Source: a virus. From it: 64,000 bases of DNA. The translations under genes were made by a program, and so were the position numbers. Under the pieces are notes generated by a model, which saw nothing but the letters and a program-made list of their open reading frames with translations, was not told the DNA's origin and searched no databases. The stretch is taken from the IMG/VR virus record IMGVR_UViG_3300025030_000062, positions 30,900 to 94,899 of that record; one strand, 5' to 3'. Shown one piece after another: positions 1-64,000 of the stretch (position 1 is the stretch's first letter; each line of letters starts with the position of its first letter).

Positions 1-22
1 TATTGAAACTTTCCAGTCTTCA

Positions 23-2890
23 ATGATCAAAAACGCTGCTGTTATTACCTCTATGGGCGGTGGTGTAGCTGATATTGGTAAAGCTTACCAGGAGAACAAA
101 AAGTACGCCGAAGCTGTTCAGAACGTGCTTGTTAAGATGGATGCTCACACTATAGCATCTTATAAACAACTTCAATTGATGAATGACGCCTTTGTTAATC
201 AAGGTGTGTTCATTGACATTAATAACAAGAAACAACTTCAGGGTTATCAGAACACTGCTAACGCCTTGGCTACTATTTCTGCTGGTATGTCAAACCCTGA
301 TATGCAGTTCAGCCAGGAAATACGCGGCCTGCTGAACGGTGAAGATAAGCCTACTAACATGCTGTTCAGGCAATTGAAGGCCATTGATCCGCTCTTGAAG
401 GATCACTTGGCTGATTGGAAGAAGATTGCTGCTGAAACCGGTAATGCGGGTTACGTGCTTGAGAAGCTTGGGCCGCTGCTTGTTGGTTATGCTGCTGCGT
501 CCGGTGATATTGATTCGCTTTGGACTACTGTTAAATCTACCATGAGCACTATCAGGGATGAAGTGCTGCGTGGTGGATTGAAAGAAGGGTTTGAAGAGAT
601 AGTTGTTCAGATGAAGGAGATTGCTAAGCAAGCAAATGATAACAAAGAAAAGATTCAAGCAATGCTTAAAGATGGCTTCGGTTGGGCTAAAGTAGCAGCA
701 GAGTACTTATGGAATGTGGGCAAAGCGGCTGCTTATCTCGCTGAGCCTGCAATTTGGTTAGGTATATCTGCTGGTATTATTAAAGTAGCTACGTCTATGA
801 CAACGCTTACTTCTGAAATTACTTTAGCTACTGCTGGTTTGAACATATTGGTTGCTGGTTTGATTGCGGCTGCTGCTTATACAGGTAAAGAATATTTTAA
901 AGCTGAAGAAATGGAGTCGCGGCTTAATAATATTAAATCAATGTCGGTTGATGGTACTAAAGGTTCGCTTGCTGCTGGTTTGCAGCGTGAACGAGTAGAT
1001 CGTCTTACTACAACTGATTTAGAAAAGATTCTTAAGTCTAATCCTTTAGCTTCTGATGCAGAAATTGCAGAGTGGGTCAAAGCTGGTGCGATTAAGAAGT
1101 CTTCGTTAGGGGATAAAGGTGACGCTGCTACTATTCTAGGCTCTGTTGGTTTATCTGTAGACCAAAGAGCTATAGAAGCAATGAAAGATGACGCTATTGC
1201 CGCTAAAGCGCCTAAGATTCCTAAAGCGCCGAAAGGCGGCGGTGACGTTACTGATCTTAAAAACAACGCTACATCTGCTGACAATGCATATCTTGCTTAC
1301 TCCAAAGCGTTTGATGAAAGAGTTGCGACGCAAACTGAGATTGCTAACAACAATCTTATTGAGATTAACCGTCAAAGTTACGAATGGGGCTTGATTGACC
1401 TTAAGACTTACTTGAATGAGAAAGCAAGACTTACCGAGTCTTCGCTTCAAGCTGACGTTGAGGCTAAAAGAAGTGAACTTAAAGATGCCGAAACTCATCA
1501 GAAAGAGGCATATTCTAAAGAAATAACTAACAAAAAAGGTGTTAGGAACTTTGACGCTGAAGCTTTAGCACAAACTAAAGCTGATACTAAAGTAGAGCAA
1601 GCTCAAAAGGCGCTTATTGAGGTTGAAGGAAAGCTTGCTGATACTAAGATTAAGAATGCTGATTCTGGAAAGCTTGCTACTATAACTTCTATTCGCGGTT
1701 ATCAGGAAGAACGAATCGCTTTCCTTGAAATGCAGAACGATTTCACAGGTGCTACTGCGATTCGTAAGAAGCTGATGGAAGAAGATGTTCGCAGACTCCA
1801 GATGGTGGCTGATACTTATAGTGAGAATGATGAAATAAGATTAGTTGCTATTGCTGCACTTGCGGCTGCTAAAGCTTTGGATGCTAATGATACCGATGTT
1901 GCTATTTATAAACAGACTGAAGGTTATAAACAGCTTCAGATTCAAATTCTTGAGATGACTGGACAGTATGAAAAAGCTGCTATTGCAAGGCGTGCTTTTG
2001 AACAGTCTAGCCCCACTTACAATAACTTAACACCTGAAGAACAAGCAGAGCGCGATAAGCTTTCCGCTTTTGATGTGTCGCAAGGTCAAGCGAAAGATAA
2101 GCAACGTATTTGGGATAACGCTTCTAAAATGCAATCGGCTTTTGGCGGTGCTAACTACGGCTCTCAGATTGCTGGTATTGATAGCGAATACGATGCAGAA
2201 AGTCAGAAGTTGCGTGATACGTATGCAACACAGCTTATTGACAAGAAAAAGTTCGACGAAGAAATGCTTCAACTTGATAAGCAATACGCGGCTCAGAAAG
2301 CAGCGTTAGGTCTGTCTATTGTTGAAAATTCTTTAAACATCGCAAAGCAAGGTTTTGCTGATAGTAAGGCAATGCAAGTTGTTATCTTAGCAATGGAAAC
2401 TTCAATTGCAATTGCAAGAATAATGATGAATTCTGCTGTTGCTAAGAGCGCAGCAATCGCATCTGCTCAGATGGCTGGTCCTTTAAGTCCTGCAATGGAA
2501 GCTGCTGCGATATCGCGTATTAGTGCTTACGAAGCAATGTCAATCGGCTTAGTTATGGCCGGTGGCGCGATCCAGGGAATGCAAATCGCAGGAGGCCGCG
2601 CCAACGGTGGATCGGTAATCGCGGGTCAAACTTACGTTGTCAACGAAAATCGTGCGTCTCAGGGTCCAGAATACTTTACTCCCGGTGTAAATGGTGTTAT
2701 AACACCGGCTAGCAAGCTTGGTGGCTCTACTTACGCGCCGGTTTATAACATTGATGCTCGTAACTCTACATTAAATGAGCAACAGATTACTTCAATAGTT
2801 AAAAGAGCGAACGAAACAACCAAAGCTGAAATACTTAATTCAATGAATCGTGGTGGAGAGTTTGCACTTGCTTCAGGGAGGGTACGTTGA
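23..2890 (+). CDS. Tail tape measure protein (5' end probably upstream of window)
   Basis: Long Ala/Gln/Lys-rich helical ORF; C-terminal GGRANGGSV...YVVNE...GPEYFTP motif typical of siphovirus tape measures; frame is open back to the window edge; followed by tail-tip genes. Confidence 0.9.
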   Translation: MIKNAAVITSMGGGVADIGKAYQENKKYAEAVQNVLVKMDAHTIASYKQLQLMNDAFVNQGVFIDINNKKQLQGYQNTANALATISAGMSNPDMQFSQEIRGLLNGEDKPTNMLFRQLKAIDPLLKDHLADWKKIAAETGNAGYVLEKLGPLLVGYAAASGDIDSLWTTVKSTMSTIRDEVLRGGLKEGFEEIVVQMKEIAKQANDNKEKIQAMLKDGFGWAKVAAEYLWNVGKAAAYLAEPAIWLGISAGIIKVATSMTTLTSEITLATAGLNILVAGLIAAAAYTGKEYFKAEEMESRLNNIKSMSVDGTKGSLAAGLQRERVDRLTTTDLEKILKSNPLASDAEIAEWVKAGAIKKSSLGDKGDAATILGSVGLSVDQRAIEAMKDDAIAAKAPKIPKAPKGGGDVTDLKNNATSADNAYLAYSKAFDERVATQTEIANNNLIEINRQSYEWGLIDLKTYLNEKARLTESSLQADVEAKRSELKDAETHQKEAYSKEITNKKGVRNFDAEALAQTKADTKVEQAQKALIEVEGKLADTKIKNADSGKLATITSIRGYQEERIAFLEMQNDFTGATAIRKKLMEEDVRRLQMVADTYSENDEIRLVAIAALAAAKALDANDTDVAIYKQTEGYKQLQIQILEMTGQYEKAAIARRAFEQSSPTYNNLTPEEQAERDKLSAFDVSQGQAKDKQRIWDNASKMQSAFGGANYGSQIAGIDSEYDAESQKLRDTYATQLIDKKKFDEEMLQLDKQYAAQKAALGLSIVENSLNIAKQGFADSKAMQVVILAMETSIAIARIMMNSAVAKSAAIASAQMAGPLSPAMEAAAISRISAYEAMSIGLVMAGGAIQGMQIAGGRANGGSVIAGQTYVVNENRASQGPEYFTPGVNGVITPASKLGGSTYAPVYNIDARNSTLNEQQITSIVKRANETTKAEILNSMNRGGEFALASGRVR

Positions 2891-3495
2891 CCATACTAAG
2901 TTTGCCCACATTTAGTAGAACAGCACCGTCCTTTCAGACATTTTCATTGATGCCTAATACGGCTAGTTTCACTTCTCCGCTCAACGGTGCAGTTCAGACT
3001 TCTGAACTTCCTGGTGCAAGGTGGGTGTCAACATTTGGTTGGAATGGTTTGACTGATTTAGATGTTCGTATTTTGAAAGCATGGCTCAACAAGCTCTCAG
3101 GGCGAGCAGGCCGCTTCTACCTCACCGACTATACGCACAAAACACCGTCAGGAACGGCCCAAGGTTCGCCTGTAGTCAACGGGGCGAGCCAGACAGGTCG
3201 TACCCTTGTCACGTCAGGATGGACGCCAAATCAGACCGCCTTGCTCCTTCCTGGCGATTATTTTAGTGTTGGCTCTCAGCTTTGCGTGATTACCGAAACT
3301 GCTTCGGCTGACGGTAGTGGTAATGCTACGCTGACTTTTGAACCTCCGCTTAGGTTAAGTCCTAGCAATGCGCTTACTGTCGTAACCGCTTCCCCTAAAT
3401 GTATAATGATGCTTGAAGATGATAAACAAGACAACTTTCCGTTTCAGGAAAAGAATAACTCTTCCGTCTCAATCAAATGCTTGGAGATGTTCTAA
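2887..3495 (+). CDS. Distal tail protein-like
   Basis: Directly after tape measure; FTSPLNG..QT...GARW, LxGRAGRF, GDYF, FEPPLR motifs recalled from siphovirus distal tail proteins. Confidence 0.7.
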   Translation: MTILSLPTFSRTAPSFQTFSLMPNTASFTSPLNGAVQTSELPGARWVSTFGWNGLTDLDVRILKAWLNKLSGRAGRFYLTDYTHKTPSGTAQGSPVVNGASQTGRTLVTSGWTPNQTALLLPGDYFSVGSQLCVITETASADGSGNATLTFEPPLRLSPSNALTVVTASPKCIMMLEDDKQDNFPFQEKNNSSVSIKCLEMF

Positions 3496-4578
3496 GTGCG
3501 AAGCTTAACTGCATCAGCGAAAAACGCATTTTCACAACTGAACTTTCCATCTTTGGCTCTAGTTGAACTAGACTTTGCTGATGGGTTTGTGAGAGTTTGT
3601 AATGCTGCTTATACTTTTAATTGGGATTCGAAGGGCAATTTAATTACAGATACTGAAGCTCTTTCTTCTCATACTTTATATACGGTAGGTTTGTCGTCTG
3701 AAATAACTGATTTAGGTTCTAGTATTTCAAACGGCGTTGCTCATGTTTATTTTTCTCGTACCGGTACAAGCGGCTCTGATCGAAGAATAAGAACATCAAA
3801 TGGAAGTTATTCTATATCAGTTGATAAGACTCAAGTTTCCACGCTCACATTTGATTTTAAACAAGTACAGGGTTTTGTTGATTTTTATGCACTAGGTTCT
3901 GCTGTTGACGATCAAGCTAATTCACACTCCCGAATTTTTACGATTGCTTCAAACGGAACAATAACCGCTTATTCAGGGTGCTTGATTTCGGATCAAATTG
4001 TTCTTGAAAATGGATTTACACGCATTTCTGTGAAGATTCCAGCTTCTTTTTGGACAGGTTCGGGTGCAACTTTTTATATTTTTGTAGGTGGTGGTTGGAC
4101 TACTGTTGAGACAAAAGAATATTACTACACTAATCCGACGTTTGTTCAAGACGGAACTCAGTGGCTCGGTATCGGTACGCTAGGTTCAATTGAAGCAATT
4201 ACTGAAGGAACTGCGTTACAAATGTACGGTTGTCAATTAACTCTTTCTGGTATTCCTCCTGAAGTTATCAGTGAGGCATTTACCCAAACTTATCAGGGCC
4301 GTTCTGCTACAATCTGGCTTGCACCTTTGACCGAAGATTATGTTATAATTGCCGATCCTGTTGTAGTGTTCAAAGGTAGAATGGATACAATGGATATTGC
4401 TTTAGGTGAGACTTGTACTGTAACCGTTAGTGTTGAAAGTCGCCTTGTTGATTGGGAGCGTCCTAGAATTAGACGTTTTAACGATGAAGATCAGCGTAGC
4501 GAATATCCGAATGATCGTGGATTTAGATATGTTGATCAGATGATACAGAAAGATTTGAAATGGAACCGGAGTAATTAA
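3496..4578 (+). CDS. Tail tip/hub protein (gpL/DUF2163-like) with an inserted ~175-aa domain
   Basis: N-terminal LVELDF..G..R and C-terminal WLGIGTLGSI...LTLSGI...FKGRMD...ESRLVDWERP...DRGF motifs; gene order. Confidence 0.7.
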   Translation: MRSLTASAKNAFSQLNFPSLALVELDFADGFVRVCNAAYTFNWDSKGNLITDTEALSSHTLYTVGLSSEITDLGSSISNGVAHVYFSRTGTSGSDRRIRTSNGSYSISVDKTQVSTLTFDFKQVQGFVDFYALGSAVDDQANSHSRIFTIASNGTITAYSGCLISDQIVLENGFTRISVKIPASFWTGSGATFYIFVGGGWTTVETKEYYYTNPTFVQDGTQWLGIGTLGSIEAITEGTALQMYGCQLTLSGIPPEVISEAFTQTYQGRSATIWLAPLTEDYVIIADPVVVFKGRMDTMDIALGETCTVTVSVESRLVDWERPRIRRFNDEDQRSEYPNDRGFRYVDQMIQKDLKWNRSN

Positions 4579-4983
4579 ATGAGACATCAAGATTGGCCTA
4601 AAAGGTTTAATGCTTTGGTTCAATCAGCTTCAAACAGGCCTTTTGTGTGGGGAAAACACGATTGCTGCTTGTTTGCAGCTGATGTTGTTTATGAATTAAC
4701 TGGTATTGATCATGCTCAGTTTTTGCGCGGTAGATATAAAACTCATCTAGGTGCAGCCAGAATTGTAAAGAAACTAGGTGGTGTTAAAGCTATTGCTGTA
4801 AATGCTCTAGGTGATGAAATTCAGCCGTTGTTAGCCCAAAGAGGTGACATTGTGCTTATAAAAACTAAAGAGTTTGGTGATACTTTGGCTGTGTGTGCCG
4901 GTGAATACTGCCTTGCACCTGGATATGATGGCTTAGCTAAGGTTTCTATTAAAGAAGCTGTTGATGCGTGGAGGGTTGTTTAA
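4579..4983 (+). CDS. NlpC/P60-like tail assembly protein
   Basis: PFVWGKHDCCLFAAD and AQRGDIV motifs; position between tail-tip genes. Confidence 0.75.
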   Translation: MRHQDWPKRFNALVQSASNRPFVWGKHDCCLFAADVVYELTGIDHAQFLRGRYKTHLGAARIVKKLGGVKAIAVNALGDEIQPLLAQRGDIVLIKTKEFGDTLAVCAGEYCLAPGYDGLAKVSIKEAVDAWRVV

Positions 4984-7900
4984 TGCCTCCTTTAGCGGCG
5001 GCTGTTGCTGCTTATCTATCAGTTTCTACAGCAATGGCATATATGGTAATAGTCAGTGCTGTTCTGACGCTAGCCTCTGTAGCTTACTCAGCTTATATGA
5101 TGGCTACAATGGAAGCGCCTGCTCAACCTGACGCTTCTAAACGCTTGCAAACTGTGCGTTCATCTGTACAGCCTCATAGGGTTATCTACGGCGAGTGCAT
5201 GACAAGCGGGGTGCTCGTCTATGCTCAGACTCATTCAATTGATCCTTCTACTGGCGAACTGGACAACGAAGGTGAGAACAAATACATATCACTAGTTGTT
5301 GCTTTTACTGGTCATGAAGTTGAAGAAATAAAAGAAGTTTGGTTTAACGATAAAATTTCTTCAGATTCTGTGTTCATTAAACATGTTAATGCTGTTCCGG
5401 CTGAAGGATATTTTGTAGGAGGTAGTGATTCTGATCCTATAGGAACTTTTGTCGAAACTAAAGCCGCTATTCCTGAACACGATGAAGTTTACGCTACTGT
5501 TTTCAAATACACTGGTACTGCAACTCAAGAAGCAAATGATTTTCTTATAAGTCTTCCGGCTAAACCTTCTAATATTGTTTCTAAAAACCCAACGTCAGGT
5601 TTAAATGATCTAGTTATTAATAATTTTGATGGTTCTCCTTTAGGTCCTTATAATCAGCAAGGAATGTGTTCTATAACTTTAACTGTTACTGATACAGACC
5701 CTTCAGGCGATACAGTTAGTTGGGTTCAAGATATCTATACTTCAGAAGGACTGGTAGCAAATAACGCTTCTGGTACGTTTGTAATGCCTGGACCTGATAC
5801 AGCAATTTCATTGGCTAATGGAATTGTTTTATGGTTCGGTTCTTATGACGGTAGCGGAAACGGCATTAGAAACAATACAGGTCACAGTATCGGTCAAATT
5901 TGGGAAATTCGAGCCTTTGACGGCGCTCCTTGGACTTCGGAATGCAGATTACAAGGAAGATCGTATGTTGTCGCTACTTTGGAGTACAGTGATAAAGCAT
6001 TTCCTACAGGCTTGCCTAATATCAAAGCTTTGATAAAAGGTAACAATCAAATTTATGATCCTCGTACTGATACAACAGGTTATAGTGACAATTGGGCTTT
6101 GTGCGTTCGTGATTATCTTACAAAACCTTATGGTTTAAATGCGCCTGTTTCTGATATTAATGAAACAACTGCTATTGCAGCGGCTAACATTTGTGATGAA
6201 TCTATTGAACTTGCTAATAGCGGTAGTCAGAATCGTTATACTATAAACGGTTCATTCACTTTAGATAAAACGCCTACCTCTATCATGAACGAGATTTTAG
6301 CTACTGCTTACGGGGCTATTACTTGGACGCAAGGACAGTACAGAATCCTTCCAGCAGCGTTTTACGCGCCTGATTTGACGTTTCATGGCATGAATGCCAG
6401 CGTACCAGGGCTGACTGAATCTGATCTAAGAGGGCAACTTAAGGTTCGTCCTGCGCCGTCATTGAAAGATAAATTTAATGCCGTTAAAGGAACTTACGTT
6501 TCGCCTGAAACTTGGCAAATGGTGGACTTTCCTAAAGTTGGCAATGAGTTTTATCAGGATCAAGACGGTTATGAAATAGTAAAAGATGTTCAACTTACTT
6601 ACGTTACCAATTCTGTTAGAGCGCAGCGTATTGCTAAAATAATGCTTGAGAAAAGCAGACAAGGAATAATGGTTGATTTCCCTGCTAAATGGTCTGCATT
6701 TCCTTTAGCGGTGGGCGACGTTGTTCCTATTACCATTGCAAAACTCGGTTGGGATCAAAAGCTTTTTACTATAAGAGACTGGAAAATGCATTCTGAAGGA
6801 GGCGTTGACCTTAGTTTACAGGAAGAAGCTGAAGAGTGCTATGATTGGAATTTTGGCGAGGAAACAACTACTGATTTAGCGCAAGATACCTTATTGCCCG
6901 ATCCTAGATACGTTTCATTAGTTACAGGATTGGTGGTAGGAGAAGAGTTATACGCTACCAATGTGGGCAGCATTGTTAAGTCTCGTGTAATTTTAACTTG
7001 GAACAACATGGGACTTAGACAATACGAAGCTAATTACAAACCTTCTAATAATACTATTTGGACTCCACTTCCTTTAACTTTGGATACAACTTGTGTTGTT
7101 GATGATACGATTCCCGGAACTTATAATTTTAGAGTTAGAGGAATGAACTTTTTAGGCGTATGGGGTGATTGGTCAACTATTAGTTATTTGGTGAAAGGCA
7201 AACTTGCTCCACCTCCTAATGTTGATAGCTTTTTGATCACACCTCAACAAGACGGTACTAGAACACTAAGTTGGCTGATGCATAACGCTCCTTTAGACTT
7301 GGCTGGTTGGAGAATTAAGTTTAGACGTGGCACTGATGCTGGTTTGTGGTCTACTATGACTGCTTTGCATAGCGGTTTGCTGATATCTTCTCCTTTTGAA
7401 AGTAATCAATTGTCGGCAGGTGATTATGTTTTCGGCATTGTTGCTGTTGATACAACTGGTAACGAATCACTAAATCCGCTCTATATTCAAACTACGCTTC
7501 CTGATCCCCGAATGACAAATGTGTGGACATCATCTTTGAATATGGATGGAGATTGGCCTGGAATAAAGATAAACTGTTATGTAAATAGTGAAGGTGCTTT
7601 AGAAGCAAACGATATTTCTTCTTGGAATACAATACCTGCAACCTGGGCTGAATGGACTAGATGGAATTGGAATTCTTTTACAAGCTTTGTTTATGAAACT
7701 TCGTCTATAGATTTAGGTCATTCTTTATATTTTACACCTCAAGTCACAGCCTTTGGAGTAGGAAATATAACAATAGAAATGATTACTTCTTTGGACAATT
7801 CTTCTTGGAATAGTTGGAGTGTTTTAGAAAAAACGCAAGCTCGCTATGTTAAGTTTAAAGCGTCTGTAATTAGCAATGACGCTGAGTTATTTATTAACTT

Positions 7901-8717
7901 ATTTGCAAATTCAAGAGAATTTAACAACGCAACTTGGGCCAAAGCGCGCAGCTCTATTACGACCAATGCCGCTACCGCTCCTGACGGTACTGTTACCGCT
8001 GAAAAGCTAATTGCTGATACACAAGTAGAGCTTGCACATCATGTAAATCAGAGTGTTTCAGTCACTGCTGGAACATCGTACATTTTGGATGTGTGTGCAA
8101 AAGCCGGAGAATATCAGTATTTAGCGTTGCAGTTTTTGAACACTAACGGAGCATACGCAGGCAGTTTGGCTTATTTTGATTTATTGGCAGGAACGTTCAC
8201 AAACTCTTCGTGTGATGCAGCGGGAATTGAGAATTTAGGTGACGGATGGTATCGCTGTTGGGCATCAGAAACAGCGATAGCAACCGTATCCGGTCTTCAC
8301 TTGATAATGGTATGTAAGGATTATGCTGATGTATCTTTTACTGGCGACGGTACATCCGGGATATTTATATGGAACGGTCAACTACAAGTAAAACCATCTT
8401 CTGTTAGTACAACCAATCTGATAAATCTGTCTGAACTATCTGCGTACTTGATAGTAAAGCCGGTAATTGAAGAAGTTAACGATTTACCAACATCAAGTTT
8501 GACTGGTTCGTATCGTATTGGAACCGGTGATGTTAGAATTCCTCTAACTGGTGATTATGATATCTTGAATCAGGTAAGTGTTACACTGCAAAATGTTGGG
8601 CCTGGGTGGAGTTGGCAGTTAATTGACAAAGATACGACATTAGGACCGCGGATTAAGATATTTGACGGACTTGCTGCTGCGGACTGTAATATCGATGCTT
8701 ATATTAAAGGGGTTTGA
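4983..8717 (+). CDS. Central tail fibre / host-specificity protein (gpJ-like) with FN3 and carbohydrate-binding-like inserts
   Basis: VIYGE, GHEVEEI, YDPRT..YSDNWALCVRDYL, RAQRIAKI motifs; FN3-like YNFRVRGMN..GxW; ATG at 4983 overlaps upstream stop. Confidence 0.85.
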   Translation: MPPLAAAVAAYLSVSTAMAYMVIVSAVLTLASVAYSAYMMATMEAPAQPDASKRLQTVRSSVQPHRVIYGECMTSGVLVYAQTHSIDPSTGELDNEGENKYISLVVAFTGHEVEEIKEVWFNDKISSDSVFIKHVNAVPAEGYFVGGSDSDPIGTFVETKAAIPEHDEVYATVFKYTGTATQEANDFLISLPAKPSNIVSKNPTSGLNDLVINNFDGSPLGPYNQQGMCSITLTVTDTDPSGDTVSWVQDIYTSEGLVANNASGTFVMPGPDTAISLANGIVLWFGSYDGSGNGIRNNTGHSIGQIWEIRAFDGAPWTSECRLQGRSYVVATLEYSDKAFPTGLPNIKALIKGNNQIYDPRTDTTGYSDNWALCVRDYLTKPYGLNAPVSDINETTAIAAANICDESIELANSGSQNRYTINGSFTLDKTPTSIMNEILATAYGAITWTQGQYRILPAAFYAPDLTFHGMNASVPGLTESDLRGQLKVRPAPSLKDKFNAVKGTYVSPETWQMVDFPKVGNEFYQDQDGYEIVKDVQLTYVTNSVRAQRIAKIMLEKSRQGIMVDFPAKWSAFPLAVGDVVPITIAKLGWDQKLFTIRDWKMHSEGGVDLSLQEEAEECYDWNFGEETTTDLAQDTLLPDPRYVSLVTGLVVGEELYATNVGSIVKSRVILTWNNMGLRQYEANYKPSNNTIWTPLPLTLDTTCVVDDTIPGTYNFRVRGMNFLGVWGDWSTISYLVKGKLAPPPNVDSFLITPQQDGTRTLSWLMHNAPLDLAGWRIKFRRGTDAGLWSTMTALHSGLLISSPFESNQLSAGDYVFGIVAVDTTGNESLNPLYIQTTLPDPRMTNVWTSSLNMDGDWPGIKINCYVNSEGALEANDISSWNTIPATWAEWTRWNWNSFTSFVYETSSIDLGHSLYFTPQVTAFGVGNITIEMITSLDNSSWNSWSVLEKTQARYVKFKASVISNDAELFINLFANSREFNNATWAKARSSITTNAATAPDGTVTAEKLIADTQVELAHHVNQSVSVTAGTSYILDVCAKAGEYQYLALQFLNTNGAYAGSLAYFDLLAGTFTNSSCDAAGIENLGDGWYRCWASETAIATVSGLHLIMVCKDYADVSFTGDGTSGIFIWNGQLQVKPSSVSTTNLINLSELSAYLIVKPVIEEVNDLPTSSLTGSYRIGTGDVRIPLTGDYDILNQVSVTLQNVGPGWSWQLIDKDTTLGPRIKIFDGLAAADCNIDAYIKGV

Positions 8718-9919
8718 TGATGGAAGAACTTAATATAGGAACAGTTGAAGGGGATGGAACAGGTGATACTTTTTACGATTTGATGCTGAAAACTAAGGAT
8801 AACTTTGTTGAAATAGCTAATGATTTAAACGGTATTGTGAATGTTCGTAATTTTGGTGCAGTATGTAATGGAGTGACCGATGATACTACTGCGGTGCAAG
8901 ATGCTTTAGATGCATCGTTGTACGTGTTAATTTCAGGATGGTGTAAGATTTCAGCTTCTCTCACATTGCGTGAAGGTCATCGTATTTTTGGGATTTGCCC
9001 GTTAACTTCAGGATTTATAAAAACTAATTTTAACGGCCCTGTGTTGTTAGGTGTTGATACAGATTGGGTTTATCTTGCTGATTTTGGGATAGACGGTCCT
9101 GGTCAGTGGACTGGAACCGGAAATAAAGGTATTGATATTCATGTTAACTCCCAAGAAATATTAACTAACCTAACTGTTAGAAATGTTCATCTTAGATATC
9201 TTAATGACATATCGCTGTACGTAGGCACTGGGGCTTTTTGTACTTATGACCAAGTTAAAGTTTTTCAGGGCGGTTATGCTGGGATTTATATAGATGGTGG
9301 CGATGGTCATACTTTCATTAGTCCAAGTGTGCGAGACATTATTTTGGGAGTTTATTTACATGGGCCTACGACTGTTAACGTAATCGGTGCTTATGTAGAA
9401 CAAGCAGGGTTAGGTTTTTGGTTGGATGGTGCTAATGCTGTTACGATAAGCGGAAGTGGTGTAGAGGCGAATATTAATAGGTCTACTGACTTCCCTGGTA
9501 GAAGTTATCGAATCTCCGGTGGGGAAGGCAACAGTATTATTTCAGGTATGTCAAGGCAGGACACTATTGGTGCAGCAGCTGCTGCAAATGCTCAACACTT
9601 ATTGATTGATGATAATGCTTCACGAACTACTATATTAAGTTTTCGCAAGGTTAATTCTGCTACATACATCCCTACTACAGAAGTCGATGTTTCGGGAGCT
9701 TTAGATACTGTTTTAATGGGGCCTCATAATTTTGATCCTTCAAAGGTCGTAGGCGGGGCAAAGTTTGGTGATTATGGCACTACAGCTTTTCCTCCATCAT
9801 CAACAACTCCTGTTTTAAATGGTCAGATGGTTTTTGAATTAACCTCTAACACTTCGTTGACGATAAAAGTAAAAGGTTCGGATAGCGTAGTAAGATCGAC
9901 AATTCTAACTTTGTCTTAA
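8717..9919 (+). CDS. Tailspike, pectate-lyase-like beta-helix
   Basis: N-terminal NIGT...DGTGD, then VNVRNFGAVCNGVTDDTTAVQDAL (pectate_lyase_3-type motif). Confidence 0.75.
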   Translation: MMEELNIGTVEGDGTGDTFYDLMLKTKDNFVEIANDLNGIVNVRNFGAVCNGVTDDTTAVQDALDASLYVLISGWCKISASLTLREGHRIFGICPLTSGFIKTNFNGPVLLGVDTDWVYLADFGIDGPGQWTGTGNKGIDIHVNSQEILTNLTVRNVHLRYLNDISLYVGTGAFCTYDQVKVFQGGYAGIYIDGGDGHTFISPSVRDIILGVYLHGPTTVNVIGAYVEQAGLGFWLDGANAVTISGSGVEANINRSTDFPGRSYRISGGEGNSIISGMSRQDTIGAAAAANAQHLLIDDNASRTTILSFRKVNSATYIPTTEVDVSGALDTVLMGPHNFDPSKVVGGAKFGDYGTTAFPPSSTTPVLNGQMVFELTSNTSLTIKVKGSDSVVRSTILTLS

Positions 9920-9929
9920 GGAGAATAAA

Positions 9930-11867
9930 ATGGACCCTCTTCAGCCGATACCCACAACTAACCTAGATGCAGGTAGTGATAGCCCTTTATCCGCTCAGAC
10001 TGATTTACTTGAGGTTGTTCAGCGAATGAATGGTATAGGACTTGTACCTTGTTCGCAATATGGAACGCTAAATCAAGCTGTTATTGCAATCGGGTCTTTG
10101 AAGCGAACATTAGCTTACGGGGCTGATGTTACAGTTTCTGCTAATATTACAATTCCTTCTAATATTGAATTGTTACCTTACAACGATGCTGTTATTAATC
10201 ATTCTACTTATACAATTTCGTATTCAGGTAGCACTGAAAGATGGAACATGAGTAAAAAATTCAACGGTACAGGAGCTATTACTGGATTTAGCGAGGTTCG
10301 CCCTGAATGGTTTGGGGCAAAAGGCGATGACTCTACTGATGACCGACAGGCGTTTATTTGTGCAGCTGCTTCTGGTGGTGAAATAGTTTTAAGAAGCAAA
10401 ACTTATTGGGTGAGCAGTAATATTCCAGTAACCGGCATTTTGCGAATAAGGGGTGTTGGAGAAAATTCTTCTATTCGGTGCAACGGATACGCGTTTACAG
10501 TTACCAACGGTCATTATTCTCATTTGGATAATTTCGCGTTTTTGGCTCCTACTGGCGCGTATATGGTAAACAGATGGGCTGCTAACGGTGATTGGCTCGG
10601 TACACCTGTTTACGGATATAATTTGACTGAAGGTTATCAAATGACCGGGAATGATCCTGAATGGGAAGGGTTGACAGCGCCTCAAAAGACGTATGTAGTC
10701 ACCGGAATTAAGTTCATTACGTCTAACAAAGTTAAAGTTTCGCGCATATACGGGCGATTTGTGAGTTTGTGGCTAAGTGATAGTAACGATTCTTCAGTGG
10801 AGCGTTGCAGGTTTCATGGTGGAGCTACCACTTACGGAGGTATTTATTTTGGGGCTACCGCTGCTACAAAATTACAAGGAAATAAAGCTCACGGCAATAC
10901 GGTCATGTATTCATCTAATTGCGGGATAACTTATGAAGGTCAAGATGGAATAAGCATTACAGGAAACACAATCAGAATGTGTGGTGAATCTGGCATTAAA
11001 CAGATGCAGAATACTTACTCTAGTCTGTATTCGTTAGTATCGGATAATATCAGTAATTCTAACTATTATGACGGCATAGATTTATTAACCAACTTTCCCG
11101 TTACAGGTTCGGCTTCTCCGTCAGCTTGTGTTGTAAGCAACTGTGCTAAAAACAATAGATTGTCGGGTATTAATATAGAAGGTACTGGAAATTTAATACA
11201 AGGAGGTGTTATCTCAGGTAATGGTGCTTTTGGAATATGGGGTATTGTGTCATACTCTACGATCATGGGCGTAATGTTACCTAATAATAATAAAATCGCT
11301 ACGGCCGGATACGCTTCTTTGTATGTAGAAGGTAATAACAATACAATAGCAACTAACAGCATAAATAATACTGCCGCTGGTTATTTAGTAAACAACTGCA
11401 TGTTTGTTAAGGGTAATAATAATAAGTATTACAATAACGATTTGTATACCAGTAATACTACGTCCCTTTATGTAGAAGGAACTAATAACATCGGTTGGGC
11501 CAATAAAGGGCTAAAAGCGGTTAACGGAACCTCTCTTGATAGGTATAACCGGCTTATAGTTGATAATATGGAGCAAGCAGGTGATGATGTGGGTATTGAC
11601 TTTGTAGTGAGATGGGGTATGCGAAAACCTACAGGTAGTATTAAGTCATTGTTGACTAATGGTGTTCCTGGTAGCGAATATTCCAATATGTATTTTTATA
11701 CATTAGGTAACGGTACTGAAATCAATCCTCTTATTTTAGGCGGTGACGGTTATATTAGTATGCCAGCTATGCCTGTTTATGCCGATAATGCAGCTGCTGT
11801 TGCTGGTGGCAGAGCAGCGGGTAACTTGTATCGAACTGCCGCAGGGGATTTGCGAATAGTGTATTAA
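9930..11867 (+). CDS. Second tailspike, parallel beta-helix
   Basis: VRPEWFGAKGDDSTDDRQAF motif; Asn/Gly-rich beta-helix repeats; C-terminal YADNAAAVAGG...G.LYRT. Confidence 0.75.
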   Translation: MDPLQPIPTTNLDAGSDSPLSAQTDLLEVVQRMNGIGLVPCSQYGTLNQAVIAIGSLKRTLAYGADVTVSANITIPSNIELLPYNDAVINHSTYTISYSGSTERWNMSKKFNGTGAITGFSEVRPEWFGAKGDDSTDDRQAFICAAASGGEIVLRSKTYWVSSNIPVTGILRIRGVGENSSIRCNGYAFTVTNGHYSHLDNFAFLAPTGAYMVNRWAANGDWLGTPVYGYNLTEGYQMTGNDPEWEGLTAPQKTYVVTGIKFITSNKVKVSRIYGRFVSLWLSDSNDSSVERCRFHGGATTYGGIYFGATAATKLQGNKAHGNTVMYSSNCGITYEGQDGISITGNTIRMCGESGIKQMQNTYSSLYSLVSDNISNSNYYDGIDLLTNFPVTGSASPSACVVSNCAKNNRLSGINIEGTGNLIQGGVISGNGAFGIWGIVSYSTIMGVMLPNNNKIATAGYASLYVEGNNNTIATNSINNTAAGYLVNNCMFVKGNNNKYYNNDLYTSNTTSLYVEGTNNIGWANKGLKAVNGTSLDRYNRLIVDNMEQAGDDVGIDFVVRWGMRKPTGSIKSLLTNGVPGSEYSNMYFYTLGNGTEINPLILGGDGYISMPAMPVYADNAAAVAGGRAAGNLYRTAAGDLRIVY

Positions 11868-11882
11868 ATATTTTTAACCTTC

Positions 11883-11911
11883 TTGACTTGAGAACTTTTT
11901 AACTATATTAT
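11883..11911 (+). promoter_or_regulatory. Sigma-70-type promoter
   Basis: TTGACT-17 bp-TATTAT upstream of RBS AGGAG and ORF 11941. Confidence 0.6.
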
Positions 11912-11940
11912 GTGCCGCGAGAAGGGAATTAGGAGCGCCT

Positions 11941-12285
11941 ATGCCAGCACTTGAACACGATGTAACAATAGAGCAAGGCGCTGATTTTCAGCGGGAATAC
12001 ACCGTTACTAACCTTGACGGTTCAAACGTAACCGATTTAGGTTCGTTTCAATTCAGCGGTCAACTCAGAACTAATTACGGAACACTGGTAGCTGATTTTA
12101 CAATTACACCTACTAGTGTTAAAACCGTACTTGCTGCGTTAACTGCCGCTCAGACGACTTTAGCAAAAGCTTCAACTTGTTATTCCCACAATTATGACAT
12201 AGAAGGTGTTTCACCTCAAGGTATTGTTTATCGTATAGCAAAAGTACGCGCTAAAATTTCAGCAGAACAAACTAAAACAGCTTAG
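11941..12285 (+). CDS. Virion-associated Ig-like/adaptor protein
   Basis: IEQGADF...DL...GQLR...LTAAQT...YDIE pattern recalled from phage tail-associated proteins. Confidence 0.5.
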   Translation: MPALEHDVTIEQGADFQREYTVTNLDGSNVTDLGSFQFSGQLRTNYGTLVADFTITPTSVKTVLAALTAAQTTLAKASTCYSHNYDIEGVSPQGIVYRIAKVRAKISAEQTKTA

Positions 12286-12326
12286 GCTAAGAACTTAAGC
12301 TCTCAGTTCACAAAGGAGAACTAACA

Positions 12327-12734
12327 ATGGCTAACAATCTTAAACTCAGTAACGCAACGGTAGATGTTCAGGGTGATGCAACTGCAACTCTGTTCGACAA
12401 CGGTTATCTTCGTATCTATGATGGTAGTCAGGCTGCAACTGCTGATACCGCCGTAGGCGCACAGGTTCTGCTTGCCGAGCTTCGTTTTGCGGCTACCGCA
12501 ATGAGTTCCAGCACTAACGGTGTGCTTACTGCTGCTGCGCTTACCGCTGATTCTTCGGCCAATGCTACCGGTACCGCCTCTTGGTATCGTTGCCTGAAGT
12601 CTGACGGTACTACGGTTATTTGTGACGGCTCTGTGGGTACTTCTGCTGCTGATCTTATCCTTAACTCTGTTGCTATTAGTTCCGGCGCAGCTGTTTCGGT
12701 TTCCTCGTTCACTCACACTATTCCTAAAGCGTAA
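12327..12734 (+). CDS. Small virion structural protein
   Basis: GYLRIYDG...LAEL...ANATGTASWYR...DGSVGTS.ADL.L motif; RBS AAGGAG. Confidence 0.6.
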   Translation: MANNLKLSNATVDVQGDATATLFDNGYLRIYDGSQAATADTAVGAQVLLAELRFAATAMSSSTNGVLTAAALTADSSANATGTASWYRCLKSDGTTVICDGSVGTSAADLILNSVAISSGAAVSVSSFTHTIPKA

Positions 12735-12743
12735 GGAGCTGTT

Positions 12744-14402
12744 ATGGCGCTCCACCATCTAACTGAATACAACGTCGATGGTGGAGCTTGGATACAGGCT
12801 TACGCCGACGAAGAAGCAGGGCCGGGGAAGTCGCTTGTTATTAGCGGCTTAGCGCCTGGAACCTACCAAGTCAGACTCAGGATCACTCCCTTAACCGGGG
12901 GTGGTCCTGCTGTCGTTTCTAACCCTGTTGAAGTGGTTATTACACAAGACGTTGTAAATCAAACCCAAATCAAACAAATTCAAGCCATTGAATCTGCTTT
13001 ACAGTTTATCGCTTCAGGTGCTCAAGTGGCGGCTGTTCAGGTAGGTTCTGTGCTTGGTTCAATGTTATTCTCTGGTGTCGTTGAACAAACTCAGCCAATT
13101 CAGGTTGAACTTTCGTCTGCTTCTGGTGTTAATACAGGTGATTTGGCAGAAACTCAGATTGTTCAAAGCAATAGTTCTACTGGCTTACTTGAATTTGTTG
13201 GCGTAGTTGATAATTATCAAACATTGCAAAGTTCGGTTATTAACAGTATTGTTGAGTTTATGGGTACTTCTGTTCAAACTCAAACAGTACAGTCTGAAGC
13301 AATTTCAGGCGGCGATGTTATAACCGGTAGTGTGTTGGCCTCACAGGTCATTCAGGCTAATAACATTGCAGCAATTATTGAGTTTGTAGGTAGTGCAGCA
13401 ATTCAACAGCTTGCTCAAAATGAATTGGTTGAAGGCGAACAGTCTGTTCCAATTTCAGGTACAGTTGTTGTGAATCAAGCAGTGCAGAATGAAGCTAACT
13501 CTGCTACGTTAGTGTTCTATGCGACTTCGGAACAGAATCAATCTGTGCAGAGTGAAGTGAATAGTGGAACATTGTCCTTTAGCGGTAGTATTACAGAGAG
13601 CCAAATAAAGCAGATTGAAGCTATTAGCGCAAGTGTTAGCGAACCGTCACCCGCCCAAGTGACAGGACTCTCGGTATCCAACTCCCCCGCCCAACTCACT
13701 GCCACATGGGCTGACCTTTCCGACGAGACTAGCTATGAGCTGTTCTACTCGACCGACCCCGACCTGGACGAGACCACGGACGGTCTGACGGGTTACGTTA
13801 GCACGGTTGCCTATCCCTCGGCTCCAACTTCCGCCGTTTCTGGGCACATCACAGGGATTTCGGTGGGACAACTGGCGTACACGCTTAACGGGATGTTAAC
13901 GGCAGGGGTCACCTACTATGTCAGGGTGGCTGGCAGAAACGCCGCTGGGCTTGGAACGCTTTCTGCCGCCGCTGCTGCGTCTCTCAATTATTACACGCAA
14001 GGTTGGGAGGCTGGAGTTGACACAGATGGGTTGATTGCTGTAGCAGGCGGGGGGCATACAGGAGATTGGTTTGGGGTCAAGGCTGGGGACCACGTAAGTA
14101 ATCAGTATACTGTAGCTTTTACAAAAACACTCACCGTAGCTGATGGAACTGGCGAGTTTTACTATTCAATAGAGGTTGAGCATAGCTCCACAGAGATCAG
14201 GGTGTACCAAGGTGCTACTTTACTACATGCTGAGAACTCAATCAATGACAATACCTGGCATAAGATGGAATTTGTGACAGCTTCGGAGAGTGATGTAGAA
14301 ATCAAAATAGGTAGAGTATCTGGTGCGTATGACTATGGTGGGGGCGACATCGGTTCGTCTGCTAGTATGAGCATAGATGATGTAAAGATAAGGATACCGT
14401 GA
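12744..14402 (+). CDS. Virion protein: FN3, Gln-rich repeats, FN3 and C-terminal domain
   Basis: GLAPGTYQVRLR and GVTYYVRVAGRNAAG FN3 signatures; quasi-periodic Gln-rich segment. Confidence 0.6.
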   Translation: MALHHLTEYNVDGGAWIQAYADEEAGPGKSLVISGLAPGTYQVRLRITPLTGGGPAVVSNPVEVVITQDVVNQTQIKQIQAIESALQFIASGAQVAAVQVGSVLGSMLFSGVVEQTQPIQVELSSASGVNTGDLAETQIVQSNSSTGLLEFVGVVDNYQTLQSSVINSIVEFMGTSVQTQTVQSEAISGGDVITGSVLASQVIQANNIAAIIEFVGSAAIQQLAQNELVEGEQSVPISGTVVVNQAVQNEANSATLVFYATSEQNQSVQSEVNSGTLSFSGSITESQIKQIEAISASVSEPSPAQVTGLSVSNSPAQLTATWADLSDETSYELFYSTDPDLDETTDGLTGYVSTVAYPSAPTSAVSGHITGISVGQLAYTLNGMLTAGVTYYVRVAGRNAAGLGTLSAAAAASLNYYTQGWEAGVDTDGLIAVAGGGHTGDWFGVKAGDHVSNQYTVAFTKTLTVADGTGEFYYSIEVEHSSTEIRVYQGATLLHAENSINDNTWHKMEFVTASESDVEIKIGRVSGAYDYGGGDIGSSASMSIDDVKIRIP

Positions 14403-17350
14403 TGCTAGTCATCTATTGTTCCCCCAACGGTATCGGGGATGGGCAACTGACCAGTCCTTGCTCATTTCTAGCCGCGAAGCAGATGGTTATCGACTCCGCT
14501 CATGATGGCGACATCGTGGTACGTATGTTTGGGGGCGTCTACGAATTTGACGCCACGGTGACGTTTACCTCCGCCGACTCGGGAAAGAATGGTCATAAGG
14601 TATATTGGGTGGCCCATGATCCAGCTAATCCACCGGTTATCTCCGGCGGCAGAGCTATAACTGGTTGGGAGCTGGATACTAGCGCAAGGGCGACTGGTAA
14701 GAATATCTGGAAGGCTCCAGTCCACGTGGACGCAGCCAAAAATTTTTGCGTCAATGACCACCAAGCGAAGATAACCAGCAGGTTTGTGCAGCCTCAATAC
14801 ACTATACCTTACATCGATGGCTTACACGAATTCATCTTCACCATAAACGACGCCTCGTTCCCGGAACTGTCACGTCCCACAGATGCCTCGCTTTGTGTCT
14901 GGACCATGGTATGGAGCAGATCGACAGCAGCTCTCACAACATATAGCAGATCGGGAGACGTGACCACGTTCCGGGTGGACCGGGGCTTCTCCACCAATAT
15001 TGCGGAGAACGTGGACGGGATAGACGAAAACGTCCCTCTTGATGCCGCCAACCGCACAGCCATAGAAAATGCTTTCGAGTTTCTTTCCGCTGACACCAAA
15101 GGGTATGGCTACATAGACACCACCGATCACGTGGCCTACTACGTACCTCTGGACGGCGAGGACATGACTCAGGCGACAGCCCATGCAGGTATCCGGGAGA
15201 AAGCCTTAACCTTGAATGGGGCAGTGGGTGTCTTCTTTGGCGGAGTGCAGTTTGCCCACACTAAATGGAATCCTTCGGCGTGGTTTGGGGGAGTGGGAAA
15301 CCCTACCGTGCCACTTGACGGGCCTCTCTGGGCGGAACTGTTCTTTGAGTTAGGTTACACGGCTGATCTTATGCCACCTGCTGTTGTGGAATGTAGATAT
15401 TCGGAACATATTGGATTTCAGAACTGCCGTATTAAACACGGCGGCGGCGACGGTTTGGCAATTCTTGAGGGGTCCAAACACGTAGACCTGAGACATTCCT
15501 TAGTGACCGAGATATCTTCCAATGGCATTACTGTGGGAACACGCCTCAGCACCACCCCTCAGACATCTGACCAGGTTAGTTTCATAGCAATTGCGGATAA
15601 TATCGTCACTAAAACCGGTTATGGCTATCTCGGTGCTCTCTCCATCTTCACAACTGTTATGGACCACGTGACTATACTTCGTAACGAGGTATCTTACGCA
15701 CCGTACAGTGGGATTGGATGGGGCCAGGGCGGGCCGGTCTGTTATACCAACAACATCGAAATAGCCTACAACAAGATACATCATATATTTGACCACCCCA
15801 CCATAGCTGACGGCGGGGCCATATATGGCAATAGTCAAACGGATGCTGTGGCTATCCATGACAATTACCTGTACGACAACTTTGCCATCTCGGAATATCA
15901 GTTCGGAAATGCGTTGTATTTCGATGAAGATGCATCTGGCGTCACCTACTACAACAACGTCATAGTAGAATCAGCCGCCATCGCAGCCATAGCGCCTGTG
16001 GGGGAGCACGTCTGGCTGGGCGGAAACAGCGCGGGGGTGATAGCGTACAACAACTATGCCTCGAACCATATGATCCTTAACTGGCCTCCGTGGGTAGGGG
16101 AAGTTCCGACCGCCGACGAGGCTATCCAATTAACGGGTATTGATCCCGCAAACTGGCCTGTGGCAGCACGCAACATTGCTCTTGCCTCCGGCCCGTCGCC
16201 ACTGCCGGAAGTCAGTTTGTTTATCCTTCCCGATTCCGCCACTACCCTAACCGTCCCTGCCACTTCGTTCACCGCCACGGACGATGTGGCCGTGACAGGC
16301 TACTTGATAACCGAGAGCAGCACCCCGCCGCTAGTTACCGATCCGGGGTGGAGCGCGACTGCACCAACAGAGTTTACTTTCGCAGGTTACGGCAACCGCA
16401 CCGCATGGGCCTGGGTTAAGGATGGCGATGACAACGTGTCGGCGGGGGTGAGTGCGAGCACAACTATAACTTCATCGCCTTATACAATAGCTTTTGCTCA
16501 ACAACCAACAATTCAATATATCGTTGATGATATCGTAACATTAAGCTATGATACTATTACTTTAGGTGCTGAACAAGTTCAAAGTATTCAAACTCAAGTC
16601 ACAACAGCAACTCAAAGCTTTATTGGAACTTTAGCACAATCGCAAGCTAAACAAACTGAAGCTGTTGTAAGCTTGCAAAGTATTGCGGGTTATGTTGCCA
16701 CAACTCAAGCTAAACAATCCGTTACAATAGCAGGAACACCACAATTTAACGGAGTTATTGCCCACAATCAACCTATACAAATAACACAAGCTTCAACTCA
16801 ACAAACTATAACAGGCTCAGTTACAACAGTTCAACCAATAGCTTCACAAACAGCAAACGGTTCTTCAGCCGCTGAGCCGACATTAGCTTTCGGCCAACAG
16901 CCTGTTTTCAGCAACGGTATTATTTATTACGGCACTGAGGATTTATTTGCTGGTTTTGAAGGTACGATAATTCAACTTACGCCGGTTCAGCAGCAGATAG
17001 TTGAAGCAAGCTTAGGATTTACCGGAACCGTCGCTGAAAGCCAGAAATCAGCCGCTCAGAATGCCCTAGGGAGCCAAGTTTTTACCGGAGCCTTATCAGG
17101 GTATCAGCTAATTCAGGAGCAAGCGGCCTTGGCGCTGCCTGAAGCCGTAACGCAAGCGCAGCCGACTCAGCAGCAAGCAGTAATTAGCACTTTGAGCTTT
17201 ATGGGAGTTGTGAGCCAAGGTCAAGCGGTTCAATTGCAGCGGATTACCAGGATTGCTGAAGCTTTAGACTTGAAGATTAGCGTTCGTGATCCATTAACGT
17301 TGAAGATTTCTGTTCGTGATCCATTACAGCTTAAGATAACAGTGAATTAA
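14399..17350 (+). CDS. Right-handed beta-helix protein fused to an Ig-like domain and Gln-rich repeats
   Basis: YCSPNG.GDG....P, PVISGGRAITGW, DGGAIY, LYFDE beta-helix glycoside hydrolase/lyase-like motifs; Gln-rich C-terminal third. Confidence 0.65.
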   Translation: MMLVIYCSPNGIGDGQLTSPCSFLAAKQMVIDSAHDGDIVVRMFGGVYEFDATVTFTSADSGKNGHKVYWVAHDPANPPVISGGRAITGWELDTSARATGKNIWKAPVHVDAAKNFCVNDHQAKITSRFVQPQYTIPYIDGLHEFIFTINDASFPELSRPTDASLCVWTMVWSRSTAALTTYSRSGDVTTFRVDRGFSTNIAENVDGIDENVPLDAANRTAIENAFEFLSADTKGYGYIDTTDHVAYYVPLDGEDMTQATAHAGIREKALTLNGAVGVFFGGVQFAHTKWNPSAWFGGVGNPTVPLDGPLWAELFFELGYTADLMPPAVVECRYSEHIGFQNCRIKHGGGDGLAILEGSKHVDLRHSLVTEISSNGITVGTRLSTTPQTSDQVSFIAIADNIVTKTGYGYLGALSIFTTVMDHVTILRNEVSYAPYSGIGWGQGGPVCYTNNIEIAYNKIHHIFDHPTIADGGAIYGNSQTDAVAIHDNYLYDNFAISEYQFGNALYFDEDASGVTYYNNVIVESAAIAAIAPVGEHVWLGGNSAGVIAYNNYASNHMILNWPPWVGEVPTADEAIQLTGIDPANWPVAARNIALASGPSPLPEVSLFILPDSATTLTVPATSFTATDDVAVTGYLITESSTPPLVTDPGWSATAPTEFTFAGYGNRTAWAWVKDGDDNVSAGVSASTTITSSPYTIAFAQQPTIQYIVDDIVTLSYDTITLGAEQVQSIQTQVTTATQSFIGTLAQSQAKQTEAVVSLQSIAGYVATTQAKQSVTIAGTPQFNGVIAHNQPIQITQASTQQTITGSVTTVQPIASQTANGSSAAEPTLAFGQQPVFSNGIIYYGTEDLFAGFEGTIIQLTPVQQQIVEASLGFTGTVAESQKSAAQNALGSQVFTGALSGYQLIQEQAALALPEAVTQAQPTQQQAVISTLSFMGVVSQGQAVQLQRITRIAEALDLKISVRDPLTLKISVRDPLQLKITVN
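17270..17344 (+). repeat. 2.5 x 30-bp tandem repeat encoding LKISVRDPL
   Basis: ttgaagattagcgttcgtgatccattaacg / ttgaagatttctgttcgtgatccattacag / cttaagataacagtg. Confidence 0.85.
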
Positions 17351-17389
17351 ACTAAAGCCCTCGCTAAGCATTAGGAGGGCTTTAGTTTA
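17348..17389. terminator. Bidirectional intrinsic terminator between convergent modules
   Basis: TAAACTAAAGCCCTC-12 nt-GAGGGCTTTAGTTTA, perfect 15-bp inverted repeat between two stop codons. Confidence 0.85.
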
Positions 17390-17665
17390 TGCAAAGTATT
17401 CGCCTTTCTCGTAGAACATTTCTCCCTCATATTGTCCTGCGCCATTGGACGGAAACTGTATTGCTGTTGGATCGCAAATGCTTCCGTCAGGTCTAACTGT
17501 CCACCAATGAGGTTGTGGTTCATCGTCCCAAACAGGACAAACATAATAACCCCAAACCAAAGCTAATGTAGCGTCGTTTTGCACTGCTTTGTTTGAGTAT
17601 TCGAAGCATTTGCCAGTGAAGAACAACGCTTCTGGTAGTACAATTCCGTTGTCATTTATTAGCAA
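17387..17665 (-). CDS. Small transglutaminase/papain-like (Cys-His-Asp) protein, paralog of 28638..28991
   Basis: GKC...PHWW...DPT..QF motif order. Confidence 0.45.
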   Translation of the reverse strand: MLINDNGIVLPEALFFTGKCFEYSNKAVQNDATLALVWGYYVCPVWDDEPQPHWWTVRPDGSICDPTAIQFPSNGAGQYEGEMFYEKGEYFA

Positions 17666-17674
17666 AGCTTACTC

Positions 17675-19726
17675 CTAAAAGAACTTGATTTGTTGCTCAC
17701 GTTTGTAAAACCCAATATCGAAAAGTATGCCGTTAGTAATGCTTATATACTTCTCGTAATCAACATCCGTAGGAAACTCTTCAGGTAAATCCATACAAGG
17801 TCTACCGCCTTCTGAATTTGCTACTTTGTTACCGTTAGAAATGTAGCTTATACAGCCTTGCTGATATTTAGCGTAATAATATCTTACAACCTTGCCTAAG
17901 TAAAAACCATCTTTCTCAGCACCGCCTTTTACGTTCATAAGTGAAATAAACCGTCTGATATCAGTACAACTTTTAATAGTTTCCTCTACAGGTATATTGT
18001 GGGTAAGCAAAGCTATTACTGCGTCAGAACAAACTAAATGTTGCGGGTTTTTAGATAACACGCTATTTAAAGCTGAACCGCGTTCGGCGTAGCGGCCTTT
18101 GACCTTACAACCCATTCTATCGTCAAAGAATTCAGCCTTAGCATCACCTTTCTCCTTAATTGCGAGATAATTGTTAACATCAGCTGAATATATGGCTTTA
18201 TAGCGCGTTTCTTCTGTTTCAAAACCAGTTTCTTGTTCCCATTGTTTAATAACTTGAAGTAGTTCGTCATACTTTTCAACAGGACATTTCATTACTATTC
18301 CATCTGTATTTCCAGACACTACAGGTATGCCTACAAGTTCGATCATTTCAATTAGCATTAATAACGAAAGTTGACCAGTAAGCGTTACTGTGATCATAAG
18401 CTTCGGTGAATAGAAACGCGAATATTTAGAACCTAAAAGACCGAATCCTGCATTGATTACAATTTTCTTGGAATCTGTTTCAACCTTAGCTTTCTTCAAC
18501 TCAGCTTTTATAGTTTGGTTCTGTTCTATTATCTTTTTAAGCTTGCCGACTTTATCTTTAGCATCTAACCTTTGTCTAACAATCGAACTGTAAACTGTAA
18601 GAAAGGGAAGACCCATGTTTTCAGGAAACAATTTCAGATTCAGAACTATATTAGGATAAAAGCTTGCAGCGTCAACGTCAAGAAGCAACACTTCTTCAGT
18701 AGCCACATGAGATGCGGAACTTTCAGTGCTATGAAGACCGCCTATCGTTAAGTTGTAATTCGATATTCCTATTGATAATTGCAAATTATCAATGCTTTGT
18801 GGAATTAAAACTTTACCTGTATCTCTTACTACAAATTCGGCATCGCGTACAACTTCAAGCATATGCTGCAATACCGGAGTTTTGTATTTAATAAAGCCGG
18901 GAATGTCATATTTGAAAGTAGTTCCAGGTTCAACTGTTTGACGTTTAGGATTGCGTCCGGTGATTTTAGCAACTTCTGAACACACGACAGTTTCCGAAAT
19001 CTGTGCGTCACCTTTCGATCTTAAATCCATTCCGTAATAAAGACTAAGTTCTGCTCTAAGTTCCAATTGTGGGCACAATTCTTTAAGCAAAAGCGAAGTA
19101 CATTCAAGATCGTTTATGCAATAAAGGCGTACTGTATCACGCTGAGCTTGAGTTAGATAAGTGTTAGGATTATAAGGAAGGTCTTGCAATCTAGGTGCAT
19201 GTAAACGTCCAGCGTATGTTTTCAAAGAAGCCGAAAGAGGGGCTACTTCAATAAGGTCGATATGGTTGATTTTGCCGCATTTGAATGAATATGCTTGTTC
19301 AATATCTCTTATGCGCCAATTACCTTTAATTATAAAATCAGTTACGTTTTTAAGTGCCTCGTTATTAGCACCTTGGAGCGCAAGCCATAATAAGGGTAAG
19401 TCGAAATTAGCTGAGTTAAAACCTACATGACATCCATTGTGCAATAGCCAAAGCAACTTGTGTTTATCAAAATCTTTTTCAGGAGTTCGTTCGAAATAAA
19501 CAACTTGTTTAGTGGCGTAGCATTGAAAAGCTGCTAGGAAATACCCCGGATAAATTTCAAGGTCGTAAACAAACACGTTTCCTTTTGCTTCGTATAACTT
19601 TTCATCTGTAAATTCAGTAAAGTTTATTTCTTTACGCTCTAATGCAACTGTTAGTGTTTTACCTTGTCTTTTAATAGGAACAAGTTCTTCATCGGTAAAG
19701 AACTTGTTAGGAGCTAATCGGTTCAT
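17675..19726 (-). CDS. DNA polymerase, family B, with 3'-5' exonuclease
   Basis: YDLEIY (ExoI), GFNSANFD (ExoII), YCINDL (ExoIII), DAASFYPNI, KIVINAGFG, NTDGI; ATG at 19726 with RBS AAGGAG. Confidence 0.92.
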   Translation of the reverse strand: MNRLAPNKFFTDEELVPIKRQGKTLTVALERKEINFTEFTDEKLYEAKGNVFVYDLEIYPGYFLAAFQCYATKQVVYFERTPEKDFDKHKLLWLLHNGCHVGFNSANFDLPLLWLALQGANNEALKNVTDFIIKGNWRIRDIEQAYSFKCGKINHIDLIEVAPLSASLKTYAGRLHAPRLQDLPYNPNTYLTQAQRDTVRLYCINDLECTSLLLKELCPQLELRAELSLYYGMDLRSKGDAQISETVVCSEVAKITGRNPKRQTVEPGTTFKYDIPGFIKYKTPVLQHMLEVVRDAEFVVRDTGKVLIPQSIDNLQLSIGISNYNLTIGGLHSTESSASHVATEEVLLLDVDAASFYPNIVLNLKLFPENMGLPFLTVYSSIVRQRLDAKDKVGKLKKIIEQNQTIKAELKKAKVETDSKKIVINAGFGLLGSKYSRFYSPKLMITVTLTGQLSLLMLIEMIELVGIPVVSGNTDGIVMKCPVEKYDELLQVIKQWEQETGFETEETRYKAIYSADVNNYLAIKEKGDAKAEFFDDRMGCKVKGRYAERGSALNSVLSKNPQHLVCSDAVIALLTHNIPVEETIKSCTDIRRFISLMNVKGGAEKDGFYLGKVVRYYYAKYQQGCISYISNGNKVANSEGGRPCMDLPEEFPTDVDYEKYISITNGILFDIGFYKREQQIKFF

Positions 19727-20516
19727 AATCAACTCCTTTATTGTCTCTATTTCCTTTGCTAACGTTGCAACCTAAGTGCGCAAGCTGAACGTTTTCCGCG
19801 CAGTGCAACCCGCCTTTAGATAAAGGAATTATATGGTCGATTGAAGGGGATAATGGATTTGGAAACTTAAAACTAACATCAACTTGTTTGCCACATAGTT
19901 TGCAGATAAATCCATCACGTTCGTAAATTTTATTGTGATTTATGTTTTCAACGAATTGAGCTTTACGTTTAGCTCTACGTTCAGCGGAATATTGCGCGAA
20001 CTTTAAAGCATTAGCGATTCTATAGTTCTTACCTTTAGTTTTAATCTTATCAGGATGTTTAGCACAAAATCTTTTTTCTTTAGCTTTAACTTTTTCAGGG
20101 TTTTCTTTATTCCATTTTACAATTCCGGCTTTTACTTTTTCTTTGTTTTCATCTCTATACTTTTTAGCTTGCGCTCTGGATTTTTCTGGATTTTCTTTTC
20201 TATATTTTTTACTATATTCTGAAGCATAATTTGGATTCAGTTCTCTATAACGTTTGTTGCGTTCGTTATACTCTTCGAGTTTATTCAATCTACGTTCTCT
20301 TGCTTTGACTGAACATTCTTCTTTATTAAGTTCGTAATGTTTTTTACGGTATTGTTTTAATTTTTCTTTATTATTTTCTCTATGCTTCTTTGCTTTTTCT
20401 GCATTGCGAATTTTACATTTTTCACATACAGTTATTCCTGGCAAAGCTTCGTTTTTGCATCTGGTACATTTACGAAATACTAATTCAACTACTGGAATAT
20501 CTTCGATTTTGAACAT
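19707..20516 (-). CDS. HNH endonuclease with Lys/Glu-rich helical repeats
   Basis: ERDGFICKLCG...SIDHIIPLSKGGLH...NVQLAHLGCNVSK. Confidence 0.85.
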   Translation of the reverse strand: MFKIEDIPVVELVFRKCTRCKNEALPGITVCEKCKIRNAEKAKKHRENNKEKLKQYRKKHYELNKEECSVKARERRLNKLEEYNERNKRYRELNPNYASEYSKKYRKENPEKSRAQAKKYRDENKEKVKAGIVKWNKENPEKVKAKEKRFCAKHPDKIKTKGKNYRIANALKFAQYSAERRAKRKAQFVENINHNKIYERDGFICKLCGKQVDVSFKFPNPLSPSIDHIIPLSKGGLHCAENVQLAHLGCNVSKGNRDNKGVDYEPISS

Positions 20517-20533
20517 AAAGCGCCTCTTTTGAA

Positions 20534-20737
20534 TTAAATTGAAAGTTTAACTGGACTTAAATAGTTGTATAGAGTTACAATTTTGTCAGAACCTGAATCT
20601 TTATCATTACCTCTTTGTAAAAATGAACGCAGCCATTCTACTTGTAATCCGGTATCTATGGCTATTTGAGTTAGTTTTAAACTAATATGTCTATTTTTTA
20701 GTAATGACCAAGTTTTAAGACGAAGTTCTATATTCAT
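20534..20737 (-). CDS. Small HTH DNA-binding protein (paralog of 41523..41717)
   Basis: LTQIAIDTGLQVEWLRSF helix-turn-helix pattern. Confidence 0.65.
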   Translation of the reverse strand: MNIELRLKTWSLLKNRHISLKLTQIAIDTGLQVEWLRSFLQRGNDKDSGSDKIVTLYNYLSPVKLSI

Positions 20738-20759
20738 AAATATTCTCCTTTAAAATGAA

Positions 20760-20799
20760 ACTGAGGCGTATCCTAGCATAAACAGGACGCCTCAGTCAA
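20760..20799 (-). promoter_or_regulatory. Sigma-70-type promoter embedded in an inverted repeat
   Basis: Minus strand TTGACT-18-TAGGAT with TG extension; ACTGAGGCGT (20760-69) / ACGCCTCAGT (20787-96) inverted repeat. Confidence 0.55.
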
Positions 20800-20841
20800 T
20801 GAGATTTTACTGATATTGATGAAAAGTTACGTTAAAATATT

Positions 20842-21885
20842 TTAAGCACGAACCCCCATTAAAGCCCCGCGCACCTTAATGCTATTTGCTTCACCAAAGA
20901 ACATAGCGTAGTTATTAGAATAGAAATCAACAACCTTAATACAACTTTCAATACGTTTCAATTGCTTGATGTTAAAGCAAGGACCGAAATGTATTCCAGG
21001 TACATCGAACACAGCACCTTCGCCCTTGTCTCTATGTGATTGCAAGCAGTTCTCGCCAAAGTACACATTACCTGATTTGCTGAACGGCTCAATAGCAACT
21101 AGAGCTTTATAAAAGCCTATAGGTAGCGGTTGCGGATTACAAGCTACGTTTAAGATATTGTCAATGTTAGGATAAGCTTCTTCGTAAAGCTGCGTTTTGA
21201 CCCATGAGTTATCGTCGTAGAAAAAGGTAACAGAGTTGTTAGAAAATCCTAATTCCTTGAGCGATTTATCGGTGTCGAGCACAGCTGAGATGAATGACTT
21301 TGGCAACAAGAGGGTAGGCAGGTTCATACCGTGCCATACTTCCATGATTACAACAGCATCAGTGCTGATTAGAGAATTCTGACGCAACAATACAGAGCCA
21401 AGGATGACTTTCTTGGCGTCTTCTTTGCTGAAGGGTGCTGCGATATCCATTCCTGCCTTAATCGCGTCAGAAACGGCAGCACAGGGCGCGTCCGGTGCGA
21501 ATCCCGGCGACTCTTCCGGTAAACAAGGAATCGCGGCTGAGAACTTGTCTGCTTTAACAAAAAGCTTGCCAGGATCAACCTGAGTCATGGCAAACTCGGT
21601 AGGACAGTTGCGAATAGCCTCAAGCAGATGCATGATATGCGGCCTAGAGTTCAAATCAACATCAGTCCTAATGCCAGCTGAGATGACGTTGTTTGAAGCT
21701 GTCAATCGTCCGTTATTAAAGCAACAATGTTGTTGTTGGGGCGTACCTGATTTATCAAAGACAACGGAGATAAATTCAAGTTCCTCAAACAGCTTGACAG
21801 AGCGGTTAGCTTTCGGCTTTTGAGTCTTAGTTTGCTTGACTGGCTTAGGCTGCTTAATTGATTTGGAGATAACTCTAGCTGGCAT
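20842..21885 (-). CDS. Phage sliding clamp (DNA polymerase III beta-like)
   Basis: About 350 aa next to polB; LTASN, ISTDA and TQLYEEAYPNIDNIL echo DnaN ATD/ATDG and RLI..xYP motifs. Confidence 0.7.
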   Translation of the reverse strand: MPARVISKSIKQPKPVKQTKTQKPKANRSVKLFEELEFISVVFDKSGTPQQQHCCFNNGRLTASNNVISAGIRTDVDLNSRPHIMHLLEAIRNCPTEFAMTQVDPGKLFVKADKFSAAIPCLPEESPGFAPDAPCAAVSDAIKAGMDIAAPFSKEDAKKVILGSVLLRQNSLISTDAVVIMEVWHGMNLPTLLLPKSFISAVLDTDKSLKELGFSNNSVTFFYDDNSWVKTQLYEEAYPNIDNILNVACNPQPLPIGFYKALVAIEPFSKSGNVYFGENCLQSHRDKGEGAVFDVPGIHFGPCFNIKQLKRIESCIKVVDFYSNNYAMFFGEANSIKVRGALMGVRA

Positions 21886-21894
21886 TTTAATACC

Positions 21895-22131
21895 TCACAG
21901 GTTGCGTAGCAAATCGGTTTTGTCAATCAAACGCCGTAACAAGATAGCAATATTGCTTCCACATAAACAACCGCGATCAACTTGTTCAACATGTGTAGTA
22001 TTACTTACTCTGAATCTATCACCTCTCCAAGTGAACCTAATTGCGTCAGGTTCACTTACATCTATATCTTTAATTTGCTCAGGATAAGGAAGTGACGTAA
22101 TAACAAGTTCAAGAAGTTCTTCGTTTTTCAT
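21895..22131 (-). CDS. Hypothetical protein
   Basis: Overlapping start/stop with neighbours; RBS upstream. Confidence 0.55.
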   Translation of the reverse strand: MKNEELLELVITSLPYPEQIKDIDVSEPDAIRFTWRGDRFRVSNTTHVEQVDRGCLCGSNIAILLRRLIDKTDLLRNL

Positions 22132-22361
22132 ATAAAATCTCCTTCAATCAAAGCTTCAGTTGCGATACAAACAGGGCAATCACAGTTCTTGTTGCTTACG
22201 CCAAGTCCGTTACATTCGCAATCGCGGTCTGTTATGCGTTCTAGGGCGATTTTGTAGATAGAGAGTTTAGCAGCCATCGATTTATACTCTTCAACTGTTC
22301 TAGCGGTCATTGAGCGCATAGGAGGTTGACCGTTGATTTCTAATGTTTCTTCTAAATCCAT
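22128..22361 (-). CDS. Hypothetical protein (Cys cluster)
   Basis: Operon packing; CEC...CDCPVC. Confidence 0.5.
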   Translation of the reverse strand: MDLEETLEINGQPPMRSMTARTVEEYKSMAAKLSIYKIALERITDRDCECNGLGVSNKNCDCPVCIATEALIEGDFI

Positions 22362-22521
22362 TGCCTAACCTCCTTCGGCCTATCAGACACATCTTCGCCA
22401 TTAGCAAGCTTATGTTTGTAAATCTTATACAAGCTGTCGCTTACTACCCATTTGGGGATCATCGGACCTAGTTCGCAATCCATACATTGTTCAGCAAGAT
22501 ATTGCCCACAATTTGTACAGT

Positions 22522-22827
22522 TCATTCTAAACATCCTCCGCAAAGGTCACAAACTTTGTTCTCAGTGTCGCACATCTCAGCATCTTCGTCGTGTAACTCA
22601 GGATCAACCATTTCAACAACCTTGTTAAGCTCAGCGGCAGCTGCTTCGTATTTGGCTTTAGCAAGGTCGTAAGCAGCTTGAGCTTCAGTTTTCAGGAAAG
22701 CGTGCGCTTCGGTCCAGGTGTTGAACCATTTACACCACTTAGTATTAATAGCTCCAAATCCATAATTAAATTCTTCCTTAACTATTTCAGGCGTGTAAGT
22801 CCCAAGCATTGCGCCGTACTTTATCAT
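22522..22827 (-). CDS. Hypothetical protein
   Basis: RBS GGAG; operon packing. Confidence 0.5.
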   Translation of the reverse strand: MIKYGAMLGTYTPEIVKEEFNYGFGAINTKWCKWFNTWTEAHAFLKTEAQAAYDLAKAKYEAAAAELNKVVEMVDPELHDEDAEMCDTENKVCDLCGGCLE

Positions 22828-22855
22828 TTCATTTCTCCGCTAGAGGGAACTAGAG

Positions 22856-23284
22856 TTAAATTAGAAACAAGTATTCGGAGTGATCTCTTGCGTGATGCAA
22901 TGCACAATACCACTTAACCTCAAGAGGTTTGCTGTAGTCTTCGTGGTGCGCCAATACAGGCGTAGCTCCGCAAATTTCACAAGGTAATTTTATTAATTTG
23001 CCTGTTTTAACGGCATATTGGACGGCTCTATGCGCTTCGTGCTTTTCAGGATTACGTCTGCGCCAATCAGCAGTTCTCTCAGTTTTGTTCTCTTTACGTT
23101 TAGGGTCTTCCCGATAGCGTCTCGTATCATATTCTCTAACACTATCGTTGTTAATGCGATGAACTCTGACATCTTTCTTAGTACAATCTTTACACTTATT
23201 AAGATGACCGTCTCCCATTTGAGGATGTTTGTAGAATTCGGAAAGCGGTAGATGCCTATTACATTTAAAGCATGTCTTGCGCAT
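22856..23284 (-). CDS. HNH-like zinc-binding endonuclease
   Basis: KTCFKC...LSEFY...CKDC and CEICG....AHHEDYSKPLEVKWYCALHH; ATG at 23284 after GAGG. Confidence 0.7.
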   Translation of the reverse strand: MRKTCFKCNRHLPLSEFYKHPQMGDGHLNKCKDCTKKDVRVHRINNDSVREYDTRRYREDPKRKENKTERTADWRRRNPEKHEAHRAVQYAVKTGKLIKLPCEICGATPVLAHHEDYSKPLEVKWYCALHHARDHSEYLFLI

Positions 23285-23294
23285 AATTAACCTC

Positions 23295-23555
23295 TCAAAA
23301 GGGACATTCCGCGTAACTCCAATCACCACAAGCCTTAACTATTATCCTAACAGGAGGTCTAGCATTAAAAGCTTTACATAATTCAGCTTGTTCATCAAAT
23401 TTCTCGCAATTTAAACACGAACGCATGTTCTTGTCAAGGATATCTATCACTTGAATGCATAATTGATCAGCCAGCTTGTTAATTGCTTCTTGTCTTGATA
23501 CGTATGTATTGTGGGAACGGTCATGCATTTCGGTTGCTGTCATTCCTTCGCTCAT
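23295..23555 (-). CDS. Small Cys-rich protein
   Basis: SCLNCEKF...C...ARPP..IVKAC. Confidence 0.5.
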   Translation of the reverse strand: MSEGMTATEMHDRSHNTYVSRQEAINKLADQLCIQVIDILDKNMRSCLNCEKFDEQAELCKAFNARPPVRIIVKACGDWSYAECPF

Positions 23556-23824
23556 AATTGCTCCTTCGTGGGTCGGTAGTTCGTAATTAGGTGCTCTAAG
23601 ACTTGATCAAAGGTTTCATTCTCAAGAGTTAAAATTGAGATTGGCTTAACCGTGCCTGCGAAAGTCTTAAGTCTATATTCAACCACATCAACTTTAGGGT
23701 AAGTATGAAATTCGACAACACCAGGCTCAGGTTCATTTAATACAAGAACTCTTAAGTATGTCCCGTTAATCATGACCCGTTGACCATCCAGTGGTCCGCC
23801 TACGCACATGTAGCCTTTCAACAT
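23552..23824 (-). CDS. Hypothetical protein (CxGGPLDG N-terminus)
   Basis: Motif shared with small ORF 23992..24147. Confidence 0.5.
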   Translation of the reverse strand: MLKGYMCVGGPLDGQRVMINGTYLRVLVLNEPEPGVVEFHTYPKVDVVEYRLKTFAGTVKPISILTLENETFDQVLEHLITNYRPTKEQL

Positions 23825-23991
23825 AATATCCTCTCCAATCGCTCCATATCCGAACGAGCGTTATTTAAGAAATCCCAAGGTTCCGTTAGGGCAAGGTATC
23901 CAAGCTGTACCAATAACTTGCTCAACGTAGTACATGCCTTTAATCTTCCTGATTCTAAGCTTCTTGCTCTTAGAATACTCAATACCTTCTT

Positions 23992-24147
23992 TCATATTGC
24001 CAAACCTCGCATTACAAATTTATTCAGTTCTTTGTCGAGAATGTAAGTGTAAGTACGGCAATTAATAGAAGAGGTGAACGAGCTTATTTCAGAACTAAAC
24101 TCAACTTCTTGATTGTCAAGTGGACCGCCTATGCAGAGTAGTTTCAT
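23992..24147 (-). CDS. Hypothetical 51-aa protein (MKLLCIGGPLD...)
   Basis: Manually translated; RBS AAGGAG; below ORF-track length cut-off. Confidence 0.5.
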   Translation of the reverse strand: MKLLCIGGPLDNQEVEFSSEISSFTSSINCRTYTYILDKELNKFVMRGLAI

Positions 24148-24159
24148 TTGTTGGCTCCT

Positions 24160-24804
24160 TTATTCAGCTATAAACACGCAGAGTTTGTTATTAACAGTTT
24201 CGGTTCTTAGTTCAGGAATCACAGTACCTATAAAGCCGCGCAAGCACGATTTTGCACTAGATAAACTGCTATAATGATGGTCAAGCACCTTAATAAGTTC
24301 GTTGAATTCAACTCCTGGTTTAGCGCGTACTAGATTAACCAACTCTCGGCAAGTACGTTTGAAAGGAGTCCATTGACCACCTTTACTCGATCCCGCCTCG
24401 CAAAACGTTTTCTGTTCTTCGTGCAATTTCAGCAAGTGCGGTTTGCGATTGAGTTTAGGTTTAACGCTTTCTTCAACTAAATCTCTATCTATTTCAATCC
24501 TAATAACACCAATTCCGTAATCTTTGCACACATTCTTAGCTAAACCTCTGTAGCCTGCTGATTTCCAAGGAACTGCTACTGAACTGTAATGGCAATGTCT
24601 ACGCCAATTGTAAGCTTGTTCGATAACAGGAAAGCCAAATGAAAGCTTAGCTTCAATTGCCCATTGAATCTTGTCGCGGGTAGCAACGATATCAACTCTA
24701 CCACCTGGACCTTCAACCTCTTGATAGATCGTCCAGCCCCATTCCTGAAGGTTCTTTATCAAGCATTGAGCTAGTTCTTGTTCGGTTATTTTAGGTTGTT
24801 TCAT
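24160..24804 (-). CDS. PD-(D/E)xK nuclease-like protein
   Basis: QEV...RVDIVA......IEAKLS....EQA restriction-endonuclease-fold motif. Confidence 0.6.
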   Translation of the reverse strand: MKQPKITEQELAQCLIKNLQEWGWTIYQEVEGPGGRVDIVATRDKIQWAIEAKLSFGFPVIEQAYNWRRHCHYSSVAVPWKSAGYRGLAKNVCKDYGIGVIRIEIDRDLVEESVKPKLNRKPHLLKLHEEQKTFCEAGSSKGGQWTPFKRTCRELVNLVRAKPGVEFNELIKVLDHHYSSLSSAKSCLRGFIGTVIPELRTETVNNKLCVFIAE

Positions 24805-24813
24805 ATTGTTCCT

Positions 24814-25050
24814 TTACACAAATTCAATTTCAGTTTCAAAGGGAATTGTGCAGCCGTTAGTTAGTTCAGGTCCGAATACATGCATAACTTCATGCATTTG
24901 CATTTTAAATCTTCCGTCGCGTTGCAAATACATTTCAACGTAAGGCGACGGGTCAAGTCCTAGTTCTTTGTAATACTTATTAAATATCTCTTCGCCGCGC
25001 TTAGTTACTTTTATCAAAACTTGGTCATTAACGTTAAATCTCACGCTCAT
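24814..25050 (-). CDS. Hypothetical protein
   Basis: FNVND.V.IK.T..G...MHEVMHVFG pattern; operon packing. Confidence 0.55.
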   Translation of the reverse strand: MSVRFNVNDQVLIKVTKRGEEIFNKYYKELGLDPSPYVEMYLQRDGRFKMQMHEVMHVFGPELTNGCTIPFETEIEFV

Positions 25051-25343
25051 TGTTCAGTCTCCTTTAACGCCGTAGCTAGATACTCAGACTTAATTTCAAG
25101 TATCTCAGCTTCTAACTCTTTAACTTTCTCTTTCAACTCTTTGTTAATATAGTCAAGTTCTCGAATCTGATCTTCCTTGCAACTAATCTGATTCTGAAGA
25201 TCATCCCATTCCTCAGAGCAATTACCTTCAAGCACCTCAATAACTCGCAATACAGCTTCATCAGTTATCGTGTGCTTGTAAGCTTCAAGCCAATCTTTTA
25301 CGTCTTCGTAAGTTTCAATTAAAGCTTCGTCGCGCCTAGACAT
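25047..25343 (-). CDS. Coiled-coil hypothetical protein
   Basis: RBS GGAGG; heptad pattern. Confidence 0.5.
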   Translation of the reverse strand: MSRRDEALIETYEDVKDWLEAYKHTITDEAVLRVIEVLEGNCSEEWDDLQNQISCKEDQIRELDYINKELKEKVKELEAEILEIKSEYLATALKETEQ

Positions 25344-25347
25344 TACA

Positions 25348-26016
25348 CTACCTCCCTATTTCCACGTTAGCCGGAATAACCCTTTGCAGTTCACCAGCAA
25401 GCAGATATCTAACAAGCTGTTCTATATCAGAAGTACTCACTTCAGCTTCTTTAATAGCGTTGTACTCAGCATCGGTAAAGGAAAGAGTGATTGCAGTAGG
25501 CGCTTTAGGAGGGTGAAGCAGTTTTGCAAGAGTATCTTTAGGCATAATTTCCTCGCTAGGTGTTTGGTTAAAGACGAATAAAGGACGATTCTTAATTTCA
25601 CACACGCTGCATCTCGGTCCTGCTCCGCGTACATTAACAGTACATCTTTCGCTGTTTTCAAGCATTGCTTCACATTGTTTACTTATTTTCATATTTTCCT
25701 CCAAAGTTTCAATAGCTCCCAAAGAGCATTGTCTATTTAGAAGCACTACAGGATCAATAACCTCTCCGCATAGTGGACATTGCCAAGCGTCAAAGTGTCT
25801 TACAAAGTCATAAAATCTTTCCTGGCGCATAGGCGCTTTGCAGCGAGGACATTTCATTATTCTTCCTTGATAAACTTCGCAAAGTTGAGCATTCATCATC
25901 CTGATATTATCAGACTCACATAACCCTTCTTCGTCCATGCAAACGTATCTCTTGGTTAACTTGTAAGTAACACAGTCGATCATTAAAGCAGCAGGTCTTT
26001 CAGTGTCAGCAAACAA
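25348..26016 (-). CDS. Multi-module zinc-finger protein with internal RBS+ATG starts
   Basis: MKCPRC...ERFYD...FDAWQCPLCGEVIDP module; internal starts near 25858, 25692 and 25545. Confidence 0.5.
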   Translation of the reverse strand: MFADTERPAALMIDCVTYKLTKRYVCMDEEGLCESDNIRMMNAQLCEVYQGRIMKCPRCKAPMRQERFYDFVRHFDAWQCPLCGEVIDPVVLLNRQCSLGAIETLEENMKISKQCEAMLENSERCTVNVRGAGPRCSVCEIKNRPLFVFNQTPSEEIMPKDTLAKLLHPPKAPTAITLSFTDAEYNAIKEAEVSTSDIEQLVRYLLAGELQRVIPANVEIGR

Positions 26017-26042
26017 ATCAGTTAGCTTAATAGGGTTTTCAT

Positions 26043-26492
26043 TTACCTCTCATAGTTATAAACATGAATATCAATTTGATGCTCGTTGCTAACATGTTCA
26101 AGAATCTGTAACACTATATTCCAATCACCACCAGCGTTATTGCAGCCCATTCCTAGCGGCAAGCCAAGCTTAAAAGGTTGTTGCAATTGCTCTGCTAAGG
26201 AATGTAAAGCATTGTGAAGTGCATCATAATCTGTATAGCGTTTATCCCTACCGTAGCGAAATTGGCCGTACAAGTGAGTTACCTTCTTGCTCCCTAGTTC
26301 ATGACCTATCAAGCACGTTCCAAGGCGCTCGTTTACAGGCCTTTTGTCTTCGAAGTAGGGTAGACATGCCCTTGGAAAGAGTTTACTGATTCTGAGGGCA
26401 ATTCCGGCTCCCATTTTCGCTTGACAGTTGACTTGGTGAGCGATCACCGTGCAGTCACTGGCTAGAAGGTCTTCGTTGTGGTAGATGATCAT
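26043..26492 (-). CDS. Macrodomain (ADP-ribose binding/hydrolase) protein
   Basis: DLL....IAHQVNCQAKMGAGIA...LYGQ..YG....TDYDAL...P.GMGCNNAGGDW. Confidence 0.85.
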   Translation of the reverse strand: MIIYHNEDLLASDCTVIAHQVNCQAKMGAGIALRISKLFPRACLPYFEDKRPVNERLGTCLIGHELGSKKVTHLYGQFRYGRDKRYTDYDALHNALHSLAEQLQQPFKLGLPLGMGCNNAGGDWNIVLQILEHVSNEHQIDIHVYNYER

Positions 26493-26905
26493 ACCAGCTT
26501 CTCAATTTGTTCGATAATCTCTTCAAGAGCAAAGCAAACATCACAAATATAATTAACTTCTCTATCACATTTGCATTGTTTATCGTTGCTATAACTGTAG
26601 ATTATTTCAAGAATTTGCTTTTTAGCCGCGTTATATCCTTCGTTGCAAGCTCTAACTTCTATCTGTTGTTTACTAAACATATTACCTCCTTACCCAACCT
26701 CTCACACAACTCAACAGCCTCCTGTTCGCTGAACTCACCTGAACCAGCGGCAACCAATGTTACAGGACCGACGCAAATGGACTTAATTGAAGCATCACAA
26801 CCTCTCAACTGTTCGAACAGTAGTATTTGATTCTTAGCAAACTGTTTGGTATTCATGTTAAGGTACTTGTACTCAACAAGCTCACTCATTTATGTCTCCT
26901 TTGAG

Positions 26906-28618
26906 TTAATCCCACTCAACACCAGTAACTTCATAATACTGACCGGTTTTCATTACCTTGATTCGCTTTGGCACACGTAACTGAGATACGTAAAGTAAAG
27001 CTTCGTCAGTGCTAGTAGGCGGTTCTGATGCATGGCGTTGACGCCACCAGTTTTTGAATCTTGTTAGAGCAAATCCCTTGTGTTGTGGGCATTGCCACTC
27101 TGAAAACTTTTGCAGTCCTGAGTAATACGAAACTTTGATACTAGGTTCTGAGCCAATCTTAGTATGCTTGTGGTAGATAACCCTTGTTACTTCTTTGATT
27201 TCTTCTGTTGGAACTTCACCGGCAAGCACAGGTGCTGTTCCTGATGTACTAAGTAACTTTGTTTTGAATATAAACTCTGCGCCACAACCTTCATCAGAAC
27301 GATATGGTTTACCGCCGCAATAACGAGCTGAAGGATGGTTGTATATTCCACATATAACACCATCATGAACAGCTTCGCATGTTTTGATTGGCATTTCACC
27401 AACCTTATCACCTTTCTTGCGAGGTAAACGTGGATCATTTATTGGACCCAACCGCTTAGTGTTCGCTGCGAAGTCTAAAATACGACAATTTCGCTTAGTA
27501 TATTCGAATCCTGCTATGTACTGTTCAGGATTATTGCAATCATAAGGTCTAGTTCCCCTTCCGTATTTCTGAACATGGTTGCCGGTTGAAACGGTAGGGT
27601 AAAGATCAATAATCATGTCAATTGGAGGGTGATCAAACCCTTTAACAAGAACCTTGTAGCCAACCAATGCTTTAATCTTAGCCGTTTTAAATGCTTCGAG
27701 CCGTTCCTTACGTTGTTCCTTGGTGATCTTCGAATGAACAAATGTAGCAGATATGCCTAAGCTTTGAAGCATTTCGGCAATGTGTTCGCAATGTTCTACA
27801 CCTGAAGCGAAAACTAACCAGCAATGTCTGTTATCTTCATAGCCAATCTGAACCGACTCGCGCAGTGCTGCAAAGGTAATTTCTTGTTTATCAACAGCTT
27901 TTTGCAATGTACCTTGAGCGAAATCACCTTTGCTCATGCCCACATTAGAAACATCCAACTCAAAGGATGTGGGGCGCGCTATCGGCGGCGACAAGTATCC
28001 TTCTGCAATAAGCCTGTTGAACGGGTGAAGCTGTGTAATGTCAAAGCAAACGTCATCAAATAGCCTGTTATCGCCCTCAGTGAGCAATCCTTGACCCATT
28101 CTGTAGATCGTCGCGCTAAGACCAACTACGCGAAGGTTTGGATTAATTTCGTTCATCTGACTAACTATTTGACGATAACCTGTTTCTTCATCAGGAGAAA
28201 CACCCTGAACTTCGTCTATGATGATAATGTGACGAAACCCGAACGCTGGAATATTGTTTCTAACGCTACCTAGCGAACCAAAGATAATAGGATAAGCTAT
28301 TTCCTTTTTATCTAATCCTGCGCAATAAACACCAGCAGGAGCATTAGGCCAAAGCTGAAGAAGTTTCTTATGGTTCTGTTCAACTAGCTCTTGACTATCT
28401 ACCAATTGCATGATTCGCATATGTGGAAAGTAGCTAAGCAATAACTGGATTAGACCAGCTATTACAATCGCTTTGCCACTACCTGTGGGCATGGCTGCGA
28501 TTGTGTTTCCTGTCTCATTTTCATAGAGATAATTCAAGAAAGCATAAATGCATTCAATTTGATAGTCACGCGGAACTAACGCTGGTTTTTCAAATGAAGT
28601 TCTTTCTGAAGCTGACAT
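26906..28618 (-). CDS. Superfamily 2 helicase (RadD/ResIII-like) with C-terminal Zn finger
   Basis: RDYQ, PTGSGK, IIIDEVQ, GLSAT, KGFDHP.ID, QKYGRGTR. Confidence 0.9.
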   Translation of the reverse strand: MSASERTSFEKPALVPRDYQIECIYAFLNYLYENETGNTIAAMPTGSGKAIVIAGLIQLLLSYFPHMRIMQLVDSQELVEQNHKKLLQLWPNAPAGVYCAGLDKKEIAYPIIFGSLGSVRNNIPAFGFRHIIIIDEVQGVSPDEETGYRQIVSQMNEINPNLRVVGLSATIYRMGQGLLTEGDNRLFDDVCFDITQLHPFNRLIAEGYLSPPIARPTSFELDVSNVGMSKGDFAQGTLQKAVDKQEITFAALRESVQIGYEDNRHCWLVFASGVEHCEHIAEMLQSLGISATFVHSKITKEQRKERLEAFKTAKIKALVGYKVLVKGFDHPPIDMIIDLYPTVSTGNHVQKYGRGTRPYDCNNPEQYIAGFEYTKRNCRILDFAANTKRLGPINDPRLPRKKGDKVGEMPIKTCEAVHDGVICGIYNHPSARYCGGKPYRSDEGCGAEFIFKTKLLSTSGTAPVLAGEVPTEEIKEVTRVIYHKHTKIGSEPSIKVSYYSGLQKFSEWQCPQHKGFALTRFKNWWRQRHASEPPTSTDEALLYVSQLRVPKRIKVMKTGQYYEVTGVEWD

Positions 28619-28637
28619 GTTTAGCCTTTAAATGAAG

Positions 28638-28991
28638 TTAAATCCCAACACACCGACAAACGCACTCGCCTGAACAGAAAGCAAAGTTACCATAAAACGT
28701 AGCGTCATCTTCATGAACTTCTTTACCGCATTGCTCGCAACTAACAGTTCCATTGAACGGAACGTATTCGCCGATACCTTTAGAGGAAAACTGGTTCTTA
28801 GTAGGGTCATAAACAGTACCGTCCTGGCGCGTAGTCCACCAATGCGGCTGCTTGCCCCAAAGAGGACAGTGATAGTGACCGCGAACCAAAGTAAGGCTAG
28901 GATCGGCTGCTACGGCTGCTTCTGACATCTCCTTGCACTTGCCGCGATACTTTAAGTAGTCGTTTAGTTCAGTGGCGTTTAGTTCAGTCAT
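28638..28991 (-). CDS. Transglutaminase/papain-like (Cys-His-Asp) protein with C-terminal Zn finger
   Basis: RGKC...QPHWW...YDPT..QF then CEQCG...FCSGEC; ATG at 28991. Confidence 0.5.
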   Translation of the reverse strand: MTELNATELNDYLKYRGKCKEMSEAAVAADPSLTLVRGHYHCPLWGKQPHWWTTRQDGTVYDPTKNQFSSKGIGEYVPFNGTVSCEQCGKEVHEDDATFYGNFAFCSGECVCRCVGI

Positions 28992-29535
28992 TTCAACACC
29001 TCGCCTACAACTACGCCGCATTTGCATTGTGCTTTAGGTCTATGATCCAGTTCACGGTAGAGTTTAAGCAGACAGTAAATACAAAGATCATCTACATAAC
29101 TAATTTCAACTTTAACTTTCTTGTATTGTCTGCTAGCATCAGACTTGAATTCCTGGTTAGCGTTAGTGTCTGTTGTAATCTCAGTATCGCAAATATCGCA
29201 AAAGCGTTTAATCATCTCAGTTCTCCTTTATGATGTGTTTACCAAAGCTAACTAGCATCAGCGCAATACGCATTTCATCTTCGCTCATAAGGCTAAGTTC
29301 CTCAACAGAAAGCTCACCCTTAGAAGCTTTAAGGCTTCTTTCTCCTAAAGGGCTACCAAGGAATTCGACAACTTCAACAAGCATTTGGTTGAGCTTTTCG
29401 TTCATCATTCCTTCACCTCAGACATAAGGTTATCTAACTCAAGCAAGCGTAGAAACGTTTCAGGCGTATCTTCACCTTTAGTGATAGTTTCTTCGATAGC
29501 TTTCAGTTCTTCGTATATTTCGGTGCGGGTCATGT

Positions 29536-29844
29536 TTAGTTCTCCTTACAAGCCGGTGCCGCGTGATAAACAGGTCGATCTGCACCACCAGCGGCTGAAC
29601 ATGCTCGACAACAAACTGTGTCAAACGGTACGCACTCGCTAACACCTTCCCATTCTCTTTCAAGATCATCAATCAATTCTTCAGCGGAATGAGCACCGTA
29701 TGCTTGTTCTTCATTATCTTCATCCTTAACAGTTAAATCCCAACCACCAGTTTCATATTTAATTGCGGGATTGTAAGTAAGACTGATGATTTGCAAGCCT
29801 AGTTCTTTGCATTTTTGTTCAATCTTGTTTCGGTTGCTTACCAT
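29536..29844 (-). CDS. Hypothetical protein
   Basis: RBS AGGAGG; operon packing. Confidence 0.5.
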   Translation of the reverse strand: MVSNRNKIEQKCKELGLQIISLTYNPAIKYETGGWDLTVKDEDNEEQAYGAHSAEELIDDLEREWEGVSECVPFDTVCCRACSAAGGADRPVYHAAPACKEN

Positions 29845-29858
29845 TCTTAACCTCCTAT

Positions 29859-30392
29859 TTAATTAAAACTACGACTAATCTTAGGAACGTCTACAGGACT
29901 CGGTTTTTCTTTCTGGCTGGCTTGTATTTCTTCCTTTGTCAACACAGGAATAGCATCGCCTTTCAGTCTACGAATGTCAAAGTCACAGAACTCAATAGCA
30001 GCACCAGTTTTCTCTAGCTTGCCGCTAGGCTGAACATCGACATGAACGCAACCGCTTATATGCAGGCACAAAGACACGGCAGTTCCAGTAAAACCGGTAG
30101 CGATGTCAGTAACCTGAGTACCTAACACATTCAGCGGCAAATCAGGTTCGGGTATCCTAGTTCCACCTTCAAGGCGTTCTTCAACAACCCATATCTTTTT
30201 GACAGGATGACCGGTTTCAGGGTTAATACCTTGCGGTTGAAACAGGTAAAGGCGGTTGTTGTTAATTTCAACTTGCATGTGAGTAACCATACCTTTAGAG
30301 CCGGTTGCCTTTTCAAACACAATAGAGCCGAGTTCAATCATTTGTTTCTCCTTTACGTGAATAGGTGCGGGGTTATATGCATTAGTTGTCAT
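29859..30392 (-). CDS. Hypothetical protein with two SH3-like repeats
   Basis: Internal duplication ELGSIVFEKATGSKGMVT / VLGTQVTDIATGFTGTAV, each followed by QP. Confidence 0.55.
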   Translation of the reverse strand: MTTNAYNPAPIHVKEKQMIELGSIVFEKATGSKGMVTHMQVEINNNRLYLFQPQGINPETGHPVKKIWVVEERLEGGTRIPEPDLPLNVLGTQVTDIATGFTGTAVSLCLHISGCVHVDVQPSGKLEKTGAAIEFCDFDIRRLKGDAIPVLTKEEIQASQKEKPSPVDVPKISRSFN

Positions 30393-30403
30393 TCGGTTAC
30401 TCC

Positions 30404-31411
30404 TTAAATGATAGATTCCCACATACTACAAGCATTAGGTATAGCTTCCTTCGGTACTATAGCATTCCATTGTTCACAGAACCAATTAGCATCTTCGACA
30501 GGTCTGCATTTGATACAACTACGACAATTGACATCAGCAGGTTCGTTAAAGAAGCAAGGATTACGATGATCACAATAAGTACATTCAAAGAACGCAGGAC
30601 TCATGCTAATACCACTCGGCGGCGTTTGAGAAAAGATTATCATCCCCGCTTTGCGTTCCAAGGCCTCACCTAGCGCGTGATCTAGCTTAAGCACTTCGAT
30701 ATGCAATTCATCATCGTTCTTGTTCACAGCCATGTAAATACCGTAGTTCAAGTTCAGCTTATACCCGTAAATTGACATTTGCCGATAGTGCTGAGCTTTC
30801 TTTACCTGCATTCCCTTAGCTACAAGTTCATCAAAGTTCTTACCTTTCTTGCCAACTCCGTTAGTCTTAAATTCGTCCAAGAAAACAACATCTTCGCTAA
30901 TACCGTATTGTGCGGGTAACGTACACATTCCATCAATAGAGCCGCCGAAATGACCTTGACAGGCTGATATACGAATTTGCCGCTTCCCTTTGTCTAGGAT
31001 TACTCCGCGTTTCTCAGCTTCAACTTCGTGAACAGCAATACCTTCAACAAGATCAGCTTCAATGGCTTGGTTAGGGTTAGCATAAAAATATTCGTCACTA
31101 GGAGCATGATAAAAAAGCACCTTATCAAACATCGTAACCTTGCAACCAATCCCCTCAAGGTAACTCACAAAGCGAGGTTCTTCAAAGTGACCGCGCTGAA
31201 ACAGCCGATATTGCCTACCGTCATGAACAGTGTGCTTAATCCAGCGAAAGCTGTACCATAAATGGCGGCAACAGTCGTGACCGATTAAGCTAGCTCCAAG
31301 ATGCGAACGCGGCCCTTCGTTGTAGCGTTTGACACAATAATCATCAATATCAGACTTAATGCGCCGTGCTAGTGCCGGTAGTGCGCCTGGGGATTCGAGG
31401 TTGAGGGTCAT
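30404..31411 (-). CDS. Cas4-like / PD-(D/E)xK exonuclease
   Basis: RSHLGASLIGHDCCRHLWYSFR, GHFGGSIDG, EFKT, QM..Y, CTYCDHRNPC. Confidence 0.85.
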   Translation of the reverse strand: MTLNLESPGALPALARRIKSDIDDYCVKRYNEGPRSHLGASLIGHDCCRHLWYSFRWIKHTVHDGRQYRLFQRGHFEEPRFVSYLEGIGCKVTMFDKVLFYHAPSDEYFYANPNQAIEADLVEGIAVHEVEAEKRGVILDKGKRQIRISACQGHFGGSIDGMCTLPAQYGISEDVVFLDEFKTNGVGKKGKNFDELVAKGMQVKKAQHYRQMSIYGYKLNLNYGIYMAVNKNDDELHIEVLKLDHALGEALERKAGMIIFSQTPPSGISMSPAFFECTYCDHRNPCFFNEPADVNCRSCIKCRPVEDANWFCEQWNAIVPKEAIPNACSMWESII

Positions 31412-32669
31412 TTACTCACCGGTTCAATAAAGCGAACGTCTGTAGTTTCAATATCGGTGACTATATACTGCTTACCTTCCATTTGACTAACATCAGTCCA
31501 GCGAATGTTAAGCGCATAAATAACAACACCATGCTTCGCAGCAATGTTCTCTAAACAAGTAGCAAGTTCCTCGTTGATGCTGTTCATCCTTTACTCCTTT
31601 CCAGCCCAACCAAAGCAAGCGCAATTGGACCGTTCTCGTAGCTATCAACAAGCTCGTTCAGCTTGGTAACACATTCGTTAATTGCAGCTTGATCTTCAGG
31701 AGACATCATTGAAATAGCGCCTTTGAGCATTAGGATTTGGTTTTGCATTTGCATTCTCCGTTTTCCATGTTGTTAGCCAATTGTCGTAACGCCGCTATTA
31801 TGTTAGCAGCGTAGCCTGAATTCGTGCGTTCGTTAGTATTCGTGTCATATAAAGCAACACAAATAAGATTTGAATCTTTGCATTTGTAAAGATCAAGAGC
31901 CAGTTCTTTACCTTTAAGGTTGATCACGTTTAACCCTCCTCAATAGGAACCCAACCGTCGCCAATACTGTAAGCAAGGTCAAGTTCTTCTATGGTATGAC
32001 CTCTAGGAATCTTTACTTTGATGCTAAATCCTTCACACTGAATATAAACTTCTTCAGTCCACATTTCAGATTGATGATAGGTAGGCGTTTGCATCCTCAA
32101 CCCTCCTTCAAAAGTTTAGCCAACTCAGTCTCAGCAATCTTAACTTCAGCCTTGTTAGCTTGACGAATCAGAACAGTTTCACCTTTGTTAATAGCGTGTC
32201 TGATAAACTGCCAATCGCGCCTACCGCCTTTGGTATCGTAGAATTCACCGATACGCGAGCCGCTTTCCTGGTAGTATTTCGGGCCTAGGTAGAAGAGTTC
32301 TATTGACATATCAAACCCCGCTTAAGCATTTCAGCTTCAAACACTTTAACCATTTCGGCGCAATATTCAACGCCGAATCTCCCAGCTTTGCTTGCTGCTC
32401 CATCAGGTAAGAAAGAGTTTCGAGCTTCAACTAAGCGTATATCACCTAGCTCGGATATCTTAACTTTATTGATCTTCATTCAGCTTTCCTTTCTTGCAAC
32501 TTCACAACCGCTAACACTTCATCGTCGCTGACATAATAGCAAGCCGAAATGTGTTCACCTAGTTGAATACCGTCTTTAACATATACGTTATAAATTGAGC
32601 CATCAGCATCGCGCTTAACTATCATGAATTCGGCTTCCATCGCATTGCCTCCTTATAATTGTGGGTAAA

Positions 32670-33038
32670 TTAATGATCAGGTTCGGCGTTTTCATCAATT
32701 CGAGCACCTTCAGGCAAAGCGATATCATCAAATTGCTCAGCAAACGCACAAGCTTCCTGATAAGTTTCAGCAGTAGGACAAGCACCGTCATGTTCATCCA
32801 TCCACATGACACAAAGACCATCTAAAGCATTCTGCAAAGGGCAATCATTACAACCAACTTCGTCATTACCGGCAAATTCAGGATTTTCAACTTTCATTCG
32901 GTTTCTCCTTTGGGGGTTAAAGTAGCCTACTGGAATTGGTTCAAGGTCAGGAGCGCCACATTCTCTGCACTCAGTAGCATCAGCGTCGTTATCAGCTTCA
33001 CACCATTCGCAAACTTTAAAGTCAATTTCCGGTTGCAT
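32670..33038 (-). CDS. Zn-ribbon fused to a Cys-rich module (internal start at 32897; paralog of 41176..41340)
   Basis: CEWC...CRECG; internal AAGGAG+ATG begins MKVENP...CNDCPL...CPTAETYQ. Confidence 0.5.
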   Translation of the reverse strand: MQPEIDFKVCEWCEADNDADATECRECGAPDLEPIPVGYFNPQRRNRMKVENPEFAGNDEVGCNDCPLQNALDGLCVMWMDEHDGACPTAETYQEACAFAEQFDDIALPEGARIDENAEPDH

Positions 33039-33393
33039 AACTTCTCCGCTCCTTCATCTTAAACTTTTGCCCCTCAGTACAAGGACCGCAATGTTCGCCA
33101 AGCTCGCTATCTTCTCGCATATAATGACAATTACCACAACTGAGTTGTGTAGGATCAATTTGTTTATAAGTTTCTTCGCGTTCTTTAGGAGGTGAGTTTA
33201 ATACTAACAGTTCACGTTCGCAGGTTTTGCAACAGGTTGTTCGTGTTTTATAATCGTTTAAGCTTTCTTTGGGTTTTCGGAAGAATCTAATGCAGCAACT
33301 AGGGGCTTCACAAACTTTACCAGGATCAGGCATACGGCGGGAGTGAGTTAATGCAGGGGAAACACCTTCGCGGATCGTTTGGAGCAAACTCAT
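33022..33393 (-). CDS. Cys-rich hypothetical protein
   Basis: RBS AGGAGG; downstream of promoter 33458-33486. Confidence 0.5.
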   Translation of the reverse strand: MSLLQTIREGVSPALTHSRRMPDPGKVCEAPSCCIRFFRKPKESLNDYKTRTTCCKTCERELLVLNSPPKEREETYKQIDPTQLSCGNCHYMREDSELGEHCGPCTEGQKFKMKERRSYATGN

Positions 33394-33457
33394 GCAAAGT
33401 CCTCCTTAAATTAAATATCAGAACAAGGTCATCAGGTGATTCGTCAGAACGAGTTCA

Positions 33458-33486
33458 TTTATACTTCATCCAAAAGTTCATTTCAA
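33458..33486 (-). promoter_or_regulatory. Sigma-70-type promoter
   Basis: Minus strand TTGAAA-17-TATAAA. Confidence 0.6.
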
Positions 33487-33561
33487 GCAAAATGTTTGAT
33501 TAGTTGTGTTATAATTTGCTAATAGATTGCTGAAGGATATTTGCCCACAATTAAGTAAGGC

Positions 33562-33599
33562 TAACAAAGAAGCAGCGCGAGGCCGAAACCTCACGCTAC
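33562..33599 (-). terminator. Intrinsic terminator after SSB
   Basis: Minus strand GTAGCGTGAGG-TTTCGG-CCTCGCGCTGC-TTCTTTGTT. Confidence 0.75.
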
Positions 33600-33613
33600 C
33601 GATTTTGCTAGCC

Positions 33614-34303
33614 TTACTTACCGGCCCAAGGAGGAGCAGCTGCACCAGCGGCAGGCTGCGGAGCTGCCCAAGTCGGTTGAGCCGGGGCTGCGGGTGCTGC
33701 GCCGTTCCAAGCAGGAGCGGCAGGCGCAGCAGGTTGAGCCTGAGCCGGTGCGGGAGCAGCGCCCCATGCAGGAGCCGCCTGCTGAGGCGCGGCAGGCTGT
33801 ACGGGAGCCTGGGGCGCTTGCTGCGGCGGGGCGGGAGGGGCTGGGGCGGCTGCGGGGCCAGCACCATTGGACTTGCCAGGATCAGAACCGTCCATGTGTT
33901 TGACACCTTTAATCTCTGTCATGTCGGCGTCGTCCGCGTTAGCTTTCTTTTGCAGTCCTACTACACCACGGAAAGGCTGATTATGAAGCTGAGAAGAATC
34001 AACAGCGTCAGGATTGTTGCAAACATGACAGAGCGCGGAAAGTTGTCGCGCTGCAATTTCAACGGTTTTGGCATTTTCGTTGAAAAGGTTAATGCGGTAC
34101 TTTCCTTCCTGTCCAGTGTGCTCGCCTTCGATAATGCGAACGTTCAGTTCAAGATAACCGTTATTTGCGTTACCTTTGGATGCTTTCATTTCGGAAGCGG
34201 TAATGACCATAGGCCATCCATCAGAAGACGAAATGGGAAGCTGTGAGAAATTACCCTGCGGTGCTACGGTGCGTGCGGAAAAACCTTGTGGAAACTGAGC
34301 CAT
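33614..34303 (-). CDS. Single-stranded DNA-binding protein (DUF669-like)
   Basis: YLEL...IIEGEH.G....RINL.N......IA..QLSALC; Pro/Ala/Gln-rich tail ending PPW; near AAA_24 gene. Confidence 0.75.
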   Translation of the reverse strand: MAQFPQGFSARTVAPQGNFSQLPISSSDGWPMVITASEMKASKGNANNGYLELNVRIIEGEHTGQEGKYRINLFNENAKTVEIAARQLSALCHVCNNPDAVDSSQLHNQPFRGVVGLQKKANADDADMTEIKGVKHMDGSDPGKSNGAGPAAAPAPPAPPQQAPQAPVQPAAPQQAAPAWGAAPAPAQAQPAAPAAPAWNGAAPAAPAQPTWAAPQPAAGAAAPPWAGK

Positions 34304-35055
34304 TACATTACTCCTTCTGTTGTGGGTTGAGGTTGCGGCCAAGGCCATACTACCGATTTTAGATGTTGAATTATTGCTCGATCCCTCCTTATCTCTTCAA
34401 TGTCGTTAAGTTTAGCAAACTCTCCGAAAAACTTAATTGCTGCGTCATTGTAAGCTATTGCTGCGTCAACAGCGTTATCAAATGTTCCCAACCAATTTAT
34501 TTTACCGTTGAAAGTTATTTTAGCATTATATTTGCCTAGTGATAAGCCAACACCTTTTATACCGGTCACGTTATCTTTATGTGTGTTTCTGTTAAAACTG
34601 TTTTCTTGATTTGTGCAAGGTCTTAAATTTTCTTTACTGTTGTTTAATTTATTTCTGTCAATATGATCATATTGTATCCTATTTCCCATAATAACATGAT
34701 GAATCTTTCCCATTTTATGATGCGCTACATATCCTTTAGTTTGTAACGACCATTTAATTTTGGAAATTTTTGGAATATCTTCAGTGTCTACTATGGTTCT
34801 TTCAATTACCTCACCTTTTCTATTATATAAAAACATAAATGATAATTTACCATCTATTGGTTCAAATTCGTTAGGTGTAAATCTAGTACGAGAAAGAATT
34901 TTACCGTGCTTCTTGAATTGTTGAAAATGATTATAACAGAATCCGATTCCATAGTATTCGAGATTACATCCTTCAACCTTGCAAGGTTCAGTATGTTTTC
35001 TAGGACGTTTCTGAACAGCAACATCTTGTATGATAAACTCTTCAGAAACGTCCAT
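34303..35055 (-). CDS. HNH homing endonuclease with AP2 domain
   Basis: DHIDRNKLNNSKENLR; TGIKGV...WLGTF....DAAIAYNDAA...FGEFA. Confidence 0.85.
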   Translation of the reverse strand: MDVSEEFIIQDVAVQKRPRKHTEPCKVEGCNLEYYGIGFCYNHFQQFKKHGKILSRTRFTPNEFEPIDGKLSFMFLYNRKGEVIERTIVDTEDIPKISKIKWSLQTKGYVAHHKMGKIHHVIMGNRIQYDHIDRNKLNNSKENLRPCTNQENSFNRNTHKDNVTGIKGVGLSLGKYNAKITFNGKINWLGTFDNAVDAAIAYNDAAIKFFGEFAKLNDIEEIRRDRAIIQHLKSVVWPWPQPQPTTEGVM

Positions 35056-35095
35056 TCTTCATTACTCCTTGTGTTTGGTGTGATACTGCTTGTGG

Positions 35096-35317
35096 TTAAG
35101 TGTGCTCAATAACGTAATCAATCGCGTCCTGAACAGTAGTAATCTTCTCAGCTTCTTCATCAGGAATATCAATTTCAAACTCTTCCTCTATCTCCATAAT
35201 TAGTTCCACTGTGTCGAGCGAATCAGCACCAAGCTCTTCAAAGGTCTGATCGTTCCTTACTTCTTCAACGCCAAGAGTGTCTTCAACAATTTCTTTTACT
35301 TTTGCTTCAATACTCAC
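35096..35317 (-). CDS. acpP: Acyl carrier protein
   Basis: [11 protein letters not shown] phosphopantetheine-attachment motif and [22 protein letters not shown]. Confidence 0.93.
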
Positions 35318-35535
35318 TTTGCTTCCTCCTTTAGTAGTTCCTCAATCCTAAGAACTGAGATTTGTATATCATCTTCGAGAATCATTACTTTGTTAGGTAG
35401 AATTGGTTTAATACTTAACCTTAACCTCTCATACTGTTCATCGCGCAAATGGCCTTTCAGCCTAAGCACAACAATATCATCAGGCTTAAGTGAAAGAATT
35501 TGACCGTCAATAAACTCAATTTCTTTGAATTCCAT
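35314..35535 (-). CDS. Hypothetical protein
   Basis: RBS AAGGAG; overlaps ACP start. Confidence 0.55.
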
Positions 35536-35925
35536 TTACTTCTCCTTTTAGTTGAAAGCTTCAATGCCTAAGCACAGCCTTCCGGCGTTCAATCCGTCAC
35601 GTCGCCGCCCGATGGAAAATGCGCGGAGGGAAGCACGCGCCCCGCTAAAACGCAGCGAACGTTTCAGACTCTAACCCTTTCTATACGGAGGTGTTCTAGC
35701 GGGTTTAAATCATACCTTTAGCAATCTGGCTAGCTCTACGAGCTATTTCCCTAGCGCCTTGGTGCGGCGAATACTTTGAGGTTCTGATACGTTTGGTGCT
35801 GAAAGCAATTGCTCTAGCCGATCTTTCATTTACGCCGCGTGCGATAAGCTCTTTGAAGAAAGCACCGATACTACCGAGTCGAAATTCTGTGTTCATCCTT
35901 AATCCTCCTTTAATGTGGGTAAAAG

Positions 35926-36768
35926 TTATGCTTCCCGATTGAATACATCAATGCCACTGGCTGAGTAAATGGCTTGAGCTAAGTAATTCCAGGGCTGCTC
36001 TTTAGCTATGGAGATTTCACCTTTGATACCGAACCTATTACCAGCTACGTAAGCAGGAGTACGCTCAAGACCCATAATACGACCTTTATTTGCGCTGATG
36101 CCTTGAGTGAAACTTTCACTAGCTTTACTTACGAACATTGGTTCATGTAAGAAGCCTACGATGTCGGCCCATTGACAAAGTATCTCGCGCTTGCCGTAGT
36201 TCTTATTGTCTTTAGGTGAATGAAGAAGCAAATCCCAACAGTTGAACTCACCGGCTGAAGGATCAAGCATCTTAGAAGCAAATACGTGGCAAGTTATCAC
36301 AATATTAATTCCACCGTGAATAGCAAGATCATCAAGCGAGCGAAGGAAGCTAACGAACAAAGCATTTGCGTAATCGTAAGCTTTACCATAACCACCTAAT
36401 GCGCTGTTCATAGTAATACCTTTTTTGTTGCCTACTGTCCAGCCTGGATCAGCTTGAAGAGTTTTATCATGAATCAACGCTTCCAATGAAGTAGCTGAAT
36501 CAAGCACAAGTGTTTTGAACTTGAACTGTTTCTTCTGAGCAGCGGCTGTAATTTCAGCTATAAGCCCTGTTGCTTCATCAAAAGTCTTGAGCATAGGTGT
36601 CTTATTAACTGAAATACCAATGTAACCAGTTTCAAGAGGAACAAGCAATGCACCAGGAGCATTACAAGCGGTTGTGGTCTTTCCTAGTTTCTCTTGGCCG
36701 CTGATCACAACCCTTATTCCAGTTTGTGTAACCGCGCTGTGACTCACCTGTTGAAGAAAGTTACTCAT
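35926..36768 (-). CDS. AAA_24 (Sak4-like) ATPase
   Basis: GQEKLGKTT Walker A; TLVLDS Walker B; GGYGKAY; AGNRF. Confidence 0.85.
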   Translation of the reverse strand: MSNFLQQVSHSAVTQTGIRVVISGQEKLGKTTTACNAPGALLVPLETGYIGISVNKTPMLKTFDEATGLIAEITAAAQKKQFKFKTLVLDSATSLEALIHDKTLQADPGWTVGNKKGITMNSALGGYGKAYDYANALFVSFLRSLDDLAIHGGINIVITCHVFASKMLDPSAGEFNCWDLLLHSPKDNKNYGKREILCQWADIVGFLHEPMFVSKASESFTQGISANKGRIMGLERTPAYVAGNRFGIKGEISIAKEQPWNYLAQAIYSASGIDVFNREA

Positions 36769-37212
36769 TTATACTCCTTGAACTTAAACCAGGAATCTGT
36801 TCTCACTCGTTTACATTTCGGACATTGCACCTTAACTGTAGTAATCTTACCTATCGTTTGCTTGGTGTTCGGTACTTGGTTCATTGGTATCAAACAGCTT
36901 GAGCATTTCATCGTAACTAACCGTTAGACCGTAATGCAACACAACCCATGTTCAGGTCCAGACCATTTTCCTTTCCACATTTCAAGTTTGGCACAATGCA
37001 AAGTTGCGTTCTGTGTTACATTTCCACGCCAACCGGGAGGAATGAATAGACATGCTTCTCTAAAATTGCTATTCGGATTAGTGAATATCTGAACTATTGC
37101 TAAAACACTAGTACCGTCAGGCGTAAGTCCTGTGTAAAAGAAATCACCGTCTTCTTTCGGTGGATTAATACGCCATTCATATTTTCTTGTCACTAAACAC
37201 CTCGTTCTTCCA

Positions 37213-37416
37213 TTACAGATACCCCATAACAGCACCAAGCGGCGGCATGAAGATACCAATGATTCGCAAAATAATTTGACTGTTGAGCGCGTTAAAGTCA
37301 AGAGGAATTAACTTAACAATGTTCATAACCCAACCGCAACTACCGCCGACTGCAATAGCGAAAACGAACAGAATTAAGCCGTACTCGAATGGCGTGTATC
37401 CTTTGTTGTAGCGCAT
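37213..37416 (-). CDS. Small membrane protein
   Basis: Two hydrophobic segments; GW..NIVKL...RIIGIF.PPLG.VMG. Confidence 0.6.
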   Translation of the reverse strand: MRYNKGYTPFEYGLILFVFAIAVGGSCGWVMNIVKLIPLDFNALNSQIILRIIGIFMPPLGAVMGYL

Positions 37417-37514
37417 TTGTTACCTCCTTAAGATTGACCTTTCTTAATCTCAGCAAGCAGCACAGCCAGGGTGCAATCAGTAGCCGTCTTGTCATCACGC
37501 CAGCGCCGGAACCT

Positions 37515-38459
37515 TTATAGTAAAGCAAGCTGCTCGGATGTCATGTCAGAAGGATCACGGAAAGCTTTGAAAACTAAAATTCTAGGCTTGTCAACACATC
37601 CGATTTCTTGATATTTGAAAGTTGCTATTTTGTCAACAAATTCTTTTTGATTTTCCCAAATATATTTAGCCTCGGCGTGAGTCAACTTACCGCAACCTAG
37701 TTTAAAATCGCCCCATTTCTTGTTTCTGACAAGAAATTTACCTAAAGTGTTAGCAGGAACCATACCTTCTTGTGATTGACTGCGTTTGGCGTATCCTAAT
37801 TCATTTTGAATTGATTCGTTCGTATTCATCATGCGTTCTTCAAAACCAACTATGATACACTCTTCGTCTACAAAAGGTTTACGTTTTAACAATTCTTGAC
37901 CTTTAAGCGTACTTCTGCCAAACTTATATTTACCTGTCAACTCACGAATCATAATACCTTCATAACCGTCAGACAAGGCTTGTTCTTCAAAAGCTAACAG
38001 TTCTGTCAAGTTATTACAAACAACTTGAGGTAGAAGTTTTATAAACGAAGGAATTAGATCAGCGTTTACTGAAAAACAACTGTGCAAATAACCGTATCGC
38101 TGGTTAAAAGAGCGTTCATCATTCCAATTGTCAAATACCCACATTGTGAAGTTAGGTGTTCCTGAAGAATTCATAATTGCCGAGCTAACCAAATTAAACG
38201 GATGTGTACCAGGAATTTGAGGCTTTTCGATGTCAGTAAGTAAAAGTTCAGAATCAAATCCTTCAAAACAGTTCAAGTAAGGATCGTTGGTTATGGAGTT
38301 AAATATGTGAGCGTTTCTAATGTCCTTAAGAGTGTTAGACAACGGTTTGCCGTCTTTAATTACGCAGCGAATGCCGTCAAGTTTAAGCGAAGCTGCTAAA
38401 GGGAAGCGTAATTGACTTAGATGTTTATCTTCACAGGTTTCTGCTTTCATAGGTTTCAT
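37515..38459 (-). CDS. ATP-dependent DNA ligase
   Basis: KLDGIR (motif I), FDSEL, VFD, GYEGIMIR, YKFGRS, LLKRK. Confidence 0.92.
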   Translation of the reverse strand: MKPMKAETCEDKHLSQLRFPLAASLKLDGIRCVIKDGKPLSNTLKDIRNAHIFNSITNDPYLNCFEGFDSELLLTDIEKPQIPGTHPFNLVSSAIMNSSGTPNFTMWVFDNWNDERSFNQRYGYLHSCFSVNADLIPSFIKLLPQVVCNNLTELLAFEEQALSDGYEGIMIRELTGKYKFGRSTLKGQELLKRKPFVDEECIIVGFEERMMNTNESIQNELGYAKRSQSQEGMVPANTLGKFLVRNKKWGDFKLGCGKLTHAEAKYIWENQKEFVDKIATFKYQEIGCVDKPRILVFKAFRDPSDMTSEQLALL

Positions 38460-39013
38460 TTAGAATAATCCTTTGCTCAATGTGGTTTTCTTTAGGCTGA
38501 TTATCTGCGAACTCTTTGAAATATAGTAATTCGGCTTTTCTTCGTTCTTCAATGGCGTCTTCTATGTTTTTAAAGAATCCTAAATGAATTTGCTTTTTAT
38601 TACAAGAAATATAAGCACGATATGAGTCTCTGGCTTTGTAAAAGCTAACTCCACTTACTCTTGTTTTGCTATTGTTAGGCGTTTTCCTGTTTCTACAATT
38701 TTGCGCTTTAGTACATATTCTAAGGTTTTCACGCCGATTGTCCAAAGTGTTTCTATCAATATGATCAACAACCATAAATTCTGTAACATCCATTATGAAT
38801 CTATGTAGAAGAATTAATTCGTTTTGCTCGGTTCTGCATCTGACATACAATATCCCTTTATTGCGGTGTATATACCAACTTTCTTTCTTAACTTTTTCAA
38901 CATTCTTCAAGTGAAATTAAAACTCTATTGCTTTCACTCCAATCCCTAAAGTATATAACTAGTACAGCGTGATCTTCTTTTATTAAAATTTCATTAGGTG
39001 GCTTTCTAGGCAT
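38431..39013 (-). pseudogene. Frameshifted HNH-AP2 homing endonuclease
   Basis: ATG at 39013 reads ...ISLEEC-stop; removing one A near 38904 gives ISLEDVEKVKKESW in frame with DHIDRNTLDNRRENLR and the AP2 domain. Confidence 0.7.
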
Positions 39014-39048
39014 TTTTAATTCCTTTGTTGTATCTATTTACAACTCAC

Positions 39049-39077
39049 CTTATACAGAAGTTAATTCAGAGAGTCAA
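39049..39077 (-). promoter_or_regulatory. Sigma-70-type promoter of the HNH cassette
   Basis: Minus strand TTGACT-17-TATAAG with TG extension. Confidence 0.6.
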
Positions 39078-39089
39078 GGGATTCTAAAG

Positions 39090-39764
39090 TTAATTTATAC
39101 TATTAATTCGACCACAACAACGCGGTCCTTCGCTGCAAACACCTTTCGTTACACAAGAGGGACCAAGCTTTGCAAACGTAACCGGCGCAACAGGTTTAAC
39201 AAGCTTATTTACAGTTTCAAAGAGTTCTTTAATCTCCCATTGAGCATGATTACATTCCCGCAAACCGCAAGCATGGTGAATTTCCCTTGCGTTCATCGTA
39301 ACGATAATCTTAGTTTCGCAAGCGTTAGGAGCAATAAACCTAGCGTCTTCAGCAGGAATACCGGCGTTAATAAGAATGTTATAAAATTCACACAAATCGG
39401 CCATTTTGTGTTCAAAAGCTTCGAACATTTCAGGCAAAGCTCGAATAGACGGTGGGATTATATAATTAAATCCATTATTAAATGTAACGTATCTTTGTGA
39501 TTGCTGGCTAAAGCTCGCATGTCTGAATCTGACAAGTTGATGGCTCAACGCTCTCGACACACCTTCAATAGCAAACGTAAAAGAAGCGTGTTCCAGACAG
39601 CTTGTATGCCCACAATTAATGATCTTCTCAATTAGCTTAGCATCGCTCGCTTCGTTAACAAAATCCCAATTGTCGCCAACAAAGCCTTCAGCGTAGCACT
39701 GCCTCGCCGCCGTTGCTATTACGTGATCAGGATCAGGAGTATATGCTTTAAGGAGTACGTTCAT
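39090..39764 (-). CDS. thyX: Flavin-dependent thymidylate synthase
   Basis: GHTSCLEH, SRALSHQLVR.R..SFSQQSQRY, EDARF..PNA, MNARE, AQWEI; ATG at 39764. Confidence 0.9.
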   Translation of the reverse strand: MNVLLKAYTPDPDHVIATAARQCYAEGFVGDNWDFVNEASDAKLIEKIINCGHTSCLEHASFTFAIEGVSRALSHQLVRFRHASFSQQSQRYVTFNNGFNYIIPPSIRALPEMFEAFEHKMADLCEFYNILINAGIPAEDARFIAPNACETKIIVTMNAREIHHACGLRECNHAQWEIKELFETVNKLVKPVAPVTFAKLGPSCVTKGVCSEGPRCCGRINSIN

Positions 39765-39771
39765 TTCGTTA

Positions 39772-40701
39772 TCACCTCTTGGCCCAATCAGGCAGTTCAT
39801 AATTTGTTTGAGCCTCAATAAACTTAGCAGCCGCTATCTGAAGATAGTGACATCCTTTCATAAAGTCCAACATTTCTTGTCCAGGGCGCTGATTCTTGCC
39901 GAAGCGGTTAGCGTATTTCTTACTTTGTTCAATACAGTATTCAATGCTCCAATCTGTAGCTTGATCTTCACCTTTATCTTTGTACTGAGGAATTGTATAG
40001 TTTTCAATATGATCTGCCACCTTATAAGCAAATTCAAGCCATTCTGCCGTGCGAATGCCTTTGTACTGCTGTTCACTTGTGGGCAATACTCGCTTACTAT
40101 CTTTAGCAGCTTCAATGATATCGTCGGCAAGTTGTTCAGTGTTAGGATAGGTAATTGTGCTGTTTATTACATCTTCGTAAGGAAGAGAACTGGTTTTATG
40201 ATTAAAAGGTTTGTGATTACGAGGTTTAGAAGATAGGTTTTCAGCAACAGACTGAGCGACATTAACAGATATCTTTTCATTCAGCGGAACCTGCGTTGCT
40301 AATCCAGTTATGAATTGAGGTTTCTCCAACAACTCCCTCTCAGCAACAACATCACGATTAATAGCAGCTTCCGAGCTAAACTTAGCAGGGTAGCGCAGCT
40401 TCAACTTGTTGATGTTGAGGGTTAGGACTTCGTTCATTGTAGTTTTAAGTTCATTTAATGCAAGAGCGATATACCACGAACAATCGCTCAATTCCTCTTT
40501 CGCATTAACTACATCAAGAGCTTTTCCGTAGTAGATGTGCTTTTTGATCATATCAACGAACTCGCCAGCTTCGGTAGCAAGACCCATCGCAGCATGTTGA
40601 AGTCTAGCGCATTTGATCATTCTAGCGTAAAGTTCTGCATCGTATTTACAATCCGTATTCATTGCGTGTTCAACGTAGTTCTCTGAGGTAATCTGTTCCA
40701 A
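39772..40701 (-). CDS. MazG-like NTP pyrophosphohydrolase fused to a C-terminal helical domain
   Basis: HAAMGLATEAGEFVDMIKK...EELSD..WY...NINKLKLRYP. Confidence 0.8.
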   Translation of the reverse strand: MEQITSENYVEHAMNTDCKYDAELYARMIKCARLQHAAMGLATEAGEFVDMIKKHIYYGKALDVVNAKEELSDCSWYIALALNELKTTMNEVLTLNINKLKLRYPAKFSSEAAINRDVVAERELLEKPQFITGLATQVPLNEKISVNVAQSVAENLSSKPRNHKPFNHKTSSLPYEDVINSTITYPNTEQLADDIIEAAKDSKRVLPTSEQQYKGIRTAEWLEFAYKVADHIENYTIPQYKDKGEDQATDWSIEYCIEQSKKYANRFGKNQRPGQEMLDFMKGCHYLQIAAAKFIEAQTNYELPDWAKR

Positions 40702-40792
40702 AGTTTAGTTCTCCTTTAAAATATTATTAAGGTTATTAGCATTCCTGTTATCATTCCAAATATAAATATTGCAGACACAAGTTGTTTATCCA

Positions 40793-41005
40793 TTACTTTA
40801 AACCCCTCCAAACAACAAAGCACTTAGCCGCCAAAGTAATCAGTTCCTGCTTCATTTGAGCAACGTTCTTCTTTTCAGCAGCAGTTTCAACCGCTTCAAA
40901 TTGCTCAAGCAAAAGGTCAACTTTCTCTTTGTTGGTAAAGTTGTGATAAGAAGTGTCGGTTTCTTCCATCATCTCAGAGACGAAGTACATGCTATCAACG
41001 CTCAT
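40793..41005 (-). CDS. Small helical protein, possibly degenerate MazG-like
   Basis: LLEQFE...KQELITLAA resembles the ELIQVAA motif. Confidence 0.35.
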   Translation of the reverse strand: MSVDSMYFVSEMMEETDTSYHNFTNKEKVDLLLEQFEAVETAAEKKNVAQMKQELITLAAKCFVVWRGLK

Positions 41006-41175
41006 ACAGCACCTTGCTCAATGCGTCGGTAACGCGTGCAATAACTTTACTGTCGCGTTGTTTGAGAGCGTCAACTATTAGGGATTGCAAAGCGGCTCTG
41101 GATTGACCACGATCATGATAACGTCTTTCTGTCCAGGCGTTAATAACGTTGAGAGCAATTTCATCTAAGGCAGGA

Positions 41176-41340
41176 TTAGCCATTAGTCACCTCTTCAGCG
41201 AGCTTAACGGCGTCTTGATAAGTTTCGGCGGTGGGGCAATTAAACTTAAAGCAATATTTCAGTTCAAGTTCATATAACGGGCAATTGTTGCAATCATCTA
41301 AGCGCCCATTACTGTCATAGGCTGGATTCTCAACTCTCAC
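41176..41340 (-). CDS. 54-aa Cys-rich protein (paralog of 32670..32897)
   Basis: Manual translation MRVENP...CNNCPL...CPTAETYQDA; RBS AAGGAGG, GTG start. Confidence 0.6.
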   Translation of the reverse strand: MRVENPAYDSNGRLDDCNNCPLYELELKYCFKFNCPTAETYQDAVKLAEEVTNG

Positions 41341-41400
41341 AACAGCCCTCCTTTAATGTTAATTTAAGTTAATTTTGCTGGTTCGGTTCGACGTGACCGG

Positions 41401-41493
41401 ACATTAGCTTGAAACGAGTACAATTGTCAAGGAAAACTTTTAGGTGTCAAATTAAATTAAAACTTGCATTGAGATACCTCTTTGTGGTAGCTT
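41401..41493. promoter_or_regulatory. Divergent sigma-70-type promoters at strand switch
   Basis: Leftward TTGACA-18-TAATGT (41430-41401); rightward TTGCAT-18-TAGCTT with TG extension (41464-41493). Confidence 0.5.
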
Positions 41494-41522
41494 TCCGACC
41501 AAATCAGCACAGGAGGTTTGGC

Positions 41523-41717
41523 TTGCTACGTGAAAAAACTCTAACTTTACTCAAAGAACGTTCGTCTAATATCAAGCTGTTAGATATAGCTATTGCGACA
41601 GGTCTTAGCTTCTATTGGCTTCAGTCCTTTTTAAAAAACGGACATGATTCTGATCCTGGTGTTGATAAAGTCGAAACTCTTTATAATTATCTCAGCCCTA
41701 AAAAGCTGAAATGTTAA
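41523..41717 (+). CDS. Small HTH DNA-binding protein
   Basis: TTG 6 nt after AGGAGG; LLDIAIATGLSFYWLQSF...TLYNYLSP. Confidence 0.65.
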   Translation: MLREKTLTLLKERSSNIKLLDIAIATGLSFYWLQSFLKNGHDSDPGVDKVETLYNYLSPKKLKC

Positions 41718-41732
41718 CAAAGGAGAACCGTA

Positions 41733-42089
41733 TTGGAACTGCTATTCGAGCAAGCCGAAACTGTGCCTGAACCAGAACAGTGCAAAGGTCTAGTCTTTCG
41801 CGGCTACAACTCAACCTTTAAATCCGGTAATCATGTGGGCAGGCATCAAGGTATTAAATTGCTTAAGAGGCAATCATGCCCTGGGTGCGAGAAGTGTTAT
41901 TTCTTACTAGATTTTGTTAGTGAAGATATTTATTGCGGTTCTCTTGAAATGCCCGAAATTGAGAACGGTGAGCTTTATTCGATTGAAGTAGTTGTTGATG
42001 GAAGAGATTGGGAAACCGGTTACGTTGATGATTGTCATGCTCGCGTTTATAAAATTGAATCTGATTTCATCGGGTCGGTTAAGCCCTAA
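41733..42089 (+). CDS. Hypothetical protein (CPGCEKC)
   Basis: RBS AAGGAG; operon packing. Confidence 0.55.
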   Translation: MELLFEQAETVPEPEQCKGLVFRGYNSTFKSGNHVGRHQGIKLLKRQSCPGCEKCYFLLDFVSEDIYCGSLEMPEIENGELYSIEVVVDGRDWETGYVDDCHARVYKIESDFIGSVKP

Positions 42090-42122
42090 ATTCCAAATTA
42101 TCAGCCAAACAGGAGGCATAAT

Positions 42123-43397
42123 TTGAATACTCAAGAACGCTTAGAAGCTGCTTACCGTGAAAATCCTTCTATTGGTCGCAAACTACTAGCTAAAGCTGCT
42201 AAATGCAGCCTCGGTCCAGCTCAGAGGTTCTTGGAGAAGAAAAGAGGAATTAAGCCTAGAACTAAAGTTAAAACTGAAACTGAACACAAAGATGAAGTAA
42301 ACACCTTATTTAACAAAGACGCAGCAGAAGTTACGGTTAACTCGTTACGTGTAATATCCCTTGATGATGCTTTACGTATATCAAAAGTAGACCTTTCTCT
42401 TTATGAGGTTGATAGATACGTTGTCAACGCCTGGGAAGTAACTATTAAAGGTGATAACGGACCTGAACAAGCAACGAACCATCAAGTTAAGGTTTGGCTC
42501 AAGCGTTTACATCCTGCGATTACCGCTTTCAGCAGACTGATTGAACAAGTTGAATCGCGTCCTGCTTGCGCCAGGGATCATGCACCACTACCCGAATTAG
42601 TCGATCCTCATATGTTAGAAATTTCTCTAATGGATCATCATTTTGGCAAGCTGGCTTGGCGGGGCGAAACCGGCGACGATTACGATCTTAAAATAGCTCA
42701 GCGAATCTATCAGGCTGCTGTGAGAGACTTGTTAGCTCGCGCTAAAGGCTACAACATAGGCAAAATACTCTTTCCAGTGGGTCAGGACTTCTTTAACATT
42801 GACAACAACGCAAACACTACTACAGGCGGCACAGCTCAAGATTCAGATGGTCGGCTTGCTAAAATCTTTGAAATAGGCTGTAATGCAGTAATTGATGCAA
42901 TTGATTACTGCTCACAGGTTGCTGAAGTTGAAGTTATCTACGTTCCTGGTAATCACGACTACACTACCAGCTATTACCTCGTTAAATATCTACAAGCTTG
43001 GTATCGTAACTGTGAACGTGTAAGTATTAATGCTGTACCCACAAGCAGAAAGTATATCAAGTACGGTGTTAACCTGCTCGGCTTTAGTCACGGCTGTGAT
43101 GAAAAGCGCGATTCGTTGCCGCTTATTATGCTCAGTGAATGCAGAGATATGATCCAGGATGTTAAGCACTTTGAATTTCACACTGGTCATTTGCATATGA
43201 AGCGCGAAACTAAGTATGTTGCCGGTGATAGCTTCGGGCCTGTGATAGTTCGCATATTACCTTCGTTGTGTGGCACTGATGCCTATCATTATAAAAAGGG
43301 CTACACGGAAGGTAGGAAGAGTGCTGAAGCTTATCTTTGGAGTGAAATGAACGGCTTTGTTGCGTTGTTTAACGTTTATGCGAGGAATTATGAATAG
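42123..43397 (+). CDS. Calcineurin-like metallophosphoesterase with N-terminal HTH-like region
   Basis: DHHFG, GQDFF, GNHD, SHG, GHLH metal-binding motifs. Confidence 0.85.
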   Translation: MNTQERLEAAYRENPSIGRKLLAKAAKCSLGPAQRFLEKKRGIKPRTKVKTETEHKDEVNTLFNKDAAEVTVNSLRVISLDDALRISKVDLSLYEVDRYVVNAWEVTIKGDNGPEQATNHQVKVWLKRLHPAITAFSRLIEQVESRPACARDHAPLPELVDPHMLEISLMDHHFGKLAWRGETGDDYDLKIAQRIYQAAVRDLLARAKGYNIGKILFPVGQDFFNIDNNANTTTGGTAQDSDGRLAKIFEIGCNAVIDAIDYCSQVAEVEVIYVPGNHDYTTSYYLVKYLQAWYRNCERVSINAVPTSRKYIKYGVNLLGFSHGCDEKRDSLPLIMLSECRDMIQDVKHFEFHTGHLHMKRETKYVAGDSFGPVIVRILPSLCGTDAYHYKKGYTEGRKSAEAYLWSEMNGFVALFNVYARNYE

Positions 43398-43728
43398 TCT
43401 GCCTACTTACGAAGTTAAAATCTTTGTCGGATTGCGTATTGGTTATAGTAAGATGATAAATAACTTTCAAACTGTGATTAATATTTGTCAAAACTATTGC
43501 AACGAAGTGTGTCTTTGCGTCACCGTTACTCCGACGACTTTTGTTTATGTAAACGGTAATGAGCCTGGAGCTATAATCGGTTTAATCAACTATCCGCGCT
43601 TTCCGTCTACTGAAGAAGATGTTTGCAATAAAGCAATTAAACTCGCTGAAATTTTGAAAGAAGAACTTCAGCAACAACGAGTTAGTGTTATGACTCCTAC
43701 TGAAAGTATTATGATCGGTGAAAGCTAA
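43390..43728 (+). CDS. Hypothetical protein
   Basis: CVTVTPT.FVY..G.EPG..IGLINYPRFP; ATG after GAGG. Confidence 0.6.
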   Translation: MNSLPTYEVKIFVGLRIGYSKMINNFQTVINICQNYCNEVCLCVTVTPTTFVYVNGNEPGAIIGLINYPRFPSTEEDVCNKAIKLAEILKEELQQQRVSVMTPTESIMIGES

Positions 43729-43903
43729 TGAACGAAGCTAATGTAGAGAAAATAGATTATCCTTTTGCTTTATTTCCAGTAAGAACATGTTCGGGTAAAC
43801 TTGTTTGGCTTAAAAGAGTCAAACGTAAATGGTATTGGATAGGATATGCAATAGATGATTTGGTAGGTCATTCCCCTTACATCATTTATTACGAGGAACT
43901 TTG

Positions 43904-44259
43904 ATGGAATTTATAATTGAGGACATACCGGTAATAGAGGCTTCAGTAACGCCTAAATTTCAGCACATTTCTCAAGTAAATGATGAATTTTATGGCGCAA
44001 CCACTGAACAAAAGCGTATAAGCTCTTTGCTGGTGGAGTGACTAACCTGGACTGGCGTCAGGCTAAAGGCTTAAAAGCTATCAATCAGGATTGGTGTAAT
44101 CTTTATTACGCTCACCTTTGGGATTATTACATTTGGGAGAATCCACATTTACTTGAGGTGCTGAAAGCTGCTTCGGGGTTGAGTGATATGTTTGGTCAGG
44201 TCGGGCATTGCTGTCAAGCTACTGAACTTTGGCGCATAAGAAATAAGGAGTTAATTTAA
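43904..44259 (+). pseudogene. Split gene; C-terminal part resembles NADAR-like phage proteins
   Basis: 43904..44041 (45 aa) overlaps a -1 frame encoding WRQAKG...LWD.YI.ENP.LL......LSDMFGQ..CCQA; family by recall only. Confidence 0.35.
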
Positions 44260-45107
44260 TGCTTTTCCAAGATATTAAAAACGGAAGATTCTATTTAGGC
44301 GATTGTCTTGAGGTAATGAAAGAGATTCCTGATGGTGTAATTGATATGATTCTTTGTGATCTGCCTTATGGAACTACTGCTTGTAAGTGGGATACTATTA
44401 TTCCGTTTAATCTGCTTTGGGAACAGTATGAAAGGATTATTAAGCCGAATGGGGCTATTGTACTTACAGCTAGTCAGCCTTTTACGAGTGCGTTAGTTAT
44501 GAGTAATGTTAGCTTGTTTAAATATGAATTGATATGGGAAAAGAGCAGAGCTTCTAATTTTGTTCATGCTAAGTATCAACCTTTAAAAGCCCATGAAAAC
44601 ATAATAGTTTTTAGTAAAGCGGCTGCTGCTCAAGGTACTAAGAACCCTATGTGTTATTACCCGCAGCACTCAAAAGGGAAACCTTACATAAAAGGAAAAG
44701 GTCATCAAGATAACCAGCATTTAGCAGGAGGTATGACTAAAAGCGAAACGATACAAGGTGTTAATGTCACAGGTGACAGAACGCCAAGAAGTGTTTCATA
44801 TTTCAGCAGCGATTCGGATAAGCAGCAGCGGGGTCTTCATCCAACCCAAAAGCCAGTAGCTTTATTCGAGTACCTAATCAAGACCTACACCAACGAAGGT
44901 GAACTTGTATTAGACAATTGCGCCGGATCAGGCACAACAGCTATAGCTTGTGAGAACACTAATCGTAGTTGGGTTTGTATTGAAAAAGAAGAAGAGTACG
45001 CTAACAAAGCTGTTGATAGAATATTAAATCACAATGTTCAACCGCAACAAATTCTAGCTCAAGAACCAGAAACCTTTGTTATTGAAGATGTTGCTGTGAA
45101 CGATTAG
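44259..45107 (+). CDS. DNA N6-adenine/N4-cytosine methyltransferase (beta class)
   Basis: GDCL, DLPYG, HPTQKP, VLDNCAGSGTT. Confidence 0.9.
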   Translation: MLFQDIKNGRFYLGDCLEVMKEIPDGVIDMILCDLPYGTTACKWDTIIPFNLLWEQYERIIKPNGAIVLTASQPFTSALVMSNVSLFKYELIWEKSRASNFVHAKYQPLKAHENIIVFSKAAAAQGTKNPMCYYPQHSKGKPYIKGKGHQDNQHLAGGMTKSETIQGVNVTGDRTPRSVSYFSSDSDKQQRGLHPTQKPVALFEYLIKTYTNEGELVLDNCAGSGTTAIACENTNRSWVCIEKEEEYANKAVDRILNHNVQPQQILAQEPETFVIEDVAVND

Positions 45108-45155
45108 CCTTTCTTTGCTTCATACTGTTACAATTTCATTTCAAAGAGGGCTAAA

Positions 45156-47747
45156 TTGGACAAACAACTACCGAATAACCTCATTGACTATAATTTGCTG
45201 TTCAATATCCCTCTTGAGTTGCGGTTGCTTAATCAGTGGGTGGTTTGGGCGTATGAATTTGACGCAATGGGTAAGCTCACTAAAGTTCTCAAAAACCCGC
45301 ATAATCCTGAATACAACGCTAGCGTAAGCAAGTCTTCTACATGGTCTAGTTTCGAGCATGTGTTTAACGTTGCCCGTAGCCGTAACATGTTGGTCGGTTT
45401 TGTTATAACGGCTGATTGCGGTTATTGCTGCATTGATATGGATAATGCTTATGAAAAGAACGAAGATGGTACGCTGAAATTTAGCGATCCTGTTGCTATT
45501 CAAAAGAAGCAAACATTTATAGCTGAAAAGTTCAACAGCTATCAAGAAATTTCACCTTCAGGTTTTGGTCTTCACATTTGGATTAAAGCAAGCGTTCCTA
45601 ATGGACGTAAACGCGAAGGCGTAGAAATCTATCCAGGTGGCCGCTTCATGTCATTCACCGGAAATGTATTCAACAACGTTTCTATTGGTGATTACAATGA
45701 CCTTGCTAATCAACTCTGGCAGGAAATGGGTAAAGAGCAGAAGTCTGTCGCAACCGACATTACCGGTTTAACTAAACCTCAATCAATAGAAGATCAAGAA
45801 ATACTTCGTATTGCAAGCACAGCCGCTAACGGAGATAAGTTCATTGAGTTGTACGAAGGACGTTGGCAAAACATGTACCCTAGCCAGTCCGAAGCAGATC
45901 AAGCATTAATGAATTTCATTTGCTTCTATACGCAAAACGTTGAACAGGTTAAACGAATATTTCTTGCTTCAGCATTAGGTAAAACAATTGGCCGTAAAGC
46001 TAAACCGGAGAACTACCTAATGCACGAAAGATACGGACTCGTGCCAAAAGCTTTTGATAAGACCTTGCCCACATTAAACATTGATACTCTTCGTAACAAC
46101 CTTGAGGATCAACTTGCTATTACCCGAACCTCAAATTGTGGGCAACCTGAGACATCAAACCCTGTGCCAGCCGTCCAAGTTCCTAGCACCGGCAACCTAG
46201 CGCCTTTTTGCCCATACCCTAGTAACCCCCAAGCGGAAAACGGCCTTTCTAGGGCAAATTTGGAGGCCGTTTTCTGCCCTATCGCGCCTGTTCAGCCGGT
46301 TCAGCCGGTTCAGACCGTCGTGCCTGCTCTGCCGGTCCAAGCTCCTGTTTCTGTTCCTCAGACACATATAGAAAACGTTATATCTGAAACTCTGAATACT
46401 TCTGCCGTGACCGTCCCTCCTGGCATCATCGGTGAAATCGCACGCTTCATTCACGACGCTGCACCGCGCCCTGTACCTGAGATTGCTATTGTTGCTGCAT
46501 TAGGACTAATGGCTGGTGTTTGCGGTAGAGCTTATAACGTTTCAGGTACGGGTTTGAATCAATACATATTCCTATTAGCTCAGACAGGTAGAGGAAAAGA
46601 AGCTATCAGTTCCGGCATTTCAACTCTTATGAACGCTGTGTATAAGACTGTGCCGAATGCTAAGAGGTTTATCGGTCCTGCTAAGATTGCTTCTTCTCCT
46701 GCGTTGATGAAATATATTACCAAAAACTCTAAAAGCTTCGTTTCGATCATGGGCGAGTTTGCTGATACGCTGAAAAAGATGTCAAATGGTAGCAAGGATA
46801 CTAACAAGCAAGACTTGCGTATTGATATGCTTGACCTGTTCAATAAATCCGGTCATGGTAACGTTTTAGGAAGTTTGATCTATTCTGACAAAGATAAAAG
46901 CACTGAAGTAATCACAGCTCCCGCGTTCTCTGTTATCGGTGAATCGACTAACGATAAGTTTTATGAGCATTTGAGCAAAGAAATGATCCTTGAAGGCTTG
47001 TTGCCGCGCTTTAACATCATTGAATATCATGGCGATAGACCGCCGCTGAACAAAGCTCATAAGAGCGTCAAACCTTCTTCTCAGCTTGTTGATTACTTTA
47101 GTTCTATTTGTGCTTATTGCGATCAGCTTAACAACGGCGATCAGGTATTAAATGTGCAGTTCTCTATTGAAGCTGAAATTGAATTTGATAAATTTGATAA
47201 GCTTTGTGACTGGAAAATCAATACTGAAATTGGCGCGTTCAGGGAGCTTTGGAACAGAGCGCATATAAAAGCATTGAAGCTTGCCGCACTCCTAGCTGTA
47301 GGTGTTAATTACATTAATCCTATTATTGATATTGAATGTACCAATTGGGCTATCAATCTAGTGAGGAAAGATATTGAGAACATTCTTTCTAAGTTCGAAA
47401 CAGGCGAAGTTGGCGCAATAAACGTGCAGAATGAGCAGATAGTTGAAGTAAAGAAAGCGTTGAAGAGTTACGTTACTAAAGAATGGAGTCAGGTTCAAAG
47501 CTATTCCGGCGCTACGTTGTCTACCTGGAACCAACGGATCATCCCGCACAGCTACGTATCAGCCATATGCAGAACCAAGACCCCGTTTAAAACTGACCGC
47601 CTAGGCCCGATACCGGCGTTGAATATGGTGATAAAGTCAATGCTTGAATGTGGGGATATAGTTGAACTTACGCCAATTGATAAACGCAATAAAGGCTTGA
47701 GTGGGGCGGCCAAAATGTACATGATTGTTAACTTTATGGGAATGTAG
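45156..47747 (+). CDS. AEP-type primase-polymerase fused to a helicase (DUF3987-like)
   Basis: QWVVW, CIDMD, EISPSGFGLHIW, EIY...RF..FTG, SQSEAD; AQTGRGKE Walker A; GLLPRF. Confidence 0.88.
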   Translation: MDKQLPNNLIDYNLLFNIPLELRLLNQWVVWAYEFDAMGKLTKVLKNPHNPEYNASVSKSSTWSSFEHVFNVARSRNMLVGFVITADCGYCCIDMDNAYEKNEDGTLKFSDPVAIQKKQTFIAEKFNSYQEISPSGFGLHIWIKASVPNGRKREGVEIYPGGRFMSFTGNVFNNVSIGDYNDLANQLWQEMGKEQKSVATDITGLTKPQSIEDQEILRIASTAANGDKFIELYEGRWQNMYPSQSEADQALMNFICFYTQNVEQVKRIFLASALGKTIGRKAKPENYLMHERYGLVPKAFDKTLPTLNIDTLRNNLEDQLAITRTSNCGQPETSNPVPAVQVPSTGNLAPFCPYPSNPQAENGLSRANLEAVFCPIAPVQPVQPVQTVVPALPVQAPVSVPQTHIENVISETLNTSAVTVPPGIIGEIARFIHDAAPRPVPEIAIVAALGLMAGVCGRAYNVSGTGLNQYIFLLAQTGRGKEAISSGISTLMNAVYKTVPNAKRFIGPAKIASSPALMKYITKNSKSFVSIMGEFADTLKKMSNGSKDTNKQDLRIDMLDLFNKSGHGNVLGSLIYSDKDKSTEVITAPAFSVIGESTNDKFYEHLSKEMILEGLLPRFNIIEYHGDRPPLNKAHKSVKPSSQLVDYFSSICAYCDQLNNGDQVLNVQFSIEAEIEFDKFDKLCDWKINTEIGAFRELWNRAHIKALKLAALLAVGVNYINPIIDIECTNWAINLVRKDIENILSKFETGEVGAINVQNEQIVEVKKALKSYVTKEWSQVQSYSGATLSTWNQRIIPHSYVSAICRTKTPFKTDRLGPIPALNMVIKSMLECGDIVELTPIDKRNKGLSGAAKMYMIVNFMGM

Positions 47748-47764
47748 CGTAGCGGTTTAGACAC

Positions 47765-47802
47765 AACAAAGCCCTCCTTGAATCACTCAGGAGGGCTTTG
47801 TT
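47765..47802. terminator. Bidirectional intrinsic terminator
   Basis: AACAAAGCCCTCCT-10 nt-AGGAGGGCTTTGTT between convergent transcription units. Confidence 0.85.
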
Positions 47803-47989
47803 TGCTTTACGGTTGATAACTAAGAATATTCACAATTTGTTCTTTCAACTTTTTCAAATCATTAACATAGGTTTCTGTGAATTTAGGGTCTTCCTGCTCA
47901 ACTTCAATGATTTGGAAAGCTGCTTCAAGAACACTTCTAAGAGTTACATCCATTTCTACTTTCATTTCACTTCCTCCTTTAAGTTAAAG

Positions 47990-48454
47990 TTAGTACAACG
48001 AATTCACATTGACAGTATTCACCAGCAAGTTCTTACGCCTAACGCTAAAGCTAATTTCGTCCCAAATTATATCATCAATCAGCGTACAAGTACAGTCTTT
48101 AAAGTTACGGCGACAGAAAGTAATGAACGCTGATTCTTTGTTGTTAAAGCAGAAGAAATCATCTTTAGTGAGCTTTGCAAGGTTGAATTCACTCATGACA
48201 TCACGGCGAAGTGTTTCTATTGTAGGAACTAGATCAGCGTCAATCTCAATACCTAAAGCAGCTTCAAGATCAGCTTTCATATCGTTCAGGAACGTAGCGC
48301 CGTCTTCAGCGTGCCAAATAGCAAAGGAGAATATGCTAAACTTAGTAAAGCTTCCTTGCTCAATAAATCGCTTTACCTTGTCAGCGTTGATGATTGTCGG
48401 ATTCTCCCAGGTTTTGATTACAGTTCCTTCTAGGTCTAGGAATAGAATGTTCAT
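47990..48454 (-). CDS. HAD-superfamily hydrolase-like protein
   Basis: ILFLDLEGTV motif I; KESAF; LIDD motif IV. Confidence 0.6.
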   Translation of the reverse strand: MNILFLDLEGTVIKTWENPTIINADKVKRFIEQGSFTKFSIFSFAIWHAEDGATFLNDMKADLEAALGIEIDADLVPTIETLRRDVMSEFNLAKLTKDDFFCFNNKESAFITFCRRNFKDCTCTLIDDIIWDEISFSVRRKNLLVNTVNVNSLY

Positions 48455-50518
48455 TCAGTTACTCCTTTTTGTAGTTTCCTGAACTTGAAAGCCGCGAAGA
48501 TATACACTTAGCGCACAAGTTAAATTTTAATTCAAATTCAATCTTAGATATTTCAGAACGTATAAAAAGCTTATGAAAGCCAAGTTTTGCTCCACAATCC
48601 TTACAGGTCATTTAATCATCCCTCCTACAATAGCACGGAAGTTCTTTAGTTCCGCAAGATGTGCAATACTCACGAAATACGTCTAAGCGTTCTTCGTCGC
48701 TGAGCAGCGAAAGCAGATGGTGAATTGTAGCTATAATTGAAGCGTTCGGGCCAATATTAGGATTAGGACGAATACGGCTGTTCGCCGCAAGAGCTTTATC
48801 CTTCTGCTCAAGGTGAATTCTAAAACGCACTATATCCGTCCTAAGTTCGTCTCGTTCTTCTTTGACATCAGCAAGCTCATTCTTCAATCTACAAATAGTG
48901 CAATTCTGCTTATCATAATGAGAGTGATTACCTTGATGCTTTTCGCATAAATGTTCACCTTCTAAAGCTTTGCTCATTTAATCCTCCTTAAAGTAATTAG
49001 CAATGCACCCCAACACAGCCTTTACCATCATTAGCTCTATTAGGCGCAGATTTAGTCAACTTACTAGCTTCCCATTTATCTAAAATCTTACGATATTGCT
49101 CGGTCTTGGAAAAGCTACCGGCGGCAGATTTGTTGTCAATATTAACTCGCACAGCGCCATTGCTACCTAGGAACACGTATCTGACATGAATAATACTATC
49201 TGACACAAACGTTAGTGCAAACAGCCTGTAATTCGTGTTTTTGTACGGCATCTTTTTGTATCCCATTGCCAGGAAATAAGCCTCGAAACGTTCAAGCAAC
49301 TTTTTCATTTCTTACTCCTTTCAGGCGGCAATTAACCGCAGTTAAGAACTCCTACAGCGTGCTAGCATAATACCACATTCAGCCAAAAGTTCAAGCGTTT
49401 GGCTACATTTTAATTTCAGCATTAAACTCTCCTGTTTCATTTAAGTGAGCAATTGACGGCAGTTAAGGGTTGAGCGGCGGCAGTTAAGCGTCTTTACAAA
49501 AGCGGGACCAGTAAAGCATTTCCAAAAGCTGCATACCGCCAACTTCATAAATAACATGAGGTTTGTATACAATAAACTTTCTACATCCGACATTGAAGAA
49601 TGTGAACGGCTTACAATTTCTATGATCGTTAATTGCTTTGCTTACCTTAGCAGCATAGCCGGTGTTTTGCGTTATCATTACTCACCTCCTTGATTCGCCC
49701 ATTGCTGTAAGGTTATTGCAACTTTCTTACCTTCGCCATAGCTAACCCATATCCAAGGTAAGTGTAATGCTTCGCGCCAGCAAGCTTGAAGATAGCGCCG
49801 ATAAGCTTCGGTTGCCTGATATTCCCGCACTATTCACCTCCCTGATTAACCCACTCTTCAAGTGTAATGATACACGGCGTAATAACAGGTTCGCTAAACA
49901 TAAACTTAAGCTCAACTTCATAGTAAACAATTACGCAATTTGCGGTTGCTACGTATTCAATTGTTCGCATTATTCACCGCCTTGGTTCAACCATTCTTCA
50001 ACTTCAATAATTGCAATTCTATGAACATACTTGTCTAAAGGAATAACTACAAAAGGCAGTCCATCTTTACGATTTTTAGACATGCTGGCTAACCCGCGCC
50101 AAGTTGTAATCATCACTCCAACACCTCCCTAACCCAAATTCGTTGACCGCTTGCCGATGTGCCGAATGACATAGCGCCAGGGCTTTCTGTTCTACCGTAA
50201 TACGTTACATCATCGGGAAACTTGGCTATCATAAACTTCTTAAGCGCGGCGTGCATTGATCCGGCTGTAACGATTAATTCAGTTTTCTGCTTATTGCTGT
50301 TGCCGTGATATAGTGATATTTTGAAGGTTCTGGTCATTGTTAAACCCTTTCTATTAGCTTATTATTCTTGCCGTAAATTCGCTTCATGCTTTCTTTAAGT
50401 GCATTATACCCACAATATTTACAGTGAAAGTAGTTCAGCATGAATTCATCACCTCGCCGCTTGGTAACTATTTCAATGATGCTGTGAAAGTCAAAGAAAC
50501 ATTTGAGGTGCTGAAGTG

Positions 50519-51130
50519 TCATACAAACTCCTTCGCAGTAACAACATCAGCTTGTCTAATTCGGCCATAGTAAGCAGTTATGTCATGAAGATGCTGGAGC
50601 TGTTTAACATGATCATTACAAGCGCCGATTTTAAGCTGAATACGATTAGGTTCATTTTCACGGTAATCAAGCCTAGCTCCTTGCTCAAACCAACTAAGGA
50701 TTTCTTCACCTTCTGCCTTGCTTGCTACAAAAGCCGATATATTGTTCAGGTATGCGTTAGCCCTAGGTTCGCGTAATTTCGTGCCGCAAACAAAGCAGCA
50801 AGGAACCATATCAAGCCCTATACCTCTTGACCTGAAAGCTAAAGATGTTCCTTTCTCTACATCTTCGCACCTAATTTCATATTCAAATATTTCTTTCTTG
50901 GAATCAGCCAAAGCAACCAAACCGCAAGTAAGCAATCCTTCAACATGATCAACGCGCTCTTTCCAGCCAGGATAACCATGCTGAATGTCATTGATAGTTC
51001 CTCGCGCTTTACAAATTTCATTTCTTACAACTTCAATGATTTCACTCAGTGGCTTGCTGAAGTCAGTTCCAAAGATAGGTTTGGCTCTGTATCGTTCGGC
51101 GTCGGCTTTCTGTTTCTCATGATCAAACAT
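50519..51130 (-). CDS. Hypothetical protein (CFVCG ... IGACNDH)
   Basis: RBS AAGGAG; 203-aa ORF. Confidence 0.6.
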   Translation of the reverse strand: MFDHEKQKADAERYRAKPIFGTDFSKPLSEIIEVVRNEICKARGTINDIQHGYPGWKERVDHVEGLLTCGLVALADSKKEIFEYEIRCEDVEKGTSLAFRSRGIGLDMVPCCFVCGTKLREPRANAYLNNISAFVASKAEGEEILSWFEQGARLDYRENEPNRIQLKIGACNDHVKQLQHLHDITAYYGRIRQADVVTAKEFV

Positions 51131-51775
51131 AACTTTCTCCTTATATTGTGGGCAATCTAAAGCAGTTAAGTAGCAATCGGCGGCAGTTAAGCGTCAAACC
51201 TGCTAATTATTTCTTTGATCTTTCGTAAATCTTCACCGCTAGCCCATTGACCTAATTCAACTAACAAGTTAGTCATTTCGGTGTAAGTAGGCAAGTTTTC
51301 AGTTCTAAGCCATGCGTCACAGCATTCTATCACGTAAGCCTTTTCAATTGTCATGCTAACCTCCCTGTTGAAGCTAAAACAGCCGCCAACATGCTATCGA
51401 AATACCTCGTAACTTGCCTAACAACCTTATCCTCATTACTCAGTTGCTTGATATCGCGCCAATTCAATTTCTCCCTCTTGCTACCGGTCCAGTAGCCAGC
51501 AATAGAGCCGTCTAATGTAAGGTCGCTAATGCTACCGTCCGTATTCTTGACAGAATAAATCAAGAATATGGTATGTCCTGGATCATTATGAATGATGTGA
51601 TTCGGCCAGTTGTCAGGACCGGAACCAAGCGCGAAAGATACGATCAGGGACGGCCTATTTTCGTTTTCTAGCGTGCTTACCTTGAAGTGCAGGTACGAGT
51701 CAGGGAAGCGAGCTTTGATGACCGCTGAGAGCCTATTTTGGAGCGTTTCTAGGGTTTGCATGGTTTAGACCTCCT

Positions 51776-52315
51776 TTATTCGCTGTAAGGTTTGTCCATT
51801 TCAGAACAGGACAGATATTCACTTCTAAAGAACGTAATAGCACGCTCGGCTTCTTCAATTGTGTCAAAATAACCTAAATGATGATTTCCGTTATCATGAC
51901 CAACTACTCTAAACTTTCTACCTACCGGATAAATACCTCTTATTCCAGTTTTACTATTTTTATTCGCACCTGCTCTATTTTCAGCATTTTGCTTACTTGT
52001 TATCAAACGCAAATTATCTCTAGTGTTGTCTAAAGAATTACAGTTTTTATGATCTATCTTAAATTCTTTAGTATTCGGATTATATAAAATTAAAGTATGT
52101 AGCAACACTAAAGTTCCACAACCATCTTCACACTTAAAAGCTCGTGCATAATAGTTACCATGATTTAGCATAACTCCGATTGTAGACCATTCTGATAATC
52201 TATCAAAATCACAAATATCAATAATAACAGTATGTTTTACTTTGTTACGCTGTACTACTTCAATAAAACATTTGTCATCTTCAAAATAAAAATCATTACT
52301 TATCATAACATCCAT
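51776..52315 (-). CDS. HNH homing endonuclease
   Basis: IDHKNCNSLDNTRDNLR; SKTGIRGI...HLGYF; lower GC than flanks. Confidence 0.8.
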   Translation of the reverse strand: MDVMISNDFYFEDDKCFIEVVQRNKVKHTVIIDICDFDRLSEWSTIGVMLNHGNYYARAFKCEDGCGTLVLLHTLILYNPNTKEFKIDHKNCNSLDNTRDNLRLITSKQNAENRAGANKNSKTGIRGIYPVGRKFRVVGHDNGNHHLGYFDTIEEAERAITFFRSEYLSCSEMDKPYSE

Positions 52316-52321
52316 TCCTTT

Positions 52322-52498
52322 TTACTTAGCAATGTAGCAGTTAACGCCAATAGTTACCGGCTTACCCTCAATCATAACGTCAGTAACCTTGTTACCATGA
52401 GTGCTAGCAACAACCTTAGTTTTACCGGATGTTGAGAGCGTAGGCTTTTGCAGTTCGATAGTGATTACCAGATTGTTACCTTTGATTTCTGCTTTCAT
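52322..52498 (-). CDS. 58-aa conserved hypothetical protein
   Basis: Manual translation MKAEIKGNNLVITI...STSGKTKVVASTHGN; RBS AAGGAG. Confidence 0.6.
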   Translation of the reverse strand: MKAEIKGNNLVITIELQKPTLSTSGKTKVVASTHGNKVTDVMIEGKPVTIGVNCYIAK

Positions 52499-52550
52499 TT
52501 TAGTTTCTCCTTTAGGTAAGTGGTGACAGTTAAGCGGTGAAGAGGGACAG

Positions 52551-52706
52551 TTAAGCTAACAATTTGTCAGGCACAAAAGACAACACAAACTCTTCAAACG
52601 TTTCATTCCATTGGTTCTTGTTGTCAAGACTGCCATATCTTTCAATCCAACCGAGCTTGTAATATTCAAAGTATCACTCTAGTTTAGTTCCTTTGTATTT
52701 GTTCAT
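52551..52706 (-). pseudogene. 51-codon ORF with in-frame TGA at codon 11
   Basis: MNKYKGTKLE*YFEYYKLGWIERY...LLA-TAA; RBS AAGGAG; terminal TAA lies in a CTTAACTG box. Confidence 0.55.
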
Positions 52707-53715
52707 TTTATTCTCCTTTCGCTTTAGCGATAGCTTCAATAGCTTTATTGTAGTCACCAATAAAGCTATTGTGTAATTCCTTAGCTGAATAAGCTTCGCC
52801 GTTATCAGCCGCATTTATGATATCAGATAACGCTTTGCTACAAAGCTCTAACGCTTCCAAAAGTTCAGGAGCAGCGACTATAAGCCTTGCGTTAGCTTCG
52901 CCGAGGTGCGCCCAAGGAAAAATTTCAGCTATTTTGTTGCAATGTTTATCAGTTACAACAATCTGTTCACCGTTACCGTCAATACCAGAACGAATTGCGT
53001 AATTCCAAGGTTTAGGCGAAACAGTTTCTTCAATGTTAGGAAAGCGGCTCATTGTGTTACCTCCTGTTTAGTCAATCGGTTGCAGTTAAGTAGAAAGTGA
53101 GAGCAGTTAAGCCGTTTCCTTATCCAGCATACGCTTAACATTATCCCGCTCAATAGTCAAGTTAGCGCGGTTATCATAATGTTCCCTAATCTGGTAGTCT
53201 ACCTCGTTGAACAGCTTCATGAAACGGTCATACATAGCTTTAGGGATAACTACAGTTTCGTAGTCAACTTTAGCCTCTTGAATCAGGCTAGCAGGAACGT
53301 GATAGTAAGCCGGAACGCCGTTAATCTCACAAGACACTTCAGCCTTATCAACAATCTTTTGCAGTATTCTCTTATCCATTTTAGGCTCCTTTATTGAATG
53401 TTCAACAGCTTGCAGTTATCAACATAAGCTTGTGCTGATTCTCTAGTGTAGAACGCTTTGTGTTTGTTGTAGGTGTTAGGGATAATATTGCAATCATTGA
53501 GAGAAATTTTAAAGCTTTCTGTATCAACAAAAACACCTGTTAAAGCTTTGCTTAATTGAATAACGTAAGATGAACTTTTGATACACTCTTCTCTGATAAA
53601 ACTACTTTTGCTTAAAGCAAGTGCTATAAATATTGACATTCCCGGCTTAACCTCTTCAACGGTCATTATCTGGTCCAAGCTGAATATCGCACTCATTCTC
53701 TAACCCTCCTTTCAA

Positions 53716-54054
53716 CTAGCTATTTGCCCACAATTGAGCACATTCAGGACAACGTTCAATCAACAGTTCTAGCGATAATTCTTGATCAACTTTAACCTCT
53801 TGCTGTTCAACTGGCAGATAGCTAAAGTCAGGCTGTTCAAGCGGCAACATATGATTGTAACCTCTAGCTAGCATTTCATCGGCCAATTCATCATGCCTAG
53901 CTTTGTATGATCCAGGCTCAATAGAGTTAACCGCTATGCGTCCTGTTATGGAGTGTTTCTTTTGCCAGTTATGTAGGAATTTGTGATGCTCATTATGTTC
54001 TCCTAATAAATGCTGTCTGCACATCACTTTAGGGTCTAGCAGCCACATTCGCAT
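53716..54054 (-). CDS. Pyrimidine-dimer DNA glycosylase (endonuclease V family)
   Basis: MRMW......CRQHLLGEH.E and RH..L..EM..RGY.H motifs. Confidence 0.7.
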   Translation of the reverse strand: MRMWLLDPKVMCRQHLLGEHNEHHKFLHNWQKKHSITGRIAVNSIEPGSYKARHDELADEMLARGYNHMLPLEQPDFSYLPVEQQEVKVDQELSLELLIERCPECAQLWANS

Positions 54055-54104
54055 TTCAGGCTCCTTTAGTCAAAGGTTAGCAGTTAAGAGTCAAACACCG
54101 ACAG

Positions 54105-54452
54105 TTAACAGTAAATCAATCCATCATCACCGACATAAAGGTCAACTTCACCGAAAGCCTTGCTAGCTTCCGTTAGCCGTTCACCTACTTCTTTCGGCCA
54201 ATCACCATCCCAAAATCCCGCACCGTGACCGTTACGAGTAAGCCAGAAGTCATGTCCAGCTTGGCTAGGATCATCAACTATATCATTCCAGTTTTCAGCC
54301 TGAAACTTAGCACAATCGGCTTTCATTTGATTTAGGCATTTCTCGCTAATATCGTAAATGCTGTAATCATCGTCAAGTGGTTCGCCGTTATCATCTGTTG
54401 AGGACCACAAAGCGGTTACTATGTATTGAGTTGTGAATATGTCTAAGTTCAT
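54105..54452 (-). CDS. Conserved acidic phage early protein
   Basis: ALWSS and QAGHDFWLTRNGHGAGFWD motifs recalled from many phages; function unknown. Confidence 0.65.
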   Translation of the reverse strand: MNLDIFTTQYIVTALWSSTDDNGEPLDDDYSIYDISEKCLNQMKADCAKFQAENWNDIVDDPSQAGHDFWLTRNGHGAGFWDGDWPKEVGERLTEASKAFGEVDLYVGDDGLIYC

Positions 54453-54797
54453 GGTTTGTTATCTCCTTTATTGTGGGCAGACTGACTCTTTGTAGTAGTC
54501 AGTATAACCTTTAGTTTCAAGGTAAATTTCTCTGACAAGCTTTGTTATTTCTTCAGGTTGTTCACATTCGCTATCAAGGCCGATACAAGCTATACCGTTA
54601 ATATGTAAACCTAAGAACGTATCTTTATGCGGCATTCCGTCTAAACAAAGTGTTCCTGCTGCAAAGTAAATTGCTCCTTTAGGCTTTATTTCTTTGTTAA
54701 GTATTTTCTTAACTACTTTCCAATATACAGTCATAGCACTATCTCCTTTTATTAGCTGATTCGTCAACAGTTAATAGTTAACAGTTAAGCCTTAACC

Positions 54798-55103
54798 CTA
54801 AGCAACCTTCTTAGAATTAATCGCTCTAACCCTAGCATCAAAATGAAGCGTACTAAAGCGATTAATTACTTCCAGGTTGTAACCTAAGCTTTCCAGTTCC
54901 CTCTTAAGCGGCATATATTCATCTTCTCTTGCTCTAACGGTAACACTAGAAAGGCTAACGCTTGCGCTAGAATGCTGGCCCATATGCATGTAACTAAGGC
55001 ATGTGCAATAATCGTTAGTTCCTGGCAGTTCAGGGAATAGTGCTATTACTTCGCCAGTATCTTTGAACTTGCGAAAGATTACTTTGGTGATAGATGCTTT
55101 CAT
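54798..55103 (-). CDS. Conserved hypothetical phage protein
   Basis: VIFRK...VIALFP...SYMH.GQHS...L..ELESLGY. Confidence 0.6.
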   Translation of the reverse strand: MKASITKVIFRKFKDTGEVIALFPELPGTNDYCTCLSYMHMGQHSSASVSLSSVTVRAREDEYMPLKRELESLGYNLEVINRFSTLHFDARVRAINSKKVA

Positions 55104-55383
55104 GGCTCAATTCTCCTTTATTTATTCAACGGTAATTGTTCGATAGCTTCAATGAAATAAGTCGGTTCTTGGCCGTTCATGTAATCATTCCATTCATCGT
55201 CGCTAGCCATTGTTTCAGCTATTACTTCAGCTTCTTTTTCATTGCAAGCTAGTACTTCATAGCTTTTGGTAAACGATACCGTTCTGGTTACTTCTACTGT
55301 ATAAATTTTCATTTGTTTATCTCCTTTATATTGTTAAAGTTGAAAGCAAAGCCAGTTAAGGCAAGCGTTAGCAGTTAAGCAAT

Positions 55384-55839
55384 CTATTTGCACATCCTTT
55401 CACCTTTCATAAACTTGCAAAGGTTTTCAGCTTGCCGTTGTGACTTACAATTGGCGTATATTGAGTCATCATGACAAACGGAATATGTATAACCTTGTTC
55501 CTTGCTTTCGGTAACGGTCCATTCGCCTACTGTAAAGCTTTCATGCTTATACAGAAAGCGTTTTGTTTCTACGTCCTGAATAGCAACAATGCAATGATCA
55601 AGTAAGCCTGAACCGCCTAAAGAACGTACATTGTTGACTATTAGCGGAATAGGCTTAATGCCGGTACTCTTGCCGATAGTGCCAATTATGTCATATTCAT
55701 CTTCCCAGGATTTACCCGTTTCAGTGTCGCCATAGTAAAGCCTAACTCTTTGCTCTCTTCTAGCGTTAAGCGTAGTTAGCCATTGTTTGACCGTTTCGTT
55801 AGTTCTATCGTTAAAGTTAAACTCTTTATCGTTTCTCAT
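55384..55839 (-). CDS. Conserved hypothetical phage protein
   Basis: RVRLYYGD.ETG.SW..E.D..G.IG.STG. Confidence 0.6.
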   Translation of the reverse strand: MRNDKEFNFNDRTNETVKQWLTTLNARREQRVRLYYGDTETGKSWEDEYDIIGTIGKSTGIKPIPLIVNNVRSLGGSGLLDHCIVAIQDVETKRFLYKHESFTVGEWTVTESKEQGYTYSVCHDDSIYANCKSQRQAENLCKFMKGERMCK

Positions 55840-58374
55840 TCCGGTATCTCCTTAGTAGTTAGTCAGTCCTTGACAGTTTAGTTAGTCAATCCTTGACAGT
55901 TAACAACTCGAAACAGTTAAGAGTTAGCAATTAATCGTGATAGCAGTTAGCAAACCTAGGCAATCCCGTTACCTTTTGCCATTCCCGAATGAAAGCTAAA
56001 GCATACCTCTTGCGCGGGAATTCACCGGCAATAAAGCCTTGGTAATCGCTGTTACCCTCTAAAACCTCATAGAACTGTTTGCCGTTTTCATGCCAATTCT
56101 TAGCCAAGAAACAGCCTTTAATGGCGTTATGTTTCAGGTATTGAGTTCTAAGGCACTCGGAAACAGTTATAGCGTTTATCATGGCTTCAGGCTCCTTTAG
56201 TGTGGACAAAGGCTAGCGGTTAAAAACCCACCACGTTATCATTAGCTATCAAGTTTCTACAATCCCATTTTCTTAACTCATTTGGAGCGGTATCGTTCCA
56301 TAAAATCCGCTGTTCATCCCATATAAGATCGTCAATGATTTGATCGATTGTTTTACTCATTGTTTGCACTCCTTTATAGTTTGCCCACAAATAGGCAACA
56401 AGAAACAGTTAAGGCAAAGCTCGACAGTTAAGCGTTAGCCGGTCTAAGCCGTTCCAAGATCATGTGAATTTCCCCTTGCCTATCCATTGACAAGTTACGA
56501 AAAGCATCTTTGTTGCCGTTCTTTAGCATGTTAATTTCTTTCCTGGTTAGTTCAGCTGATAAGCGTTTGAAGTATCCCATTGTCTTAGGCTCCTTTAGAT
56601 AAAGTTAGTTAACAGCTTTAAGTTTATTTACCATTTCTTTAGCATCGTTAAATATCGAATTTACCCAATTATCTTTAATCGGCATTCTGTCGCCTTTAAA
56701 ACATTGTAATTCAATTAACCTTTCTAGCATTCTTACAATCTCGTTGTTATCGCACATTTTAAAGGCTCCTTTAGAAAGTTAGGTTATTCGGCTCGATTGT
56801 CTTTAACTTCAAACTTAAACAGCTTGCCGTTTTCAAATGGACCAACAAGAGATTTGATCACAACAAGCTGGCTTGTATCGTCAAAGCGATAAACCGTTCT
56901 TTCTTCATTGTTACACTTGGTTGTTACTTGCTTAAAACCGTTAACGTTAAAAGCTATGCAATCTTTCACTTTGTTATATTCGTCGCGTGCTAGGCTCATT
57001 TTAAACCTCCTTAAATCCCTGGTTAATGGCCCACTATCACTTTGCCGGTAACTTGCCGTTTAAACGGTATCCTTAAGCCTTAAACTAATACTCTTGCTCG
57101 TTGTAATTATCAGCTATCTCTTGCCAGTCAATAGCGCCGATAGTCCAGCTTTCAAGTTTAAGCTTTCTAGCTTGAAACGTCGCTTTAACTCTGCTAGCTA
57201 AAACTTTATCGCCAGCTTTGCGAATAGCCGAAATAGTCTCATAGCTAGGCTGATCTTGCTCTAATAACCATGCTGCATTCCACGTTCTGCTATTCGTCCA
57301 TCCTTCATAAATTTCATCGACAGAAACAGCTTTAACAAGCTTATCATGTGGGCATTCTTCAGTATCACCAAATTGAAAGGCTTTGCCTAAGTAATACTCT
57401 TTTGCGCCTTTCAAGTCAGTATTCAGGCTAGTTACTATTTCGTTTCCATCGGCGAACTTAATTTTAAATGTTTTCATCGTCGTTATCTCCTTTAAATTGG
57501 CAAGCTGTGACAGTTAAGAGGCAAGGTAAAACAGTTAAATATAGTAAATAGCTCCTTCCCTTTTAAAATAACCAGCTTCATTATTATTGTCTGGTTCACC
57601 TTTAAAACATCTAAATATCTTAACAAGTTTACCCTCATGTGTTACAAAGCGAGAATAAAGCTTATAACCGTTTTCTCTTTTCTCTATTTCTTTCCAATTA
57701 GTTTTACGTTCCATTTCGTACTCTCCTTTTAACCGTTAGTTTCTTGCTACTTCGCTGCATAGCTTAAAAGTTAAGTTAAGCTATGCAAGGTAATAGCATG
57801 AAAGCTTGTTAGGCTTTGAGCTTATAAATCCTTTTCCCTGGTTACATCGGAAACGGTAAAGTAAAACTTATTTCTGTTATCCCTTTGGAGCTGGCAAAAC
57901 TCGTTATATTCAATTCCTTCAAAATATCCCTTATTTTGGAGCATAGTAAATGCCGTTTGCTGGTACGTATCACCATAGCCGTAATGTTTACCCGAATTAC
58001 CCAAATATACACCGTCAACAGTAACTGATACAGAATGATATGTATTGCCATATGATTTTTGAAACCATCGTTTGCCGTCAATTATAATCATGTTAAATGC
58101 TTTCATTTGTCCTATCTCCTTATTACTCGTTAGTTGCGCCGAAATGCTGGTTTAAATGTCTCGTTTAGTGCCGCGCGATACCTTGATATCAAAATCGTAT
58201 TTATCAGACTCTTTGATCCTGGCAATGAGCATATTTTCAATCTCTTGCTCAGTTAGTTCAAAACCGTTAGCAATGTGATTAAGCTTGATACTGATTTTAG
58301 CGTTATACGTTTTAACTCTCATTTTAATTACTCCTATAGTTGAAAGTAGCGACAGTTAAAGCAACAAGTGACAG

Positions 58375-58755
58375 TTAAGCAACTTCAGTATTCAATGCAC
58401 CGTCAAAGCATTCTGCTATGTAATCTTTGATATCATTTCTATCCTTACCAGTAACACGGATAGTAAAGCCAAAAGCTAATACCGGTTTAACGATTACTTC
58501 ATGTTGCGTCCAGCCATCGTAAAAGCCTGATTCATCCATATGATGAAATTCGGTGAAGAAAACGAGCTTTTCAGGAGTTGATTTATCAAACTCGAAACGT
58601 GTACCACAATCAAACCCTGAACCGCTTGGGAAGTGTTCTTTTACTATGTTTTCAATCGTTTCCGTGTGCCGGTCAAACCATTCACGGTTATTCGATTTTT
58701 CGCAATTGATACGAGCTTGGAAACTGCTAGCGATTTGCTGATATGCCTTTTTCAT
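58375..58755 (-). CDS. Conserved hypothetical phage protein
   Basis: PSGSGFD...FHHMDE.G.YDGWT. Confidence 0.6.
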   Translation of the reverse strand: MKKAYQQIASSFQARINCEKSNNREWFDRHTETIENIVKEHFPSGSGFDCGTRFEFDKSTPEKLVFFTEFHHMDESGFYDGWTQHEVIVKPVLAFGFTIRVTGKDRNDIKDYIAECFDGALNTEVA

Positions 58756-61700
58756 CTGTTTATCTCCTATCGGTTAAGGGTAAGGTAAGGCTAGCCGTGT
58801 TACTTGCCATTGTAGGGCATTCTAGGGCGTCAAATATCGGCTAATTTGCCGTGTCCAGCTGGATAATCCCGGTTATCGGCTGTGAACGGCTAAAACTGTC
58901 ACCTTTGCGTATCTGATAAGCTTCGTATATCGGACGCCTTACACCGTTAAAGCTAATAGCGTCTCGTTTCATCGTTTTAAGGTTATTCCTACCGTCAAGA
59001 ATAACTATTGCTCTATCTCCTAAAGCTTCAGCCAATTTGCCGGATAAATCTTTGTTGTAGTATTGAACGTATACCATGGCAAGCTCCTTTCTTATTGTGA
59101 GAAACAGTTACAAGCAAAATGCTATAACTGAAACAAGATAACTAACGCCGATAGTTAAAGCTAATGCTATGCCGGTTAATGCTATATCGGTTATTGTTTC
59201 AATGCTCATTGGCTAGGCTCCTTTACATTCTCAAATTCAATTCCGCTTTCTAATCGCATTCCCCTTTTAGTTAACTTGTGAAGATTGACAATTTTAAGCA
59301 TATACTCAAAATTATGACCGCTTCCGGCTCCATAAGAGCCAATCCAACTATAGCAAACTTTACCATTACTCGTTATGTATTGCTTTATTCTCATTGCTTC
59401 AATTCCGCTTTTAGTTACGTAGACTGATATAACTTGCATACTATCTCCTTTCACACGTTTTGTTGACACTTCACATTAGCTTTACTATGAGTTGCAAAGC
59501 TAATGTATAGGAGCAACTAAACAAAAGCTTACGATATAGTTATTTTATATGCCGCTTTATTATAGCGCCGTTTTGCCTCTTTTTTGGTAAGTGTAAGCGG
59601 ATAACTATCTAAATTCATCCATCCAAAATAATCACCAATAGCACGCCATGCAAATGCACGTTCTACCGGATCAGATGATACAAATTGATTAAGCAAGTCT
59701 AAGCTATCCGTTCCGATAAATGATGCTACACTTTCAAGTTTATCGGCAAACCATACAGGTAATTCAGGATGAAATTTGTTATCGGAAAGAATGCCGTTTT
59801 TAAAGGTGCAATCCTCTAAAATAGCGCGGTAAACTTCGCGCGTATCCGCTTCAAATAGTTCCATTTCCGGCGGATACGCGCCAGTAGTATCAACAAAAAT
59901 CCATAATCCGCCATACTCTAAAGGTGTAGCATCTCCAATTTGTGCTATGCATTTCCATATTGGTTGACTCATTGCTGTATCTCCTTTATAGTTAAATGTT
60001 ATGAACCAGATTAAACCCTAGCATCCTAGAATATTTGACAAGGTTGTAAAGCTTTCTGAAATGCAAGCTGATGCCGTTAACTGTTAAGTTGTATCCATTG
60101 TTTGTTTTGCTGATTTGAGCTTGCATGGTAGAACCTCCTTTTATCTCAGTTAAAATCTATTTGCCTAATCACCTTGTAAACGTTGCGTTTCTTTTTCTTA
60201 TCGAATTCAACAAACTGAGACAGTAAAGCATATTCGGTATGCAAACCTTTATTGTCTCTTCTAGCCTTATAAATTCGCATTAGGCGCAAAGCATTTCTTT
60301 CGCTGTTAACTGTGCTACCTGCTACATGGTTTTTATGGCAGATAAGATCGATACTATACTCGTTATAGCGGTTAATACCTTTCCATTTCATAATCCAGCT
60401 CCTTATTGTTATCCCCACAATTACAGCGACAGTAAAGCCAAGTTTCCGCTATTGATCGAAACGTTTTCAACGTTGCCAAAGATACTAGAGTAAATCACGG
60501 AAACGTCGTCAAGGTCTAAGCCGGTTACTTCAGCGATTAAGATATACATTTCGTCTTTGGTATACATGACATTTCTCCTTTATTTACCATTCTCAATATC
60601 TTCAGCCAGCAAACCATTTAGCAATTCCGATATCTCGTTAGAATATGCGCCAGAAACGCAAAATATAGCCTCATTGTAGGCACTCAAACAGCCGATGTGA
60701 TACTCTCTCTCAATGTTTGCATTTGCCCGGCTAAAAGCCATTTTTGCGCTTTCTGTGAGTAATTGGAGTTGCTGTTTTTTGGATAGTTTCATTTGTTTAG
60801 GCTCCTATCTCGATAGATTTAACTTCCCATTTCAGGATAGCTAAATCTTGACGCAAGTTGTTAGTAGTTAACGTTTCAAATACTTCAAACTTGTATTCGC
60901 GGTCAAATTTATCTTTGCTTGTCTGGAGTCTGGTTATTCTGTAAGTTGTTTTCATTTGTCTACACTCCTTCACTAGCAACAGGGAAATGGATAGCTTCAC
61001 CTTCAAGATTACAAGGTGTATAGGTACTGTTAGCTTCACCGAAATTAACAAGAGTTATACCGTCACAGTCAACAATGTAGTACCAGTAAGGATTAATCAT
61101 TATTTCATTCTCCCAATTACCACAACGGAAACAAACATTAGTAACGGTATGAAATGTGCGAAGTTATCGAATAGCATTTTGTTAGGCTCCTTAAGATGCA
61201 AACATGTAAACAGAATGCGGATCAATGCAAGCTAACATTTCACCGTCAAGAAGTATCTTTGCAAACTTGCGCAGTCCAGCGTTTTCTTTATACAGGGAAT
61301 ATGAAAAGAATACCTTTGCGCCGTAATTGCTAATTTCAGCGAATTCATTAACTCGTTTAACATTCCAAAAACCAGTGATAACGGTATCAGTTAATCCTAT
61401 GTTTCCGAAAGATTCAAACATATCAAGCTCCTTCACTCGGTTATTTACTACACTCTATCGCTAGCACTAAACAGGTTAATGCTAGCTAAGATAGGAGTAA
61501 ATAATTATCTCTTGCAATAAACTTTATTAGAAGCTTCTACTGCAAACAATTCGCCGTCAATATCGCTTTCAGTAGCTACACGAATAGCATTAGCACGAAG
61601 CATTTTTAAGAATTCGTGAGAAGTTAACATTTTCATAATTTCACCTTTATCCTTATCATGAATTTAGCAGATGATTCCTTTTAGCATAGGTCAATACCAT

Positions 61701-61835
61701 TGTCCAGCATATATTTTAAAATTATTTCTATCAAGCTTTGCTGTTCAAAACTTGCACAATTCCAGGCAAGCTCATTTGATCCGCTAACGGCTCCTTCACA
61801 GCTTCAGCAAAGCTCCTTCACTCTATGTAATCGCG

Positions 61836-61854
61836 TAGCAATCACAATGCCAAA
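61836..61854 (-). promoter_or_regulatory. Sigma-54 (RpoN) -24/-12 promoter
   Basis: Minus strand TTTGGCATTGTGATTGCTA = TGGCA-N6-TTGC with exact GG-N10-GC spacing, pointing into the early array. Confidence 0.55.
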
Positions 61855-61970
61855 TAACAGCCTTTACCGTAAACTTTCTTCATTTCTCTAACAATTCTCC
61901 TTATTGGCTGATTAAAGCCGTTTTAGCTCCCATTTTAGCCAATCTTCCGTTTTAAGGTACCTAAAATCAG

Positions 61971-62045
61971 TTATCCACAACTTTATCCACAACTTCAAAT
62001 TTCAGCCTTATTTCAATAGTTTAGTTAACTTTTGCTTGTTGATAA
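61971..62045. promoter_or_regulatory. DnaA-box cluster with an IHF-like site
   Basis: TTATCCACA at 61971 and 61983; TTTCAATAGTTTA (62011-23) near WATCAA-N4-TTR; inverted one-mismatch box TGTTGATAA at 62037. Confidence 0.7.
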
Positions 62046-62173
62046 CTCACTTCAGGATATTGCCTTAATACCGTGATAAGCATTAAACCCCATAACCGAT
62101 TTAAACAGCATCCTTGCTCGTTTAAAGCTATAATGCAATCTTTCATATGTCTATCATTTCAGCCAATAACGGT

Positions 62174-62220
62174 ATACTAGATATAGTGGTTCATTTGATC
62201 TATACCGCTATATCTAGGCG
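62174..62220. promoter_or_regulatory. Tandem NrdR boxes
   Basis: ATACTAGATATAGTGG (62174-89) and CCGCTATATCTAGGCG (62205-20) fit the 16-bp NrdR consensus with 31-bp start-to-start spacing. Confidence 0.7.
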
Positions 62221-62620
62221 TTACATTTTGGAACAATTTAGGCTCGTTTCCGGCCAATGTTTCCATAGTGCAAAGGTAAGGTTTAATTCTATACCAGTTT
62301 GATAGAGTTTGATTGTTCATTGCTTTGATAGGGAATTGTTTAACGGTAACTGACTAGACAACTCCATTAACCGTTAGTTCATTTGTTTACTTGATTATTG
62401 AATTTGATATATGCGGAAAGTTGAATGTATCCAGGCAAATTAGGATCGGCGTTAGCTCCTCTCGATCCTGTTCAGCTGTTGACGAATTGCCCACAATTGG
62501 AGCGTGCACCGTCTCGTTTCTAGCTATGTCTATTTGTGGGCAATGCTAGCGTATAGGGTAAGGGATTAGGACCGGCTGTAAGGCCATTTAGGACGCTGAT
62601 TATCGATGTTATAGACGCGA

Positions 62621-62652
62621 CAAAGGCCACTCTAACTGCTAGTGGCCTTTTG
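62621..62652 (-). terminator. Intrinsic terminator
   Basis: AAAGGCCACT-9 nt-AGTGGCCTTT downstream of ORF 62676..63059. Confidence 0.75.
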
Positions 62653-62675
62653 GCTGTATCTGGTATCGGTGAAGG

Positions 62676-63059
62676 TTAGTTTATACTTGCTTGATAGTAA
62701 TAACCAGAACCTTTCTTTTCATCGTAAAATGTGAATTCGCATATCTCGTTAAACATTGTACCGTCAAAGTTTAGAATGTAAGTCTGATAATCAAGCGGTT
62801 TACATTTGGAAATTTCACTCTTTGCGCCGTCCATTTCACATTCTGATTCTATAGCGCGTCCATGATTATATTCAAAGTCAACAAAGCTTTTAATGCCGTT
62901 TTTCTTGCTAACACTTATGTTATAAATGCTCGTTGGATTTTCAAAGGATTCACGTTCAATATCAAAGCTAAAACCTTTCGCTTCACATGCCGCTTTGACG
63001 TAGGAAAAGAACTGAGCCAAGCTAACATTGTTTCTCGTAATTTCTATTTCAGCTTTCAT
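62676..63059 (-). CDS. Stand-alone hypothetical early protein
   Basis: ATG after AAGGAG; has its own promoter and terminator. Confidence 0.65.
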   Translation of the reverse strand: MKAEIEITRNNVSLAQFFSYVKAACEAKGFSFDIERESFENPTSIYNISVSKKNGIKSFVDFEYNHGRAIESECEMDGAKSEISKCKPLDYQTYILNFDGTMFNEICEFTFYDEKKGSGYYYQASIN

Positions 63060-63100
63060 ATTAGCTCCTTTTAACATATTAAATTAACCTTTCGCCGTAA

Positions 63101-63128
63101 CTTATATCATTTCAATGACGCTTGTCAA
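63101..63128 (-). promoter_or_regulatory. Strong sigma-70-type promoter
   Basis: Minus strand TTGACA-16-TATAAG with TG extension. Confidence 0.65.
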
Positions 63129-63149
63129 TCGTTAAAGTTTCATTTCTCG

Positions 63150-63955
63150 CATTACTCGTTACACGTCTTGTTGCCTCATTCCGTTGCTCGTTGCCGGTCA
63201 TCCGCTTGCCGGTCATCCGCTTGCCGTCTCCTATCCCTCATACGGTCATGTGCTCCATTGCCGTCTAGCACGTCTCCTTTGCCGGTCCATACCGTTAGCT
63301 TGCCATGCTCCTTTACGCCGTCTCTAGGTCATCCTAGAGGCTCGTTTATCGCTTCTCTTGCCGTGTCTCGATAGATCGACCGTTCGGCCAGCTGGTAAGG
63401 CTCCTTTGATCCAGGCTAACACCTTGTTGCCATTCATTGGCTCATTACACTCCTTCACCTGATACCACTACCAAGCTCGTTAGCGCAATCATGCAAGCAA
63501 TCATGCTTATAGGCTCGTTGTCCAGCTCGTTGTGCTACTCCATAAGCTAATCCCATTGTCCAGCTCGTTAGTCAATACCGTCTCGTTGCCGTTCATACTC
63601 TCATTTCCCCACAATACAGCCGTTCCATACTTTGATCCGTCAACAGCTTGCCGTCTCACTCTTGCTTGTTGCTTCGATTAACTCATTACTTCAGCCGGTC
63701 TACTCCTTCAACTCAACAGCTCCATTGTCTTGTCTACTTCCATTACTTCGCCCATTACTCAATCCATTACTCATTGTTTATTACATCCAATAACACGCCG
63801 TAACTCTTTAATATCGTTCATGTTTTGCTACCGTTAAGTATCTTGTTATCAGATTGTCTCTACTCACTGAGTAACCTGGAGCACTCGAAATTTCCTAGTC
63901 ATTCCGCATACTTAGGGAAACTGAGTACCTGGTCTACTCACTACTGAGTAACCGT
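63150..63955 (+). repeat. Non-coding pyrimidine-skewed region of short co-oriented repeats
   Basis: TTGCCG x8, GCTCGTT x6, CCATTACT x3, tandem TTGCCGGTCATCCGC, and TACTCA/TGAGTA repeats. Confidence 0.75.
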
Positions 63956-64000
63956 ACCACTCCCCCGTCGAAAAACCTTTGGAGTTCTCGCTAGTTAGAC

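Follow-up and report, generated by a model that had tools for sequence, protein, structure and literature searches.

A tandem NrdR-type operator in a gene-free block of a groundwater phage contig without ribonucleotide reductase genes

Results

A gene-free block close to the end of the contig

The DNA analyzed here (the window, 64,000 nucleotides) is the final 64 kb of a 94,899-bp IMG/VR virus contig from a groundwater phage, 81% complete by CheckV, so that position 64000 of the window is also the end of the contig. From ~48.6 kb to 63.1 kb of the window every gene lies on the minus strand, and between ~48.6 kb and the contig end two stretches were without a credible gene. One of them, a block of ~1 kb (61640-62680), harbors a pair of NrdR-type boxes located 1.8 kb from the contig end. 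This block stays noncoding under alternative genetic codes (code 4, or TAG read as Gln). RNA folding of both flanks of the pair and of 62400-62665 was unremarkable, Rfam and tRNA scans of the window returned no matches, and a blastn search of 61000-64000 against GenBank phage records gave no match. The other stretch, 63080-64000, showed many short direct repeats (CTCGTTGCC..., TTGTCCAGCTCGTT, CGGTCATCCGCT), which may be iterons, a packaging region or the cause of the assembly stop.

The features surrounding the pair are collected in Table 1. The sigma-54-type match could have arisen by chance, for which a rough estimate is ~0.1 per window. The hairpin at 62622-62650 resembles a bidirectional terminator that closes ORF133. 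If it ends the ORF133 transcript, the leftward genes starting at 61636 would require a promoter within the block. Neither strand was found to have a start codon with a ribosome-binding site nearer to the pair than 538 bp. No sigma-70-like promoter overlapping the boxes was found either, and matches to such promoters were no commoner than in shuffled sequence. As a separate observation, the pattern TTATCCACA-NNN-TTATCCACAAC was present in 100 IMG/VR stretches against ~0.1 expected, and tandem DnaA boxes thus seem widespread among phages.

Table 1. Features of the window that bear on the NrdR-type box pair (window positions)
Feature	Position	Strand	Remarks
thyX	39180-39752	-	~22 kb from the pair
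MazG-domain gene	40381-40584	-	~22 kb from the pair
First ORF with a Shine-Dalgarno left of the block	61505-61636	-	538 bp from box A
Sigma-54-type -24/-12 element (TGGCATTGTGATTGCT)	61837-61852	-	Near-perfect; only match on the contig; points leftward at the early operon
Perfect DnaA boxes (TTATCCACA)	61971-61991 (starts 61971 and 61983)	+	12 bp apart; the only two perfect ones on the contig
DnaA-like box, one mismatch (TTATCAACA)	62037-62045	-	Inverted relative to the other two
NrdR-type box A (ATACTAGATATAGTGG)	62174-62189		Six of six conserved positions; A/T at 7 of 8 bases between C4 and G13
Linker between the boxes	62190-62204		15 bp; ~three helical turns center to center
NrdR-type box B (CCGCTATATCTAGGCG)	62205-62220		Six of six conserved positions; positions 3 (G) and 14 (G) atypical
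16-nt inverted repeat with the word TGTGGGCA on both strands	62486-62544		Word at 62488 (minus) and 62535 (plus)
Perfect 10-bp hairpin, short T runs on both strands	62622-62650		Found by repeat search
ORF133, last gene before the contig end	62676-63077	-	Homologs in other phages

The two boxes follow the published rules for an NrdR site

NrdR, a bacterial repressor sensing the levels of DNA precursors, has been described as RNR-specific (PMC9110341, PMC12051234, PMC13584703, PMC4409342), RNR standing for ribonucleotide reductase. Its site consists of two 16-bp, partly palindromic boxes separated by a linker of 15-16 bp (PMC9110341, PMC12051234, PMC13584703); binding is good with linkers of 14-18 bp, and those of 24-27 bp are tolerated too (PMC12051234). 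The critical contacts are C4 and G13 (PMC9110341, PMC13584703), A6 and T11 seem critical as well, and the bases between C4 and G13 must be at least 63% AT (PMC9110341, PMC12051234, PMC13584703). The initial annotation, made from sequence, had described two imperfect palindromes of 16 bp, 31 bp apart, and both are indeed present at 62174-62189 and 62205-62220, with box starts 31 bp apart. Box A reads ATACTAGATATAGTGG on the plus strand and CCACTATATCTAGTAT as its reverse complement. C4 corresponds to the C at 62177 and 62208, and G13 to the G at 62186 and 62217. A6, A8, T9 and T11 occur in both boxes, and the stretch between C4 and G13 is 88% AT in each. The 12 conserved positions are all preserved, as are the two 10-nt cores. 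The bases of box B at positions 3 and 14 are rare among the phage pairs compared. The 10-nt core of each box is palindromic at 8 of 10 positions, and together the boxes form a 14-nt inverted repeat (62177-62190 and 62204-62217) matching at 13 of 14 positions. The hairpin fold of this repeat is strong (z-score -4.1). An intrinsic terminator at the repeat was considered and rejected, as the stem is AT-rich and a T run is absent 3' on either strand.

A search with the 16-mer consensus, allowing up to three mismatches, gave one match in the window against 1.28 expected. Since a lone box thus proves little, the published pair rules were applied, namely C4/A6/A8/T9/T11/G13 in both boxes, a linker of 15-16 and at least 63% AT between C4 and G13. 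These are the general published rules for NrdR pairs. Only one pair on the 94,899-bp contig followed them. A chance resemblance could be argued from the facts that one window is expected to contain about one consensus-like box and that inverted repeats of 13-14 nt are not rare. However, first-order Markov simulations of a 95-kb sequence yielded any such pair in only 3 of 300 runs (mean 0.01, the expectation per contig), and for identical 10-nt cores with precisely this spacing the expectation would be much lower again, which makes coincidence a very improbable explanation.

The same cores precede ribonucleotide reductase genes in bacteria

In order to find the same motif elsewhere, 185,579 species genomes were scanned for both exact cores with any spacer of 12-30. 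The CTAGATATAG-N-CTATATCTAG core pair lies directly upstream of NrdD in five loci (L020, L026, L046, L055 and L023) and directly upstream of a class I/II RNR large-subunit gene in another (L061), so that 6 of the 10 neighbor genes tested were RNRs directly downstream of the core pair. These cores stand before RNR genes in several phyla, and the window motif is accordingly taken to be that RNR-preceding motif. Spacers of 21 formed the peak of the scan (13 matches), accompanied by spacers of 22 (3 matches) and 20 (5 matches). These counts exclude ~26 matches that were set aside as an unrelated Paenibacillus repeat with a spacer of 20. The Paenibacillus element (L017, L019, L022 and ~23 other loci) has the same two 10-nt cores, a 20-nt spacer, conserved flanks and several copies per genome, and looks like a dispersed repeat and not an nrd promoter.

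The contig carries nucleotide genes and no ribonucleotide reductase gene

It had also been claimed that no nrd gene lies in the window whereas thyX and mazG are present. The two nucleotide genes were confirmed (Table 1), and the absence of nrd genes extends to the whole contig, an 81%-complete sequence whose end is 1.8 kb from the site. On it, no match was obtained with the Pfam models of the RNR large subunit, NrdD, the RNR small subunit and the ATP-cone, and tblastn with five RNR proteins detected no remnant. An RNR could be encoded in the 19% of the genome that is missing; an RNR operon beyond the contig end would lie more than 1.8 kb from the pair, with an opposite-strand gene between.

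NrdR-type pairs recur in other phages, usually away from ribonucleotide reductase genes

A search of IMG/VR for the exact core pair with spacers of 15-23 allowed gave 15 loci (L002-L016), and in 15 of 15 the spacer was 21-22. With the perfect-palindrome core, CTATATATAG in two copies and a spacer of 15-28, IMG/VR yielded more than 118 matches. The spacer was again 21-22 in 67 of the 80 perfect-palindrome loci that were fetched (L126-L205), many of which come from a few families of related large phages, so that independent examples number perhaps two dozen. Most phage boxes have A at position 3 and T at position 14, which extends the NrdR consensus.

An RNR was found inside 6 of the 80 fetched loci and adjacent to the pair in none of them. 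The exact-core set includes five long records, of which two are without a match to ATP-cone, RNR large subunit or NrdD, two carry an RNR 8-21 kb from the pair, and the fifth encodes a 781-aa ATP-cone protein ~55 kb from the pair that has no RNR-domain match. The RNR genes of L099 and L100 (records G003 and G004) have no NrdR-type pair upstream; the pair lies elsewhere, 8-21 kb off. Most pairs in other phages are located 28-64 nt before a start codon, which a ribosome-binding-like purine run precedes in the examples inspected. Directly downstream are, among others, genes for an NAD-dependent DNA ligase and a dUTPase/dCTP-deaminase-like protein, weak nucleoside-hydrolase-like matches and many genes without assigned function, and none of those examined encodes an RNR. 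In L014, aspartate carbamoyltransferase is encoded by the second gene downstream of the pair. L166 has, on the opposite strand, an AAA_24 ATPase gene starting ~50 nt from its pair, and in L015 the pair adjoins the 3' end of a staphylococcal-nuclease-like gene. Several other phages have two or more pairs, and some encode ATP-cone proteins.

The pair in the window shares its boxes and its 31-32 bp phasing with the pairs of other phages and, like them, is not beside an RNR gene, as is usual among them. It differs in that most of the others stand at the above distance before a gene with a ribosome-binding site, whereas the pair here stands by itself in a gene-free block. Among 83 other phage pairs, not one had a DnaA box at 600 bp or less. 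Altogether, ~80 other phage loci at NrdR spacing hold well-formed pairs away from RNR genes, often before genes of DNA or nucleotide metabolism, and phage NrdR-type operators before non-RNR genes look common as judged by such motif matches. The pair rules, the bacterial nrdD and RNR loci and the spacing-restricted recurrence in phages lend good support to the proposal of the initial annotation that the window holds a tandem NrdR operator without an RNR gene. That the boxes form a genuine NrdR-type operator, to which NrdR would bind, is well supported at the level of sequence.

Relatives of the phage end short of the block or lack the pair

Searches of IMG/VR with the single proteins ORF133 and ORF147 found no relatives. 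A primase-polymerase search identified one relative (L001), and the contig of L001 ends 10 kb before the block. Alignments of ORF147 and ORF133 identified 38 distant loci, and none of these has an NrdR pair or a syntenic block. A 96.5-kb record (G006) was examined as a candidate relative and rejected as unrelated overall. The closest relative (L125, JGI contig Ga0209518_1015580) came from a metagenome scan and shows 85-92% nucleotide identity over 57469-61191 of the window. It diverges past 61191, where its remaining 474 nt are unrelated, and then the contig ends. This divergence indicates that the final 2.8 kb of the window are a swapped, lineage-specific module.

Discussion

The phage pair shows the same box form, 15-bp linker, C4/A6/A8/T9/T11/G13 positions and AT-rich center as the operators of bacterial RNR operons (Escherichia coli nrdAB, nrdHIEF and nrdDG; S. 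coelicolor nrdRJ and nrdAB; L. monocytogenes nrdAB and nrdDG) (PMC9110341, PMC12051234, PMC13584703). Unlike these operators, which stand upstream of RNR operons and in most cases overlap the site of RNA polymerase, it has no RNR on its contig, no recognized overlapping promoter, its nearest gene at 538 bp and DnaA boxes nearby. Until the report of P. aeruginosa topA, every known NrdR-regulated gene encoded an RNR (PMC4409342, 2015). The topA promoter was the first target of NrdR outside the RNR genes to be demonstrated by experiment. It resembles the phage case in that it serves DNA metabolism, but it has a single box and an obvious promoter, belongs to a chromosomal gene and is activated, not repressed (PMC4409342). 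The position, inside a probable origin or control block of an RNR-less phage, is unusual for an NrdR-type operator.

The explanation we favor, at about an even bet (a probability of roughly 0.5), is that host NrdR gates transcription from this block, which would be a control or origin block. The operator would be the site for an NrdR tetramer that is bound to DNA once it carries both dATP and ATP, and that kinks each box. NrdR is on DNA when dATP replaces ATP in its outer site and off when ATP dominates (PMC13584703). The protein would be supplied by the host, NrdR having been reported for 77% of bacterial genomes (PMC13584703), or by the phage itself from its unsequenced part; nrdR has been listed among gut-phage genes (PMC10294663). 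We infer the binding of NrdR, the presence of a promoter and its direction, as well as the physiological logic. Transcription starting in the block would depend on the dNTP status of the host, and the gated transcript would be the leftward early operon from 61636, a short origin-proximal transcript, or both. With dATP high relative to ATP, NrdR would bind and the block would be silent. Once replication drains the dNTPs, NrdR would leave, and because it leaves DNA when ATP dominates (PMC13584703), the block would fire together with the host RNR genes.

By likeness to other phages, a promoter probably overlaps the pair. The downstream box in minus-strand reading (CCACTATATCTAGTAT) has the same sequence as box 2 of L007 and L009, two loci in which a gene lies downstream in that direction. 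Since all neighboring genes here are also on the minus strand, a leftward transcript is favored, and under NrdR gating it would cross the DnaA boxes towards the early operon. Alternatively, a rightward transcript of ~430 nt would end at the 62622-62650 hairpin. The distance to any gene and the lack of a recognized promoter are real weaknesses of this gating proposal, and it is not obvious what a phage would gain from silencing its genes while dNTPs are plentiful.

Several other explanations were weighed. The pair could control no phage gene and instead act as a decoy, the sponge proposed in the initial annotation, with the amplifying phage DNA soaking up the few NrdR tetramers of the cell so that the host RNR genes are turned on and the RNR-less phage is fed. 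The contig is indeed without RNR and yet has thyX and MazG, the pair stands far (538 bp) from any gene, the block holds other host-factor sites (the only perfect DnaA boxes and the only sigma-54 consensus of the contig), and two or more pairs occur in several other phages. However, there is a single pair here, one of its boxes is suboptimal, and the other phage pairs sampled are placed as ordinary operators before genes, which by comparison favors promoter control. A decoy may also add little, as NrdR is already off the DNA when dNTPs fall. We regard titration by the pair as doubtful. A titration locus consists of sites of high affinity that regulate no gene and whose copy number alters the amount of free repressor, and the lack of a gene near the pair fits this. 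A documented titration effect is that of E. coli datA, a chromosomal cluster of several DnaA sites. This DnaA decoy locus is similar in having sites without a regulated gene and a suggested copy-number effect, but datA consists of several chromosomal sites, whereas the phage has a single pair.

The pair might also be a relic or passenger, such as an nrd promoter whose gene was lost, which arrived with host or phage DNA and is now functionless. Its absence from every distant relative examined, the divergence of L125 past 61191 with a lineage-specific end of 2.8 kb and the degraded flanks of box B are consistent with this. The intact 12 of 12 conserved positions and both 10-nt cores, the lack of any RNR remnant on the contig and a block that does not become coding under alternative genetic codes argue against it, and on balance we find a relic unlikely.

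A site of another kind is improbable, be it an enhancer where a sigma-54 activator binds, the target of a DNA-binding protein of the phage, or an origin cruciform or hairpin. NtrC-type enhancers are tandem palindromes ~three helical turns apart, and sigma-54 activator sites lie roughly 80-200 bp upstream of a -24/-12 promoter. A sigma-54 consensus is in fact present leftward of the pair at a distance of 322 bp, on the same strand as the early genes, the box repeat folds as a strong hairpin, and DnaA boxes and TGTGGGCA words flank the pair. However, the pair lies 322-383 bp upstream of the -24/-12 consensus, farther than is usual for such enhancers, and no activator consensus was matched. A U-tract is absent after the hairpin. 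Moreover, each arm is a near-palindrome with all six NrdR positions and the same cores precede RNR genes in bacteria; neither a sigma-54 activator nor an origin hairpin explains the full match to the NrdR rules.

A broader and quite tentative proposal treats the whole gene-free block as a replication origin or control hub that includes the NrdR pair, the DnaA boxes and the inverted TGTGGGCA words. In such a hub, host NrdR would gate an origin-proximal transcript, or the amplifying block would titrate NrdR and perhaps DnaA. If the gating version is true, phage replication would start only with the dNTP sensor of the cell in its "make dNTPs" state; if the titration version is true, RNR genes of the host itself would be switched on by an RNR-less phage. 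In both versions, the phage would tap the host dNTP sensor through DNA alone.

The phage probably reads or disturbs this sensor, as many other phages seem to, and the interest of the pair comes mainly from that wider pattern, as a literature search found no description of NrdR-type operators on phage DNA away from RNR genes. If the sites are functional, phages would routinely wire their own genes into the host dNTP sensor, or alternatively disarm it, which would be a cheap, protein-free host takeover. Functional sites would also supply research on NrdR with many new natural operators. NrdR proteins bind the boxes of other species equally well, which makes these operators directly testable (PMC13584703).

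Additional observations on phage pairs

In L131, L127, L134 and many of L126-L205, drawn from several large-phage families, a short A-rich/T-rich hairpin (for example AAGAAAC...GTTTCTT or ATGAAA...TTTCAT) follows ~10 nt past box 2 and precedes the ribosome-binding site; the hairpin-bearing pair looks like a recurring promoter-leader cassette. The pairs in L005, L006, L012 and L075 adjoin large serine recombinase genes, in gaps between convergent genes, and may mark prophage ends or attachment regions.

L013 from IMG/VR and L059 from GTDB belong to contigs that are each 85,549 bp long, and they have the same box pair and flanks. The former is listed as a complete virus with terminal repeats and the latter as part of a Paceibacterota genome bin, and they are probably one phage that was binned with a candidate host. 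Finally, a 5.7-kb contig (L325), presumably microvirus-like from its size and first gene, showed at least three DnaA boxes interleaved with three strong NrdR-like boxes at 1180-1400, with a 42-bp period and 26-bp linkers, just upstream of its first long reading frame (343 aa).
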